Counted from the first letter of the stretch, positions 1 through 64,000 are shown. The stretch is 64,000 nt of DNA from Histomonas meleagridis 2922-C6/04-290x (GCA_020184695.1 JAANOX010000258.1:620001-684000), one strand, 5' to 3'. Notes: generated from the letters alone by a model not told the origin. Made by a program: numbers and translations.

Positions 1-1
1 C

Positions 2-400
2 TTTAGTTGGTGTATCATCATATTTGGGAAGTGTGATTTTGGTTTGGAGTTCTTTTTTAAAAATTAACCGAGATTCATTGAATAGGTTCTCACCTTCTTC
101 AGCAAGGTCATCAAGTCCCCAATCCATTTTTGTTGTCTTTTTAAAATCTTGTGATCTTGATACATTTGTAATAGTTGACTTGCAACGGAGGAGTTGGGCT
201 TCAAGAACGCCAATTTCTTTTGCATATCTACTGATAATTTCAGAATGTTTTTGCTTTTCTTCTGATATACTTGAATAAAGCATCTCATTTTCGACTTGAA
301 TTTTAAGTAGACTTTCCTTGAACATTTTATAGTGATTCCATATCATGCTCTTTAGTTTAGCATTTTTTCTTCTTAATCTTTCTAATTTTTGTGATTCCAT
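2..400 (-). CDS. Partial coiled-coil hypothetical protein running off the window start (MESQKLERLRRKNAKLK...)
   Basis: Manual translation gives an open frame from ATG at 400 to the window edge. It is head-to-head with the 483 ORF. Not in the ORF track because its stop lies outside the window. Confidence 0.5.
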   Translation of the reverse strand, partial: MESQKLERLRRKNAKLKSMIWNHYKMFKESLLKIQVENEMLYSSISEEKQKHSEIISRYAKEIGVLEAQLLRCKSTITNVSRSQDFKKTTKMDWGLDDLAEEGENLFNESRLIFKKELQTKITLPKYDDTPTK

Positions 401-482
401 TTCACATTTGTCTGCACGTTTAATATTGTTAACGGTTTGTTTTAGGGCACACTTAAAGACGTTAAGGCACTAGATAGCTAAA

Positions 483-1781
483 ATGGAAAATCAATTATTC
501 TTTTCTGAGAGTTCATATCAATCCGAGAGCACAAGGCTAGTAACCACATTGCAAAATGAGAACGAAAGATTAAAAGCGAAAAATTCTAAATTACAAGAAA
601 AAATACAAATTTTAAAACAACAATTTAATTCAATAAAATTACAAAAAGAACTCCTCGAAGAACAAAATAAATTGCTTAAGGCATCTCAGCCACTTCCAAC
701 AAATGAAAAAAATACCGAAAAAACACTACCAATATCTAAAGTAAGTCAAATTTTAGAAGAATTTGATTCTCTTTTAGAAATGCAAGGAAAGGAAATTTCA
801 CAATTGATGGAGGACAAAGATAAACTTTCTTCTTTATGTTTTAATTCTCTTGTTTTGATCAATCAACAAGAAAGGATGTTGAAAAAATTTAAGAATGGAA
901 CAGATAATCTTATTCGATTTATCTCAGATCCAACTGGTCCTACGAATTCAATCATTCAAGATTATTCAACATTGGGATTTAACATTGATAATGTTATTTC
1001 AAAACTCCAAAAAAATAACGAAAAAGAAAAGACAAAACGAATGCATTTCCAAGAACGCGCTTCGAATATCGAAAAAAAAGATGTCAACCATCTTCTAGAA
1101 GATATTTTAAATGAACAAATTGGACCTGAAACTACCCAAAAAATAATAAAAATTTATTCTCAACAAACAGAAGAAGAAAAAAAGGAAATTGAAAAGATTA
1201 AACAAGAGAAACAAGAAATTCAAAATAAGCTTTCAGCACTACTAAATTACATTCAGCCTAATGAAAAAAGACCATCTACAAAAGGAGCAATTGCATGTAT
1301 TAAAGAACTACGAAAAAATTCGAAAAAAGGTGAAAACGCATTTGATATTGCTCATAAAATTGTTTCTATTTTTGTTGAATTTGGAGATAAATTCCCATCT
1401 AGCATCGAAGCTCAAACATGCTTAATGAGAATAAATAAATGGTTACAAAACCCTAATTCAGGGATTGATGTAACTCAAGAAATCAATTTTCTATTGGGAA
1501 TATGTATACCAGGAAAGTTAAGCATAGTTGAGCCTACTGAAAAGCAAGATGACATTAATTTTGATGATCTTGGGTATACAAAATCTAACAAGCAAACACA
1601 GATCGATAAAGAAGTAATAAGACAAATAAGGGAATTGAAACATACAGTTCAAGAAATGAAAGAACAAATTCAAGAAGATGAAAACGAAAGAAGAATTTTC
1701 ATCACAAAATATTTCAAGAAGAAAATTCCTATATCATTAAGATGGTCTCAAATTTGTGAATATCTCTTATCATTAAAATAA
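483..1781 (+). CDS. Coiled-coil hypothetical protein (432 aa)
   Basis: Long ORF with heptad-rich E/K/Q/L composition and no recognisable domain. Confidence 0.7.
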   Translation: MENQLFFSESSYQSESTRLVTTLQNENERLKAKNSKLQEKIQILKQQFNSIKLQKELLEEQNKLLKASQPLPTNEKNTEKTLPISKVSQILEEFDSLLEMQGKEISQLMEDKDKLSSLCFNSLVLINQQERMLKKFKNGTDNLIRFISDPTGPTNSIIQDYSTLGFNIDNVISKLQKNNEKEKTKRMHFQERASNIEKKDVNHLLEDILNEQIGPETTQKIIKIYSQQTEEEKKEIEKIKQEKQEIQNKLSALLNYIQPNEKRPSTKGAIACIKELRKNSKKGENAFDIAHKIVSIFVEFGDKFPSSIEAQTCLMRINKWLQNPNSGIDVTQEINFLLGICIPGKLSIVEPTEKQDDINFDDLGYTKSNKQTQIDKEVIRQIRELKHTVQEMKEQIQEDENERRIFITKYFKKKIPISLRWSQICEYLLSLK

Positions 1782-2344
1782 TTGAATTCTAATTGAGTGT
1801 TCTGATCGATGAATGAAAGCACTTTATTGGTTGTCAAATACTATCAAAATATCTTTGTCATTAGGAGGATTCTTTCTTTAATGTTCTATACAAAAGACAT
1901 ATGATGATTTTATTGTGAAAATTGTATCATGAAAGATGTGATAAGATACTTGTGGTATATTATTGGTTCCATGTCTCTCAGTATATATTTAAAAGGAGTA
2001 TACGCGCTAAATTTTTTTTTCTTGAATAATATTATTTTAAAACATTTATTTTAAAAAAAATATTAATATACATAAATTTTTAGTTAAGTTAATTTTACTT
2101 TTTTTTATGGAGAAAAAATTGATTTTATAGAATTCTTATTAATATCAACAAAATGAAATCATTTTTATAATATTTTACATATTATGAAATACTGGATTTT
2201 AATCATTATATTCATTATATTATGAAATAAATAATTAAAATTTAAATATTTTCAAAGAATTCATTTTCCTTAAATTCTTCTGTAATTGGGTCTTCTTTAA
2301 TATCAGAGATATTAACTATCATATTATTCATTGATATTAGATGA

Positions 2345-3546
2345 CCATTTATATTTTCTTCATTAACAGTTTCCCCTATAGATTATTATTGATACGAATA
2401 CGAATAAGTATGATGACAAGAATTACAACAATTATAACTATTGCCACACAAACCCAAGCAATGATAATAAATCAATTGATTTTCTTTATTTTGACTGTTT
2501 TTTGCTTCTTCATGATTAATATTTGTATAAAAACCTGTTTAATACATTATATATGATGAATATTCAATTATTGTGTATTCATAATAAATAAATATGGAAG
2601 AAATAAAAGAATAAGATGAACCAAAAACAGTAAGAGTAATAGAGTTAGAAAGAATTGTTTTAGAAATAATTGTTTCCACTAATGAATGAGTAAGAATCAA
2701 TGTTTGAGTAAATGTTACCTCAAAGTGTTTTGATTCTGTAAACGCTTCAAATTTAGTAAATACATTCGATTTAGTAAATGTATTACTTCTTGAAAATACA
2801 TTTGATTTTGTAAATGGATTACTTCTTGAAAACACATTTGATTTTGTAAATGGATTACTTCTTGAAAACACATTTGATTTTGTAAATGGATTACTTCTTG
2901 AAAACACATTTGATTTTGTAAATGTATTACTTCTTGAAAATACATTTGATTTTGTAAATGGATTACTTCTTGAAAACACATTTGACTTAGTGAATATATT
3001 TGATTTAGTGAATGTCTGCGTTGGCCATATATACTTAAGGCATTCATTAATTGATGAACCTTTTGATACCTGAAGTGGGCCAAATGTTGACTCTTGATAT
3101 GCATCTGATGTCATAACATATGTTGAAATTGCATTAAATGCATTCGAATATACATTTGGCATTACATAACCTTCATAATAAATACAAGCTAGATTATCAC
3201 AATTAGCAAAAGCATATGAATTTATTAGATTTACACTTTTGCCAATGATATTCAGATTTGTACAAAATTGAAAAGCATTACTGCCAATTGTAGTAACTAA
3301 GCTTTGAATAACAATATTAGTTAATAATGAACATTGATAAAATGAGCGATCTCCAATTATTATAACTGAATTTGGTATTTCAAATGAACTTTTAGTAATT
3401 CCCATTGGATAACAAATAATTGTTGTATAATCTTTATCATAAAGAATTCCATTATTATCATTAGAATAATAATTATTTTCATCATATACTTCAATAAAAT
3501 TAAGATTTGTACTACTAATAAAAACCATTGTTACTGTGATCAACAA
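2345..3546 (-). pseudogene. BspA-like leucine-rich-repeat surface protein, 5'-truncated and disrupted
   Basis: TpLRR repeats (IPNSVIIIGDRSFYQCSLL) and a DGILYDKDYTTIICYP motif, then an FTKSNVFSRSN stalk. The transmembrane segment (IIIAWVCVAIVIIVVILVII) lies beyond an in-frame TAA and a frameshift, and no proper start is present. Confidence 0.7.
2750..3010 (-). repeat. 33-nt tandem repeat encoding the 11-aa FTKSNVFSRSN(P/T) stalk
   Basis: About 7 near-identical units visible directly in the sequence. Confidence 0.9.
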
Positions 3547-5214
3547 AAATTTTCTAATGGTTTGTTAACTGGTGAATACATAGAGTTTCTATTTCCATGT
3601 TCTATCTGTATTACTGGATTTAGTATCAAATCATCATATCGTTCATTTCTTCATGCATGGAAAGTAAAAAATTATGATGAAGACTGTGATCCCATCACCA
3701 CATTTCGAACAAGGGTGATCAATCACTTAATGGTGATGACAAGAAACTTGGTGTTACCTTGATAAGTTTATTACTACAAATAAAGTCAAGATAATTATAA
3801 AAGGTTATAATTGATCTAAAACTAAATTTGTTTGTATTAAGATCTTTGAACTATTTTTGGATCAACCAGAGTTGTTGGAGGCGTTTTCGTAAAATGATTA
3901 AAAGAGCAAATGGGGACTCACGTGGAGCTGATGTTTACATTACTTCATCCAATTTTGATTTCCGTCCTTTCATAAGCTATCACCCACACATTCTCTTTGT
4001 ACAAGGAACTATGCTAACTCATATTGATTTGAACTAATACGAACTCACAAAAGGAAAATCTGTTGCCAGCCAGAAATTATAATTATTATCGGGCTGGAAA
4101 TTTTTCCAATGAATGTTATAAAATAAATTATAAACCAACCAAATCATATACTCTTCAGTTGTTTTTATCATTCCAATATCAAAATATTTTAAAAATTATA
4201 GAATAGAAATGAAAAACAGTTTTCACATTTTTTTGTTTTACAAAAATATATGTTTTAAAAAGTACTGATACATTCTATTCCGTTTTATCATGTTAAACTT
4301 TCTATATCTAGGAAAATGAAATATGAAATACCTACATAAATCGTCTTATATGGTGGGTTTTTTGGTGTGAAATCCTAGGAATTTATCCAGAATGATGAGT
4401 ACCTTATGTATACACAATGCAATATATAATTATTTGCATCTTCTATATCTGCATCACATTTGAAATTTAAATATTGTGAAATACCTCTAATTACAATCAT
4501 AAGTTGTTCCAATAGTACACATTTTTGAATCGAATTATCGTTAATTAAACAGATTCCACTTTATAAATAACTTGTAAAGTAGATCCTACATGCATATATG
4601 GCTTCATCATAGATATCCTCAATGCCTATATTACTAGAATCAACACCTTGTAAAATGTTAATGAAGATTTCGAAATTATTTTCCGTAACTATTCTTGATA
4701 AATTCAAATTCATGCCATAGAAATCTTATATTTTTGAAGAATTTTATGATAAATTCGTTAATAAATACAAATCAATAAATTATTTCTTTTATAAGCTCAA
4801 AAATTGATTTATAAATTTGAAATATTTCATACTTTTTAATTTTCGAAGAAATTAATTTCTTATTTTGGTATTTCATTTGGATTAACCATTAATCAATTAG
4901 TTCTTTGATCTAAGTATCACATAATTTAAAAAAAAAAATTCCAGATACATAGCTCACTCTTGATAACAATGTAATTAACAGTAAATTAATTGAATTGTTT
5001 TACCTAGATAATACCATTAAACCTACAAGTATCAGCTGCTTCGCCTTTTTCCTTCTTTTCAGGTTTCCACAAAATAACTTAGTTTTTCTTTAACAAAAAT
5101 GTTTAATATAATAATGTTGTGGTAAAATTTCTTTTTTAGTTTTTACTAAAACATTTTATAAACACTCAAAATAAAATTCGAAATTCGATTTTTTAAATTT
5201 CATGTTTATCACAT

Positions 5215-6540
5215 TCATATTACGCTCTTTTCCTCAGAGTTAAATGTAAAACCTTGGAAGGCTATTTGCGCCTCTTCAGGCACCAAACTTGGGTCTTCGA
5301 ATGAAACCGCAGTTGGTTGTTCAGTGAATTCCTCATCGAAATTTGACGTGTCAATTTCGTTTTCGATTGTTGGTATCCATCTTGGCTTAGTTTTCTTGTT
5401 GTACACGTTGTCCCAATTAATTCCGATGAAGAAATTATGCGATTTAATTTCTTCAGCATCAGTTGGGCCTGAGCCAATTCTTTTCTTAGGGTCTTTCTCT
5501 AATAGTTTACTAATTAAATCAACAGCATTTGGACTGAAGAATGGTGGAAATTCGATTTCATCATACAAAATCGATCTGCACATATTACGGATGTTAGTGT
5601 CGAAAAATGGCTGATAACCAGAAAGCATTTCAAATAATATAATGCCTAAGCTCCACCAATCAACTGATCGAGAATATGGCTGTTGGCGAAATACTTCAGG
5701 AGCAAGATATTCAGGTGTACCACAAAAGGTTGTTGTTGTTTGGCCTTCATTTACAATGTTTGGCTTCGAAAAACCAAAATCTGTAATTTTTAGATGACCA
5801 TCAACATCGACCAAAATGTTCTCAGGCTTAAGATCTCGATAAAGAATTCCATGTTGGTGAAGATGTGAGAGAGCAAGGACAAGTTCGGCGGCATATAATT
5901 GAGTTCGACGTTCAGTGAATTTACCTTCTTCTTTAAGTCGACGAAATAGTTCTCCTCCAGGAACATAAGCAAGAACAATGAAAACTTTGGCTTCTGTTTG
6001 GAAGGTATAATACCCACGAACTAAAAATGGATGTTCATTTTGAAATAAAATATCACGCTCAATAAGAATTTGCTTAATAGTGTTGTCTTCTGCTAATTTG
6101 GCCTTGTTCATAGCTTTAAGAGCATAAAGCTGTCCAGTCGATTTAAGACGGACAAGGAAAACTTTTCCATAATAACCTCGTCCTATGACTTTGAGAATTT
6201 GAAAATCATCAAGTGATACTTTAGGCTTAGAGCCAGGTGCTTGTTTGAACTTATTTATTAAATAAGTAAATGCATTAATCCATTTTGAAAAAGATTCCTC
6301 GTCTTCTGCACGGTACACAAAGGGCTTACCTTTGAGTGTAATTTCAAAGCAGTAAGGTCTATTGGTTTCTGTGAGAATTTTGAATGATGTAGATTTATCA
6401 ATGTTGGTATTTGATAATTCAGTTCCATCTTTATCTGTATATTCTTTTAATGTATTGTCTCCCAACGTGCAGTAAAATCGCTTCCATGTTTTTAGCACAC
6501 CAGTCTGTTTGTAGAGGTATCCTGCTGCAGATTTAGACAT
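5215..6540 (-). CDS. PH-domain AGC Ser/Thr kinase (Akt/PKB-like)
   Basis: N-terminal PH domain (GYLYKQTGVLKTWKRFY), GRGYYGKV, YRDLKPEN, DFG, TFCGTPEYLAPE and a C-terminal hydrophobic motif FQGFTF. Confidence 0.95.
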   Translation of the reverse strand: MSKSAAGYLYKQTGVLKTWKRFYCTLGDNTLKEYTDKDGTELSNTNIDKSTSFKILTETNRPYCFEITLKGKPFVYRAEDEESFSKWINAFTYLINKFKQAPGSKPKVSLDDFQILKVIGRGYYGKVFLVRLKSTGQLYALKAMNKAKLAEDNTIKQILIERDILFQNEHPFLVRGYYTFQTEAKVFIVLAYVPGGELFRRLKEEGKFTERRTQLYAAELVLALSHLHQHGILYRDLKPENILVDVDGHLKITDFGFSKPNIVNEGQTTTTFCGTPEYLAPEVFRQQPYSRSVDWWSLGIILFEMLSGYQPFFDTNIRNMCRSILYDEIEFPPFFSPNAVDLISKLLEKDPKKRIGSGPTDAEEIKSHNFFIGINWDNVYNKKTKPRWIPTIENEIDTSNFDEEFTEQPTAVSFEDPSLVPEEAQIAFQGFTFNSEEKSVI

Positions 6541-7169
6541 TTGGATCCACTTTTACAGTTCACATTTTGAATCCGTTCAAATTTCTCAGGGCAGGTAAAA
6601 CCTGTAATTCTAAACGTGCAGCAATGAAAGGTTTTAGATTCTTATTACTTGGCTAATAATAAAATATACTTTTTTATGATTATTTAATTCCTACGTGTAT
6701 AAAAATTCTTTTTGATATAACCTTTTTGCTTTAATTCGAAATTCCGACATGATTTTAAGGTTCTCACTTAAACAATGAAGTGGCGACTAATAAAAATCAT
6801 GATGCTTTTCGAATAGTTAATACATATATAATATAAAAATTCGAGTTGGGAGGGAAATGTTCAGGAGACTTTGTAAAGAAGTTACACAGTGATTTCTGAA
6901 CATTGGCGGTTATTTTCTTAGAAAGACGATAATGACAGTTTTTTGTGTTTGATTTTCTTGAATATAACCGATTTTATTGGACGATATATTTTTTTTTTTC
7001 TGTAGATTAACGATCATTTGTCAAAACAACCCAGCAAGGGGACCTGTTTTCGAACGTTAAAAAAATTCTCTCAAATTGAAATTTCATCAAGAACTTAATT
7101 TATCAATTATACTTTATTTTTCATAAAGTGTGTTTATTGGTGGTATTCGACAGAAGAATCATTTTCCTA

Positions 7170-7410
7170 ATTAGAATAATTTAAACCATCTTCGGAAACT
7201 TTTGTAAATTGAAGACTTTTACATTTAAAAAATGGATAATTTCCGAATGTATGAGCAGTGTTTGTTATGCATTGAAATTGGCTGCCAAGTGGCACTTCCG
7301 ATCCCTCATTGAAAAATACTTTCTCGAGACTATCACATTCATAAAAAACATTATATCCAACTGTTTTAATATCACTTTGAAATGTAACATTTTTCTCATA
7401 AACATTTTTT
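7170..7410 (-). pseudogene. BspA-like LRR fragment
   Basis: IKTVGYNVFYECDSLEKVFF and FGNYPFFKCKSL are TpLRR-type repeats, with no start or end context. Confidence 0.55.
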
Positions 7411-7462
7411 TTGTGTAAGTGCTCTAAACGGTCAATAACCCATAAAACATTTTTCCATTTAA

Positions 7463-8408
7463 ATGGAATTACACAAGGAAAAACAATATGAAAAAAATCA
7501 AAACATTTACCAATCGATGGTAAATATAATATCAATATTAAATTATAAAAATATTGATAAAACAATTGTTTCAATACTTGACTTTTTTGATGAAAGCTTT
7601 CCTAACTCATTTCATCTTCTTATTTATCAAATAATATTTTCATTTTGCGTTCATCCAAAAACAGAACCATGTTTATACATAAATTATTTGAAAAATTTTG
7701 AAATAAAAGAAGAAGAAGTAATAAAATGTAAATATCAAATTATCGAAGGATTTAAAGAATTTCTTCTTAAAAAATATCCTTCTTCACAAGAATCATATTA
7801 CCTTTTAGGAAAAATGATTGATGATAAATTAATTGATTCAAACTTTCCAAAAAATACATTGTGTTTTGCTCACTTAATGAAAACAGATGAAATTGATAAA
7901 TGCAAAGATTTTATTGGCGCATCACAGTTTTTCGATAATTATGAAAAACTTTCAAAGAATAATTGGGAACTTCATATAAAACATGTTAAAAAAGGACATA
8001 ATCCAAATGAAATTGCGAAAATAATTCGAAATGACGAAATAGATAAACTTCAAGAAATATCATCACAAAATAATTTTGATTTTGATCAAATAATTCCAAG
8101 GTCATACAGCACTTATTTTGGCATCTTTAAATGGTTATACAGAAATAGTTCAATTACTTCTTGAACAAGAAGGAATTGATATTAATGCTAAAGATATTTA
8201 TTTGTTTTATTTATAATTTTTTTAAATAATTTGATATTTTAAAATAATATTTGGAAATAATTTAAATTATTTAGAACAGCACTTATTTGTGCATCTGAAA
8301 AAGGTGAAATAGAAATAGTTAAATTACTTCTCGAACAAAAAGGAATTAATGTTAATGCTAAAAATATTTATTTGCTTTCGTTATGAATATATAAATGTTC
8401 TTATCTGA
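7463..8408 (+). CDS. Locus A: internally deleted DUF3447-like/ankyrin gene with a 17-nt insert array
   Basis: N-terminal part matches loci B-D (GHNPNEIAKIIRNDEIDKLQEISSQ). It jumps at about 8098 to ankyrin repeats TALILASLNGYTEIVQLLLEQEGIDINAKD and TALICASEKGEIEIVKLLLEQKGINVNAKN, separated by 4x(17-nt insert + codon). The 3' end is uncertain and the gene may be non-functional. Confidence 0.6.
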
Positions 8409-8612
8409 TGACCACCATAATGATTCATGGTGTTACTTTCATTTTTATGTCAACTTTTCAATTTTGTTTCTGATTTTTCATAGAGTTCTCCAAAAAAGTC
8501 TTTGTGGTTTTTCACTTCTTTGAATTGATTCCACAGTTCTTATTCAAATTTTCAATTGAAAACGGTCGGTTTTACCGGCACTTTCAAAGACGATAGCAGC
8601 CAAAATTTTTAT

Positions 8613-9893
8613 ATGAACAAAAAACCCTGGGACTTATCTGCAATTGCCCCACCATCCAGAGTTGTTCATCTACGGAACTTACCCCCTAAATGTGGGTGGG
8701 AAGAAATTTCTGTTCATTTTGAGACTTCAACAATTGAACAACATCACATTTTTAATAACCAAGCACTTATCCAATTTGAAAGTGCTGATGATGCAAAACT
8801 TTTCCTTGAGCAAAACAATGGGAAAATTGAAATAAATGGAACTATTGTTCAAGCACAGTTATCAAATTATCCAATTTTAAATTCTTCATCAGATGCGTTA
8901 TTTAATGGTAAAACAGGCCCTTCGAAAGTAATTTGCATTCAGCTTGTCCATCTACGTATTTTTATGTCAATGTTTGATATTTATGATGAATGTTCGAAAT
9001 ACGGGACAGTACAAAAAATCATTTGTTTTGAAAGATCCGGAAACTTTTCACTTGTACAGATGTCATCTTTAAAAGAGGCAGCCTCTGTTCTTGCAAATCT
9101 TCATAATAATCCCAAACATCTCCCAAACTTCCAAATGAAAGTTCAATACTCAAAGAACCAAGACCTGATTGTCAAGATTAATAATGCAAAATCATTCAAC
9201 TTCATGCCTCGAGGCGCATTGCAGCAATTCAATGCTTTACGCGAGCACGTTAAAAACGAAACCCCGTTTTTTGAGCCAGAGCCCTCTCCTTCAGTTTCGC
9301 CGATATTTGACATATGGCGTCCTGTCCATTTTGATCCCCTATATTCACAAGTTTTATGCGTTACAAATCTAGATGAAACAAAATCAGCATGTGATCCTCT
9401 GAGAAATCTTTTCTCTCTTTATGGTCACGTGCAACGTGTTAAAGTACTTTACAAAAACAGAAGAACGGCCTTCGTCCAAATGGGGACGGGCTTTTTTGGA
9501 AGGATTGCCGCGCTTTTCCTTCACGATTGCCCATTTGCGGGTCGAAAATTACAAATTGCGTTTTCTTCTCACGTGGAAGTTACACCACTGACAGAGCCTG
9601 GTAGCGAAGGACTATACCAGGAATATGGAGACGGACCAATTGATCTAACTATTGAACAATACAAACATCTCTATTTCCCATCTGAATATGTGGAAGTAAA
9701 TGGCGTTCCACTGGAAGAATTATTAGCGCTAGTTGCACTTCCGAAGGAAGTACAAGTATTACAAAAATACCATGCATTACATTTCCCATCAGTACAAGAT
9801 GCAGTAGGATTTATTGCTGTTTTTAATGGTACTGTATTCAACGGCAGAACGTTTATGCTCAATTTTATGAGAAAACCAGATTCTGTTATATAA
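8613..9893 (+). CDS. Polypyrimidine-tract-binding/hnRNP L-like multi-RRM protein
   Basis: RRM segments SRVVHLRNLP, YGTVQKII...SLVQM, LFSLYGHVQRVKVLYKNRRTAFVQM in PTB/hnRNP L order. First ATG at 8613. Confidence 0.85.
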   Translation: MNKKPWDLSAIAPPSRVVHLRNLPPKCGWEEISVHFETSTIEQHHIFNNQALIQFESADDAKLFLEQNNGKIEINGTIVQAQLSNYPILNSSSDALFNGKTGPSKVICIQLVHLRIFMSMFDIYDECSKYGTVQKIICFERSGNFSLVQMSSLKEAASVLANLHNNPKHLPNFQMKVQYSKNQDLIVKINNAKSFNFMPRGALQQFNALREHVKNETPFFEPEPSPSVSPIFDIWRPVHFDPLYSQVLCVTNLDETKSACDPLRNLFSLYGHVQRVKVLYKNRRTAFVQMGTGFFGRIAALFLHDCPFAGRKLQIAFSSHVEVTPLTEPGSEGLYQEYGDGPIDLTIEQYKHLYFPSEYVEVNGVPLEELLALVALPKEVQVLQKYHALHFPSVQDAVGFIAVFNGTVFNGRTFMLNFMRKPDSVI

Positions 9894-10014
9894 GAATTAT
9901 ATCGTACTATGCATCTTTCATATATGTAAACTTTTTGATAAAGCTCATAGAATATTTTTTGAATATGAACTGGCATGACCGTTTAGAATACGTTAATAAA
10001 ATATTTGGCGTTGA

Positions 10015-10905
10015 ATGAGAAAAAGAGAAAACGTAGAACAACGCCAGTCAACTAAGCAATTACTTGAAATGAAGAGAATGGAATGTTCCATTATGCTTTG
10101 GTTTGGTATCATATTCGTAATTGTTGCACTTCTTTATGTATTTGCATTCAGTACAAAACAAGATAATGTAAATAGAGATACATACGATTTAGTCCTTGAT
10201 GCAATTGACTCAAACCCTCTTAATAACTTAAGATATAATAATTTTTCAAATATGAGATTTTATTTTCAACCACTTGGTTCAGATGTTCAAACATATTTTT
10301 ACGTTCAATCTCATGCACCTGTAAATGGTAGAAACAAAAGTGATATAATTTCTATTGTGCAAGGAAATATATTTGGTGCAATTTCCAGTAGTCTTTCCAA
10401 TTCAAGTCATTACTTCTATCATATAAATGTATACGCTACAGAGTACACCACCACATCCTCGTCTTCATCTGCCGATTTTTATGTTAAATCTGCAAATGAT
10501 GATTTGACATTTTTTTCTTTTCCATTATATATTAGGAGGGGTCTCCAAGCTAATGGAACTTGTATGGAACAACCACTATCCTCAATCCATTTGATATATT
10601 ATGAATATGAAGATATTTCAGGTTTTTCATATGATCGTGTTGAATATGGAAGAGAAGTGCAATGTGGAAGAGGAAGCTCTTCTTCGCCAATGATAATAAT
10701 TCATGATGCATCGGAGCCTGTTACGTATGAAGCTCCTCCTGTGAGATATATGTCTTTGATATATTTGTGGTTTGTTCTTGCAATTTTATCTGTGTTCATG
10801 ATGTTATTCTTCATTTGGCATTGTTGGAGTGTAAGATTCATTTTGATCAAAAAGGCCATTTACGAAAGTGGTTTAACTTTCCAAAATCGTTATTCTGTTA
10901 AATAA
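10015..10905 (+). CDS. Membrane protein with N- and C-terminal transmembrane helices and a large loop between them
   Basis: Hydrophobic segments IMLWFGIIFVIVALLYVFAF and LIYLWFVLAILSVFMMLFFIW. The topology loosely resembles TMEM231 but this is not established. Confidence 0.7.
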   Translation: MRKRENVEQRQSTKQLLEMKRMECSIMLWFGIIFVIVALLYVFAFSTKQDNVNRDTYDLVLDAIDSNPLNNLRYNNFSNMRFYFQPLGSDVQTYFYVQSHAPVNGRNKSDIISIVQGNIFGAISSSLSNSSHYFYHINVYATEYTTTSSSSSADFYVKSANDDLTFFSFPLYIRRGLQANGTCMEQPLSSIHLIYYEYEDISGFSYDRVEYGREVQCGRGSSSSPMIIIHDASEPVTYEAPPVRYMSLIYLWFVLAILSVFMMLFFIWHCWSVRFILIKKAIYESGLTFQNRYSVK

Positions 10906-11153
10906 AATTTTTGTGTATATTTCAATTATTAAATTATATTTCGATTTTTTTCGAATAAATTTAATTCATAATGTTTGTGAATGTTTTACATTTTTTTTCG
11001 AAAAGAATAAATAATCATACAAAAATATTGTGAAATTATAAAAAATAAAAATTATTATAAAAAAAAAAATATTCACAAGAAATGTTCTTAATACAACTAA
11101 AATGTTGATTCATTTACCTATTAGTAAAATAAAATGATTAAAATTGATTAGTT

Positions 11154-11903
11154 TTATTGTTTCTTGTTCTTGTTTTTCTTTGATTTCATAATTTTTACGC
11201 AAATCCAAGCAATGAAACATCCAATAAGCAGAACAGGTCCAACGCTTGGCATTATGATAGAGAAGATAAATGCAAAAATCATTGCATAAAGAAGAATCTT
11301 TTCTGTATCAAGAGATGAGGTTGTCTTATTTTCAACACCTTTGATAGGTGATTGAGAGCGCAAAGGCCTGCTCATATGGGCAAATGGTGAAGGCTCTTTC
11401 GGTGTATTTACTTTTGGTGTGAAATGTTTTGGCGAATTCTCTTTTGGAGAGCTCTCTTTCGGAGAAGGCTGTTTTTGTGTAGGTTGCTTTGGTGATTGTT
11501 GTGCTGGTGAAGATTGTTGAAATACGTTTTCTTTTGGAGATTGAGATTTCATTGGTGATTGCTTTGGAGCGTTATCTTTTGGAGAAGATATAGCAGCTGG
11601 CTTGGGCTTTTCTTCATCTAAAAGTAATCTACTGGAGATATATGTCTTTTCTTCCTTGGCAGGAGATTTTGGTGGTTCACTTTGTGGTTGTTGTTTACCT
11701 GGTGACCGAGGCGACTTTGGTTTCCTGCCTGGCCTTCCAGGAGACCCTTTTGATTTTGGTGATTTATTCTTATTATCCATAAGAATTTGAATTAGCTCAT
11801 TTTTGTTGGCATTATTTGGTGGAGTGATGCCAAGGGATGCAATTTCTTTCTTGATAGAAGCAACTGTATTTGAAGCTGGATTAGCCCAGTTAAATGTTGA
11901 CAT
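11154..11903 (-). CDS. HeH/LEM-like N-terminus, Ser-Pro-rich linker and C-terminal TM (candidate inner nuclear membrane protein)
   Basis: NTVASIKKEIASLGITPPNNANKNELIQIL resembles the HeH/LEM helix-extension-helix. Many SP sites and a hydrophobic C-terminal hairpin. Confidence 0.6.
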   Translation of the reverse strand: MSTFNWANPASNTVASIKKEIASLGITPPNNANKNELIQILMDNKNKSPKSKGSPGRPGRKPKSPRSPGKQQPQSEPPKSPAKEEKTYISSRLLLDEEKPKPAAISSPKDNAPKQSPMKSQSPKENVFQQSSPAQQSPKQPTQKQPSPKESSPKENSPKHFTPKVNTPKEPSPFAHMSRPLRSQSPIKGVENKTTSSLDTEKILLYAMIFAFIFSIIMPSVGPVLLIGCFIAWICVKIMKSKKNKNKKQ

Positions 11904-12028
11904 TGTGTTTTATTAAGGTCAGATCAGTTTGGCGCCAAACCGCCGACGACCGTTTAATATGTTTGCACATGCTGCTCTTTTGTTCAACTTTTTCTATGAG
12001 CCTCCAAACATCTGCTGATTTTGCCTAA

Positions 12029-14764
12029 ATGGAGAGTTCTCCAACTTCACCTCGAAGCAAATTGACATTAGGAGAACTCAAACAAAAATACAACCAGTTA
12101 GCAGAAAAAAATAAGGTTCAAAAACAAAAAATTGATCAATGTTTGCAAAATCAAAAAATTCTTCAGGATGCTGTCAATGAAAGAGATGAAGCTATTAAAA
12201 AAAGAGAAGAAAAAATTGTGGAATTAAGTGAAGCCACGAAAGAGGCAGAATCTCGAATTCAACTTAAAGATTACCAATTACAAGAATTATTCACACAACT
12301 TACAGAAAAAGAGAACTTGCTTAAAGAAGAAGGACAAAAATTAGAGCGAGTAACAAAGAAATTTAAAAAGATGGTTAAAAAATATGATGGGATTGATCCT
12401 GTTGAATTCAAAAAACTTCAACAAGAAAGTCTGGAACTCAATCAAAAGTTAACGCAACTTGAATCAAGTCATGTTGATAATGAAACTGAAGAAAAAATTC
12501 AGATTTTGGAAGCTGAAAATTGCAAACTAAAATCCCAAATTTCACAAATGGAAAATGAAAATTCGACTAACAATAGCACAGAGATCATTACTCTCAACAC
12601 AAAAATCGAGGAGCTCACCAAAATAGTGAATCAATTAAATCTTGAACTTAAACAAAAGATCAAAGAAAACGAAATTAATAAAAGTAACCTTGAAGAAAAC
12701 CAAAGGAAAATTGATCCACTAACAACAGAAAATAAGAAATTAACTGAAATTAATTCACAAAATCAAAATCACATTAACAAATTAATTGAAGAACAAAACA
12801 AATTAAAAGAAACAATATCTTCTTTGGAAAAGAATAAAATCGAAGCAATTTCATCCACATCTGAAGAAGCTAAAAAAGAGATGATGAAAATTTTTGGAGA
12901 ATTAGAAAAGTCAAAACAAGAAAACGAAAAAATGAAATTAGAAATTCAAAATATCCAAAACGAATCAAATAACAATTTAAGTAAACTTCAAAACGAAATT
13001 AAGACAAAAGATGAAATTATACAAAAATACAAATTAGAATTACAAAAAAATTCAAATGAAAAAAATGAAATACAAAATAACCTTGAACAAATGGTCGAAA
13101 TATATAAAGAATCGGAACAGCAAAATGAAAAATTAACACAAACAATTACAGAATTACAAAATCAAACCAAAGAAATTACGCAAAAATTCAATGATGAATC
13201 AAAAAGTGCACAACAAAACGATCAGAAAATTCAAAAGTTTATATCCGAAAATGAATCACTTAAACAAGAAAACAATAAATTGCAAATGCAATTAAAACAA
13301 GCTGAACAAAAATCGCAACAATTTTTAACAGGAATTAATTCGCTTAAACAAGAAAACAATAAATTACAAACACAAATAAAACAAAATGAACAAAAATCGC
13401 AACAACTTTCAACAGAAATTAATTCGCTTAAACAAGAAAACAATAAATTACAAACACAAATAAAACAAAATGAACAAAAATCACAACAATTTACAACTGA
13501 AATTGAATCACTAAAAAATGAAATAAAACAACAAAACGATAAAATCGCCAAAAACGAAAAAATTAACAACGACTTAAAGTCAAAGCTTAAAGAAAAGAGC
13601 ACAGAAGTAGCAACACTTACCAAAGACAATCAATCAATCATTGATCAACTTAAAGCAGATCTTCAAACAGTTAAGCAGCAATATGAGACGGAAAAATCTT
13701 CGTTACGTAAATCCATTAAATCGCAGAAAAAAGAACATCGCAAAGCGCTTTCAAATCTCCGTAAAGAGCACGAAGCAGAAAAATCTGCTCTTCAACAACA
13801 GCTCACAGAATATGAAACCAAAATTAATGAAAGCAAAACATTAAATGAACAAAAAATTACTGAACAAGAAAACCTTAAAAAAGAACTTGACGAAATCACC
13901 AAACAATATGAGACAACATCCACAAATAACATTAAGTTAATGAATGAAATAACAATACTTCAAACGTCATTAGATGAAACGAAAACGAAACTTCATACAA
14001 TTGAAGAACGAATTGCGATAATGAATGAAGAAAATAATAATTATGTAAATAAGAACTCAAGACTTAAACAAAAGATCGAACAACAAAAAGATAAAATTAA
14101 TGCACAAGAAAAAGAAATAACTGAATTAAAATCACAAATACTTAAAATTAAAATCGACCTTTCAAACGAAATTAAAAATTCGAATAATATTCAAGCGACG
14201 TTTGATGAATATCGGAAAATAACAAAAGAAAAACAACTTAAACTTCAAGAAGATGTTGATGACTTCGATAACTTAAAAGAAGATATGAATACGAAATATA
14301 AACTTCTTGAAAATGAGTTGCAAACACTTAAAATGACAACTTCTGTCACTGAGAAGCAATTAAAAATAGAAATGGAATCAAAAGAATCGAAAATTAATGA
14401 AATTAAACAAATTAACGAAGAGTTAAATCTGAAAATCGATGATTTAAAGAAGAAATTAGAAATTGAAGAAGAAAAGGTTTCAAAGGAAATCGAAAGGAAT
14501 AAGAAAATTAAAATAAAATTAAACGAAGAAATGAAGAAAAAACAAGTGAATTGTACACCCGTAGATAAAAATGCAATTTTCCCAAATTATATCAGAAAGG
14601 TGTTGTTGCAATTCTTTATGCAAGATGGATCAACTAGAGAAGCACTGATTCCAGTGATATTGAACTTGGTGGAATGTGATGATAAAATGATACAACAAGC
14701 AAAAAGAAGATGGGCTGAAAGTAATCAAGTGATTGCTCATACACTGTCACTTTTTAGAAAATAG
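12029..14764 (+). CDS. GRIP-domain golgin-like coiled-coil protein
   Basis: Long coiled coil ending in NYIRKVLLQFFMQ...REALIPVILNLVECDDKMI, which is the GRIP pattern. Confidence 0.85.
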   Translation: MESSPTSPRSKLTLGELKQKYNQLAEKNKVQKQKIDQCLQNQKILQDAVNERDEAIKKREEKIVELSEATKEAESRIQLKDYQLQELFTQLTEKENLLKEEGQKLERVTKKFKKMVKKYDGIDPVEFKKLQQESLELNQKLTQLESSHVDNETEEKIQILEAENCKLKSQISQMENENSTNNSTEIITLNTKIEELTKIVNQLNLELKQKIKENEINKSNLEENQRKIDPLTTENKKLTEINSQNQNHINKLIEEQNKLKETISSLEKNKIEAISSTSEEAKKEMMKIFGELEKSKQENEKMKLEIQNIQNESNNNLSKLQNEIKTKDEIIQKYKLELQKNSNEKNEIQNNLEQMVEIYKESEQQNEKLTQTITELQNQTKEITQKFNDESKSAQQNDQKIQKFISENESLKQENNKLQMQLKQAEQKSQQFLTGINSLKQENNKLQTQIKQNEQKSQQLSTEINSLKQENNKLQTQIKQNEQKSQQFTTEIESLKNEIKQQNDKIAKNEKINNDLKSKLKEKSTEVATLTKDNQSIIDQLKADLQTVKQQYETEKSSLRKSIKSQKKEHRKALSNLRKEHEAEKSALQQQLTEYETKINESKTLNEQKITEQENLKKELDEITKQYETTSTNNIKLMNEITILQTSLDETKTKLHTIEERIAIMNEENNNYVNKNSRLKQKIEQQKDKINAQEKEITELKSQILKIKIDLSNEIKNSNNIQATFDEYRKITKEKQLKLQEDVDDFDNLKEDMNTKYKLLENELQTLKMTTSVTEKQLKIEMESKESKINEIKQINEELNLKIDDLKKKLEIEEEKVSKEIERNKKIKIKLNEEMKKKQVNCTPVDKNAIFPNYIRKVLLQFFMQDGSTREALIPVILNLVECDDKMIQQAKRRWAESNQVIAHTLSLFRK
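13256..13510 (+). repeat. 84-nt (28-aa) coding tandem repeat, about 3 copies
   Basis: NSLKQENNKLQTQIKQNEQKSQQ units are visible. Confidence 0.85.
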
Positions 14765-15177
14765 AACTATCGTAAAAACTGTTATATCACAAATGGCATT
14801 TTTTGAATTGATAAATGAGGCGATTTTGATCGTTCGATTGACGGTTATGATAAATTGAAACGATCAAATTGATCTGAAAAATATTTAAAAAAATTGATCG
14901 TAAAAGGAAAAAAGAATCATAACTAAGGAAGAATTTTCTCTTATTTTTTTTTGATTATTTATTCCATGGTTTGCTAGTAAATCATTTTTTTATAATTTAT
15001 TTTTTAATTAAAAAAAAAAATTATTAATTAATAAAATGTTTATCTAAATTACATTTTAATTTTTATACTATAATGCTATGAATAATAAGTATAATTCTTT
15101 TGTTTAAAGTATGAAATTTCATTATGTGAAAGGAAAAATCATCAACGAACGATTTGGCCAAATAACGGCAATTTCGA

Positions 15178-16743
15178 ATGTTGTTCGTGTTTTTCTCCCT
15201 CACTCTATCAACATTAAAACCAGGAGAAGACCCATACAAGATTTTAGGTCTAAGCCATAAGGCTACTGATGAAGAAGTTAGAAAAGCTTTTCTTGATATT
15301 ACAAAAAAATATCATCCAGATATTAACAAAGAACCAGGCGCAGAAAAGATTTGGGTACATGCCAATGATGCTTATGAACTTCTTCATAACCAAGAACGTC
15401 GAAGAATTTATGATCAAACTGGATCCGTCGCTGATGATCCTTTCTCTGGATCTGGCCAATCAGGTTATACAAGTACAGCCGAAGATATTATTAACGAAAT
15501 TTTACGCAGCTTTGGTTTTCAACCACCTAAAGAAGTTAAAATGGAAACTCAAGAAGTTAATAGCAAAACATACAAAAAATTACTACATGAACACAAAGAA
15601 TTATTTGTATATGTTTATGATCCAAATGATATTTTTGACACTCCTAAGTGTGCCCAATTCTACGAAGCCATTGCCAAAGAATATGGACATTTAGCAAAAT
15701 TTTTACGTAACAATGTTGAAACCGGAAATGAATTTTCCGAAGAATTCCAAATTAAAACCACACCACGCTTCTTGTATCTAAAGATTGGATCTGATGGAGA
15801 AATAATTTCTAAAGTCAGTGGCAACATCGATGACCGCATTAAATTCATCAACTGGATGGTTAGCTGCTGGAATCCAGATTATCGTGTCTTTACACGAGTA
15901 TCTGATCTCCAAAATTGGCTTGAAAAGTATTCACATTACACATGTGTCTATAGTATTGTTCGTACAAGTGAACCGAGCATTGAGTTTAAGCGTATGTCAG
16001 CAAAATATCGCGAATGCAAATTTGCTGTACTTACTGACGATTATGCCAATGCAATCCGCACTTTTCATCTCAAAGAAATCCCATCAAATTTCGTAGTTCG
16101 AGCTGGAGTTCATACAATCACACACAACTATCAAATCCTCAAAACTTTATCAAAGCCACTCTTTGTTGATATGAGCAAAATTGTCTTCGAAGAAATATGT
16201 AATAACTTGTGTTTGATGTACGTTGGCGATGTAAACAAAGAAATAATTGACAACTTTACAAATGTCAAAGACGCATCAATAACGAACGTTAAGAGCAATT
16301 CAATGTTTGCAAAACAACTTAAAGCAAAGGATAACGAATGGTTCCTTGTGAGTAATAGTGAGATGAAATATACAAAAATCAATATAGATAATTATAGGAA
16401 AGAGATTGAAAGTTTTTGGCTTGGTGAATTAACTATGTCAGAAATCACTCAAAAGCCAGGTTATTCTTGGAATGATAAAACGGAAATAGTTCGGAAATAT
16501 GCATTGATGTTGAGGCCTTCAAATTGGAAACAACTTTTGTTGTCAATCGGAATCGATGTCGATTCAATAATCTTCTTTGCAGCATTATTCATACTTTTGG
16601 TAATGTTGTATAAGTTTTGTTGCTGTTGCTGCTGCTGTTGCCATTGTTATTGCATCAGAAGATGCTTCAGAAAGAAAAAAAATAATGAAATTAAGATTAT
16701 GCAGGATGGTAAAGAATATACAATTAAAGTTACTAATGAATAG
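15178..16743 (+). CDS. Signal-peptide DnaJ protein with thioredoxin-like folds and C-terminal TM (DNAJC16-like)
   Basis: Signal peptide, DPYKILG...YHPDINK J-domain, thioredoxin-like middle region, and a TM followed by a Cys run. Confidence 0.85.
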   Translation: MLFVFFSLTLSTLKPGEDPYKILGLSHKATDEEVRKAFLDITKKYHPDINKEPGAEKIWVHANDAYELLHNQERRRIYDQTGSVADDPFSGSGQSGYTSTAEDIINEILRSFGFQPPKEVKMETQEVNSKTYKKLLHEHKELFVYVYDPNDIFDTPKCAQFYEAIAKEYGHLAKFLRNNVETGNEFSEEFQIKTTPRFLYLKIGSDGEIISKVSGNIDDRIKFINWMVSCWNPDYRVFTRVSDLQNWLEKYSHYTCVYSIVRTSEPSIEFKRMSAKYRECKFAVLTDDYANAIRTFHLKEIPSNFVVRAGVHTITHNYQILKTLSKPLFVDMSKIVFEEICNNLCLMYVGDVNKEIIDNFTNVKDASITNVKSNSMFAKQLKAKDNEWFLVSNSEMKYTKINIDNYRKEIESFWLGELTMSEITQKPGYSWNDKTEIVRKYALMLRPSNWKQLLLSIGIDVDSIIFFAALFILLVMLYKFCCCCCCCCHCYCIRRCFRKKKNNEIKIMQDGKEYTIKVTNE

Positions 16744-16996
16744 AAAATTAAACGTTTTATGGTTCTTTTTTTTTTGTTGAAACAAGTTATATTGATTTTA
16801 TTTCTGTTTGATCATCAATGAGAAATTTATGATTCAATCATTTCTTAACATTCATATAGCTTACCAAGTGCTTGTTTAATAGTAGATGACTTTGCGAGAA
16901 ATAACTTTGTTTTTATATCAAGAAATTATTGTACATAATAAAGCGTTTAATTTAGCCGATCAAAACCTCTTTGTGGAGCCGTTTAAATTAAGTTAG

Positions 16997-17464
16997 ATGA
17001 AAGAAAACAAAGGAGTTCCAATGCCAGCACGAACTTCAAAGCGACAAAAATCATTAGAAGACACTCCAAAGCCTGTAGCAAGCTTGCCAAGGCCCTTAAT
17101 TTCTTCGAGATCTCCGTCTCCTTATTCAAGTTCAAGTTCCCCAATTCCAGGATTCGGTAAGAAATGCCCAACAGATGAAGAAAGGAAAATGCTTGAAACA
17201 CCGAAATTGAAACTAAAAGATGCTGATGCTTTCACAAAAGGCGATCCATTGATTAAACCAGAATCAAAATTATCAACAATGAAAATTGTTCTTGTTATAA
17301 TAATGGGAATCTCTTTTATTTTACTTTTTGTTTTCCCAATTTTTGGTGTTGTTTTTGTAATTGCATTAATCTTATTTATCATTGTTTTACGAAAGATCAA
17401 AAAGGATATCAGGCACAAGCAAAAGAATGTTAAGCCTCCGGTTTTGCTTTTTCCTACAAAATAA
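16997..17464 (+). CDS. Small Ser/Pro-rich protein with a C-terminal hydrophobic hairpin
   Basis: ORF with a long hydrophobic segment flanked by basic residues. Confidence 0.65.
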   Translation: MKENKGVPMPARTSKRQKSLEDTPKPVASLPRPLISSRSPSPYSSSSSPIPGFGKKCPTDEERKMLETPKLKLKDADAFTKGDPLIKPESKLSTMKIVLVIIMGISFILLFVFPIFGVVFVIALILFIIVLRKIKKDIRHKQKNVKPPVLLFPTK

Positions 17465-17671
17465 ATGTTTGAAATTTATACAACTTTTAAAATTTGATAT
17501 ACTTACAGAAAGTTCGATAATACTACAAAATAAGTGTGCACATCTGATTTTCATATTATGCCAAAAACATGTTTATTCTATACATTTTTCCTCAAGCAAG
17601 ATCAGCGGCCAAATAAATATTTAAAAAGTCGGGGTTTTGGTTATAACCGTTTTGGCCAGCCTTTGCTCCTT

Positions 17672-18433
17672 ATGCAAGCTGATAGAGAAGCCTCCATCAA
17701 GAAAATGCTCGCCGCCAAAGTTCACATTGGTTCATCCAATCTTTCCTTTGGCATGCAACCATATGTTTTCACACGTACAAAGACTGGTACACACATCATT
17801 AACCTTGGAATGACATATGAAAAGATCAAACTTGCAGCACGTATGATCTATGCTGTTGAAGAACCACGTGATGTTCTTGCTATTTCCGCTAAACCATTTG
17901 GTCAACGTGCAGTTCATAAGTTTTCACAATTCCTTGGTTGCCTTTGCATTAATCAACGTTTCACACCAGGTTTCTTCACTAACCACTCCATCAAGGGCAA
18001 GTTCATGGAACCACGTCTTATCATTGTTTGTGATCCAAATACTGATACACAAGCCATCACTGAAGCTGCATATGCTAACATCCCATGCATTGCTCTTTGT
18101 GATACTGATGCTAGTCTCCGCTATGTTGATTGCGTTATTCCATGCAATACCAAGAATAAGACATCAATTGGTCTTGTAATGTGGTTACTCACCCGTGAAG
18201 TCCTCCGCCTTCGTGGTGAACTCCTCCGCACACAAGAATGGAAGGTTCTTCCAGATCTTTACTTCTATCGTGATACACGCGATGAGCAAAACATCCAAGA
18301 ACAAATCGATCACGAAGGAGAAGAAGCAGTCGCAACTGATGTTACAACTGTTGATGCTGCTCCTAATGCTGATGCTGGTGCAACACAAACTGAACAAGAA
18401 TGGAACAATGCTGGTGAAGGTGCTGGCTGGTAA
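17672..18433 (+). CDS. RPSA: 40S ribosomal protein SA (uS2)
   Basis: MLAAKVHIG, RFTPGFFTN, EPRLIIVCDP, IPCIALCDTD, IPCNTK. Biased codon usage of a highly expressed gene. Start set at MQADREAS. Confidence 0.97.
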   Translation: MQADREASIKKMLAAKVHIGSSNLSFGMQPYVFTRTKTGTHIINLGMTYEKIKLAARMIYAVEEPRDVLAISAKPFGQRAVHKFSQFLGCLCINQRFTPGFFTNHSIKGKFMEPRLIIVCDPNTDTQAITEAAYANIPCIALCDTDASLRYVDCVIPCNTKNKTSIGLVMWLLTREVLRLRGELLRTQEWKVLPDLYFYRDTRDEQNIQEQIDHEGEEAVATDVTTVDAAPNADAGATQTEQEWNNAGEGAGW

Positions 18434-18977
18434 ATAAACGCCAATTCTTTGCACTTATTCAATCGAATTTTTCGAAATGTTCTTATAAGGCGAGCCCAAA
18501 GCTCTATCGTTTATCGTTCTTGAATAAACGGTGTTCCCTACTTTTTGAATACATTTTCGCGGGGTTTTTTAAAAAGAAAGAAAATAACAAATACGCAATA
18601 TGGGTTTTTTTAAAAGTAAGATCATATGATCAATTCTAAAGTCCGAAACTTATTTATCCTGTTTACACATCACAAATAACATTTTTTTTTGTTAAGCTAA
18701 ATTTGGAACTCGTTTATAGGTGTTAAAGCAGATGGAAAGAATACATAGTCACCTGATTAATCCATATTTGGCAGAAAACCCTCTATTTCCCAGCCAAGTA
18801 AAGCACAAAAAACCACCAAAATTCTTTACCTCGCTTAAAATTTTGAGAAAAAAAAAAATGGAGATTAATCTGGTGACTCTACAGCAATTTTCTTACATTC
18901 GATAGGGTTGAATTGGGCCCTGTTCCCCAAAAACGTAGCCCCCTGTGTCTATCGTTTGTCAATTACTTTATTGGTTA

Positions 18978-21117
18978 ATGGAACTCTCGAAATCGTTGCA
19001 GTCAATCATCTTTAATCTCAACGAAGAAAATATCAAATCATCAGTTCAATCAACAATAGAACTATTTACTTACAATAAACAATACACATTCAACCTTCTT
19101 ATTTCTAGGATAATATATACAGCATTTGTTTCTCAAGTAAAAGTCAAATCGCCAATCTTTAAATATTTGGTGATGTTGAATTTACAAGAAGAAAAAACTA
19201 ATAAAAATATAATAAACCTTATTTACATATTTAATCAATACTTACTTCAAATAAAAACACAAGAATCATTATTTCTTCTTCGAAAGATGAACGAGCAAGG
19301 ATTATTCGAAACAAATCTTGTAAAATATAATAAGAAAAATTATGAATTGGTTCTAAATAATGATTTTGCTAACCTGAAGAATATTAATGAAGAAGGACAT
19401 AATCCAAATGAAATTGCGAAAATAATTCGAAATGATGAAATGGATAAACTTCAAGAAATATCATCACAAGAAAACTTTGATTTTAATCAAACAATTGAAC
19501 CATCACTTTATGAAAGATGTTCTTTTATTAATGAAGAAAATGTTACATTAATTGATTATGCAGCATTTTTTGGGTCAGTTAAATGTTTTAAATATTTACT
19601 TATGAATGGTGCAGAAGTAGAAAATACAGGTAAATATGCAGTTGCAGGTGGAAGTTTAGAGATAATTCATTTGTGTGAACAAAATCATTCATCATTTAAA
19701 GATGCATATGAAACAGCAATTAAATTCCACCAAAATGATATCTTTATATATCTTTATGAGAAGAAAAATGATAAAATTATAACAAAATACAATAAACAAA
19801 CACCCAATTTAAATCATAGAAAAGCCGAAAAAGATATTGCATATTTTAAAAGAATTTGTTTGGTATGTGATAATTATATAATTTTTTCATTTTTAGAACA
19901 AGAAACAATGGAAATAACTGAAGGTATTATTGAGGAAATTGCAAGAAATGGAAACACATTTATAATGGAAAATATAATAGATAATCAACAAATTCCAAAT
20001 ACAATTTTATCATGTTCAGTTGAATCAGGAAATATAGAAATAGTAAAATTACTTTTAGATAAAGGAATTGATGTTAATGCAAAAACTATTCATTTGAATA
20101 ATTTGAAATATGTTTTAATAATTTTGGATATGTTTTAATAATTTTTTATATGTTTTAATAATTTGAAATATGTTTTAATAATTTGAAACAGCACTTCATA
20201 TAGCAGTTAGAAATAATAATATAGAAATAGTAAAATTACTTTTAGATAAAGGAATTGATGTTAATGTAAAAAGAATTTAATTTAATAATTTATAATATGT
20301 TCTAATAATTTAGAATATGTTTTAATAATTTGAAATATGTTTTAATATTTTGATATATGTTTTAATAATTTGAAATATGTTATAATAATTTGAAACAGCA
20401 CTTCATATAGCAGTTGGAAATAATAATATAGAAATAGTAAAATTACTTTTAGATAAAGGAATTGATGTTAATGCAAAAAATATTCATTATAATGGTTTGG
20501 AATATGCTTTAATAATTTGAAATATGTTTTAATAATTTTATATATGTTTTAATAATTTGAAACAGCACTTCATATAGCAGTTAGAAATAATAATATAGAA
20601 ATAGTAAAATTACTTTTAGATAAAAAAGAAATTGATGTTAATGCAAAATATATTCATTCGAATAATTTGTAATATTTTTTAATAATTTTATATATGTTTT
20701 AATGATTTGGAATATGTTTTAATAATTTGATGTATGTTTTAATAATTTGAAATATGTTTTAATAATTTTATATATGTTTTAATAATTTGAAATATGTTTT
20801 AAGAATTTGAAACAGCAATTCATATAGCAGTTAGAAATAATAATAAAGAAATAGTAAAATTACTTTTAGATAAAGAAGGAATTGATGTTAATGCAAAAAC
20901 TATTCATTTTAATGGTTTGGAATATGCTTTAATAATTTTATATATGTTTTAAAGATTTGGAATATATTTTAATAATTTGGAATATGTTTTAATAATTTTA
21001 TATATGTATTAATCATTTGAAACAGCAATTCACATAGCAGTTAGAAATAATAATTTAGAAATCGTAAAATTGCTTTTAGATAAAGAAATTAATATTAAAA
21101 CAATCAACTTTATTTAA
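18978..21117 (+). CDS. Locus B: DUF3447-like domain plus ankyrin repeats with five 20-nt-periodic insert arrays
   Basis: Conserved N-terminal domain (LIDYAAFFGSVKCFKYLLMNG). Five TALHIAVRNNNIEIVKLLLDK-type repeats, each preceded by 4-8 17-nt inserts with single codons between them. After excision the frame runs to TAA at 21115-21117. Confidence 0.75.
20088..21018 (+). repeat. Five arrays of the 17-nt unit ATATGTTTTAATAATTT alternating with variable triplets
   Basis: Arrays at 20088-20184 (5 inserts), 20275-20391 (6), 20482-20558 (4), 20652-20808 (8) and 20902-21018 (6). Confidence 0.95.
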
Positions 21118-21206
21118 ATGAATGAATTACATTAGTGAAAAAAATTTCACAAAAATGAACCTTGCACAATCACTGAGCTGTTGTGAACAAAATCTTGTTC
21201 TGTGAT

Positions 21207-22044
21207 AGAGTGGTTCCTACTCTTGGAGATGTCCCTCCAGAAAATTTGTAATTACTTTTTCGAGCATATATACTCAAAATATATATAAAATCTAATAGTA
21301 AAAATTATTTGGCTAGATTCGGATTATTTGAGTATATGACTTTTTTATTTAAATTGAATATTACAAAATTTGACTAAAAAATTATTTCATAATCATATTT
21401 GAAAATAAAAAAGAAAAAAAGGGTCAATTTTTTTTTTATACTTGATTTAAATATTGCGTTTTTCGTTAAAAATGAAATATGCATTATTTGGTGTACTAAG
21501 AATAAAAACAAGAAATCATGATTCTATATATAAATTTATCAATGTCACAAAAAAAGTTAACTTTGTTCGGTTACTCAAAAGCGAATTCATAAAAACAGTG
21601 ATCAGACACAGGATAATTTTGAAAAAATTATATAGCTTGATGACACTTTTTATGAATAATTTGGAGAGTTTATAACACGATTGAAAGGTTTATTTACTTA
21701 ATTGTGAGAGATCCACTTTTTGAAGCCTTCACAAACGAAATTAGGAATTTTAAAAACAGCTGTATGCAGCACGTAGTACATTACGTAGAACCCATCTTTT
21801 TAATCTCATATATGGAGAAGACATAAAATAAATCAATCTAGAAAAAAATATTGTGCTTGAACAAAGAAAGAAGATAAAAAACTTAAAGACATAATCAGCG
21901 GCTTTGGCGGTGATCTCGATAAATAAATAAAATATTATCCTTATCGCTCTTTGGGGTAAAAAAAAATAACAAAAATGAACGTTAAGTAAAATTCTTGGCT
22001 TTACTTCGCTATTTTTTGTGGAAATAATTGGTCGGAACCACCGA
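21207..22044 (+). mobile_element. Non-autonomous TIR element (MITE-like), copy 1
   Basis: Reverse-complement homologue of 53920-55206 at both ends and through the core. Left end AGAGTGGTTCC, right end degenerate (GGAACCACCGA). Confidence 0.75.
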
Positions 22045-23408
22045 CTAAAACTCAGGAAATCAATCGATAACCGAATTGCTACATTAAAAATAAAAAATGA
22101 ACAACATCCCAGTAGGAATGATCTAGGATAAGCATAAAGAAATATAAAGAAGAATGTAAAATATATAAGATTATATCATTTGCTATTAAATAAAAGCAAT
22201 ATCAAAGATGTATATTTGGCGAGAAAAGAAATATAATAATTTTCGAAACACAATGTCATAAAATATATTTAAAGTTAAATATTGCATGTTTTTAATTAGG
22301 GTTGGCAATGGGAGGAATTTGGATCCCAAATGGAGGGTTGGAAAAAGCGAAGTGGGGATAACGTGTTTTTCACGGTCTCTGTTTTTAACAACCAATTGAA
22401 GGTGGGTATATAATGCGATCATGATTATCATATATTTTTATTAAAATTACGATAGAAAAATCTTCGCTCCTTCTAACTGTTCTCCCATCTCTGTATTTAA
22501 ATCGAATTTGATTCGTTTCAATTGAAACCCTCGTTCTGTTGATGCCTCACATATTTCTTTTCTCGCCTGTTGCTTGAATATTAATGAAAAGTGAGCAAAT
22601 TCTTGAAAATAGTTTCCAACCATTATCAGATTCAAGACATTTGAATATCTGTGTTTCATAATAATTTTATGTGGTCGTTTCATATTTTCATCTTTCTCAT
22701 CTTCTTCATTGCATATTGAATAATGTTCTTATTTAATGTATTCCGCAGTTGAAAATTGTATAAATTATTAACAGAAGATTTCGGATTCGACTGCCCCTTT
22801 TTGATACACTTTTGAATAAAATATACATATATGCACGAGTAGCAAAACCAAGTGATAAATTCTGAAATTAAAGAAAAAAAATCCAAATTTAAATCTGTTT
22901 CTATATTCAAATTTCAATTGGGAGATTACACTAATTTGTAAAGAGATTTCACATAACACTTTTTTAGCATGCTTACTTCACTTTGGAAACGGGAATATTC
23001 CTACGTCCCAGGGACGCGTCCCCAGTCCACTTTTTGAATGTATACTTGGCTGGATGATGAATTATATTTTAACATATAAATTTAGCATTTTTCTTCCAAC
23101 GAATTCATTAAAAATAATATAAAATTTTACATAATTCTGTAAATCATGTACAAATATATTTATGTTTTTCTATAAATTGTACGATACAACTATTTCAATG
23201 TTGTAAGGAAATAATTAACTTTTTCATATGTCATATACTTATCGTCATGGAATTATCTTTTTGAAAATTTTCATAATATGTCAATAAATTGCCATTATAA
23301 ATGGCGCCATTATCAATTTTAGTTAAACCACAGAAATTTTATGATGCAATCTGATTGAACTTTGCAGTTGTCACTAAATTATATTATTTTTGAAGATTTA
23401 ATCATGTT

Positions 23409-23528
23409 ACTATTATGTATAACACTATTAATAATAACATTATTATGTATAACATTATTAATAATAACATTATTAATAATAACACTATTATGTATAACAC
23501 CATTAATAATAACACTATTATGTATAAC
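23409..23528. repeat. 15-nt minisatellite, about 8 units (A[C/T]TATTA-TGT/ATA-ATAAC)
   Basis: Directly visible tandem units. Confidence 0.9.
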
Positions 23529-23791
23529 ATTATTATTTGTACAAAATAATGACATTCTTTATGAATACATCGCTATATATAAAATTAAATTGACATTTTA
23601 ATCAATCACTCGATTACTTTTCTATCCAATTTATGAATAATTATTATTCAACTTATATACAAAATTCCTTAATTTCAACCGATATTAATATACATTGAAA
23701 AATATTTAAACGAATATATATTGTACAAAATTTATATTCCTTATATATATATATATATATATATCATAATTTTTGATCGACAACGATATAT

Positions 23792-25075
23792 GGTTAGGAT
23801 GCAAAAAGCCCTACATTTTGCGGTTTTTGAACGATAGGAAATTTGAAAGGAAAAAAAATGGCAATAAAAATATTCGACTTTTGATAAGGAGATCAAAGTC
23901 ATGTCAAAAAGTGAATAATGGCAAAATATCTTATTGGGGGGGGGGGTCTGATACACTTCGAAATCATTTTTCTAATAAAAATATTTTAAATTATGATTAG
24001 TTTATTAAGAAATTTCACCAATTATTGCTTTCCAGCATTTTTCAAATGTATTTCCTATATTTCTCTGAAAGCACCATTCATGGATATATGATTCGAGATA
24101 ATTTCTATCTCTAAATCCATTTTTTATGAGGTACCCTTTTATTAGATTCCATGTACCTTCTATTTTTTGAGTATTTGCCTCAGTAATTAAATCTACATAA
24201 TTTTCTGGGTGATTTACTGTTTTGTGTACATAACCTAGATTACTAAGAGTATTATATGCCTTCCATTCATCAGACCAAATTTCTGAATTAGGTCTAACTG
24301 TTGAACAAATAATTGGAATGAGAACTTCTTTCGATCTATTTTCGCAAATCTCAGCAACAACTCTCATTGTTTTACTGTCTATTTCGCCAAAAACCCAAAT
24401 TTCTTCCATTTCCTATGCACTTCCTTTGTTGTATTTAGCACCGAAAAAATGACTTTCATCAATTTCGACTATTCCATCACCAAGTAAATTCTGAGCTATA
24501 TCTTTTCGATATTCTTTTTCTGCAATAGATCGAAAAGTCTGAAACCATGTTAGTACTGATCGTTCACATACACCTGTAATTTTAGATGTAGTTCTTATAT
24601 CAAAACCTTCTACCCAACATGCTAAAATGTGAACAAATCCCCTTAATGAAAGTTTTGATTGTGATACCCATGAATCTAATCTGATTGATTTTGAATTTCT
24701 GCATTTACTTGAGCAGCATCTATATGCAGCACCATCAGGGTAACTTGGTGAGATATAAACTTTCATTAACGATTGACATTTCGAACATATTTGAATTTGG
24801 TGGATATCAGGAATGATTCCCTGCTCAGAGGCCCATTTGATGAAGCTTTTGTAATTTAATTTTAACACTTTCTTAATGGTTTCGAATTGCAATTGCATCA
24901 ATAAAAAAATGATCGACTTTTTGACTACTTTACAAACAAAAAATATGAATGCATTTTTATCGCTAACCGTTATAATAAATCTAATATTTTTTATCCAATA
25001 ACTGGCATCTCTATTTTTCCTCAAATTTCCTATCGTTCAAAAACCGCAAAATGGAGGGCGTTTTGCATCAGAGCC
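23792..25075 (-). mobile_element. Merlin / IS1595-family DNA transposon
   Basis: About 55-bp TIRs (GGTTAGGATGCAAAAAGCCC... / ...GCGTTTTGCATCAGAGCC) flanked by an 8-bp TSD with one mismatch (CGATATAT / CAATATAT). Encodes an ISXO2-type transposase. Confidence 0.9.
24005..24898 (-). pseudogene. ISXO2/IS1595-like DDE transposase with one in-frame stop
   Basis: Zn-ribbon (CSKC...CCSSKC), VEIDES, KYNKG-stop-E-MEEIWVFG, SDEWKAY, HKTVNH, NTQKIEGTW. The two ORF-track pieces are in the same frame. Confidence 0.88.
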
Positions 25076-25451
25076 CAATATATTGCGTATCATTAATGAT
25101 TTTATCCTACCCTATCCTACAACATTATCGTGAGAAAATTTTTTTTGAAAAATACAATCTTATTACATTATTGATTAATTATCCATAAAAATTCTTTGAA
25201 ATTATTCAATGTATTTAGATACATTTAGAAACACTATTTGAAACTTTCATATTATATAAAAATGATCAATTTGGTAAAACTTTATCAAAATTTTGAGTAA
25301 AAATTTTCCTGATTATTATATCAAAAAGCAAAAAATCTCAGAATTATTTTTATAAAAATTTTTGGTTAATGTCATGTCAATAAAAAAATATAAATATTAG
25401 AGAACATCAACGTCATGTTCATCAAAATTGAATCATATCCAATAACCTATA

Positions 25452-27823
25452 TTGAAATATTCGAGATCACTTCATTTAATGGAAACAAATCTATTTGATT
25501 TATCATCAATTGAGAAATTATATGAAATGGTACCTTCGGATCAAAAAGTACTATCTCATTTTATCAAAAAATTAGAAAAAGAAATTAATGTTTATGCAAT
25601 TCAACAAAATTACTTAATTCCAAAATTATTTATTCAAAATGGAGATATATTATTACCAATCAAACAAGCAGGTATTAATTTTTTCAATCAAGTCGAACTT
25701 TCCAAAATTCACTCAGAAGATATGTTTGAAATCATTGAATATTTCGAAAAGATCGCATTGGAGAATGGATTTAAATTATGCCGATGGGACGGTAAAAATG
25801 ACATCAGATGCAGACTCTATTGTGAAAAAGGAGGTAGAATTCGTAATTTCAAAAAGACTAAAAAAACAAAATGTCCATTCATCATAAAAATCACAAAAAA
25901 AGGTTTAAATGAATTTTATATATCTAAAAAATCTATATTATTTCATAATCACAACTATTATGAACCCACTAGATATTTAAGCGTATTACACAAGGCACCA
26001 AGAATGTGATTATTAAAAGATTGGGTACAATTCTTACGCCCACACAAATACAAGATATTATTCCAATTTTTGCACCTGAATAAAACCTTACAACATTTGA
26101 TATAGCACAAATTATTTATAAAAAAGAGCTCAAAAACTTTTTACCTGAAACTCTTATGCTTCAAGATTTTGTAGAAAAAAATGGTGGGAAAGTATTCTCA
26201 TTTGATATTGGATTTCCTGAAAAAGTAAGAAGAATTGCTATTTTGACAATTATGGACTACGAATTACATAATCTTGATTGTTTCTCAGACATAATCCGAA
26301 TTGATGGAACTCAACTCCCAACACATCAATTGCGTTGGGAAATGACGCCAATAACACTATTAGATAACGACTGTAGAATAAGATCTGGTGGTGTTTTATT
26401 TTCAGCCATGATGGATAAAACAATAATTAATTGGCTAATTCATAATTTATATACATTGAAAGAATTTCATTGTAAAACTATAATAACAGATGAAGACAGC
26501 GCTAATATACCTGCATTTAAAGAGTCAAACGCCGAAGGAATCAATTTTAATCACTTTTTATGTGCAAAACATAAAGAAAACAATTTTAACAAAATATTAA
26601 ATGAGTTTGGTTTGAGTAATAATCAAAAAAAAAGCTGCATCATTAATGGGTCATCAAATATGCTATGATAATAACCCAGAAGTAGTTGATGAATTAATCA
26701 AAAAATTACAAACAATACATCCTAAAATCAAAAAATACATGGAAGAAAATGTAATTCCTTTGAATACGAAATTTGCTAAATCAAAAATCAATGTTTTCAC
26801 GATAGGAATAAATATCACTAGTAATGCAGAATCAAGAAATAGAATGATTAAATGCAGTTAAATAAATCGACAAAAGATTTGCTTGCAATAAGACAAGCAA
26901 TTAATATATGCGATATGAATGCATATCATTCCAACCGCCAAAAAGATTATAGAAGAAGAAAAATGGAATCATCATTTCTATTTGAATTATGCCCAAAAAT
27001 ACAAATAAAACTAATGAAAGATTTGAAGAGGGCAAAAAATTATAAAATGACTTAAATGGTGGAAAACATATATATTTGTTGTCTTCCAGAATATAAGGAA
27101 TATTCAATAATGGTCACTCCTGAAAAATGTATTTGCAATGAACACATGGTTTCAGGAATTCCATGTGTTCACTTAATTTCCTTATATATTTATCTTGATG
27201 AAATCAATGAAGTTGGTCGTTTTATAAATCCATTTTGGATTAAAGAGCAAAATCACCAATTAAATGGTGAAATAGAAGATATAATGGTAAAATTTAACGA
27301 TGGTGAAAAAGAAGAATTAATATACTTCGAAGAAGAAGATAACGAAGAAGAAGATATAAGTGAATTAAAAGAAGAAAACCAAAAGGCTAGATATCTTGAA
27401 TATCTTCATAGAGGAAAAGAGATCGCTTTTCTTGCAAGTCGTTCGAATGATGCATATCGTGAAACATTGAAACAATTAAATTATATATATGAAAACATGC
27501 TTGGAATTCAGGGAGGAAATAAGATTGAAGATATTGATGGACTAATATTTGAAGATGCACCTGGAATTCCAAGATGCAGAATACGAACAACGAAAATGCA
27601 TCAACAAAATGTTAATCATTCAAAGATTTGTGAAATTTGTTCATTGCAACATGGAACAAAAGATTGCATTGGCTATAGTAGTAAGTGGGTAAAATTACAA
27701 CAAAAAATGAGCATGGAAGAAGGAAGGAGATGTAGTGTATGCAAAGAAATAGGTCATCATAAGAACAATTGTCCATTCAGAAATAAAATTAGAAATATAT
27801 ATTTTGAAAACGAAAATGCATAA
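25452..27823 (+). mobile_element. Mutator (MULE) transposase gene broken by frameshifts and stops
   Basis: FAR1-like N-terminus (LYCEKGG...KCPFIIKI...HNH), DDE core (RIDGT, ITDEDSA, HFLCAKHK, TSNAESRN), SWIM finger (CICNEHMVSGIPCVH) and zinc knuckle (CSVCKEIGHHKNNC). No TIRs identified. Confidence 0.85.
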
Positions 27824-27888
27824 ACATTACCAAATTCAAGTATTGTTATAAGATAATTATCAAGTTTTGAAATTCAACAATTCCAACA

Positions 27889-28401
27889 ATGAAAGAATTT
27901 AAAATTAAAAAAAAATCTATTAAAATATTTGAAGGAGAAAATTCGAAAACAACTTATAATAAATATTTGGGAGAAATTCCTCTAAAAGAATTTAATTCAA
28001 ATGATGAAATCAAAGTTACATTTAATGTTGATGCTAGTTTTATGTTTACAATATCACTAAATCAAATAAAGTCTGGAATAACAAAGAAAATAAAATTAGG
28101 ACTGAATGATGATATCCTGAATGAATTGAAAAAAAATGCATTGAAATATAAAGAAAATGATAATGATAATAATAGAAAAAATGATGTAATTAACGAACTC
28201 GAAGGATTTCGTTTAAGGCTAAAACAATCATTAAATTCAATATTAGATGAAATAAATGATACTTTCGAATGGATAGATGATAACAGAGATAAAAGTATTG
28301 ACGTAATCAATGAAAAGAAACTTGAAAAGAGAAAAAATATCAAAAATTTTGATTCACACCGAATAAACTATTCAATGCTCTTACACTTTTTGATTGGTTA
28401 A
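27889..28401 (+). pseudogene. Divergent Hsp70 C-terminal (substrate-binding/lid) fragment
   Basis: IKIFEGE...YLGEI...EIKVTFNVDASFMFTIS...NELEG resembles the Hsp70 SBD/lid. No ATPase domain. Confidence 0.65.
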
Positions 28402-28709
28402 CTAAAAAGTAATCAATGTTTGAAGTTTGTGCTGAGAAAAGAATTTTGTAAAATTTTATTTACTATATAATGCAATTTGTTTTGACTGTTCTCATCACTA
28501 ATTAAATAGGAATACATTTATAATAATTAGAATTTATTCTTCCTAATTTTCAAAAATTATTTTTGAACAATAAAACTATTAGTAAAAAGAGTATTTCGTG
28601 AAAGTTATGAAGCGTTCAGTTGTGCTGTATCTTTTTCCTTTTATCTTGTATCAAAAATGGAATTAGAGGTGTTTAGCTAAACGGTCGTATATACGTTATC
28701 TTATTTGGG

Positions 28710-31163
28710 ATGCAACAACTTGTATTTTCATCAGAAGAAGTATCAGAGCTAATTCAAAAGTTTGGAATTACAAAAGCAGCATCCATTATTGGTTATGAAA
28801 ATTCGATACTTGGTCAATTACATTCAATCAATATACAAATTCCCAAAGGATTCATAATAACAATTACAGCATCCAAAGAATTCGCATCATCAGGAAATGA
28901 CAAAATTGATTTTATTATAGATGAAGTACTCCATGGAGTAAAATTAATTGAAGAAAATACAAAAAAAAAATTTGGTTCCATTAAATTTCCACTTTTGCTT
29001 AACGCACGGGCTTGCTTGTCTATTAGTTCAGGAGGTTTACTACCAGAAATTTCAAATATTGGGTTAAATGATTTTACATCTTTAAGCCTAGAAAAAATCA
29101 CCAGAAACAAAACTTATATATGGCGAACGTATAGCCATTATATAAGGCGTTATGGTTCTATTATACTTCATATATCTGATGATGATTTTGAGACTGAGTT
29201 TCAAAATTTCCAAAAATCGAGAAATATTTCAAACACTGATTTACTTACAGGCAATGACTACATGTATTTATCTAAATTATATAAGTCTCTAATTGTCAAG
29301 AAAACAAATAAACCATTTCCACAAGATCCATTTGAACAATTGAAACAAATTATAATTTCATTTTTCAAATACCAAAACAATTCCTTTATACTTGCATTCC
29401 AAAAGCATCAAAATTCTGATAACAAAGGAATATCAATTTCGATATTTCCGACATTTTATGGCAAAGAAAACGAAATTCTCTTTAAATGTAAATTAACGAC
29501 ACGCGATGCATTTACAGGCATTTCCAAATATTATGGACATTATAGGAACAAATTAACAAATAAACCAAAGACTTCAATTGATACATTAGAAAAAACGCTT
29601 TATGAAAAAATGATAAAAATCTCAGAATCAATTGAAGCATATTTAAAAGAATCAAAATGTATCACATTTTTTATACATAACAATGAATGTTATGTTCTAA
29701 ATGTTACATCATTACAATTAACATCAGCCGGAAAATTCAAATTCATTAAAGATTTGGTTAAAAATGAATCAATAAATAAAATCGATGCATTTAAACTAAT
29801 TAATTATGATGATATTAGACAACTTTCTACTCCATTAATTAATGATTCGAATGAAAAAATATTTTGTAAAGGAAATTTTGCAAGTTCTTTTAATGTTACT
29901 GGAAAAGTCTTATTTAATACTTCTAATTTTGATGAAAACAAAAATGAAAATTTTATATATTTTAAAAATTCTTTAAATATTAATAACTTTGATTTATTTA
30001 TGAAATCGTCTGCAATTGTAACTTCATCAAATAATTCATTTTCACAAACAATCGCTTTGTTGTTTAAAAAAACAGCAGCGATTGGTTGTGATGGATTAAT
30101 TATTAATGAAGAAGAAAAAATTGCAAAATGTGGAAATAATATTATCCATGAAAATGATATTGTGACTGTTTCTGGTGATGGAATTGTTTATCTTAACAAA
30201 GTAAATATTCCAAAAGAAATAAGAATCGATAATTCTGACTTAAAAGAAATACTTTTATGGGCTGATGAAATCCGTAGAAATAAATTTTATATATATTCTC
30301 ACACGAATAATTTTGATGAAATTAATAAATCATTAGAAGTTGGTACTGATGGAATTTTATATTATCCGATTAAATCATTTTTTAATAATGAAAATGAAAA
30401 TGATATTAATGAATTTGAAGAAAATATTGTTAAAAAGTTAAAAGAAATTGTCGAAGTTATTAAAGATAAACCATTAATATTAACTCTTTTGGATTCATTT
30501 AAATCAAATTCTGATTATGATTATGATCCAATTGATCTCGCAGAAGAAATCGGTCAACTTAAAGCACAAAGAGAAAAATTCGAAGAAACTATTGATCAAG
30601 AAGAGATCGATACCAAAAAGAACATATTATTAAATGAAATAAATAACAAAAATAATAATAACATTAAAGGAGCATCATTTTTGATAATAAGAAAAGACAT
30701 TTTAAATATGCAAATGAGAGCAATTTTAAAAGTTATTAAAGATTTTAATGCGAATATACGCGTTTTAATACCATTTGTGAATGATGGTAATGAAATAATG
30801 GAAATAAAAAAAATAATTAATAAAATATCAAACGAAATTTCAGTAGGTGCAATCATAGAAACTCAAAGAGCTTTTTACGTTTCGGATCAAATTGCTAAAA
30901 ATTCCGATTTCGTTTGTATTTCTTCTGATGAATTAGGTAAAAATGATTTGATAAATAATGAAATAATAACTTATTCAATTAGAAAAATTAAAAAAATGGA
31001 AAAAGAAAAAGAAATTATTTTGTTATATGATAAATATGAAAATGATGACAAAAACGCTCTGGATCATTATTTAGAAGAAGGAATTAACTCATTTGTTTTT
31101 AATATTAATTCAATTCCATTAATGCGATTCTTCACTGCAAAAACATTAATTGATAAAGAATAA
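28710..31163 (+). CDS. Highly diverged pyruvate phosphate dikinase (PPDK)-like protein, probably catalytically inactive
   Basis: Collinear PPDK motifs (IPKGFIIT, PLLLNARA...LPEISNIGLND, KPFPQDPFEQL, TRDAFTG, ILNMQMRAI, VGAIIETQRA) with the phospho-His motif degenerate. Confidence 0.8.
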   Translation: MQQLVFSSEEVSELIQKFGITKAASIIGYENSILGQLHSINIQIPKGFIITITASKEFASSGNDKIDFIIDEVLHGVKLIEENTKKKFGSIKFPLLLNARACLSISSGGLLPEISNIGLNDFTSLSLEKITRNKTYIWRTYSHYIRRYGSIILHISDDDFETEFQNFQKSRNISNTDLLTGNDYMYLSKLYKSLIVKKTNKPFPQDPFEQLKQIIISFFKYQNNSFILAFQKHQNSDNKGISISIFPTFYGKENEILFKCKLTTRDAFTGISKYYGHYRNKLTNKPKTSIDTLEKTLYEKMIKISESIEAYLKESKCITFFIHNNECYVLNVTSLQLTSAGKFKFIKDLVKNESINKIDAFKLINYDDIRQLSTPLINDSNEKIFCKGNFASSFNVTGKVLFNTSNFDENKNENFIYFKNSLNINNFDLFMKSSAIVTSSNNSFSQTIALLFKKTAAIGCDGLIINEEEKIAKCGNNIIHENDIVTVSGDGIVYLNKVNIPKEIRIDNSDLKEILLWADEIRRNKFYIYSHTNNFDEINKSLEVGTDGILYYPIKSFFNNENENDINEFEENIVKKLKEIVEVIKDKPLILTLLDSFKSNSDYDYDPIDLAEEIGQLKAQREKFEETIDQEEIDTKKNILLNEINNKNNNNIKGASFLIIRKDILNMQMRAILKVIKDFNANIRVLIPFVNDGNEIMEIKKIINKISNEISVGAIIETQRAFYVSDQIAKNSDFVCISSDELGKNDLINNEIITYSIRKIKKMEKEKEIILLYDKYENDDKNALDHYLEEGINSFVFNINSIPLMRFFTAKTLIDKE

Positions 31164-31347
31164 TTTTTTGTTTATTTTATTTTAAATAAAAACAATAATT
31201 ATAATTTTTTATTTTGTGCTTTTTTAGTTTCTACTCAAGGTTATAAGTATTTTTTAATTGATGAATTCAGAATGATATCATTTTTTTCAATTGTTACTTT
31301 TTGTTTATTTATTACTTTTATTGTTTTCGATATGAAAAAAATCAAGA

Positions 31348-31419
31348 GTCTCCGTAGTCTAATGGTTAGAATAGGAGTTTAACACGCTCTTGACGGCAGT
31401 TCGATCCTGCCCGGAGACA
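31348..31419 (+). tRNA. tRNA-Val(AAC)
   Basis: Acceptor stem GTCTCCG/CGGAGAC, anticodon loop TT-AAC-AC, T-arm GGCAG-TTCGATC-CTGCC, downstream T-run terminator. Confidence 0.92.
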
Positions 31420-31515
31420 ATTTTTTGTTATTTTTGCCAAGTTAACACAAAAAACATCAAGTCAATTTTTTAACAGTACATGTGAAATTAAACGTTTGAA
31501 AAATATGTTTTCGAA

Positions 31516-32520
31516 ATGGAATTTAGGTTAAATGAAGATCTGCAAGACCTTTACCAAAGTAAAACATTAGCAAGCAGTCCATTTAGCGTGCATGCTAGCA
31601 AAACACATAGCCAAATTTCTATTACACGTAAGTGCATTGTAAATCAATGTTTATTTTGGTGTGATGTAGCCCAACGTTTCACAAAAAACATGCACAAATC
31701 TCCTCCAAAACCTGATCGTAATAACTCTAATCAAGTTGACACAATATCAGATTCATCATTCATTGTAGGCGTTATTGGCTGTGGATCGATTGGTTCCAAA
31801 TTTATCCGTAATCTTATCAAACTAAAAATTGTCTCTCCATCACAAATCCGAGTATCATCGCGCACACCTTCTAAAGCTAAACTTCGATGTAATTTAGATG
31901 TTATCTCTTCAAATACAGAAATTGCATCGCAGTGCACTGTCCTTTTTCTCTTTATTCTTCCCTTCCAGTTCCGTCAGATATATCAAGAAATTCGTGAATC
32001 CATTCAAATTAATCATCCATTAATCATTTCAACATTATCCGGGACCACAAAATTATATCTTCAAAGGTCACTTAATACTTCATTTGTTATCACCACTGGC
32101 ATTGATATCTCGGTAATTGAAACTTCTGTTGAAGATGAACATAATTTATTAGAATTTGAAGAAACCGATTTTCTTCATTCCGGAACATATAACAATGCGA
32201 AAGCTATGAAGTTGGTTGATTCAGCGTCATTCGCTGCCGAAAATCTGGTTCGCTGTGGTTTTGATTTTGTGAATTCAATAGTTTACACGCTATGTGAATG
32301 GGCATCAAAAGACCCAAACTTTGAAAGGATTAAGGCAAAGCCAGAAACTTATGAAAGGCTCTGGGAAAAGTCATTTGTTTCATTATCATCAATTTTAACA
32401 GAGGAAAAATTTGATCAAATTGGAAAATGTGAAATAAAGAAAGCATTTATTAGAGCACTTGTACGGAATGAAACCAATGAAAGAAAAGAACTAAGTAGCA
32501 GCTCTTTTCCACAACTATAG
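31516..32520 (+). CDS. NAD(P)-binding oxidoreductase, P5C-reductase/NOXRED1-like
   Basis: Rossmann motif VGVIGCGSIG followed by IRVSSRTP and VLFLFILP. Confidence 0.7.
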   Translation: MEFRLNEDLQDLYQSKTLASSPFSVHASKTHSQISITRKCIVNQCLFWCDVAQRFTKNMHKSPPKPDRNNSNQVDTISDSSFIVGVIGCGSIGSKFIRNLIKLKIVSPSQIRVSSRTPSKAKLRCNLDVISSNTEIASQCTVLFLFILPFQFRQIYQEIRESIQINHPLIISTLSGTTKLYLQRSLNTSFVITTGIDISVIETSVEDEHNLLEFEETDFLHSGTYNNAKAMKLVDSASFAAENLVRCGFDFVNSIVYTLCEWASKDPNFERIKAKPETYERLWEKSFVSLSSILTEEKFDQIGKCEIKKAFIRALVRNETNERKELSSSSFPQL

Positions 32521-32818
32521 ATAATTGAGTAATGAAAATCAAATATTTATATAAATATAAAGTGGGAAAAAATCTGTAGTATCGGTTTCACTTTTTGAAC
32601 GCGATTCTATTCAAACCGATCGAAAAGTGCCGCTTATTTTTTACAACTGTAAAAACAGTTTAGTGTAAAGACTGAATATCGAATTTTTTAACGATTTTAT
32701 CAATTTATTTATTCACTTTTTATGATAGTTTTTTTTTAAAGAAATATTAAAATTTTATTATTGATGTTTAGCTTTGATGGAACTGATCAGTTCATATGTA
32801 AAAAGATTATTTTATCTT

Positions 32819-35800
32819 TTACTCTTCATCATTTGTATTTCTCTTCATTAATTTGCATGGGTAAATACCATGACCCGCTCCACAATCACAAAAACAAGGC
32901 GAAGGATTTTTCGCTTCAGATATTTCATGACCTTTATGACATGTTTTGGCGCATTCTTCGCATATACTAAAACCTGATTGCATTGAACAAGTTTTACATT
33001 GGTAATAAGTTCTGTGCATTAAATATTTGTATTTAGTTTGTTCAAATGTGCAATGTCCTGGAATGCATTCGAGAATAGGTCTATTTCTTTGGATTCTATA
33101 ATGGTTTGCTTGATCATTATATAACGTTTTTATTTCTTTGTTATCTTTATCATCAATTTCAATACCGTTTTGTTGAATAAGTATTTTTATAACTTCATTA
33201 TTTTCATTTTTTATTGCATGTGCAATTGCTGTGATAAATTATTAAAATAAGTTCCAAAAATTACTTGAAAACATTAAAATATTAAAATAAAATTTAAATA
33301 AAATAATTTTATATCTTTTGCATTAATATCAATTCCTTTTTGTTCAAGTAATAATTTAACTATATCGACATGATTATTCTTAGCTGATAAAATAAGTGCT
33401 GTATAAAATTATTTGAATAAATTCCAAATATTATTTAAAATTATCAAATTATTATAACAAAAATAAAATGAATAATAGAAAGTTTAGCATTAATATCAAC
33501 TTTTTCTTGCTCAAGAATAAATTTAACTATATCAGTCTTCCCATTTAAAGATGAGAATATAAGGGAAATATTAAATTATTTAAATTATTTCTAAATAATA
33601 TAATAAAATTAAAAATTATAACAATAAAAATTATTTCGAATATTTTCATCAATATCTTCTTGTTCAAGAAGTAATTTTACAATTTCAACATAACCATTTA
33701 AAGAAGCAAATAAAACTGCTGATTCAAATAATAAAAACAATTTCTAAATAAAAAATTAAAATTTTAAATCATTAAGACAAATACTAAACAAGTTAAATAA
33801 ATATTAACATTTGTATTAATTCCTTCTTTTTCAAAAAGTAATTTAACTATATCAATATAACCTTTCTCAGATGCTATTATTAATGCTGATCTATAAATTA
33901 TAAATAAATTCCAAATATTTTCATAAAATTTTAAACTATTTAAATAAATTTCAAATAAAAAATTTAAATATCTGTGGCATGAATATTAATTCCATTTTGT
34001 TCAAGAAGTAATTTTACTGTTTCTGAATGTCCGTTTTCTGCTGCAAATATAAGTGGTGTTCTAAATATTTTAAATAATTTCCAAATATTATTTTGGAGTT
34101 TTAAAATCTTTATCATTTATATTAGTTTCTTCTTTTTTTAGAATCAATTTAACAATTTCGTTACGGCCATTAGCACATGCAATCATAAGAATTGAAAACA
34201 ATAATTTTAATAAACTCCAAATATTATTTTTTAACAAAATATTATTTTGATAAACTCTAAATCAAATAAATTATCATCTTTCTCATTAATATTAATTCCT
34301 TGATGATTAATAAGTAATTTAATGATTTCTTCATTCCCAAATTTAGATGCTAAAATAAGTGATGTTTCAAATATTTAAAGTAATTTCCAAATATTCACTT
34401 TAAATATAAAATTAATAAAATAAAGACTATATAAAATATATAAAAATTTTTATCATTTATATTAATATTTTCGTTTTCAAGTAGTAATTTTACTATTTTA
34501 GCATTGTTCTTTTCAATTGCAAACATAAGAACTGAAATAAAAAATTTTAATAAATTCTAAGTTTTATTTTGATATATTAAATAGTTAAAACTAACATTAA
34601 ATAAAACATATAAATATCTTTAGTATTAACATCAATTCCTTTGTGTTGAAGAAGCAATTTTACAATATCTATATAACCTTTTTGGATTGCTATAATAAGA
34701 GGTGTACCAAATTATTTGAGTAAATTTTATATATTTTTAAATAGTAAATTACTCAAATAAACATTAAATGTTACAAATAAATACTTTTCGCATTAACGTT
34801 AACATCTTTTTGTTCAAGAATAACTTTAGCTATATCAGGATGATCATTTTTTAATGCATAAGTAAGTGCTGATTTAAATAATTTAAATAATTTCCAAACA
34901 TTTTTTTAAAATATGAAATTATTAAAATAAATATTAAATATAACAAATAAACCAAAATATTAACATCGATTTCTTTCATCTCAAGAAGTAATTTAACAAT
35001 TTCTATACAATCGTTTTTGAATGCATATATAAGTGCTGTATTAAACAATTTAAATAATCTCCAAATATTATCTTAAAATATAAAATTAACAAAAATTTCT
35101 CTATATAAAACAAATTTATATCTTTAGCATTAATATCAATTCCTTCTTGCTTAAGAAGTAATTTAACTATATCTATATAACCTTTTTCTGATGCTATAAT
35201 AAGTGCTGTCTTAAATAATTTAAATAATTTCCAAATATTATTTTAAAATTTGAAATTATTAAAATAAATTTCATCGTTAACATTGATATTAATTTCAACA
35301 TCATCAATAAGTAAATTACATATTTCATTATGACATTTATTTAATGCTGCTAAAACAGATGAGTTAAAAACATTAAATAAATACCAAATATTATGATCAA
35401 AAACCAATTTCATCATTTTCTTTTCTTTCGAAGAATGATTTCAGTATATCTTTTTGACGATTTTCTAATTCCTCAATTAATTTCTTTTTAAACATTTTAA
35501 ATAAATCTCAAATCTCAAAACAAAACATTAAATTATTAAAACAAATATTAAATATTCAAAATTTAATATCTTTTTCATTTAAATCATTTTTTTCTTTTTC
35601 AAAAACATATTTAACAAGTTCAATGTTTCCTGAAATTGTTGAAAACAATAAAATTTTTTCTGGGATTTGATTGTTTTGCATAAAATCTTTCACAAGATAT
35701 AAGTTACCAATTTTTGCTGATTCATTAATAATAGATTCATCAATTGGCATACCTTCTTCGATTAAAAATGAAAGAATTTCATAGTTCGCAAAGTGAAGAC

Positions 35801-36821
35801 AAACATTTCCAAAGTTTTTAATTCTTGTTAATTTTTTCTCATGATTTTCTTTTTCTTTAATCGATTTTATTTTGTTTAATTTTTCTCTATTTATTTCATA
35901 AAGATATTTAAAGATATCATTTCGATGGAATTTAATTGCTGCTTCATATCCACCTTTAAATGATGAATGATTTTGTTCACATAAATGAATGATTTCAATG
36001 TTTCCACCTGCAACTGCATATTTACCTGTATTTTCTGCTTTTGCGCCATTCATAAGTAAATATTTAAAACATTTAACTGACCCAAAAAATGCTGCATAAT
36101 CAATTAATGTAACATTACTTTGATTAACAAATGAATATCTTTCATAAAGTGATGGTTTAATTGCCTTATTAAAATCAAAGTTTTCTTGTGATGATATTTC
36201 TTGAAGTTTTTCGATTTCATCATTTCGAATTATTTTCGCAATTTCTTTTGGATTAACTCCTTCTTCGATTAATTTTTTATGAAGTTCAAAATTATTCTTT
36301 GAAAGTTCATCATAATTTTTTAAGAATTTTCTTGTTAATGAACCACTTTGCAAAATGTTTTTTCGATGTGCAAAATAATTTGAATCTAATTTTTTAATAA
36401 TTTTTGTATCAATTAAATTTAATTTAATGAATTTCTCAATAATATAATTTAATTCTTGACATGCGCTTTGTGATTTATACATATTTACCAAATATTTACT
36501 AAAAACTTCAATAATGCTTGAATTACTTTGATTTTTTTCTTCTTTAGTTTGAATAGATTGTATATAATCTATATATAAATCAACATCATTTTTTTGTAAT
36601 AAACATGCAACATAAATTAAATCAGTTAATGAAAGATTAAATGTATGTGGAAATTTTGAATCAAATAAACTCATTATTTGTTCAACTGATTGTTCAAAAT
36701 TTTCTTTAATCAAATTAAATATTATGCCTTCAAGCGTACGTAATAAATGAACGCTCTTAAATTTACCATAATTGGCATTCTCAATTTTGTTTAAATTTTG
36801 ATTTGAACTTAGATCTTCCAT
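32819..36821 (-). CDS. Locus C: DUF3447-like domain, about 15 ankyrin repeats and a C-terminal UBR-type zinc finger; loops interrupted by 17-nt inserts
   Basis: ORF 35556-36821 supplies the N-terminus. The 15 loop arrays between 33236 and 35567 parse as inserts plus single codons. The last repeat reads in frame into YYQCKTC...ICEECAKTCHKGH...CFCDCG. Confidence 0.8.
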
Positions 36822-37216
36822 TAAATTTTGAAAGTGATATGACCAAACGACTTAACCGTAATCGATTCACTGCAAATCAACGTGCGGCAAAACAATTTTG
36901 AGAAGCATGAACCGTCGTCATAAAATAAATGTTTTTGGTGTTAAAACATTGGAATTTATTACATAATAATGAGTACCATGTACGCAATTTATGGAATTTG
37001 GCAGGAGATATCATAGTCCTTTCACAACAATATTATATTATTCTCACATATGGCTTCTTATGCGATGGCAAAATCGGAGCACCCCCAAATTGTAGCGGTT
37101 TTTTGAATGCTTTTCAACCAACGACGATCAATTTCCAACACAAAAATGCAAACCGTTGTTTATGCGCCATTTTACTGAAAATCATTGAAACCGTTAATAT
37201 ACGTTAACTCGAAGAC

Positions 37217-37831
37217 ATGACACAACTTCCACCGAAATCATCCAAAAAAACAGCATCCGGTCTTTCCCCTGAGACTGATGCATATTTATCAAAACTCATG
37301 AGGAAAAATGGAATGTCTAAAAGAAAACAAAATGATTTACTTGGACAAATACAAACAGAAGGTGTTCTTCCTATGCAACCAAAACCAAAAATCTATAAGC
37401 CCGTTACAAAACCAAAGCCAGAACAAAAAGTTTTTACAATGGCTCAAGTTGGTAAGCGTCCTTTAACAAAGAAAGAATCAACAATCATAGAAGAAACTAA
37501 CTTTTATGAACCTGCTCGTCCACCTGCTGTTCCCATTGGTCCTTCGTCTGAAGAAAGGAAAACAGAACTTGCCACCAAAATGTGGGGTGTTGATGAAGAA
37601 GCAATCAAACAAAAACAAAAAAAGGAAAATTCACAAACAAGCTATTCTAAATTTACGATGGATGATCAAATCCTTGAGGAAATCAAGGATAGAACTAATT
37701 GGCTTGAAGAAATGCATGAAATTGGTGTGCATGAGCATGATGCAGAAACTCTCAGGCAGATCGATCAACGAGTAGAAGAACTCAAAAAGAGGCGAAAAGC
37801 AAAGAAAACAATATATGACGATTCTGACTAA
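37217..37831 (+). CDS. UPF0193/EVG1-like protein
   Basis: LMRKNGMSKRKQNDLL..I..EGVLP and EEIKDRTNWLEEMHEIG...RQIDQRVEEL match the family pattern as I recall it. Confidence 0.65.
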   Translation: MTQLPPKSSKKTASGLSPETDAYLSKLMRKNGMSKRKQNDLLGQIQTEGVLPMQPKPKIYKPVTKPKPEQKVFTMAQVGKRPLTKKESTIIEETNFYEPARPPAVPIGPSSEERKTELATKMWGVDEEAIKQKQKKENSQTSYSKFTMDDQILEEIKDRTNWLEEMHEIGVHEHDAETLRQIDQRVEELKKRRKAKKTIYDDSD

Positions 37832-38378
37832 TAATATGTTAATTAATTCATAGAAATGTATTTATTATAAAAATCAAATTAAAACAATTCACTCACTTAA
37901 AGTTTTTAAAAATAGTTCACTTACTTAAAGTTATTGATAAGAATAACTTGAACACACAATTGAAAATTCATGATGAAAAGCATTGGAAAGTACGATTAAA
38001 TATCTCACAAAACTGTTATTTTGAAAATGATTTAATCGTTCATTTTAATTAAAATTCTTTTTCACACAGGTTGAACATGTATATAAAGTTCGACCCAAAA
38101 TGTTGGGACACCACCTGTTCATTATTGAGAGGATTCCTTTCAATCTGTCCCAAGTTCGTACTTTAATATTTTTCATTTGGAGATCTCTCAATTCCCCACT
38201 TTTTCATAATTTATCTGTTCGTTGCCATTTTTTCTTGCTCAAGTGTTTTCTTGCCATTTAGCTCTGTGTTAAAAAAAATTTCTTTTTCTAGAAAAAGATT
38301 TTACTGAGTTTATAATATATTGAAAAATAGATCGAATTCGACATAATTCGTTCATCGCAATTTGAATTTCACACAGAT

Positions 38379-40325
38379 TTATCCGACTGTGTTCGCATTG
38401 GCTTCGCTTTGCTCTGTCTCGTCTTCAGTTTGCGCATTTGCGTTTTCTTCTTCCGGATGTTCCGTTTCGTTTATATTTTGTGTATTTGAATTTTCAAACT
38501 CGTTAACTGTTTGCGTTAACTCATTTGAATGTTCCGATTCATTTTCGTTTTGTTGCTGTGTTTCGCTTCCGTCCTGCGCACTCACAGCTCTGTCCTGCGC
38601 AATGGCTTCATCACGTTCGTCCTCATTTCCGTTTTGCGTGTTTTCGCTTGGAGTTGTTCCGCTTTGCTCATTGACATTTTCTTCGTTTTGAACATTTGTA
38701 TTTTCGCTTTGAGTTACATTACTTTGATCAATTTGTACATTAACATTTTCTTCGTTTTGTACATTTGCATTTTCACTTTGAGTTACATTACTTTGATCAA
38801 TTTGTACATTAACATTTTCTTCGTTTTGAACATTTGCATTTTCGCTTTGAGTTACATTACTTTGATCAATTTGTACATTAACATTTTCTTCGTTTTGAAC
38901 ATTTGCATTTTCGCTTTGAGTTACATTACTTTGATCAATTTGTACATTAACATTTTCTTCGTTTTGAATATTTGCATTTTCACTTTGAGTTACATTACTT
39001 TGATCATTTTGTTCATTTACATTTTCTTCGTTTTGTATATTTGCATTTTCACTTTGAGTTACATTACTTTGATCATTTTGTTCATTTACATTTTCTTCGT
39101 TTTGCGCGTTTGCATTTATATTTTCATTTTGTGCACTTAAAGTTCCGCTTTGTGCATTTGCATTTTCGTGTTCCAAAACTTCTTCTTCCTCTTCGACTTC
39201 TTCTTCCACGTATTCGTATTCATATTCATAATCCTTTTCGTTATTGTTGTTATTACTATTGCTTTTTATCTTCTTCTTTTTGTTCACCGGCACAATTGTA
39301 CTTGACTCAAGTTCGTCTTCCTCCTCAGCATGGCGAATACGGCTGTCGAAGTCGCTTCCCAAATCGGCTGAGTTTCCCTCGTTTTTCTTTGACTTAAACA
39401 TGTCATTGAATGACGAAAAATGGAAATCCGATGAGTGCAAACGGAGGTATTTAACTTCGGGGAGTTGTGTGCATGGTATTCCAAGTTTGTCAAGAGTAAA
39501 TTGTATGCACAAACGTATCCAACTTTTAGCGCGTGTGCCATTGTGTCCTTTGGTCAGCGGCATTATGAATTTTTCGTCACTTTTACACGCAGTATATAAT
39601 TCGATCGCATGTTGGAAGGGTATAAACTCATCATCTTCGGCGTGACCGAATATAACTGGAGTGGTCATGCTCTGGACTGAAACTAATGGTGAAACATCAT
39701 CAAGATTGAAATTGGCAATCTTGATGATCTTTTGTTTAAGTACCCATATAACTAATCTGACAAAGGCTTTCGGAAAATTCATCGATGAGGCAATGGCTCT
39801 ACACATGTCGGGTATGGAAGTAAATGAGGAGTCACATATTATACCAGCAACATATGGCGACTTAACTAAAAGTGATGTGGCTGCCCCCATGGATCGTCCC
39901 CAAATAACAAATTTATTGATGTTAAACATGCGAAAAAGAGCACTGAATAAAAATTCGACATCTTCCTTCTCAAAATATCCTAATGAAATGTACTCGCCAC
40001 CGCTTCGCCCACACCCTGCAAAGTCAAAACAAAAGACAAATATCCCATAATCACAAAAATTTGGTACAAGAAATTGTCCTTCAAGTTGACAGGAAGAATT
40101 TCCATGAAGATAACAGAGGCAAGAGCCACCACTCATTGGATTGGAATCTATGGAATGATATAACGATCCAACAATAACTTGATTGCGTGGATTAACAAAA
40201 GATAATGGTTGGCGTATATATTTTTTGTCGGCACATTCAAGAACTAGTGGCATTTTTTCTAAATTGTAGTCTTTTCGTGGAGGTCGAATGATTGCATCAA
40301 CCCCTTTTTTGAGTAAGCTCGACAT
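38379..40325 (-). CDS. Alpha/beta-hydrolase with an acidic Asn/Glu/Gln repeat tail
   Basis: AIIRPPR, YLHGNSS, FDFAGCGRSGGEYISLG, WGRSMGAA (nucleophile Ser), HAEDDEFI, GHN. Start set at MSSLLKK. Confidence 0.88.
   Translation of the reverse strand: MSSLLKKGVDAIIRPPRKDYNLEKMPLVLECADKKYIRQPLSFVNPRNQVIVGSLYHSIDSNPMSGGSCLCYLHGNSSCQLEGQFLVPNFCDYGIFVFCFDFAGCGRSGGEYISLGYFEKEDVEFLFSALFRMFNINKFVIWGRSMGAATSLLVKSPYVAGIICDSSFTSIPDMCRAIASSMNFPKAFVRLVIWVLKQKIIKIANFNLDDVSPLVSVQSMTTPVIFGHAEDDEFIPFQHAIELYTACKSDEKFIMPLTKGHNGTRAKSWIRLCIQFTLDKLGIPCTQLPEVKYLRLHSSDFHFSSFNDMFKSKKNEGNSADLGSDFDSRIRHAEEEDELESSTIVPVNKKKKIKSNSNNNNNEKDYEYEYEYVEEEVEEEEEVLEHENANAQSGTLSAQNENINANAQNEENVNEQNDQSNVTQSENANIQNEENVNEQNDQSNVTQSENANIQNEENVNVQIDQSNVTQSENANVQNEENVNVQIDQSNVTQSENANVQNEENVNVQIDQSNVTQSENANVQNEENVNVQIDQSNVTQSENTNVQNEENVNEQSGTTPSENTQNGNEDERDEAIAQDRAVSAQDGSETQQQNENESEHSNELTQTVNEFENSNTQNINETEHPEEENANAQTEDETEQSEANANTVG
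38690..39105 (-). repeat. 69-nt (23-aa) coding tandem repeat, about 6 copies
   Basis: ENANVQNEENVNVQIDQSNVTQS units. Confidence 0.9.
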
Positions 40326-40506
40326 TGCCGTACTTAGCCCCCAATTATTTAAATAAACGGTTTCGCATTTGCACATATTATTCAAAATTGAATCATCCAC
40401 AAAGAAAATTCTATCGTTCGGTTACATTTTTTTATCAACTTTTCTAAACAATTTTTTGATCATGTTCTCCATCAAGACAAAACAATATACGACAAAAATA
40501 AAGATA

Positions 40507-41298
40507 TTACGTAAGTTTACAAAATGATAAGGCAAATTCATCTAAAGCTGCGAATGTTTCTATATTATTCACTTTTGAAAGATGTTGAGCAGAATTCCGG
40601 TGATCCGTACCATCATGATAAGAAACACCGCATATCTCACAATAACCATAATTTCCAGGTCCAACCTGAAAATTGTGACGATTATTTTGAGCTTGAGTTG
40701 CGTTGTGCGGTCGCCCCTTCACATCTAAGTTCGTTGGCGGTTGCACAAAAGGAGAAAGTAAGTAATCTTTTGAATTTGATGGAATCAAATATAACTTCGG
40801 ATAATCATTCATTACCAAAAAGTTTGGTCTAGCACTATGATTTAAATCTGCAAGGACAATCTTTGGACCTTCGTATGATTTTTCGGATATTTGAAGTCTC
40901 TTTGGTTTTACAAAAGCCCAAGGAATCTGTTGAGCTAATATAATTCTTGGCGCTATTCTTGTCCCTTTGGCGAGTTCTGTGATGAACTGTGATTTAATAG
41001 CTTCTGTTTTTGTTGAATCTGTTATTATTACTTCTGGCTGTGGAAATTCATTTTTTAAAATCTTGGCACCCGCGACGCAAAGCATTGATTCTACGAGATT
41101 TTTTTGAGCAAGGTTTTCTAGAAGTACAACAACATTGAGACCGCTGAAAATCTTCGGATGGAGAATGGTTGAATTCCAATTATCTTCAATTACTTTTTTA
41201 TTATTGGCTGTAAGTTTTTTATGGTTTGTATGTATTAAAGCAAAGTCAGAAGGAGAAATTTTCCGAGACCTATCTACTGCTGATACATAAATATTCAT
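40507..41298 (-). CDS. Dbf4/ASK-like protein (Cdc7 regulatory subunit)
   Basis: C-terminal zinc finger GYCEICGVSYHDGTDHRNSAQH, a motif-M-like RPNFLVMNDYPKLY and a BRCT-like N-terminus. Confidence 0.7.
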   Translation of the reverse strand: MNIYVSAVDRSRKISPSDFALIHTNHKKLTANNKKVIEDNWNSTILHPKIFSGLNVVVLLENLAQKNLVESMLCVAGAKILKNEFPQPEVIITDSTKTEAIKSQFITELAKGTRIAPRIILAQQIPWAFVKPKRLQISEKSYEGPKIVLADLNHSARPNFLVMNDYPKLYLIPSNSKDYLLSPFVQPPTNLDVKGRPHNATQAQNNRHNFQVGPGNYGYCEICGVSYHDGTDHRNSAQHLSKVNNIETFAALDEFALSFCKLT

Positions 41299-41638
41299 TC
41301 CTTCAGGCCAGAAAATGATTTCATTTCACACCCACTTTTCCCCCGGGTAAAATTGAATGGAAATCCCCGGGTCTTTTGACGGTTATTTTAATAATTTAAA
41401 CGGCATGCTTAAACGGGTTCAAATTGCATAAACTGTTTTTATTTTATGGCTTCCTATATTTTCCCCCTTAAGGTGTTATTTGATATCAAATAATTTCAGT
41501 GATTTATAAAGGGTATGAATAAATGCATTAAACTATATAATTTTTTTGTTACTAAATTAAATGATTTAACCATTATTTCTTCGTTTCAATGAGGAAAAAT
41601 TATAAAAACTTATAATATTTCTCTAATAAAAATTTTAT

Positions 41639-42154
41639 TCATGCTTTTCGCCCTGGAGAAGTGCTTTCAATTAATGTGATATAAAAGTACATAATAGTCC
41701 ATATAATAGTAAAGAATGTGAACCTTTTGGTTGCCTCAAAGAGGAGGTATGTTCCAAGAAGTGTGAGGAAACAACCTTTATACTGTGCATGACCGATATC
41801 AAATGGAAATCCTTGAATAGGAGGAGAATTGTCAAGGCCAAGTTCCCAGCCATAGTATGCGCGCACTTTACCGAGACGATTATAAACAATATAATTAAGG
41901 TATTGACCGATTGCAATGCAAACAACACTTATATAAATATACTTAAATGTAAACTTACCTTGGAAACCATATGCTGCATATAACACCATACAGATTGTCT
42001 TCATAATAGATGATAATAAGACAAGTTGATTTTGAGTCATAAAGCGTTTAAATGTTTGGGGGAATTTGTACGCAATTGAATAAAGAATATATGGCGTAAC
42101 AAGCGTTATGAATAAGATTAGATCAAAGATGTTAACTGTAATTATTATTGGCAT
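41639..42154 (-). CDS. Phospholipid N-methyltransferase (PEMT family)
   Basis: Multi-TM protein with GQYLNYIVYNRLGKVRAYYG and GFPFDIGHAQYKG. Confidence 0.8.
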   Translation of the reverse strand: MPIIITVNIFDLILFITLVTPYILYSIAYKFPQTFKRFMTQNQLVLLSSIMKTICMVLYAAYGFQGKFTFKYIYISVVCIAIGQYLNYIVYNRLGKVRAYYGWELGLDNSPPIQGFPFDIGHAQYKGCFLTLLGTYLLFEATKRFTFFTIIWTIMYFYITLIESTSPGRKA

Positions 42155-42207
42155 CTAATAATTAAAAGTTTCCGAAATTTTAACGGACTTTGCCCCCCCC
42201 CCCATTT

Positions 42208-44640
42208 TCATCCATGCTGAAATGGGGAAGAAAATGTTGTTACTAGTTTTCCCTCATTCGGAATAACTATTACATTTAAGTAGTACCAATCAAATGTATA
42301 ATAAAAATTATAATAACCAACCATGGGTATATTAAAAATCATTGAGTAGAAAATAGAATATTGAATGGAATTATGTGATGAATTAGTTCCTAATTGGTTT
42401 TGTAAATTAACATTCGTAAATCGCTTTTTTTGATTTTGTTTTGTAAATGATTTGTCAGTTTGTGTTACTTTATCAATTTTTGTATAATGCTTATCTTTTA
42501 ATAATTTCATAATTTCTGTGTTTCCTTCTTTTAACGAAAGCATAAATGCTGTATTAAATGAATAAGAAAAATTCCAAATTTTCTTTTGGGATATCATACT
42601 AACAAAATAAATATTAAGCAAATCACGAAAACATTTTTTATGTTAATATCAGTATCGTTTTGTTTAAGAAGTAATTTTACTATTTCACTGTGGCCTTTTT
42701 TAGTTGCTTTCATGAATGCTGTTTCAAGACAACTTAATAAATTCCGAATTACGTAATAAGATCCAAAATATAATTAAGAATCTAAAAATGAAAAAATCAA
42801 ATATCTTTAATATTAACATTAATATTGTTTTGCTTAAGAAGTATTCTAACGATTTCAATTCGACAATTTTCGGATGCTTCAATAAGTACAGTTTGAAATA
42901 ATCAAGATAAATTCCAAATATTTTTATAAAATATAAAATAATTAATATAAATTCTAACTTAAATGTATGAATATCCCGAATATTAACATCAATATCTTCT
43001 TTTGCAAGAAGTAATTTAACAATCTCTATATTACACTTTTTAGATGCACACATAAGTGCTGTTTGAAACAATATGAATATTTTCCAAAATTAAAATTGAA
43101 ACTAAAAATTTTTATAGTAAAATTTCAATAAATTAAATAAACATTTTTAGTATTAACATTAATTTTCTTATCTGCAAGAAGTGTTTTACAAATCTCGATA
43201 GCGTTATTTCCAGCTGCAATAATGAGTGCTGTATAAAATAAATCTTATAAATTCCAAATGAAATTTTGAAAAATAATGTTAATAATATAAACATTATTAA
43301 ATATAAACAAATAGTTTTTGCATTAATATCGATATCTTCACAGGTTAAAAGCAGTTTTACAATTTCATGATTTTTATTACTAGATGCATTTGTAAGAGCA
43401 GTCCAAAATAATTTAAATAAACTCCAAATATATTAATGAAATATTATTTTATTGATTTAAACATTGAATATTATATTTATACATCTTTTGCATTAACATC
43501 AATTTCCTTTTGTTCTAGAAGATATTTAACTAAATCAATATTTTCTGAATAAGATGAAGCAATTAAAATATCTTTTGGAATTTGGTTTTCTTCAATAATT
43601 TGTTTAACAAGAAAGAAATTACCAATTGTTGCTGCTTCAATGATTATAGATTCATTAATTTTCATTCCTTCATTAATTAAAAAAGATAATATTTTATAAT
43701 TATGATATAAAACACAATTTTTTCCTAAATCACTTAAATCTTTAATTTTTATAATTTCATTTTCATAAAGATAATGAAAAATTTCATTTCGATGAAACAT
43801 TATTGCTGTTTCATATGCATATTCAAATGTTGAATGATTTTGTTCACAAATATGAATTATTTCTAAGTTTCCACTTGCAACTGCATATTTCCCTGTGTTC
43901 CTTAAGTTAGAACCATTTAACATTAAGTATTTAAAACATTTTATTGCCTCAAAAAATGCTGCATAATCAATTAATGTAACATCGTTTTTGTTAATGAATG
44001 AGCATTTTTCGTAAAGAGATGGTTCGATTGTTTGATTGAAATTAAAATTTGTTTGTGATGAAATTTGTTGTAACTTACTTACATCATCTTGTTGAATTGC
44101 TTTTGCTATATCTTCTGGATTAACACCATTTTGTATTAACATTTTATGTAGTTTCCAATTATCTTTTGAAAGTTTTTCAAAGTTTTGTAAAAATTGTTTT
44201 GCAAAATTATCAGTGGACTTTATAGCATTAAAACATGAATTTAATTCTTCTTTTGTCTTAAAATGTGCAAAATATAAAGATTTATTATGTTCAATAAATT
44301 TAACATCAACAAATTTTTGTTCAATTAAATTTTGGATCAAAAAATTGGATTCTTGTGAATGATTATTTGGAATAATATAATTAAGGAAAAAGTCAAATAT
44401 TTTATTAATTCCATTGATTTCCTTTTCTTCAATTTCTTTCAAATAATTAAAATATATGTTATGACCCTTTCTATTACAAGAAAAAGCAGAATAAATCAAT
44501 TGACAAATTAAAAAATTAAATGAAAATTGATAATCAGGATAATACAAATCAATTGTTGATTTAACCATTTCATTAATATTATTTGAATCCAATTCGAAAA
44601 TGATCTGTTCCATATCCTGTAAAAACTTAAGTTGCTTCAT
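42208..44640 (-). CDS. Locus D: DUF3447-like domain plus ankyrin repeats; six loops each split by four exact 17-nt inserts
   Basis: ORF 43477-44640 supplies the N-terminus. Arrays at 42556-43482 give KDNNGWTAL, KTNYGYTAL, KNKLGQTAL, RDRYGQTVL, KDLWGETAF and KNNDGNTAF after excision, then read to the stop at 42208. Confidence 0.82.
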
Positions 44641-44706
44641 TATACCAACTGCTCACCACATTGAAAATTGAATTAAAAACGATCAAAATTATGTAAAATT
44701 TCGTGT

Positions 44707-45465
44707 TTAGACGACTGAGATTGTACCCCTCCTGCGACCAGTACGGCGGGCGGCGACGAGACCAACCTTTTGACCTGGACGAGCATTACGTGAAACTGTT
44801 GATGGCTTACCGATGTGTTGATGTGAACCACCACCATATGGGTGATCGACTGGGTTCATAGCTGTACCACGGACAACTGGCCATGCCTTCCTCTTTGCGG
44901 CGTACTTGTGGGCAACTGTACCGGCCTTAAGGAGTGGCTTTTCGAGACGACCACCACCAGATACAACACCAAGGCATGCGCGGCAGTTGCTGGAAACAAC
45001 GACCTTACGGCCAGATGGAAGTTGGACACGTGTGTAGCCATCATCATTGTGTGTGATGACACGGCATGAATCGCCTGAGCAACGGCCATAACGACCGCCA
45101 TCTCCTGGATGATGTTCAACATTGCAAACTTCAGCACCTTCTGGGATTTGGCCAAGTGGGAGGATGTTACCAACATGAAGGGAGGCTGTGGAACCAACTT
45201 GGATTAATTGACCTGTGTGGATACCTTCTGGAGCGATAACAAGATGCCTTTCAAGACCTGCTTTACCAGACTTTTGGAAAACAAGTTGGGCAAGTGGTGC
45301 GCCTCTTCCTGGATCGTGGATGATGTCTTTGACGACGCCAACAATTTGTGCGGATCTTTGGGCAGCAGTTAATGGCATGAACTTGGCAGCACCCTTCCTG
45401 TGGTGTGTGTGTGCACGGAAAACGTTACCATTACCTTTACGCTGAGCACGAATGATGTGTCCCAT
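44707..45465 (-). CDS. RPL8: 60S ribosomal protein L8 (uL2)
   Basis: [51 protein letters not shown]. Confidence 0.97.
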
Positions 45466-45745
45466 CTGAGTCAAGGCTTGACCAAAACCGTCAAAATCAA
45501 ACAAACCGCCAAAGAAAGGAAAAAATTTTTTTTTTCATTGATTAAGATGTTAATATCAATCATTGTCCTAATAAATTCGCATACTTTTTTTGCCAATTGG
45601 AATTTTTAAAAAAATTAATTAATTATTTCCAAATTTTGCATTTCAAATGAAATCATTTTCCAAACTTATAGAGATTTAGAAAAGGATTTGGAGAAGAACA
45701 ACAGCAAAATGAATTTTCCATTTGTAGCTTTTATTCATTGAGAAA

Positions 45746-46963
45746 TTAGTGGCTACGAGCAGCAGCAACAGCCTTTTCACCAGCCTCTGTAAGGTTGCTA
45801 GCGGGGATGATTGGGAGACCTGATTCCTTAAGGATCTTCTTACCAAGGTCAACGTTTGTGCCTTCGAGTCTAACAACGAGTGGGATCTTAAGTCCGACCT
45901 TCTTCACGGCTGCGATGACGCCCTTAGCGATCATATCGCACTTAACAATACCGCCGAAGATGTTAACAAGAATTGCCTTAACCTTTGGGTTTGAGCTGAT
46001 GATAAGGAATCCTTCAGTGACGGCCTTCTCAGAAGCGGCGCCACCAAGGTCGAGGAAGTTGGCTGGATCGCCACCGGATAATTTGATGACATCCATTGTA
46101 GCCATTGCGAGACCTGCGCCATTAACAAGACATGCGATATCACCATCAAGTTGGACGTAGTTAAGGCCATACTTCTCGGCACGAAGTTCCATTGGGTTAA
46201 CTTGTTTAAGGTCGCGGTAACTGAAGATTTGTTTCTGACGATAATGAGCAGCATCATCGAAGTTGAATTTGGAATCGACTGTGATGATACGGCCATCAAC
46301 TGTTTCGGCAAGTGGGTTAACTTCGACTTGTGTGGCATCTGATCCGACAAATAATTTCCAAAGCTTTTGCATTTCTTGAACACCGCTTTCGAATGCAGCA
46401 CCTTCAAGGCCAAGCTTCTTGGCAAGGCGCTTGGCGACATCTTCTGTGATACCATCAACACCATCAAGAACTTCCTTGAAGATTGCATTTGGTTGATTCT
46501 TGGCAACTTCTTCGATTTCGACACCACCTTGTGTTGAGGCAATGACTACTGGTGCTTGTGAAGCACGGTCAAGGAGAATTGCGAAGTATAATTCACGCTT
46601 GATTTCAACTGGGTCTGAAAGCATAACACACTTGCAAAGTGCGCCTTCTTTTGTTGTTTGCTTTGTACGGAGATGTCTACCAATCATTTTAGCAGCAACT
46701 TGTTTAGCTTCTTCGGCTGATTTGACGAAATGAACACCTGATTTGAAACCATCTTCAACCCATGTGCCTTTTCCACGGCCACCAGCATAAACTTGAGCCT
46801 TAACAACGACTGCTGGAAGGCCAATCTTCTTGAAGGCTTCTGCGGCTTCATCTGGTGTGAAAGCAACTTGATTAATACCGGCGGAAACATTGAATTTGGC
46901 GCAAATTTCCTTGGATTGATATTCGAGGATATTGAACTTGCGTGAAAAGCTTGTTGAAAGCAT
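45746..46963 (-). CDS. Hydrogenosomal succinyl-CoA synthetase beta subunit
   Basis: Leader MLSTSFSR, NILEYQSKE, KAQVYAGGRGKG, VNGAGLAMATMD, ANFLDLGG, VNIFGGIVKCD, VVRLEGTN. Confidence 0.96.
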   Translation of the reverse strand: MLSTSFSRKFNILEYQSKEICAKFNVSAGINQVAFTPDEAAEAFKKIGLPAVVVKAQVYAGGRGKGTWVEDGFKSGVHFVKSAEEAKQVAAKMIGRHLRTKQTTKEGALCKCVMLSDPVEIKRELYFAILLDRASQAPVVIASTQGGVEIEEVAKNQPNAIFKEVLDGVDGITEDVAKRLAKKLGLEGAAFESGVQEMQKLWKLFVGSDATQVEVNPLAETVDGRIITVDSKFNFDDAAHYRQKQIFSYRDLKQVNPMELRAEKYGLNYVQLDGDIACLVNGAGLAMATMDVIKLSGGDPANFLDLGGAASEKAVTEGFLIISSNPKVKAILVNIFGGIVKCDMIAKGVIAAVKKVGLKIPLVVRLEGTNVDLGKKILKESGLPIIPASNLTEAGEKAVAAARSH

Positions 46964-46966
46964 TTA

Positions 46967-46972
46967 AAGTGA
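46967..46972 (-). promoter_or_regulatory. Trichomonad initiator (Inr) element TCACTT
   Basis: TCAYT motif 3 nt upstream of the SCS-beta ATG. Confidence 0.7.
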
Positions 46973-47078
46973 AGTGGCCAATGCTTCAGAAACTGTTTTG
47001 AATTTTTTGAATCGCTGTAACCAAACATAAAAGTGACATAAATTTGTCATCGTCGTAAACTTCTCAAAAGCATATTAA

Positions 47079-48377
47079 ATGGGACAAGGGTCATCGGCAA
47101 ATCTCGAAAATTTATTACATCCAAAACCTTTAAAGAAATATAAGTACTTTGACAGAAGATGTACGTATAGATCAGAAGCTCTAGAAATTTCACCAGAGGA
47201 AATGAACCGAATCGAATCTATCAAACCTGAAGCTGTATCACCAGTAACAATTCAGGCTCCTGAAGGAAAAGTGAAAGTTATCATTGACACAGATATTGGT
47301 ACTGATCTTGATGATGCATTAGCTTTACTTTATTCTTTACGTACTGAAAAACTTGATATATTAGGACTCACTACAATGTATGGCCCTGCAAAAGTACGTG
47401 CCGTTTATGCTCAAAGAATGTTATCTGCGCATATTAAATGTCGACCAGATTATAAACCATTTCCGGTCATTGCTGGAGCAGAAACACAAATTGGAACTCA
47501 TCGTGATATCTTTATAGATTATAAAGAAGGAGTTGGTCTTCTTAAAAAAGAAGAAATTGAAGAACTTGGAGATCCTCAAAAATGGGGCAAAGGTAATCAA
47601 TATGAAGCTGCTGATTTTATTGCCAAAACTATTAAAGAAAATCCAAATGAAGTTACAATTGCTTCTATTGGAATACCGACAAATATTGCTTTAGCAATTT
47701 TGAAGTATCCCGAAATTGTTCCACTTATCAAAGAAATAGTTTTCATGGGCTGTGGGCATCCAGTAGTTGCTGGCAAAGCAATAATATCCAAATATAAATC
47801 ATCAAAAAATGAATGGGACGATAAAACGCCGATAGAGTTCCCGTGGGGCACCCCAAGTCTTCAAGCATCGATTCAAGAATATATCGAAAGTGGACACATA
47901 ATTCATTTTACACCTAATCATAATTTTTCTGGTGATTCCATGGCCACGTCCATCATTTTTTCACATCCTGAACTCAAAGTTCGAATTGTGTCATCATTTA
48001 TCACACATAAATGTTGGCTAAAAGGAAAAGCCATTGATTATCTAAAAGAAGTAGCGCAAAATTTAACACCAGAAGAACGTAATGATCCAACAAAACCACA
48101 GAGTGTTGTTGCGATTAATCTCGATGAATGGTTTAAGTTTAGGAATGGTAATGGAGGCGGACAATGTCCACATGATCCGCTCACGCTGCATGAAGTTGCA
48201 TATCAGGGAACTGATTCGCACGTTGTGTATTTGCCCGGCACAATGATAATACACGAATGGGCGGCATTTGGTACTTTCGTGCCTCATAAAGATGGAAAAC
48301 ATTTGATCGGAGTGGCGATGAATGGAACTGAAGAATTCTTAGAACATTTGACCGACGTTTTGACACAAGAGAAATAA
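47079..48377 (+). CDS. Inosine-uridine-preferring nucleoside hydrolase family protein
   Basis: IIDTDIGTDLDDALAL (DXDXXXDD), IGIPTNIALA, EIVFMG, HNFSGD, HDPLT. Confidence 0.9.
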   Translation: MGQGSSANLENLLHPKPLKKYKYFDRRCTYRSEALEISPEEMNRIESIKPEAVSPVTIQAPEGKVKVIIDTDIGTDLDDALALLYSLRTEKLDILGLTTMYGPAKVRAVYAQRMLSAHIKCRPDYKPFPVIAGAETQIGTHRDIFIDYKEGVGLLKKEEIEELGDPQKWGKGNQYEAADFIAKTIKENPNEVTIASIGIPTNIALAILKYPEIVPLIKEIVFMGCGHPVVAGKAIISKYKSSKNEWDDKTPIEFPWGTPSLQASIQEYIESGHIIHFTPNHNFSGDSMATSIIFSHPELKVRIVSSFITHKCWLKGKAIDYLKEVAQNLTPEERNDPTKPQSVVAINLDEWFKFRNGNGGGQCPHDPLTLHEVAYQGTDSHVVYLPGTMIIHEWAAFGTFVPHKDGKHLIGVAMNGTEEFLEHLTDVLTQEK

Positions 48378-48559
48378 CTTATTTACTAAAAAAAAAAATA
48401 TATAATTTTTATTCTTTTGTTAAATATTAATTTCTTACGTGTGGAGATGAAGTTATGTAACAAATTCGATGTGAAATTTATTTATTATATTAATAAACGT
48501 AACGATGATGTCAGCAGCTGAAAATAATAACTTGACATGTATAAAGAAAATGGTAATCA

Positions 48560-50080
48560 TTTGGAGAATTTTTATGTTTTATATTAAAAATAAGTGTAAA
48601 CATATGTTATTTTTGTCTCTCATTAGATGCTAACAAAAAAATTAGTAAAGATTATTTGTGTAAAAACATATTTATTTAATGATATTATCAATACTGGTGA
48701 ACAAATCATTGTTTTAGAAAATGTTGCAAATATTTGGTTCTTATATTTATTTAGCAATTCTAATTATTGTGTTTTCCAATGAATTAAAATTATATCCTAA
48801 TCATTTACTGCATTGAGTTTTTTTCAACAATTCTCTAAATAAAAATAGAGTCGGCTCCAAGCATTTCATTTCTCCAAAATTAGTAATTCTATATTTTTAT
48901 TCTAAAATGACTGTAATCTTTCATATCATACATAATATATATCATTTTAATGAAAGTTTTTAATGATATTTATCAATGAATTCCAACAATAATATTCTTA
49001 AAAATCGACTAAAGATATTTAATACACCAATTACTTCGGTTTATTCAAATACAATTGTGTCAGTATTTTTCCAAAATTTATTTTAATCAAAAAAGCATTC
49101 ATCAAAAAACGAAGTTATTCCAATTGATTATATTTTTTGTTGATACAAAACAATCATATGAATAATAGATAAAAACATTCATAATAGCTGATTTCAATGA
49201 TTTATCAAATGATTATATGAATGTTACTGAACCTGTTATAATTATTAATGTTAGAGAGCTTGAAAACAATGCGTTCAGCAATTGGCCTTTCTAAATATCT
49301 GTAATAATTGGAGAATCAGTGAATACAATAAATAATGGTGCATTTGCATCATGTAAAAAAATTAAAATATGTACAATTTCCAGAAAAAACATTGAGTGGA
49401 ATTACAGATGGTGCATTTTATGAATGTATTGCATTAATTAATAATGTGATAGCATTGGTGCTAATGCATTTTCCAAATGTACAGGAATTGAAACAATAAC
49501 TTTAAATGTAGGCGTACAAAAGTATTGGTTCTGATGCATTAAGAGGATGTTCAAACCTTATGAATATTTATATACCAATTCCTGCTATTTCAATTGGAAA
49601 TGCATTTTTAGAATGTACGAATCTTCAATTTATTAATGCTTCAAATGAAAATATTGAATATTAGAATTATGAAAATGATGGCGTTTTATATGATAAAGGA
49701 ATTACACAAATTATTAGTTATCCGAATATGAAAAGTAAAACATTTACAATTCCTAAATCAGTCACCCCTATTATGAATTATGCTTTTGCAAGTTGTATTA
49801 ATTTAGAAAAAATTTTTATTGATGAAAATGTTCATTAATTGTGCATTTCTTAATTGTACATCAGTTGAATGTATTTATTTTAAATAATAATTTGGAGAAA
49901 TTTCACCAGAAATAAAAAATGATGCATTTGTTAATTTAAATACCACATTAGTTATGACATTAGAAACATATCAAAATGAAACATTTGGAAATATGAATGT
50001 TACTAAGGGAACAACACTTGACGAATGTCTTCCGCCAACACGCACATTCACTAATTCAAATACATTTTATTTTTAACTTT
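48560..50080 (+). pseudogene. Decayed BspA-like gene in tandem with 50284-51582
   Basis: LRR remnants (IGANAFSKCTGI, DGVLYDKGITQIISYP, MTLETYQNETFGNMNVTKG...PPTRTFTNS) with many stops and frameshifts. Confidence 0.7.
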
Positions 50081-50283
50081 GGCTTAATTTTATTTGTTAA
50101 TATAAAATATCTAATCATAATATACATCATTTAAATCAAAGAAAAGTTTTACCTTTATTTTCATTTTGAAGACATATATTGTCTTTTACCAATAATTTTT
50201 AATATGAAATAATTTATGAAAGAAAACATTTGTCTTAAGTCTTAGAATAATAATTTTAGTTTTTTGTTTTATTCTATGGATTC

Positions 50284-51582
50284 ATGAATAAGTTTCATTA
50301 TTGTTTTCATCCGAAAAAAATGATTGCTATGATGTTTTGCTATCTAATAATACCCACATTTGGAATCTTTGATAATAGTACAAAAACACTTATAATAAAT
50401 AGCACGGAAGATTATAACAATGCATGGAATTATCAAAATGAAACATTATTTTTGATTATTGCTGATAATATTACTTCAATACCACCTGGTATATTTAGTG
50501 GATGGAAATATCTGTTATCTGTTAAAATTGGAAATGCAGTATCTCAAATTGGCAATAAAACATTTCATGATTGCAAAAATTTAACAAATGTTACATTTGG
50601 CCAAAATGTTAATACGGTTCGCTATGGCGCATTTAATAGCTGCAGTAGATTATCAAAAATTATTTTGAATGAAAAATTGATTAAAATTGCTCATCATGCA
50701 TTTGCTGATTGTTCATCACTTGAAAGTATTAAATTACCAAATTCGGTAACTACCATTGAAGAATTAGCATTCTTTAATTGTAAAAATTTGTCTGAAATAA
50801 TTTTTGGAGAAAAGCTAACAGAAATTACCAAATTTACGTTTTTTGGATGTGGATTTAAAAACATTTCATTGCCGAATTCAATTTCTACAATTAGAGAACA
50901 TGCATTTTCTTATTGTGAGAAATTATCAGAAGTTGCTTTAGGAAATAACATTACTACAATCGAGTCTGCTGCATTTTATGATTGCAATGCTCTTAAACAA
51001 ATCCAAATTCCAAATTCACTAACTGTTATCAATGAAAAAGTTTTTGGCCAATGTTCTAATTTATCAGTTGTTATTATAGGTGAAAATGTGACTTCAATTA
51101 GGAATCTTGCATTTTATGATTGCAAATCTCTAACATGTCTTTATTATTATGGCCTTTCCCAACCTATTGTAAGCAATAATGCATTTGATAAGGCGCCTCT
51201 CACATATGTAATGACATTAGAATCATATAATTCAACAAAATTTGGTAAATTTAATGTATCAAAAGGAACAACAATCGAAAAATGTGGTCCATGGCCAACA
51301 CATCCATTTACACAATCAAACACATTTACACAAACAAATTCATTTACACAATCAAAATCATTTGCACCAACGAAAACATTTACTATTCAAAATACATCCT
51401 CTGTATCATCTGCAAATTCTAATATATATTCTAATTCAATCACGAATTCTAATTTATATTCTAATTCAATCACGAATTCAAATATTACATCAAATTCATT
51501 TCCATCAAGATCTAGCTCAAAAACTATAGTACTTGGTTTTGGTGTCAGTATTTTTTCTTTGCTAATGTTGTTTTTGTTTTAA
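50284..51582 (+). CDS. BspA-like leucine-rich-repeat surface protein
   Basis: About 10 TpLRR repeats, an FTQS stalk, SNLYSNSIT repeats, and hydrophobic N- and C-termini. Confidence 0.9.
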   Translation: MNKFHYCFHPKKMIAMMFCYLIIPTFGIFDNSTKTLIINSTEDYNNAWNYQNETLFLIIADNITSIPPGIFSGWKYLLSVKIGNAVSQIGNKTFHDCKNLTNVTFGQNVNTVRYGAFNSCSRLSKIILNEKLIKIAHHAFADCSSLESIKLPNSVTTIEELAFFNCKNLSEIIFGEKLTEITKFTFFGCGFKNISLPNSISTIREHAFSYCEKLSEVALGNNITTIESAAFYDCNALKQIQIPNSLTVINEKVFGQCSNLSVVIIGENVTSIRNLAFYDCKSLTCLYYYGLSQPIVSNNAFDKAPLTYVMTLESYNSTKFGKFNVSKGTTIEKCGPWPTHPFTQSNTFTQTNSFTQSKSFAPTKTFTIQNTSSVSSANSNIYSNSITNSNLYSNSITNSNITSNSFPSRSSSKTIVLGFGVSIFSLLMLFLF

Positions 51583-51878
51583 ATTATGAGTCAAACCTCG
51601 AAACATTAATAATACTTGTGAAAATAATATTTGAAATTACTGTTTATGTGATTGTTAAGTTTAATTATTAATTAACAAATAACTTAATAATGCCTAAAAT
51701 ATTTGAGATTTTTTTTCATTAAAATTGTATTCGATTTTATTATTTATGACTGTTTAAAGGTTTTTATTGCAGTATGATGTAAAAACACGAAATGCCATTT
51801 TAGTATACCATATATTAAATGTAGATTTTTACTTTTTGATAACATCAAAATATGTAAATGGCGGGTATTTTACTCTGA

Positions 51879-51884
51879 TCATTT
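51879..51884 (+). promoter_or_regulatory. Trichomonad initiator (Inr) element TCATTT
   Basis: TCAYT motif 6 nt upstream of the H3 ATG. Confidence 0.7.
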
Positions 51885-51890
51885 TTAAAG

Positions 51891-52307
51891 ATGGCTAGGA
51901 CAAAACAAACAGCTCGTAAATCTACTGGTGGTAAGACTCCACGTAAATCACTCGGTGCTAAGGCAGCTCGTAAATCAACACCAGTTGTTGATTCACAAGG
52001 TGCAAAGAAGCAACATCGTTTCAGACCAGGTACAGTTGCTCTTCGTGAAATTCGTAAATACCAAAAGAGCACAGATCTTTTAATCCGTAAGCTTCCATTC
52101 CAACGTCTTGTTCGTGAAATTGCATCAGGATTCCGTGGTGATCTTCGTTTCCAATCATCAGCTATTGCAGCACTTCAAGAAGCTTCTGAAGCTTATCTTG
52201 TTGGTCTCTTTGAAGATACAAACCTTTGCGCAATTCATGCAAACCGTGTTACGATTATGGAACGTGATGTTCAACTTGCACAAAGAATTCGTGGTGAGCG
52301 TAACTAA
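51891..52307 (+). CDS. H3: Histone H3
   Basis: [18 protein letters not shown]...[36 protein letters not shown], with a trichomonad-type tail. Confidence 0.99.
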
Positions 52308-52321
52308 GCATGATTAAATAT

Positions 52322-52351
52322 GTATATTTATATATATATATATATATATAT
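52322..52351. repeat. (TA)n microsatellite
   Basis: Directly visible. A second one lies at about 23742-23764. Confidence 0.85.
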
Positions 52352-52891
52352 AGGCTGCTGTGAAAAAACTGTAGAGCTACGACAAAGTTTAAATAAATCA
52401 TAAATTTTTATATAGTATTTTAGTAAATAGAAATTTTAACATATTTTCAGTCCCAAAAATATGAAACATATAAAAAATGAAAAGAAAATCGAGAAAAAAG
52501 AAATTTCCATGTTAACGTCCTCCTGAGTGAAAAATAGGAATTTCGCGAAAATCACAAATTTAGATGTAAAAAAAAATTCATAAAATATTTTAAATTATAA
52601 TAAGATTTAAACTCATAACAAGTAAGGACAGTCCTTTCTAAATTGAAGAAACATTTGCTCAACAGTTTCAGTAATTAACAGCTGTATTGGAAATTTGCGA
52701 GATTGTGGGCTCTATTGATTTTTAACCAAAAATGAAAGAAGATTTTAAAGGAAATTGGCCACATTTTTATTACCGTTTCGATAGGGCTTTTTGAATGAAC
52801 GTTGAATTTATTCTGATCGTTTTGCACAAATTTTTATTTAAAATATCTATCGTTCATTGTATGTTCTGTGTTTACTTTTTTCACAACACCC

Positions 52892-53776
52892 TCAGCGCTT
52901 CCAGTTACCAAAGTTAAATGTTGTATTACCAAAGCCGAATCCAGTTTGCTTTTGTTCCTCTTTCTTTTCCTTTGTTGAGTTTCCAAACAGATCTGATTCC
53001 TCATTCATAGTTTCCATTTTCTTCTTTTCTTGAGCCACAAATTGTTTATATTTGATCTCTATGAGCTGTGCGCAAGTTTCTTCAGTTGTTTTTTCATATT
53101 GCCTAAACATTCTCGGATCGATCTTTAATCGTGACGCAAGTTCGTCCTGCGTGGAAGCAAGCTTTTGTTGGAGCATTTCTACGCGCGCTGAGCACCTGAG
53201 CATAGCCTTATGTTGTTCCATGAGGAAACTGTAGTCTGGTGTTGATTGGTCGAATTGATTATCATTTGCACGCATGTAACTGCTATAAGTGGAAAGTAAC
53301 TGCGACACGTTCTCGGCCTCTTTCTCGATGTTTGTAACAAATGATTTGATGAAAGGACTTGGTAATGTCCTGAGATGAGACGCTTCATCAAAATGTCGTT
53401 TGGCGTCAACAAGGCTTTTCTTGCTCTCTGCGTAAAGCGATTTAACACTGTCGATTCGATGCGCTAATAATGTAAGATTGTTCTCAATGACCTTATGCGT
53501 ATTCTTCTCGAGAGCTTCAAATTTTGTTTGAATTTCCTCGAGATCTTCATGCATCTTCCAGTTAAATCGAATCGCATTCTTTCCAATGTCTGATGGAACT
53601 GTGGTTTGTGGTGAACCTTCTGTTTTTGCCTTGAGAATGTCTTTGACCTTTTTCATTGACACATAAACTGATACAAACTTGTCTAAGATTTTAGAAGGCA
53701 AATTGGTTACAAGCATTTGTTCTGTCATTTCAAATTCATCTTCGGGCTCAGGTTGATTTTGTTGTTGGCCAAACAT
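52892..53776 (-). CDS. Coiled-coil protein with terminal FG motifs (possible Nup58/Nup49-like nucleoporin)
   Basis: Begins MFGQQQNQ, has a helical core, and ends GFGFGNTTFNFG. Confidence 0.55.
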   Translation of the reverse strand: MFGQQQNQPEPEDEFEMTEQMLVTNLPSKILDKFVSVYVSMKKVKDILKAKTEGSPQTTVPSDIGKNAIRFNWKMHEDLEEIQTKFEALEKNTHKVIENNLTLLAHRIDSVKSLYAESKKSLVDAKRHFDEASHLRTLPSPFIKSFVTNIEKEAENVSQLLSTYSSYMRANDNQFDQSTPDYSFLMEQHKAMLRCSARVEMLQQKLASTQDELASRLKIDPRMFRQYEKTTEETCAQLIEIKYKQFVAQEKKKMETMNEESDLFGNSTKEKKEEQKQTGFGFGNTTFNFGNWKR

Positions 53777-53919
53777 GTTGTGTACGGAAATTCTCAAAAA
53801 TCATTCAATTTCTGAGTAAACTATTCAAAAAGTGGATAATGAAAGATAAATGATCGTCACCAAAGCGATAGAAAAGTGACTGGTAAAATTTTAGGATTTG
53901 TCGACCTGTACGGAAATTC

Positions 53920-55206
53920 AGAGTGGTTCCGACCAATTATTCTCACACAGACATCGAAGTAAAGTTAAAAATTTTGCTTAATGTTCATTCTTGTTATCCC
54001 CTTTTTTTGACTCTGAAGAGCTTTATTGTAAATATTTCATTAATTTATTAGAATCACTGCCAAAGCCGCTGCTTAGGTCTTTAAGTTTTTTATCTTATTT
54101 CTTTGTCCAAGCACAATATTTTCATCCATATTGATCTATTTTATGTCTTCTCTATAGAGAAGATGAGTTCAACGTAATGTCCTACGTGCTGCATACAGCA
54201 TCATTATTTTTATTATGTTTTTTTCCAGAAATTCCTTATTTCGTTCGTGAAGGCTTCGAATGATGGATCTTTCACAATTAAGTAAATAAACCTTTCAATT
54301 GAGTATGATAAACCATTCAAAATTTTCATAAAAAGTGTCATCAAGCTGTATAATTTATCCAAAATTAGTTATCCTGTTTCTGATCATTGTTTTTATGAAT
54401 TCGCTTTTGAGTAACCTAACAAAGTTAACCCTTTTTGTGGCATTGATAAATTTATATATAGAACCATGATTTCTCGCTTTTATTCTTATAACACCAAATT
54501 TAACGAAAAACGCAATATTCAAATCAAGTATGAATAAAATCGACCCTTTTTTTCTTTTTCATTTACAAATATGATTATGACGATGATTTCGTCGAAATGA
54601 TATCAAAGTTTCATTGAGATTCTTCTGCTGAGTTTCGAGAAAAAGTCGTTTAAATATGCATGTATAACATATTTTCTTCTCCCGACGATTATTTTTTATC
54701 CAAAAAGTTTATAAACGGCCGAATATTTGAATGATAAATCACGTTTTCAAACCGTCGTGCAAAATACTACTTTTTCTCGAAATTCAGCAGAAGAAATCTT
54801 TAAATATTTCAAATTGATAAAATTTAGTATATATAAATGCTCATATAAAATTTTTAAGAAAGAAAAAAAGGGAGTATCTAGGATCTTGATGATTATTTGG
54901 CATGTAAATTTATATAATAAATGTACTTTTTCTCAAAATCAATAATATTTATTTCATAAGGAACCTGATAGCATATTTAGCAATGTTATTGTGCATATCA
55001 ATATATATAAATAATCAAAAAATTATTTCATAATTTTTTGATCAAATTTCGAAATATTCAATATATATGGATAAAAGTCATATACACAAATAATCCGAAT
55101 CTAGCCAAATATCACTATAAAATTTTTTTAATATTTTAAGTGTATATGCTTGAAAAAGTAATTACAAATTTTCTGAAGGGACTTCTCCATAAGTCTGAAC
55201 CACTCT
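53920..55206 (-). mobile_element. Non-autonomous TIR element (MITE-like), copy 2, with 8-bp TSD
   Basis: Terminal AGAGTGGTTC / GAACCACTCT, flanked by GGAAATTC at 53912-53919 and 55207-55214. An empty-site copy lies at 53781-53828. Confidence 0.85.
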
Positions 55207-55559
55207 GGAAATTCTCAAAAATCATTCAATTTCCGAGTAAGCTATTCAATTTAAATTCCCGAATGCAAGGAAGGAAAAAGATCGAAATTTGCCTGATTTG
55301 GCTAGAAGCTACCGTCAAGGCAATCCAGCAAAGGAGAACAACATTCTACGAAGCGAGCAATCATGCCAGAGTTATCATAAATAGGGGAAAACATCTTCCT
55401 CGAATAGTGGCAACATAAAAAGTAAGTTTAGGGACCGTTCGAAAGGCGATCAACGGTCTTGATCTACGTATCACCATAGGAAGACAAAAAGTAGATATAT
55501 TAATAGCCAAATGATCACTAATATGATCTATCAAAAAATATCTATTGTCGTGATTATGT

Positions 55560-56800
55560 GTAGTTAGTAATATATCATTCGTAGAAATATTATTTATACT
55601 ATTTACTGTTATATTATCATTATTACTATAACTTATTGTACTTTAACCTTTTGCTTGAAAACTTAATGTACCGGTCATATAGCTCTAATCCTCCAAGTAT
55701 TATAATCATTATAATCATCTTTATAATGCATATTTATATACTCACCAACTTCCATGACTCCATCAGATTTAATTGTTGCTATTGCCGGGATTTATATTGT
55801 AGAATTAGAACCTCCGCCAATACTGTTTGAAATATCTGTTAAATATATTTGCCACCAAACTTCGATCAATAGCTGAATCATCATTAATTATTTCATGTGT
55901 TTGATCTTTTAATGAAAAATCACTGATAGAATAATCATTAATGGTTTCACTAACAACGAGGTCTCTAATGGTAACATTATTATTATCCTCATTAATTTTT
56001 ACGAATTGTTTATATAAGTCTAAAACTTTATTAATATTACTGAACATTTCAAGTATATAAGCATTTTTCATAATATTCTTTCCGGTAAGTATATCATCAA
56101 CTTCAATATTATAATTGATATACTTTAAATTTCTATCGCTACTGTCTAACGGTGATATTATAATATGATTTTATCTGTAAGTAAAAACAAAACTTTTATC
56201 CACACTATTTATTTGTAACCTACATATTCCATTTGTCAAAGTATCAGATGTTTTTGAGTGATTACTGTAAACAACACCATTTATATTCATTAACGCTCTA
56301 ACTATATTTTCTATTTTTTCGAGCTGTAAATTTGACATTATTATATAATAGAAATGTACGAAACTGAAAATCAATTTAACACGACTGCATCACAACTTCC
56401 AATTGAGGAAAATTATACAAATCTCGACAATGACCAATATGAAACACTTAATGAGCAGAACGGATATACCTTTCTCAACGTTGGTTAGAAAGTCCTTCAC
56501 AGAATAAAGCGATAGGTAAAATAAGACTTGATATTATTCCAACAACACATGTTATATCACTACGTTTTAATATAGTGAAACCAGAAAGTGTTTCAGGAAC
56601 GTTGCCATCGCCGAAGACAATGTCATTTTAAGTGATGGCACGAAATACTTTACTTGTAATATTAACAGGAATATGTAACGACTTTAATTCATTATTTACT
56701 AGTTATCGATTACAATATACTTATGACGATTGATGGATGTTATCATTATTATCTGATTATGTTGGAAGTGATGATACAGAATCAGTTCCCGCTAATATTT
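55560..56800. pseudogene. Decayed inverted paralogue of the 61974-64000 divergent gene pair
   Basis: MSNLQLEKIENIVRALMN (minus) versus MSNSQFEKIENIVRALMN (plus, 62810), and MYETENQFNTTASQLPIEENY (plus) versus MYKTENQFTTTASQLPIEENY (minus). Many stops. Confidence 0.85.
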
Positions 56801-57822
56801 TGATATTTGATGCTGCATCTACTAATATAAATATTAAAGAATTTTTACGGTTTCTTAATTAAGATGAAACTGATATTTATTATTTATCTAACCCTTAAAA
56901 TACGAAAGTATTATGTAATGTTTGAAACGAAGAATATATCGAATTTCATGCATCATTTTCTGATTAAAAAAAAAGATTTATCGGAATCAAAAGAAACTTT
57001 TACGAAAAGCACACACACACACACAGCGCTATGTGAGCTTCGTGCTACGCACTCGCTCCCACTCGCGCTACATAAACTAAAGGATGAACGGCTAAAATCG
57101 ATTGAATTATCATAAATCTGTTGGTTTTGATTGAAAGTAATAAAATATATTTAAATTCATGATGACATTTATATTTAAACATGCGTGAGGCATGAATCCG
57201 GCTGAGTTGTTGTTAATCCTATGTGGATTTTAGTGTTTTGTTGTTAATCCTATGCTACCTGATAACTTGATATACCAGGTAGTTACCAGGTAATATTGCG
57301 ATTAGCTAAAGGAAATTTAATATTGTTATGTGAGTTTCTCAAATCTTGTGAAATGACGTGAAAATCGTGAGTTTACGGGAGCTGCTAACTATAACGGATG
57401 AGTTGTTGTTAATGCTATGTGGAAAGTTGTTATTAACTGAGGTTGTGAATGTAAAAAGTACTGTTTAAAATTTCGAGGGTTAACTTTAACCAAAAAGTGA
57501 ACCCTCAACGAAACGGAGAAAATGAGCATTTTTTGAAGGCTTTAACGCAAAAAGTTGACGGTTGATTTATCGGAATGAATTTAATGTTAATTCTCTGTCG
57601 AAAGTTGTAAATTCTATGTGGATTTTAGTGTTTTGAACTTAAAAAGTACCGTTAAAATTTTGAGGGTTAACTTTAACCAAAAAGTGAACCCTCAACGAAT
57701 CGGAGAAAATAAGCATTTTTTGAAGGATTTAACGCAAAAAGAATATGACAAAAAAATAAATTATTTAAACTAAGTTTTTTAATAATCCGTAATGTTTTAT
57801 TAATTTTTATAACGTACTTGTA

Positions 57823-58137
57823 CTAAGCTCTATCGCTATATGAAGAAGTATTTTTTAGATTTTCTGACTGATAAACCCAACGGAGATTTGAAACGTGATT
57901 GTTTGAACGATTGTGATCTATATGATCTATAAAAGGTTTGTCATCAGGATTTGGAATAAATTGTAACGCAACGATACGATGCTTAAGATATAATTTTCTG
58001 TTTAATTTACATGCAATATAACCGGTAGTTTTAATTGAAAATTCTTTAATGACTTTTTTATCATTTTTTTGAATTTCATAAGGGTATTCTGTGTTAATCT
58101 CATAATTTCGGTTTACAACGCAAGTTTTCCAACTCAT
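57823..58137 (-). CDS. HNH endonuclease (HNH_3-type)
   Basis: HRIVALQFIPNPDDKPFIDHIDHNRSNNHVSNLRWV. Confidence 0.88.
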   Translation of the reverse strand: MSWKTCVVNRNYEINTEYPYEIQKNDKKVIKEFSIKTTGYIACKLNRKLYLKHRIVALQFIPNPDDKPFIDHIDHNRSNNHVSNLRWVYQSENLKNTSSYSDRA

Positions 58138-59126
58138 ATTTTATTAAAAATAAAAAATAAAATTTTTAAAATTAGCTTTAATTTTTTATTTTGTAAAATC
58201 ATCCGAAAAATGTAAATTTACTTCTGTTTCGTTGAGGGTTCAAAAAGGGTCACTTTTTATTTTTTTAACCCTCAGAAATTTTGTGTCACTTTTCGAGTGT
58301 CACTTTTTTTGTAAAGGTCGTTGGTTCGAGATACAGCACTATTGAATTTTTTATGGAACCACTTTTTTACAATTTCAAATAACATGTCTTTTCATAACAT
58401 TTCCGAAAAATTCATTTCGCATAACATGTTTTTTCATTTCATATCACATGTCAGTTGATGAAAAATTAACGTTCGTTAGTGATACGTTTACGAAAAATTA
58501 ACTGACGGAGAAAATGACGATGGATGAATTCGAACAACCGCTGAAAAAGTGAATTGTGAAAAATAAACTTTTTTTAACGGATTTCAAAAAATTTTTTTTA
58601 AACGTTTTCTGTTTAAAATTTAACGGAAATTAACGGACGGAGAAAATGACGGTTGAAGTTGTTGTAAAAAATATTTTGAATTATAATTTAATTTAATGGC
58701 AAATGTAAAATTTTTTGAATTGTCATTTAATTTGGTGGCAAAACGATTAATAATTAAATAGATACTGAAAATGTTGGCGGAATAGTGATTTGAATGAGTT
58801 CTGAAAAAGTTTTTAAAAGTATTGAAATCTTAAAAAAAAATCTGACACGCGTTTCTCGACACAGGAGCATTTTTTTTTCAATGTTGTAAAAAGTAAAGTA
58901 TTGAATTATTTTACAATGAAAAAAATTTAGGTGGTAATTGAACGTTAAGGATGAAAAATTGGCGGGCAAAAATGATATTTGAATGAGTTCAGAAAACAAG
59001 ATTTGAATGATGTTTTCAATTAGTGTCAAACGTAAAATTTTTTGAATTGTCATTGAATTTAGTGGCAAATGTAAAAAATATTTGATGACGAATTTTATGA
59101 CGGTGTTAATGACGAATAATAAAGTG

Positions 59127-59195
59127 AACGTTAAGGAAGAACGTTAGAGTTGAACGTTAAGGAAGAACGTTAGAGTTGAACGTTAAGGTAGAACG
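59127..59195. repeat. 26-nt tandem repeat GAACGTTAAGGAAGAACGTTAGAGTT (about 2.5 copies) in non-coding element DNA
   Basis: Directly visible. GGGAATCGAACGTAAG also occurs twice at about 59231 and 59272. Confidence 0.8.
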
Positions 59196-59905
59196 AGTAA
59201 AAAAAGTACAAAAATAAAATTCAATAGGTTTGGGAATCGAACGTAAGACATTAACAAAAAACGCACTGTACGGGAATCGAACGTAAGGCGTTCATTGAAA
59301 AAGTGAAAAACTGACATTGAAATTTTAAAATAAATTTATCTCGTTACATTATAGTTATTTTTACATGATTTACATATCAAACGATTTCTTGTCGTTTGTA
59401 TTTTCCGGAAACGTTATTTTTTCTCCTTCAAACTCTTTTGAAATTGCTATATTTTGATTACCAATATATGCATTTAATGATATAATTCTATTATCGATTT
59501 CTTCACGTTTCTCAACAAGTTCGTTTGTGATCTTCTTGACAATATCATTTCTGGCTTTCATAAATCTATTATTTAATTCTGCAGGAGCAATATTTACAAG
59601 TTTCTTTTCATTTGTTTTAGTAAGAATGTTATCGGTAAACTTTAAATTTACTGATTCAAGAAGTTTTAAATTCTTATCATAAAATTTAACGCCTACAAGA
59701 ATATTATTATGAAGTATAGGTTTTATTTGTTGGTTTGGCTATCTTCACTGTTGTATTATGATTATATTTAAAATCAACAGCGGCGTAAGGCGTCTTGGCG
59801 GAGCAAGACTTGTCTTGCTACTTATTTTTATATTCTGATATTAAATAATCTTGGAATGAATCCATTTATTAACGGTAAAAAATTTATTTTTATAAATAAA
59901 AAATA

Positions 59906-60805
59906 ATGCGAAAAATTTCTTTAAAAGAGGTTGATAAAAAATTTGATGAGATAGAAGAATTGTTTGATAAATTAGAAAAACAGAACAAAGAAATTTTAGA
60001 AAATGCTAAGATAAAACCCATTCATGAAAAATTTTTATTTGCTCAAAACGGAATAACTGCTTTTATAGCGCCGATGGGTTCAGGGAAATCATATCTTTAC
60101 GTTAAACTTGGAGCGAAACAAGAAGTATTATTTAACGAACCGTTTTTCGAACTAATAACTATTTGTAGTACATCCTCAAAATTTGATGAAACAGTAAATA
60201 CTTATAAAGAAGCAATAAAGAAAACGAAACTTGTTGCGATAAAAGATACTGATTTGTTAGACTGGATTAATAAATATATTCGGAGAATTTTAAAATATAA
60301 TTCTATCATTAAATATATCAATTCTGATTTTAAGAAAACGGATGAAGAAGTAGAAAGATTATTTATGAAATATAATTTGAATAACTCAAAGAAGAAATTA
60401 AAATACATTTCCGAGAAGTTAGCGAAGTATCAATGGAAAACTTATCCGCATAGATGTTTGTTGATATTAGATGATTTTGCTAATCATCCTTTGCTGAGAA
60501 GTAAAGAAACGGAGATGTCAAGATTACTTAAAAAACTCAGACACTTTAATATTAACGTTATCATTTGTGTGCAAACAACAAAAAGTATACCAAAAGATAT
60601 AAAAAGAACTTTATCAGATATTGTATTATTTAATGGAATTTCAAAAGATGATTTTTATGACTTAATAAAAGAAAGTCCTGCATCAATATTTGATGTTAAT
60701 AATTTATGGTCCGTTTATTCTAAACTTCAAAGTCCACACGCAACGTTTAGTATTCACATTAAAGCACGAAGAGTTATTATAAATCAAAAAATAAAAGAAT
60801 CTTAA
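59906..60805 (+). CDS. A32/FtsK-HerA-like DNA packaging ATPase of Maverick/Polinton type
   Basis: Walker A APMGSGKS, Walker B LLILDD, arginine-finger region LRHFNINVIICVQ. Confidence 0.85.
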   Translation: MRKISLKEVDKKFDEIEELFDKLEKQNKEILENAKIKPIHEKFLFAQNGITAFIAPMGSGKSYLYVKLGAKQEVLFNEPFFELITICSTSSKFDETVNTYKEAIKKTKLVAIKDTDLLDWINKYIRRILKYNSIIKYINSDFKKTDEEVERLFMKYNLNNSKKKLKYISEKLAKYQWKTYPHRCLLILDDFANHPLLRSKETEMSRLLKKLRHFNINVIICVQTTKSIPKDIKRTLSDIVLFNGISKDDFYDLIKESPASIFDVNNLWSVYSKLQSPHATFSIHIKARRVIINQKIKES

Positions 60806-60865
60806 GATTCGGAACGGCTCTCTGAGCCTGAGCTCCTTCGGAGCGAAACAATGTTTCATAAAAAT

Positions 60866-61601
60866 TCATTTTTGATTTTGAATCTCACCGACAAATAAAT
60901 CTTCATCCTGTATGCCTTGAACAGAAATTGTTATATACATTGGATTCAGTAAATGTACTTCGTGAAGGTTTGCGTCAACGAGTGTCAACTGTATATGTGA
61001 CAAATCATTAGAATTTATGTCAATTTCAAAATCAGCGTTTGATACAATAATCGGAAAATTTGCCGAAAAAGAGTTATTGATTCTAAGAACGATTTTTGAA
61101 ATGTTAATGGTTTCGTTTAAATTTCTATAAGAACTTTTTCCAACATTCGACAAAAGATATAATACTGGAGTTGATAAAGTATTTCCGACTGATTCAGCGA
61201 ATATTTCAAAGGATCCTTTGGGATCCCCGGCGCCAGAGCGCCATGTATCTGTACCATTAAGGCTCTCAGAGCCGGGTGCAGGGCACCATGTTGATGGTAT
61301 AGGAAGAATTTGTGAGTATAATCCTGATATTTGAATTATATTATATGAAGCATTATTTATTGTAAAGGCATTTGAAGAAGTAAATACAATTCTACCGGCT
61401 TCGTCGACTTCAGACGTAACGCCTGATTCTTGAATTAATAAAATCATCTTTCTCAATAACAACAATAGAACATTTAGTCGTTAACGATGTTACAATCATT
61501 TTTGCTTGACGTGTTGGCGGTGACGGTAAGTTTACGTCAATTCTATTGTAATGTTCAGCGTCGTAGGAAGAAATTGTATAATCAATTACTGCATTATACA
61601 T
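60866..61601 (-). CDS. Minor capsid (penton)-like protein with one frameshift near 61430
   Basis: The C-terminus HIQLTLVDANLHEVHLLNPMYITISV resembles Polinton minor capsid termini. Two overlapping ORF-track pieces join with a 1-nt shift. Confidence 0.5.
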
Positions 61602-61973
61602 TTTATATATTGTAAAAATTTATGAATAACATATATAAAAAATTCAAGGGTTAAAAAATCACAAAAAGTTAACCTTTCAGTAACTCGAGCAAACATGCAA
61701 TATTCATGTCAAATCATTCGAAAAACGCTAATTTACTCGGATTCGTTGAGGGTTCACTTTTTGGTTAAAGTTAACCCTCAAAAATTTAATGATACTTTTT
61801 TAACATTTTAATTTATGTAAAATGTTTTTTATTGGTGTTTGGATGTGTGTTATTGGAACCATTTACGTTTTAAATTCAATCGTAAATACAATGATAAAAA
61901 TATATGTTGTATTTAACGAAGAGGAAGGAGATAAAAAAGAAATCCCTGAAGATATTAAAAGGTCACTTTACTC

Positions 61974-62793
61974 TTAAAGTACAACAGTTTTTCTGTAATT
62001 ATAAAGAAATACTAATTGAATAATAAACCTGCAATATTTCGGATAAATATTATTTTTACCGTTTGTTGTAAATCTAATGTTAAATGTTGAGCCATCAGTT
62101 GGCGCGTTATATAATACAGTAGGTTTTTCATAAAAATCACCTTTGATGCCAATGAATCGTCTCTTCGAATCACTAAATGAAGCATGAAATTCTAAATACT
62201 CTCTGTTCCAAACATTATTAAAAGTCATTACTTCCGTTTGAGTTGACAAATAACTTATACTTTCTGACGTTACATCTTGATTTAAGAATTTCAAAAAACT
62301 TTCTAAATTAGATGTAGTACTTCCTGAATCAACAATCGCAAATTTTGCGACAAGATTTTGGCTTTCATCCGAGCCTACATAAGTACAAGCAAAATATAAA
62401 TTGCCTGAGTCTTCGTATTCATAAGATAATCTATAACTCGCAAATGAATTATTAAAACTATTACAAATTGACGTTAAAATTTCAAATAAAGTATTTTGCG
62501 CCATAACTTGAATTTTAATGATACGTGGATTAGGTGAAGAACCACTGACGCTTTCAGGTTTAGTTACTTCAAACTGTAATGAGAAAAACGTGAGCGGTCG
62601 GCGTTATATCTAATCTTCTTATGCCAATAGCTTTATTCTGTGACGGAGACTCTAACCAACGTTGAGGATAACGGAAAGTATAACCATTTTGAGGATTTAA
62701 TACTTCATACTTATCTAAATCAAGATTTGTATAATTTTCTTCAATCGGTAACTGAGACGCAGTTGTTGTAAATTGATTTTCAGTTTTATACAT
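61974..62793 (-). CDS. Element-encoded hypothetical protein with one frameshift near 62585
   Basis: The two ORF pieces connect through SLQFEVTKPESVSGSSPNPRIIKIQV after a 1-nt shift at a T-run. A paralogue lies at 56354-56800. Confidence 0.6.
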
Positions 62794-62809
62794 TTTTATC
62801 TTATTAAAA

Positions 62810-64000
62810 ATGTCAAATTCACAGTTTGAAAAAATTGAAAATATAGTTAGAGCATTAATGAATAAAAACAGTGTTGTATACAGTAATCATTCAAAAACAT
62901 CTGATACATTATCAAATGGTATATGTACATTACAGATAAATAGTTATGACAAATCATTTGTTTTCACTTACGGAAGAAATCATGTTGTAATATCACCGTT
63001 AGATAATAGTATAAAAAATTTAAAGTATATCAATAATAATATTAAAGTTGATGATATACTTACTGGAGAAAATATAATGAAAAATGCATATATAATTGAA
63101 ATGTTCGGTAATATAAATAAAGTATTGGATTTATATAAACAATTCGTAAAAATCAATGAAGATAGTAATAATGTTTCAATTACAAATTTAATTATTGATA
63201 CCATTAATGGTTATTCAACAGATGATTTTGCATTAAAAAATCATACACATGAAATTATTAATAATGATTTAGCTATTAATGGAAGTTTAGTTGCAAACAC
63301 CATTAACGGATATTATATTTCAAACAGTATTGAGGAGGTTCTAATTCAACAGTAAATATTCCATCAATCGCGACTATTAAATCAGATGGATTCATGGAAG
63401 TCGGTGAGTATATTGTTTTTCATTATAGAGATGATTATAATAAAGATAATACGTGGAGAATTAGAGCAATAACCGATACATTAAGTTTTCAAGCAAAAGG
63501 TGGAAGTACAATTAGTTTTAATAATAACGGTAATATAACAGTAAATAGTATTAATGGTATTTCTACAAATGATATATCACTAACGACGCATAATCACGAC
63601 GACAAATACTCTCCGTTAAATCATATTCATAGTGATTATCTAACTAATGCTAACTTAGAAAGTATTAATCATAAATTAACAGGAATATATTATAATGAAG
63701 AAACAATTATCAATGAAGAAGAAGAAGAGGATATTACTGAAAAATATACTTTAATAAATCAAGATCTTATAGTTAATGGTACGATTAATGATATTAACAC
63801 AGAAGAAATAGCTTTAGTTCGAGACGGAATTTTATCTACCGGAGACGTTATATCATTTGAAAACGGAGTCAGTATATCAACTTATGATAATACTACTGAT
63901 GAAGGAATTACTGAAAATAATTTATTAATAAATTTTCCTAATGGTAATAGTATCATGTTAGAGGATAGCGGACATACTTATGGTATAATTAATAATGATG
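62810..64000 (+). CDS. Fibre-like protein with H-x-H motifs, one frameshift near 63331, running off the window
   Basis: KNHTHEII, THNHDDKYSPLNHIHSDY and SDGFMEVGEYIVFH. The frame stays open from about 63335 to the window end. The paralogue reads ATT GGC GGA GGT where this copy has lost 1 nt. Confidence 0.6.

Follow-up and report, generated by a model that had tools for sequence, protein, structure and literature searches.

The 17-nt pieces that interrupt the ankyrin genes of Histomonas meleagridis are very probably true intervening sequences that are excised at the RNA level. The window, that is the whole 64,000-nt stretch analysed (strain 2922-C6/04-290x, GCA_020184695.1 JAANOX010000258.1:620001-684000), holds four DUF3447-ankyrin genes, loci A, B, C and D, with 111 inserts in total, most of them separated by single codons (Table 1). 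Inserts were placed by a dynamic-programming parse of the four loci, which returned one 18-nt insert and 110 of 17 nt; counting back from the T/S-A-L codon in steps of 20 nt (an insert of 17 nt and a codon) keeps register in almost all loops. The region 33236-43482 comprises two minus-strand insert-bearing genes, locus C (inserts at 33236-35567) and locus D (42556-43482), between which lie four uninterrupted ordinary genes (UPF0193, alpha/beta hydrolase, zf-DBF and PEMT). Excision is supported by reading frame, since locus C becomes a single open reading frame, from DUF3447 through 15 loops into a UBR-type zinc finger, only once its 54 inserts are removed; further support comes from the contrast between RNA-like and DNA contigs at this locus, from a core shared by three insert sets, and from a second lineage. 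With the inserts taken out, the locus D loops encode KD-N-N-G-W-TAL or close variants of it. In loop C10 nothing parts the codons of positions 1 and 2, two inserts being precisely absent there, and the loops of locus B grow in 20-nt units of insert plus codon. The NCBI annotation calls no gene at locus C or locus D, exact-protein look-ups of the first ORF of locus C and of the PEMT ORF matched no record, and an Rfam scan of the window returned one tRNA only and no snRNA.

Table 1. Insert-bearing features of the window.
Feature	Position	Strand	Basis
Locus A, one loop with four 17-nt inserts	8196..8272	+	register and parse
Locus B, five loops, each built on 4-8 almost identical inserts (ATATGTTTTAATAATTT) with one codon after each insert	20088..21018	+	register and parse
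Locus C, DUF3447-ankyrin-UBR-box gene	32819..36821	-	Pfam DUF3447 and Ank on first ORF; dynamic-programming parse
Locus C loops, 15, usually with four inserts each; 54 inserts in all, 53 being 17 nt long and one 18 nt	33236..35567	-	
Sole 18-nt insert (ATTAAATTTTGAATATTT), locus C	35550..35567	-	RNA length count, parse
Predicted class-4 insert (AATAATTTAAATAATTT), kept in RNA-like contigs	33573..33589	-	X4 record 12, X6 record 24
Loop C10, inserts 3 and 4 only	34063..34099	-	parse
Locus D, DUF3447-ankyrin gene, 24 inserts in 6 loops	42208..44640	-	Pfam; parses
Locus D loops, 6 x 4 inserts of 17 nt	42556..43482	-	register and parse

RNA and DNA were compared at locus C on assembled contigs, via loose-end consensus letters and matched pieces; a joint table was set aside, being swamped by paralogue cross-matches at 90% likeness. 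Contigs of DNA run X1 are collinear with the inserts (34069-34626, for example, is gap-free), and the listed DNA contig pieces show the insert-containing form only. In the RNA-like contigs of runs X4-X6 (three samples from one study, whose RNA nature is a guess), exon blocks match locus C with 0 differences and are separated by gaps of 68 nt (34708/34782), 204 nt (34198/34615) and 103 nt (35366/35563), equal to 4, 12 and 6 predicted inserts. The last gap is 5x17+18, so that the 18-mer is backed by a count of RNA length and the length is not absolute. The loose-end consensus letters of X4-X6 (...AAAGAT, a break, then xAT TAT GGA AAA/AAT ACA GCA CTT) place the retained codons in register 0, not -1 or +1. 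Together, 22 of the 54 locus C inserts are exactly missing from these contigs. Of all 31-mers in the stretch, a fraction of 0.52-0.55 is present in runs X4-X6, whereas the DNA runs reach 0.91 and a fully spliced message is expected to give 0.61-0.64; intergenic depth at 36773-36900 is about 0-9 in the RNA-like runs versus 504 in DNA. Against excision stand the contig-level nature of these data, the guessed RNA label, the origin of RNA and DNA runs in different studies and possibly different strains, and one predicted insert that is retained: two RNA-like contigs are collinear with the genome over 33483-33592, including the insert at 33573-33589, and stop at the edge of the next insert.

Several readings that dispense with RNA excision were weighed against these contigs. 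One of them, in which the message retains its inserts and the ribosome copes with them by T4 gene 60-type translational bypassing or by -1 frameshifting, deserves almost no credence. Bypassed pieces, such as those of T4 gene 60 and the mitochondrial 'byps' of Magnusiomyces, resemble the inserts as short non-coding pieces in open reading frames without splice signals; the class-4 insert offers in-frame U UUA AAU and U UUA AAA heptamers (hand reading), and in some loops the first three inserts are free of in-frame stops. In bypassing, however, the skipped piece remains part of the mRNA and the take-off codon must match the landing codon, whereas the inserts are absent from the RNA-like contigs of locus C, which excludes ribosome hopping and supports the original prediction on this point more directly than its own codon argument. 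That argument also stood: the landing triplet is TTT in 93 of 110 inserts, the upstream codons are variable, and take-off equals landing in just 3 of 110. In-frame stops, moreover, are carried by 26 of the 111 inserts, and four hops per loop over 15 loops would leave almost no product; the RNA contigs and these stops likewise ruled out -1 frameshifting at UUUAAAU. Decaying pseudogenes, with the insert-free RNA coming from insert-free copies or another strain, or, as a variant, elimination at the DNA level, are very unlikely. The different provenance of the runs, the lack of an NCBI gene at loci C and D and the retained insert would fit such a scenario, but the exon blocks of the RNA contigs show 0 differences over several repeats where paralogues differ by 25-35%, and the contig with the retained insert shows that the genome of the RNA source strain has the insert. 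Decay, furthermore, would not hold 110 of 111 inserts at 17 nt or one frame over 54 sites, a distant parabasalid follows the same 17-nt rule, and DNA elimination is at odds with the listed DNA contig pieces, all of them insert-containing. An artefact of cDNA synthesis or assembly, through reverse-transcriptase template switching between short direct repeats, has a negligible chance of being correct; ATTT does occur at both start and end of inserts, but both copies lie inside the removed piece, so that a switch would delete 13 nt and not 17, flanking repeats are at chance level, and removal recurs in three runs and at 22 sites with the frame restored every time.

The inserts carry the position-specific consensuses that had been predicted for loci A, C and D, essentially as claimed: aTTTATtTaTTTTATTT, aTTTATTTTAATAATTT, ATTTtAAaATAATATTT and AtTTATTTAAATTATTT for loop positions 1 to 4. 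Identity is 66.7% within a class versus 56.7% across classes, a difference reached in 0 of 1000 label permutations, and leave-one-out class assignment is correct in 58 of 81 cases. The near-palindromic character proposed for class 4 is weak, with 12 of 17 positions agreeing with its own reverse complement (hand count) in an A/T-only sequence. Because locus B has one insert type (ATATGTTTTAATAATTT) at every position, with 4 to 8 per loop, the class consensuses are best explained by shared descent and homogenisation of whole repeat units, rather than as a mechanistic rule. A core is shared among three independent insert sets, reading ATTT.TTT..AT.ATTT in loci A, C and D, ATATGTTTTAATAATTT in locus B and.TT.A.TTTT.AT.TTT in the second parabasalid. 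The insert motif (RTTT...ATTT) is nevertheless too weak alone to specify removal: with the cut-off set at the 10th percentile of true-insert scores, 1066 17-mers of the window pass, only 99 of them actual inserts, and ten such look-alikes from the N-terminal coding region of locus C are kept in the RNA contigs.

Canonical splice signals were searched for at the ends and inside the inserts. The first base is A in 69%, G in 18%, T in 8% and C in 5% of a 51-insert seed set (A 69, G 20, T 7, C 2 in a 98-sequence set), and most inserts of one Histomonas paralogue start with GT. In agreement with the original prediction, none of 110 inserts as parsed ends in AG, GT..AG ends occur in 0 of 110 and AT..AC ends are possible in 1 of 110, while product-preserving or uniform boundary slides (-8 to +8) give GT-AG or AT-AC in at most two cases. 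The branch motif CTAAC is found in 0 of the 111 window inserts and CTAA in 1; the U12-type 5' ATATCC and branch TCCTTAAC cannot occur in inserts that are 3% C. The predicted lack of target-site duplications also held, with flanking direct repeats of 2-5 nt at permutation expectation, which, together with the retention of inserts in DNA contigs, distinguishes them from introners and ciliate IES. A mutual-information scan of 98 sequences for base-pair covariation within inserts or with their flanks gave class and position effects only, with low power in A/U-only sequence.

The contig data show inserts that are present in DNA, transcribed and then cut precisely from the RNA, the flanking single codons being joined into a normal ankyrin loop, KD-x-x-G-x-TAL. 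As to machinery, the likeliest candidate, to which we give about an even chance, is the spliceosome or a machine derived from it that operates at the shortest intron length it can handle. On this view the correct 5' and 3' cuts would be matched by their fixed 17-nt spacing, which would also keep the 3-nt exons from being skipped. The end signals would have loosened to R-U-U-U (5') and A-U-U-U (3'), and position 14, a conserved A, may serve as branch site. Confinement to ankyrin loops would follow from the way the inserts probably spread, along with whole repeat units in tandem and gene duplications and, inside a loop, through copying of the 20-nt module of insert and codon.

The well-conserved length had been read as a ruler that speaks against the spliceosome; the conservation was confirmed, but it does not exclude the spliceosome, because a fixed tiny length in a narrow size range is a hallmark of minimal spliceosomal introns (PMC10245619, PMC12316389). 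These measure 16-17 nt in mikrocytids, 15-16 nt in heterotrich ciliates (Stentor and others) and 18-21 nt in chlorarachniophyte nucleomorphs, are spliceosomal and have highly conserved sequences (PMC10245619), and the type B introns of Trichomonas measure 23-25 nt (PMC12316389). Minimal introns and the inserts alike are removed at the RNA level, numerous, A/T-rich and confined to a very narrow length range near the lower limit (a range of 1-2 nt, with RNA gaps at exact multiples here). Mikrocytid, heterotrich and nucleomorph introns keep GT-AG ends, whereas the inserts never end in AG and vary in their first base; they also stand in tandem with 3-nt exons and are confined to one repeat family, neither of which is known of the minimal introns. 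The type B introns of T. vaginalis and T. stableri belong to the same phylum and are likewise very short, T-rich inside and in part located in repeat-protein genes, but they have GT-AG ends, a (T)CTAA branch fused to the 3' site, at most 1-2 copies per gene and 24 copies in the T. vaginalis genome, where each of the 63 validated introns combines GT-AG ends with ACTAA and is the only one in its gene (PMC12316389). The inserts, by contrast, lack AG and CTAAC and number up to 54 per gene and 4-8 per loop; neither the GT/GC...AG ends nor the fused ACTAA(C) branch of the parabasalid U2 type (motif per PMC12316389) was found in them. Of the sequence rules held against spliceosomal splicing, that of the missing GT-AG or AT-AC ends stands, with the absent CTAAC added to it, and the length argument and the class consensuses as a mechanistic rule do not. 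The low information of the motif and the retained look-alikes also weigh against the spliceosome, as do the ends in the second lineage (AG possible in 3 of 175). To our knowledge, 3-nt exons between adjacent introns are unprecedented for the spliceosome, and we know of no described splicing system that handles tandem introns with single-codon exons.

A dedicated non-spliceosomal endonuclease and RNA ligase, in the style of tRNA splicing or IRE1/RtcB, that applies a fixed 17-nt measure and is targeted by ankyrin-loop context or a guide RNA, is possible but doubtful; the original prediction had named a measuring nuclease/ligase and guide-directed deletion among its alternatives. The unconventional cytoplasmic splicing of XBP1 (26 nt) and HAC1 by IRE1 with RtcB or tRNA ligase, and archaeal bulge-helix-bulge introns, offer precedents: such introns are short, non-GT-AG and frame-changing, as the inserts are, and are removed by endonuclease and ligase with fixed cut geometry. 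The unorthodox ends, the variable first base and the absent branch motif fit this enzyme pair, as does the strict length in the window and in the second lineage (+17 in 196 against +16 in 3); the insufficiency of the insert's own sequence implies that context or a trans-acting guide is needed, and a small enzyme is easier to reconcile with single-codon exons than a spliceosome. The precedents, however, need defined stem-loops or a bulge-helix-bulge and act once per transcript, not in tandem, whereas no conserved helix or bulge was found among the 98 insert sequences (at the low power noted above), adjacent inserts leave no room for exon-exon helices, and neither an enzyme nor a guide RNA emerged as a candidate. 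A 5' bias towards R-U and an A conserved close to the 3' end, moreover, resemble relics of splice and branch sites. A wider version, in which a length-measuring, possibly guided endonuclease and ligase is conserved across parabasalids and loops are encoded, lengthened and shortened codon by codon, is a tentative proposal that we hold at less than an even chance; if true, the inserts would be a fifth kind of intron, with 20-nt modules as in locus B.

The 17-nt rule recurs in a second parabasalid (JGI metagenome contigs), whose PPDK is 65-66% identical to those of Tritrichomonas and Trichomonas. Its ankyrin repeats are spaced at 99 nt in 143 cases and at 116 nt (99+17) in 196 (175 unique), with 115 nt in 3 and 117 nt in 0, corresponding to one 17-nt insert per repeat; once the 17-mer is taken out, 175 of 175 units are free of stops, and a long ORF is restored in one contig (L035). 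Among these 175 inserts, GT-AG is possible in 0, and CTAAC occurs in 0 and CTAA in 6. Loop-residue likelihood does not separate register shifts 0 and -1, which give an equal product if the codon ends in T. That so distant a parabasalid obeys the same rule shows the system to be old and under mechanistic constraint. The same 4x17 layout in three ENA metagenome contigs, at 65-78% nucleotide identity, is not distinguishable from Histomonas paralogues. In Tritrichomonas musculus, two paralogues in tandem, with a 1-nt indel between them, carry an AT-rich spacer of ~130 nt after DITNKK that gave no convincing 17-nt parse.

The inserts look like an ultra-short kind of intron without normal intron signals that current gene annotation misses. 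The published Histomonas annotation allows at most one intron per gene (PMC8529796). It cuts off a paralogue inside its first insert, and because ankyrin genes are missed or truncated in this way, proteome databases miss most of a large family of surface-interaction proteins from a poultry pathogen. A literature search for introns in ankyrin genes of Histomonas, parabasalids or Dientamoeba, and for 17-nt introns, found no description. If confirmed, the inserts would lie at the lower size limit of introns while lacking both GT-AG and AT-AC ends and standing in tandem with single-codon exons; the spliceosome would then have to be much more permissive than is assumed, unless parabasalids own another RNA excision and ligation system. 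Modules of 20 nt would offer a repeat family of binding surfaces a simple route to variation in loop length.

Conventional introns were also considered. One per loop was rejected, as an 84-nt GT...AG span in one loop leads to a stop in the ankyrin frame (hand reading). The canonical parabasalid intron motif has one plausible candidate in the window, of 33 nt at 24539-24571 on the minus strand, whose length is a multiple of three and whose frame is uninformative. In the ankyrin genes of this poultry parasite, the loops are written codon by codon between T-rich 17-base pieces.

The span under study comprises two minus-strand genes, loci C and D, both of which open with a long open reading frame (ORF) matching DUF3447 and ankyrin repeats. 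Downstream (3') of the long ORF, ankyrin-repeat pieces of ~95 nt alternate with AT-rich spacers of ~80 nt; these spacers hold T-rich inserts separated by single codons. The four ordinary genes lying between loci C and D are uninterrupted, and two more loci of the same type, A (at ~8200) and B, are present on the plus strand. The 204-aa protein encoded at 37217–37831 confirms that the window is Histomonas meleagridis: both NCBI assemblies contain it, and GCA_020186115.1 includes a protein bearing that species name. The NCBI annotation of GCA_020184695.1 calls zero genes at loci C and D (32520–37217 and 42155–44640), and for an annotated Histomonas paralogue (P0013, contig L006) the gene model ends inside the first insert. 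Introns are reported to be scarce in the Histomonas genome, with one per gene at most (PMC8529796). Full-text literature searches on ankyrin-gene introns of Histomonas, parabasalids or Dientamoeba and on 17-nt introns did not find such inserts described. Elsewhere in the window, a candidate canonical parabasalid intron (GTATGT...ACTAAC...CAG) of 33 nt lies in an IS1595-like transposase frame; its length is divisible by three and it contains no in-frame stop.

Features of the window, in window coordinates
Feature	Coordinates	Strand	Remarks
Locus A	8196-8272	+	ankyrin gene with inserts
Locus B	20088-21018	+	ankyrin gene with inserts
Candidate canonical intron	24539-24571	-	in IS1595-like transposase frame
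tRNA gene	31348-31419	+	Rfam RF00005, 52.5 bits
Locus C	32819-36821	-	ankyrin gene with inserts
Retained insert	33573-33589	-	locus C
First long ORF of locus C	35556-36821	-	DUF3447 + ankyrin matches
204-aa protein gene	37217-37831		letter-for-letter identical in GCA_020184695.1 and GCA_020186115.1
Alpha/beta-hydrolase gene	38379-40400		C-terminal half with tandem array, units ~20 aa (QSNVTQSENANVQNEENVNVQID)
Tandem array of the hydrolase gene	38690-39100	-	
Locus D	42208-44640	-	ankyrin gene with inserts
First long ORF of locus D	43477-44640	-	DUF3447 + ankyrin matches

Stepping backward by 17+3 nt at a time, with the T/S-A-L codon as the starting point, gives a register that nearly all spacers fit. 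A dynamic-programming parse of loci A–D yielded 111 inserts, 110 of them 17 nt and one 18 nt long. Taking the inserts out restores a normal ankyrin turn in every loop, such as KD-N-N-G-W-TAL or KD-R-Y-G-Q-TVL, and converts locus C to a single ORF that encodes DUF3447, 15 loops, and a UBR-type zinc finger.

Public runs were compared over sampled 31-mers of 32800–36900. The DNA-like runs contained 0.91 of these 31-mers and the RNA-like runs X4–X7, all from one 2023 study, 0.52–0.55; a fully spliced message is expected to keep 0.61–0.64. The RNA label of X4–X7 is itself a guess; near-zero intergenic depth indicates that these runs behave as RNA. Contigs of the DNA runs follow the genome collinearly, inserts included. 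RNA-like contigs from three runs are made up of exon blocks with zero mismatch to locus C and are short by exactly 68, 204, and 103 nt where 4, 12, and 6 inserts are predicted, the 18-mer among them. The consensus loose ends in the RNA-like runs read ...AAAGAT, four codons (xAT TAT GGA AAA or AAT), and ACA GCA CTT, which places the cuts at codon boundaries as parsed and excludes a one-base shift. The inserts are thus present in DNA, missing from most RNA contigs, and excised at codon boundaries in pieces of exactly 17 or 18 nt. cDNA template switching, which could also generate insert-free RNA contigs, is argued against by the sequence at the junctions: the excised insert contains each of the two ATTT copies, and no repeat is common to the flanks. 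Given exact removal at the RNA level, neither translational bypassing nor frameshifting can be the main route, so that the case made in the original prediction against ribosome hopping is borne out; the mismatch between take-off and landing triplets that it described also holds, with the triplet 5' of the insert equal to the insert's last triplet in just 3/110.

One insert of locus C is retained in contigs of two RNA-like runs at a depth similar to that of spliced contigs, and its neighbour appears removed. Retention introduces a stop in the ankyrin frame. The retained form may represent an intermediate, if inserts are removed in order, or else a poor substrate; its presence in RNA means that the insert is part of the genome of the strain that supplied the RNA.

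The pooled insert motif is R-T-T-T-A ... A-T-T-T, with A (69%) or G (18%) as the first base, A at position 14 in 78%, and T in ~90% at each of the last three positions. Our recomputed position-specific consensuses agree with the four proposed earlier, and the class signal is real: identity is 66.7% within classes versus 56.7% between (0/1000 permutations as large), and leave-one-out assignment is right for 58/81 inserts. These consensuses need not be mechanistic, as the class signal is explained by whole repeat units sharing descent and being homogenised. At locus B, one insert type occupies all positions in 4, 5, 6, or 8 copies per loop, each followed by one codon, indicating that loops grow by 20-nt modules; at locus C, one or two inserts are precisely absent from some loops and the corresponding codons are kept. 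Flanking direct repeats occur at the permutation mean, in keeping with the earlier report that target-site duplications are lacking. Base-pair covariation, sought within the inserts and against their flanks, was not found. At a threshold retaining 90% of true inserts, 1066 17-mers in the window pass, 99 of which are inserts. Ten sense-strand look-alikes in the stretch of locus C that encodes the N-terminus score at most 9.6 bits (median for true inserts, 10.5 bits) and remain in RNA contigs. With a motif this weak and look-alikes kept in RNA, true sites must be marked by something besides the 17-mer; candidates are tandem phasing, a factor acting in trans, and the conserved ankyrin sequence on either side.

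As to the machinery, we infer with about an even chance a spliceosome-dependent process at its length limit. The fixed insert length had been taken to imply a ruler and to speak against the spliceosome; that argument falls, as minimal spliceosomal introns typically vary little in length (PMC10245619). Trichomonas possesses T-rich introns of 23–25 nt, and the inserts offer an R-U 5' end and, four bases from the 3' terminus, a conserved A. Against this process stand the variable first base, the 3-nt exons between inserts, and the validated Trichomonas vaginalis introns, which are GT-AG with ACTAA in 63/63 cases and one per gene (PMC12316389 for both Trichomonas observations). Also against it, AG is wholly absent from the insert 3' ends (0/110), GT-AG or AT-AC is obtained by no product-preserving or uniform boundary slide, as originally claimed, and the parabasalid branch core CTAAC is contained in none of the inserts, all of which were checked. 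Less probable than the spliceosome, and yet a serious contender, is a separate endonuclease/ligase equipped with a ruler; explanations other than these two take up what likelihood is left.

When JGI metagenome contigs (Ga0209639, Ga0074193, JGI24731J21663) were scanned with protein guidance, 80 loci (L009–L088) were returned. Their host is a eukaryote with 32% GC and contigs of up to 335 kb, whose pyruvate phosphate dikinase shares 65–66% identity with the Tritrichomonas foetus and Trichomonas vaginalis enzymes and 57% with the best bacterial ones, which identifies it as a parabasalid near neither species. Consecutive ankyrin repeats are spaced by 99 nt in 143 cases and by 116 nt in 196 (175 unique); spacings of 115, 117, and 133 nt occur in 3, 0, and 5 cases. 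The extra 17 nt (consensus GTTGAGTTTTTATATTT) sit two codons 5' of the T in TPLH, where class 3 inserts are found in Histomonas, and most ankyrin repeats carry one putative insert. When 17 nt are subtracted, 0/175 units have a stop, and one long ORF is regained, for example in L035. GT-AG is possible in none of the JGI inserts. A few JGI units, possibly broken ones, carry +19 or +16 nt.

The four-insert layout recurs in three ENA metagenome contigs (L001–L003) and in the second Histomonas paralogue, L006, where most inserts start with GT. By hand parse, L006 holds two probable 18-nt inserts at ~7690–7770, GTTTGTTTTTGTTCTTTT and GTTTTTTATTGTTTGTTT, and its insert length seems variable via T runs. 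On a Tritrichomonas musculus contig (L005), an AT-rich spacer of ~130 nt ends each of two tandem DUF3447 genes (10970–11130 and 15275–15440); a 1-nt indel distinguishes the two spacers, and a clear 17-nt parse was not found in them. After the spacer comes a single ankyrin repeat running into a BspA-like LRR and UBR-box ORF that is annotated as a separate gene.
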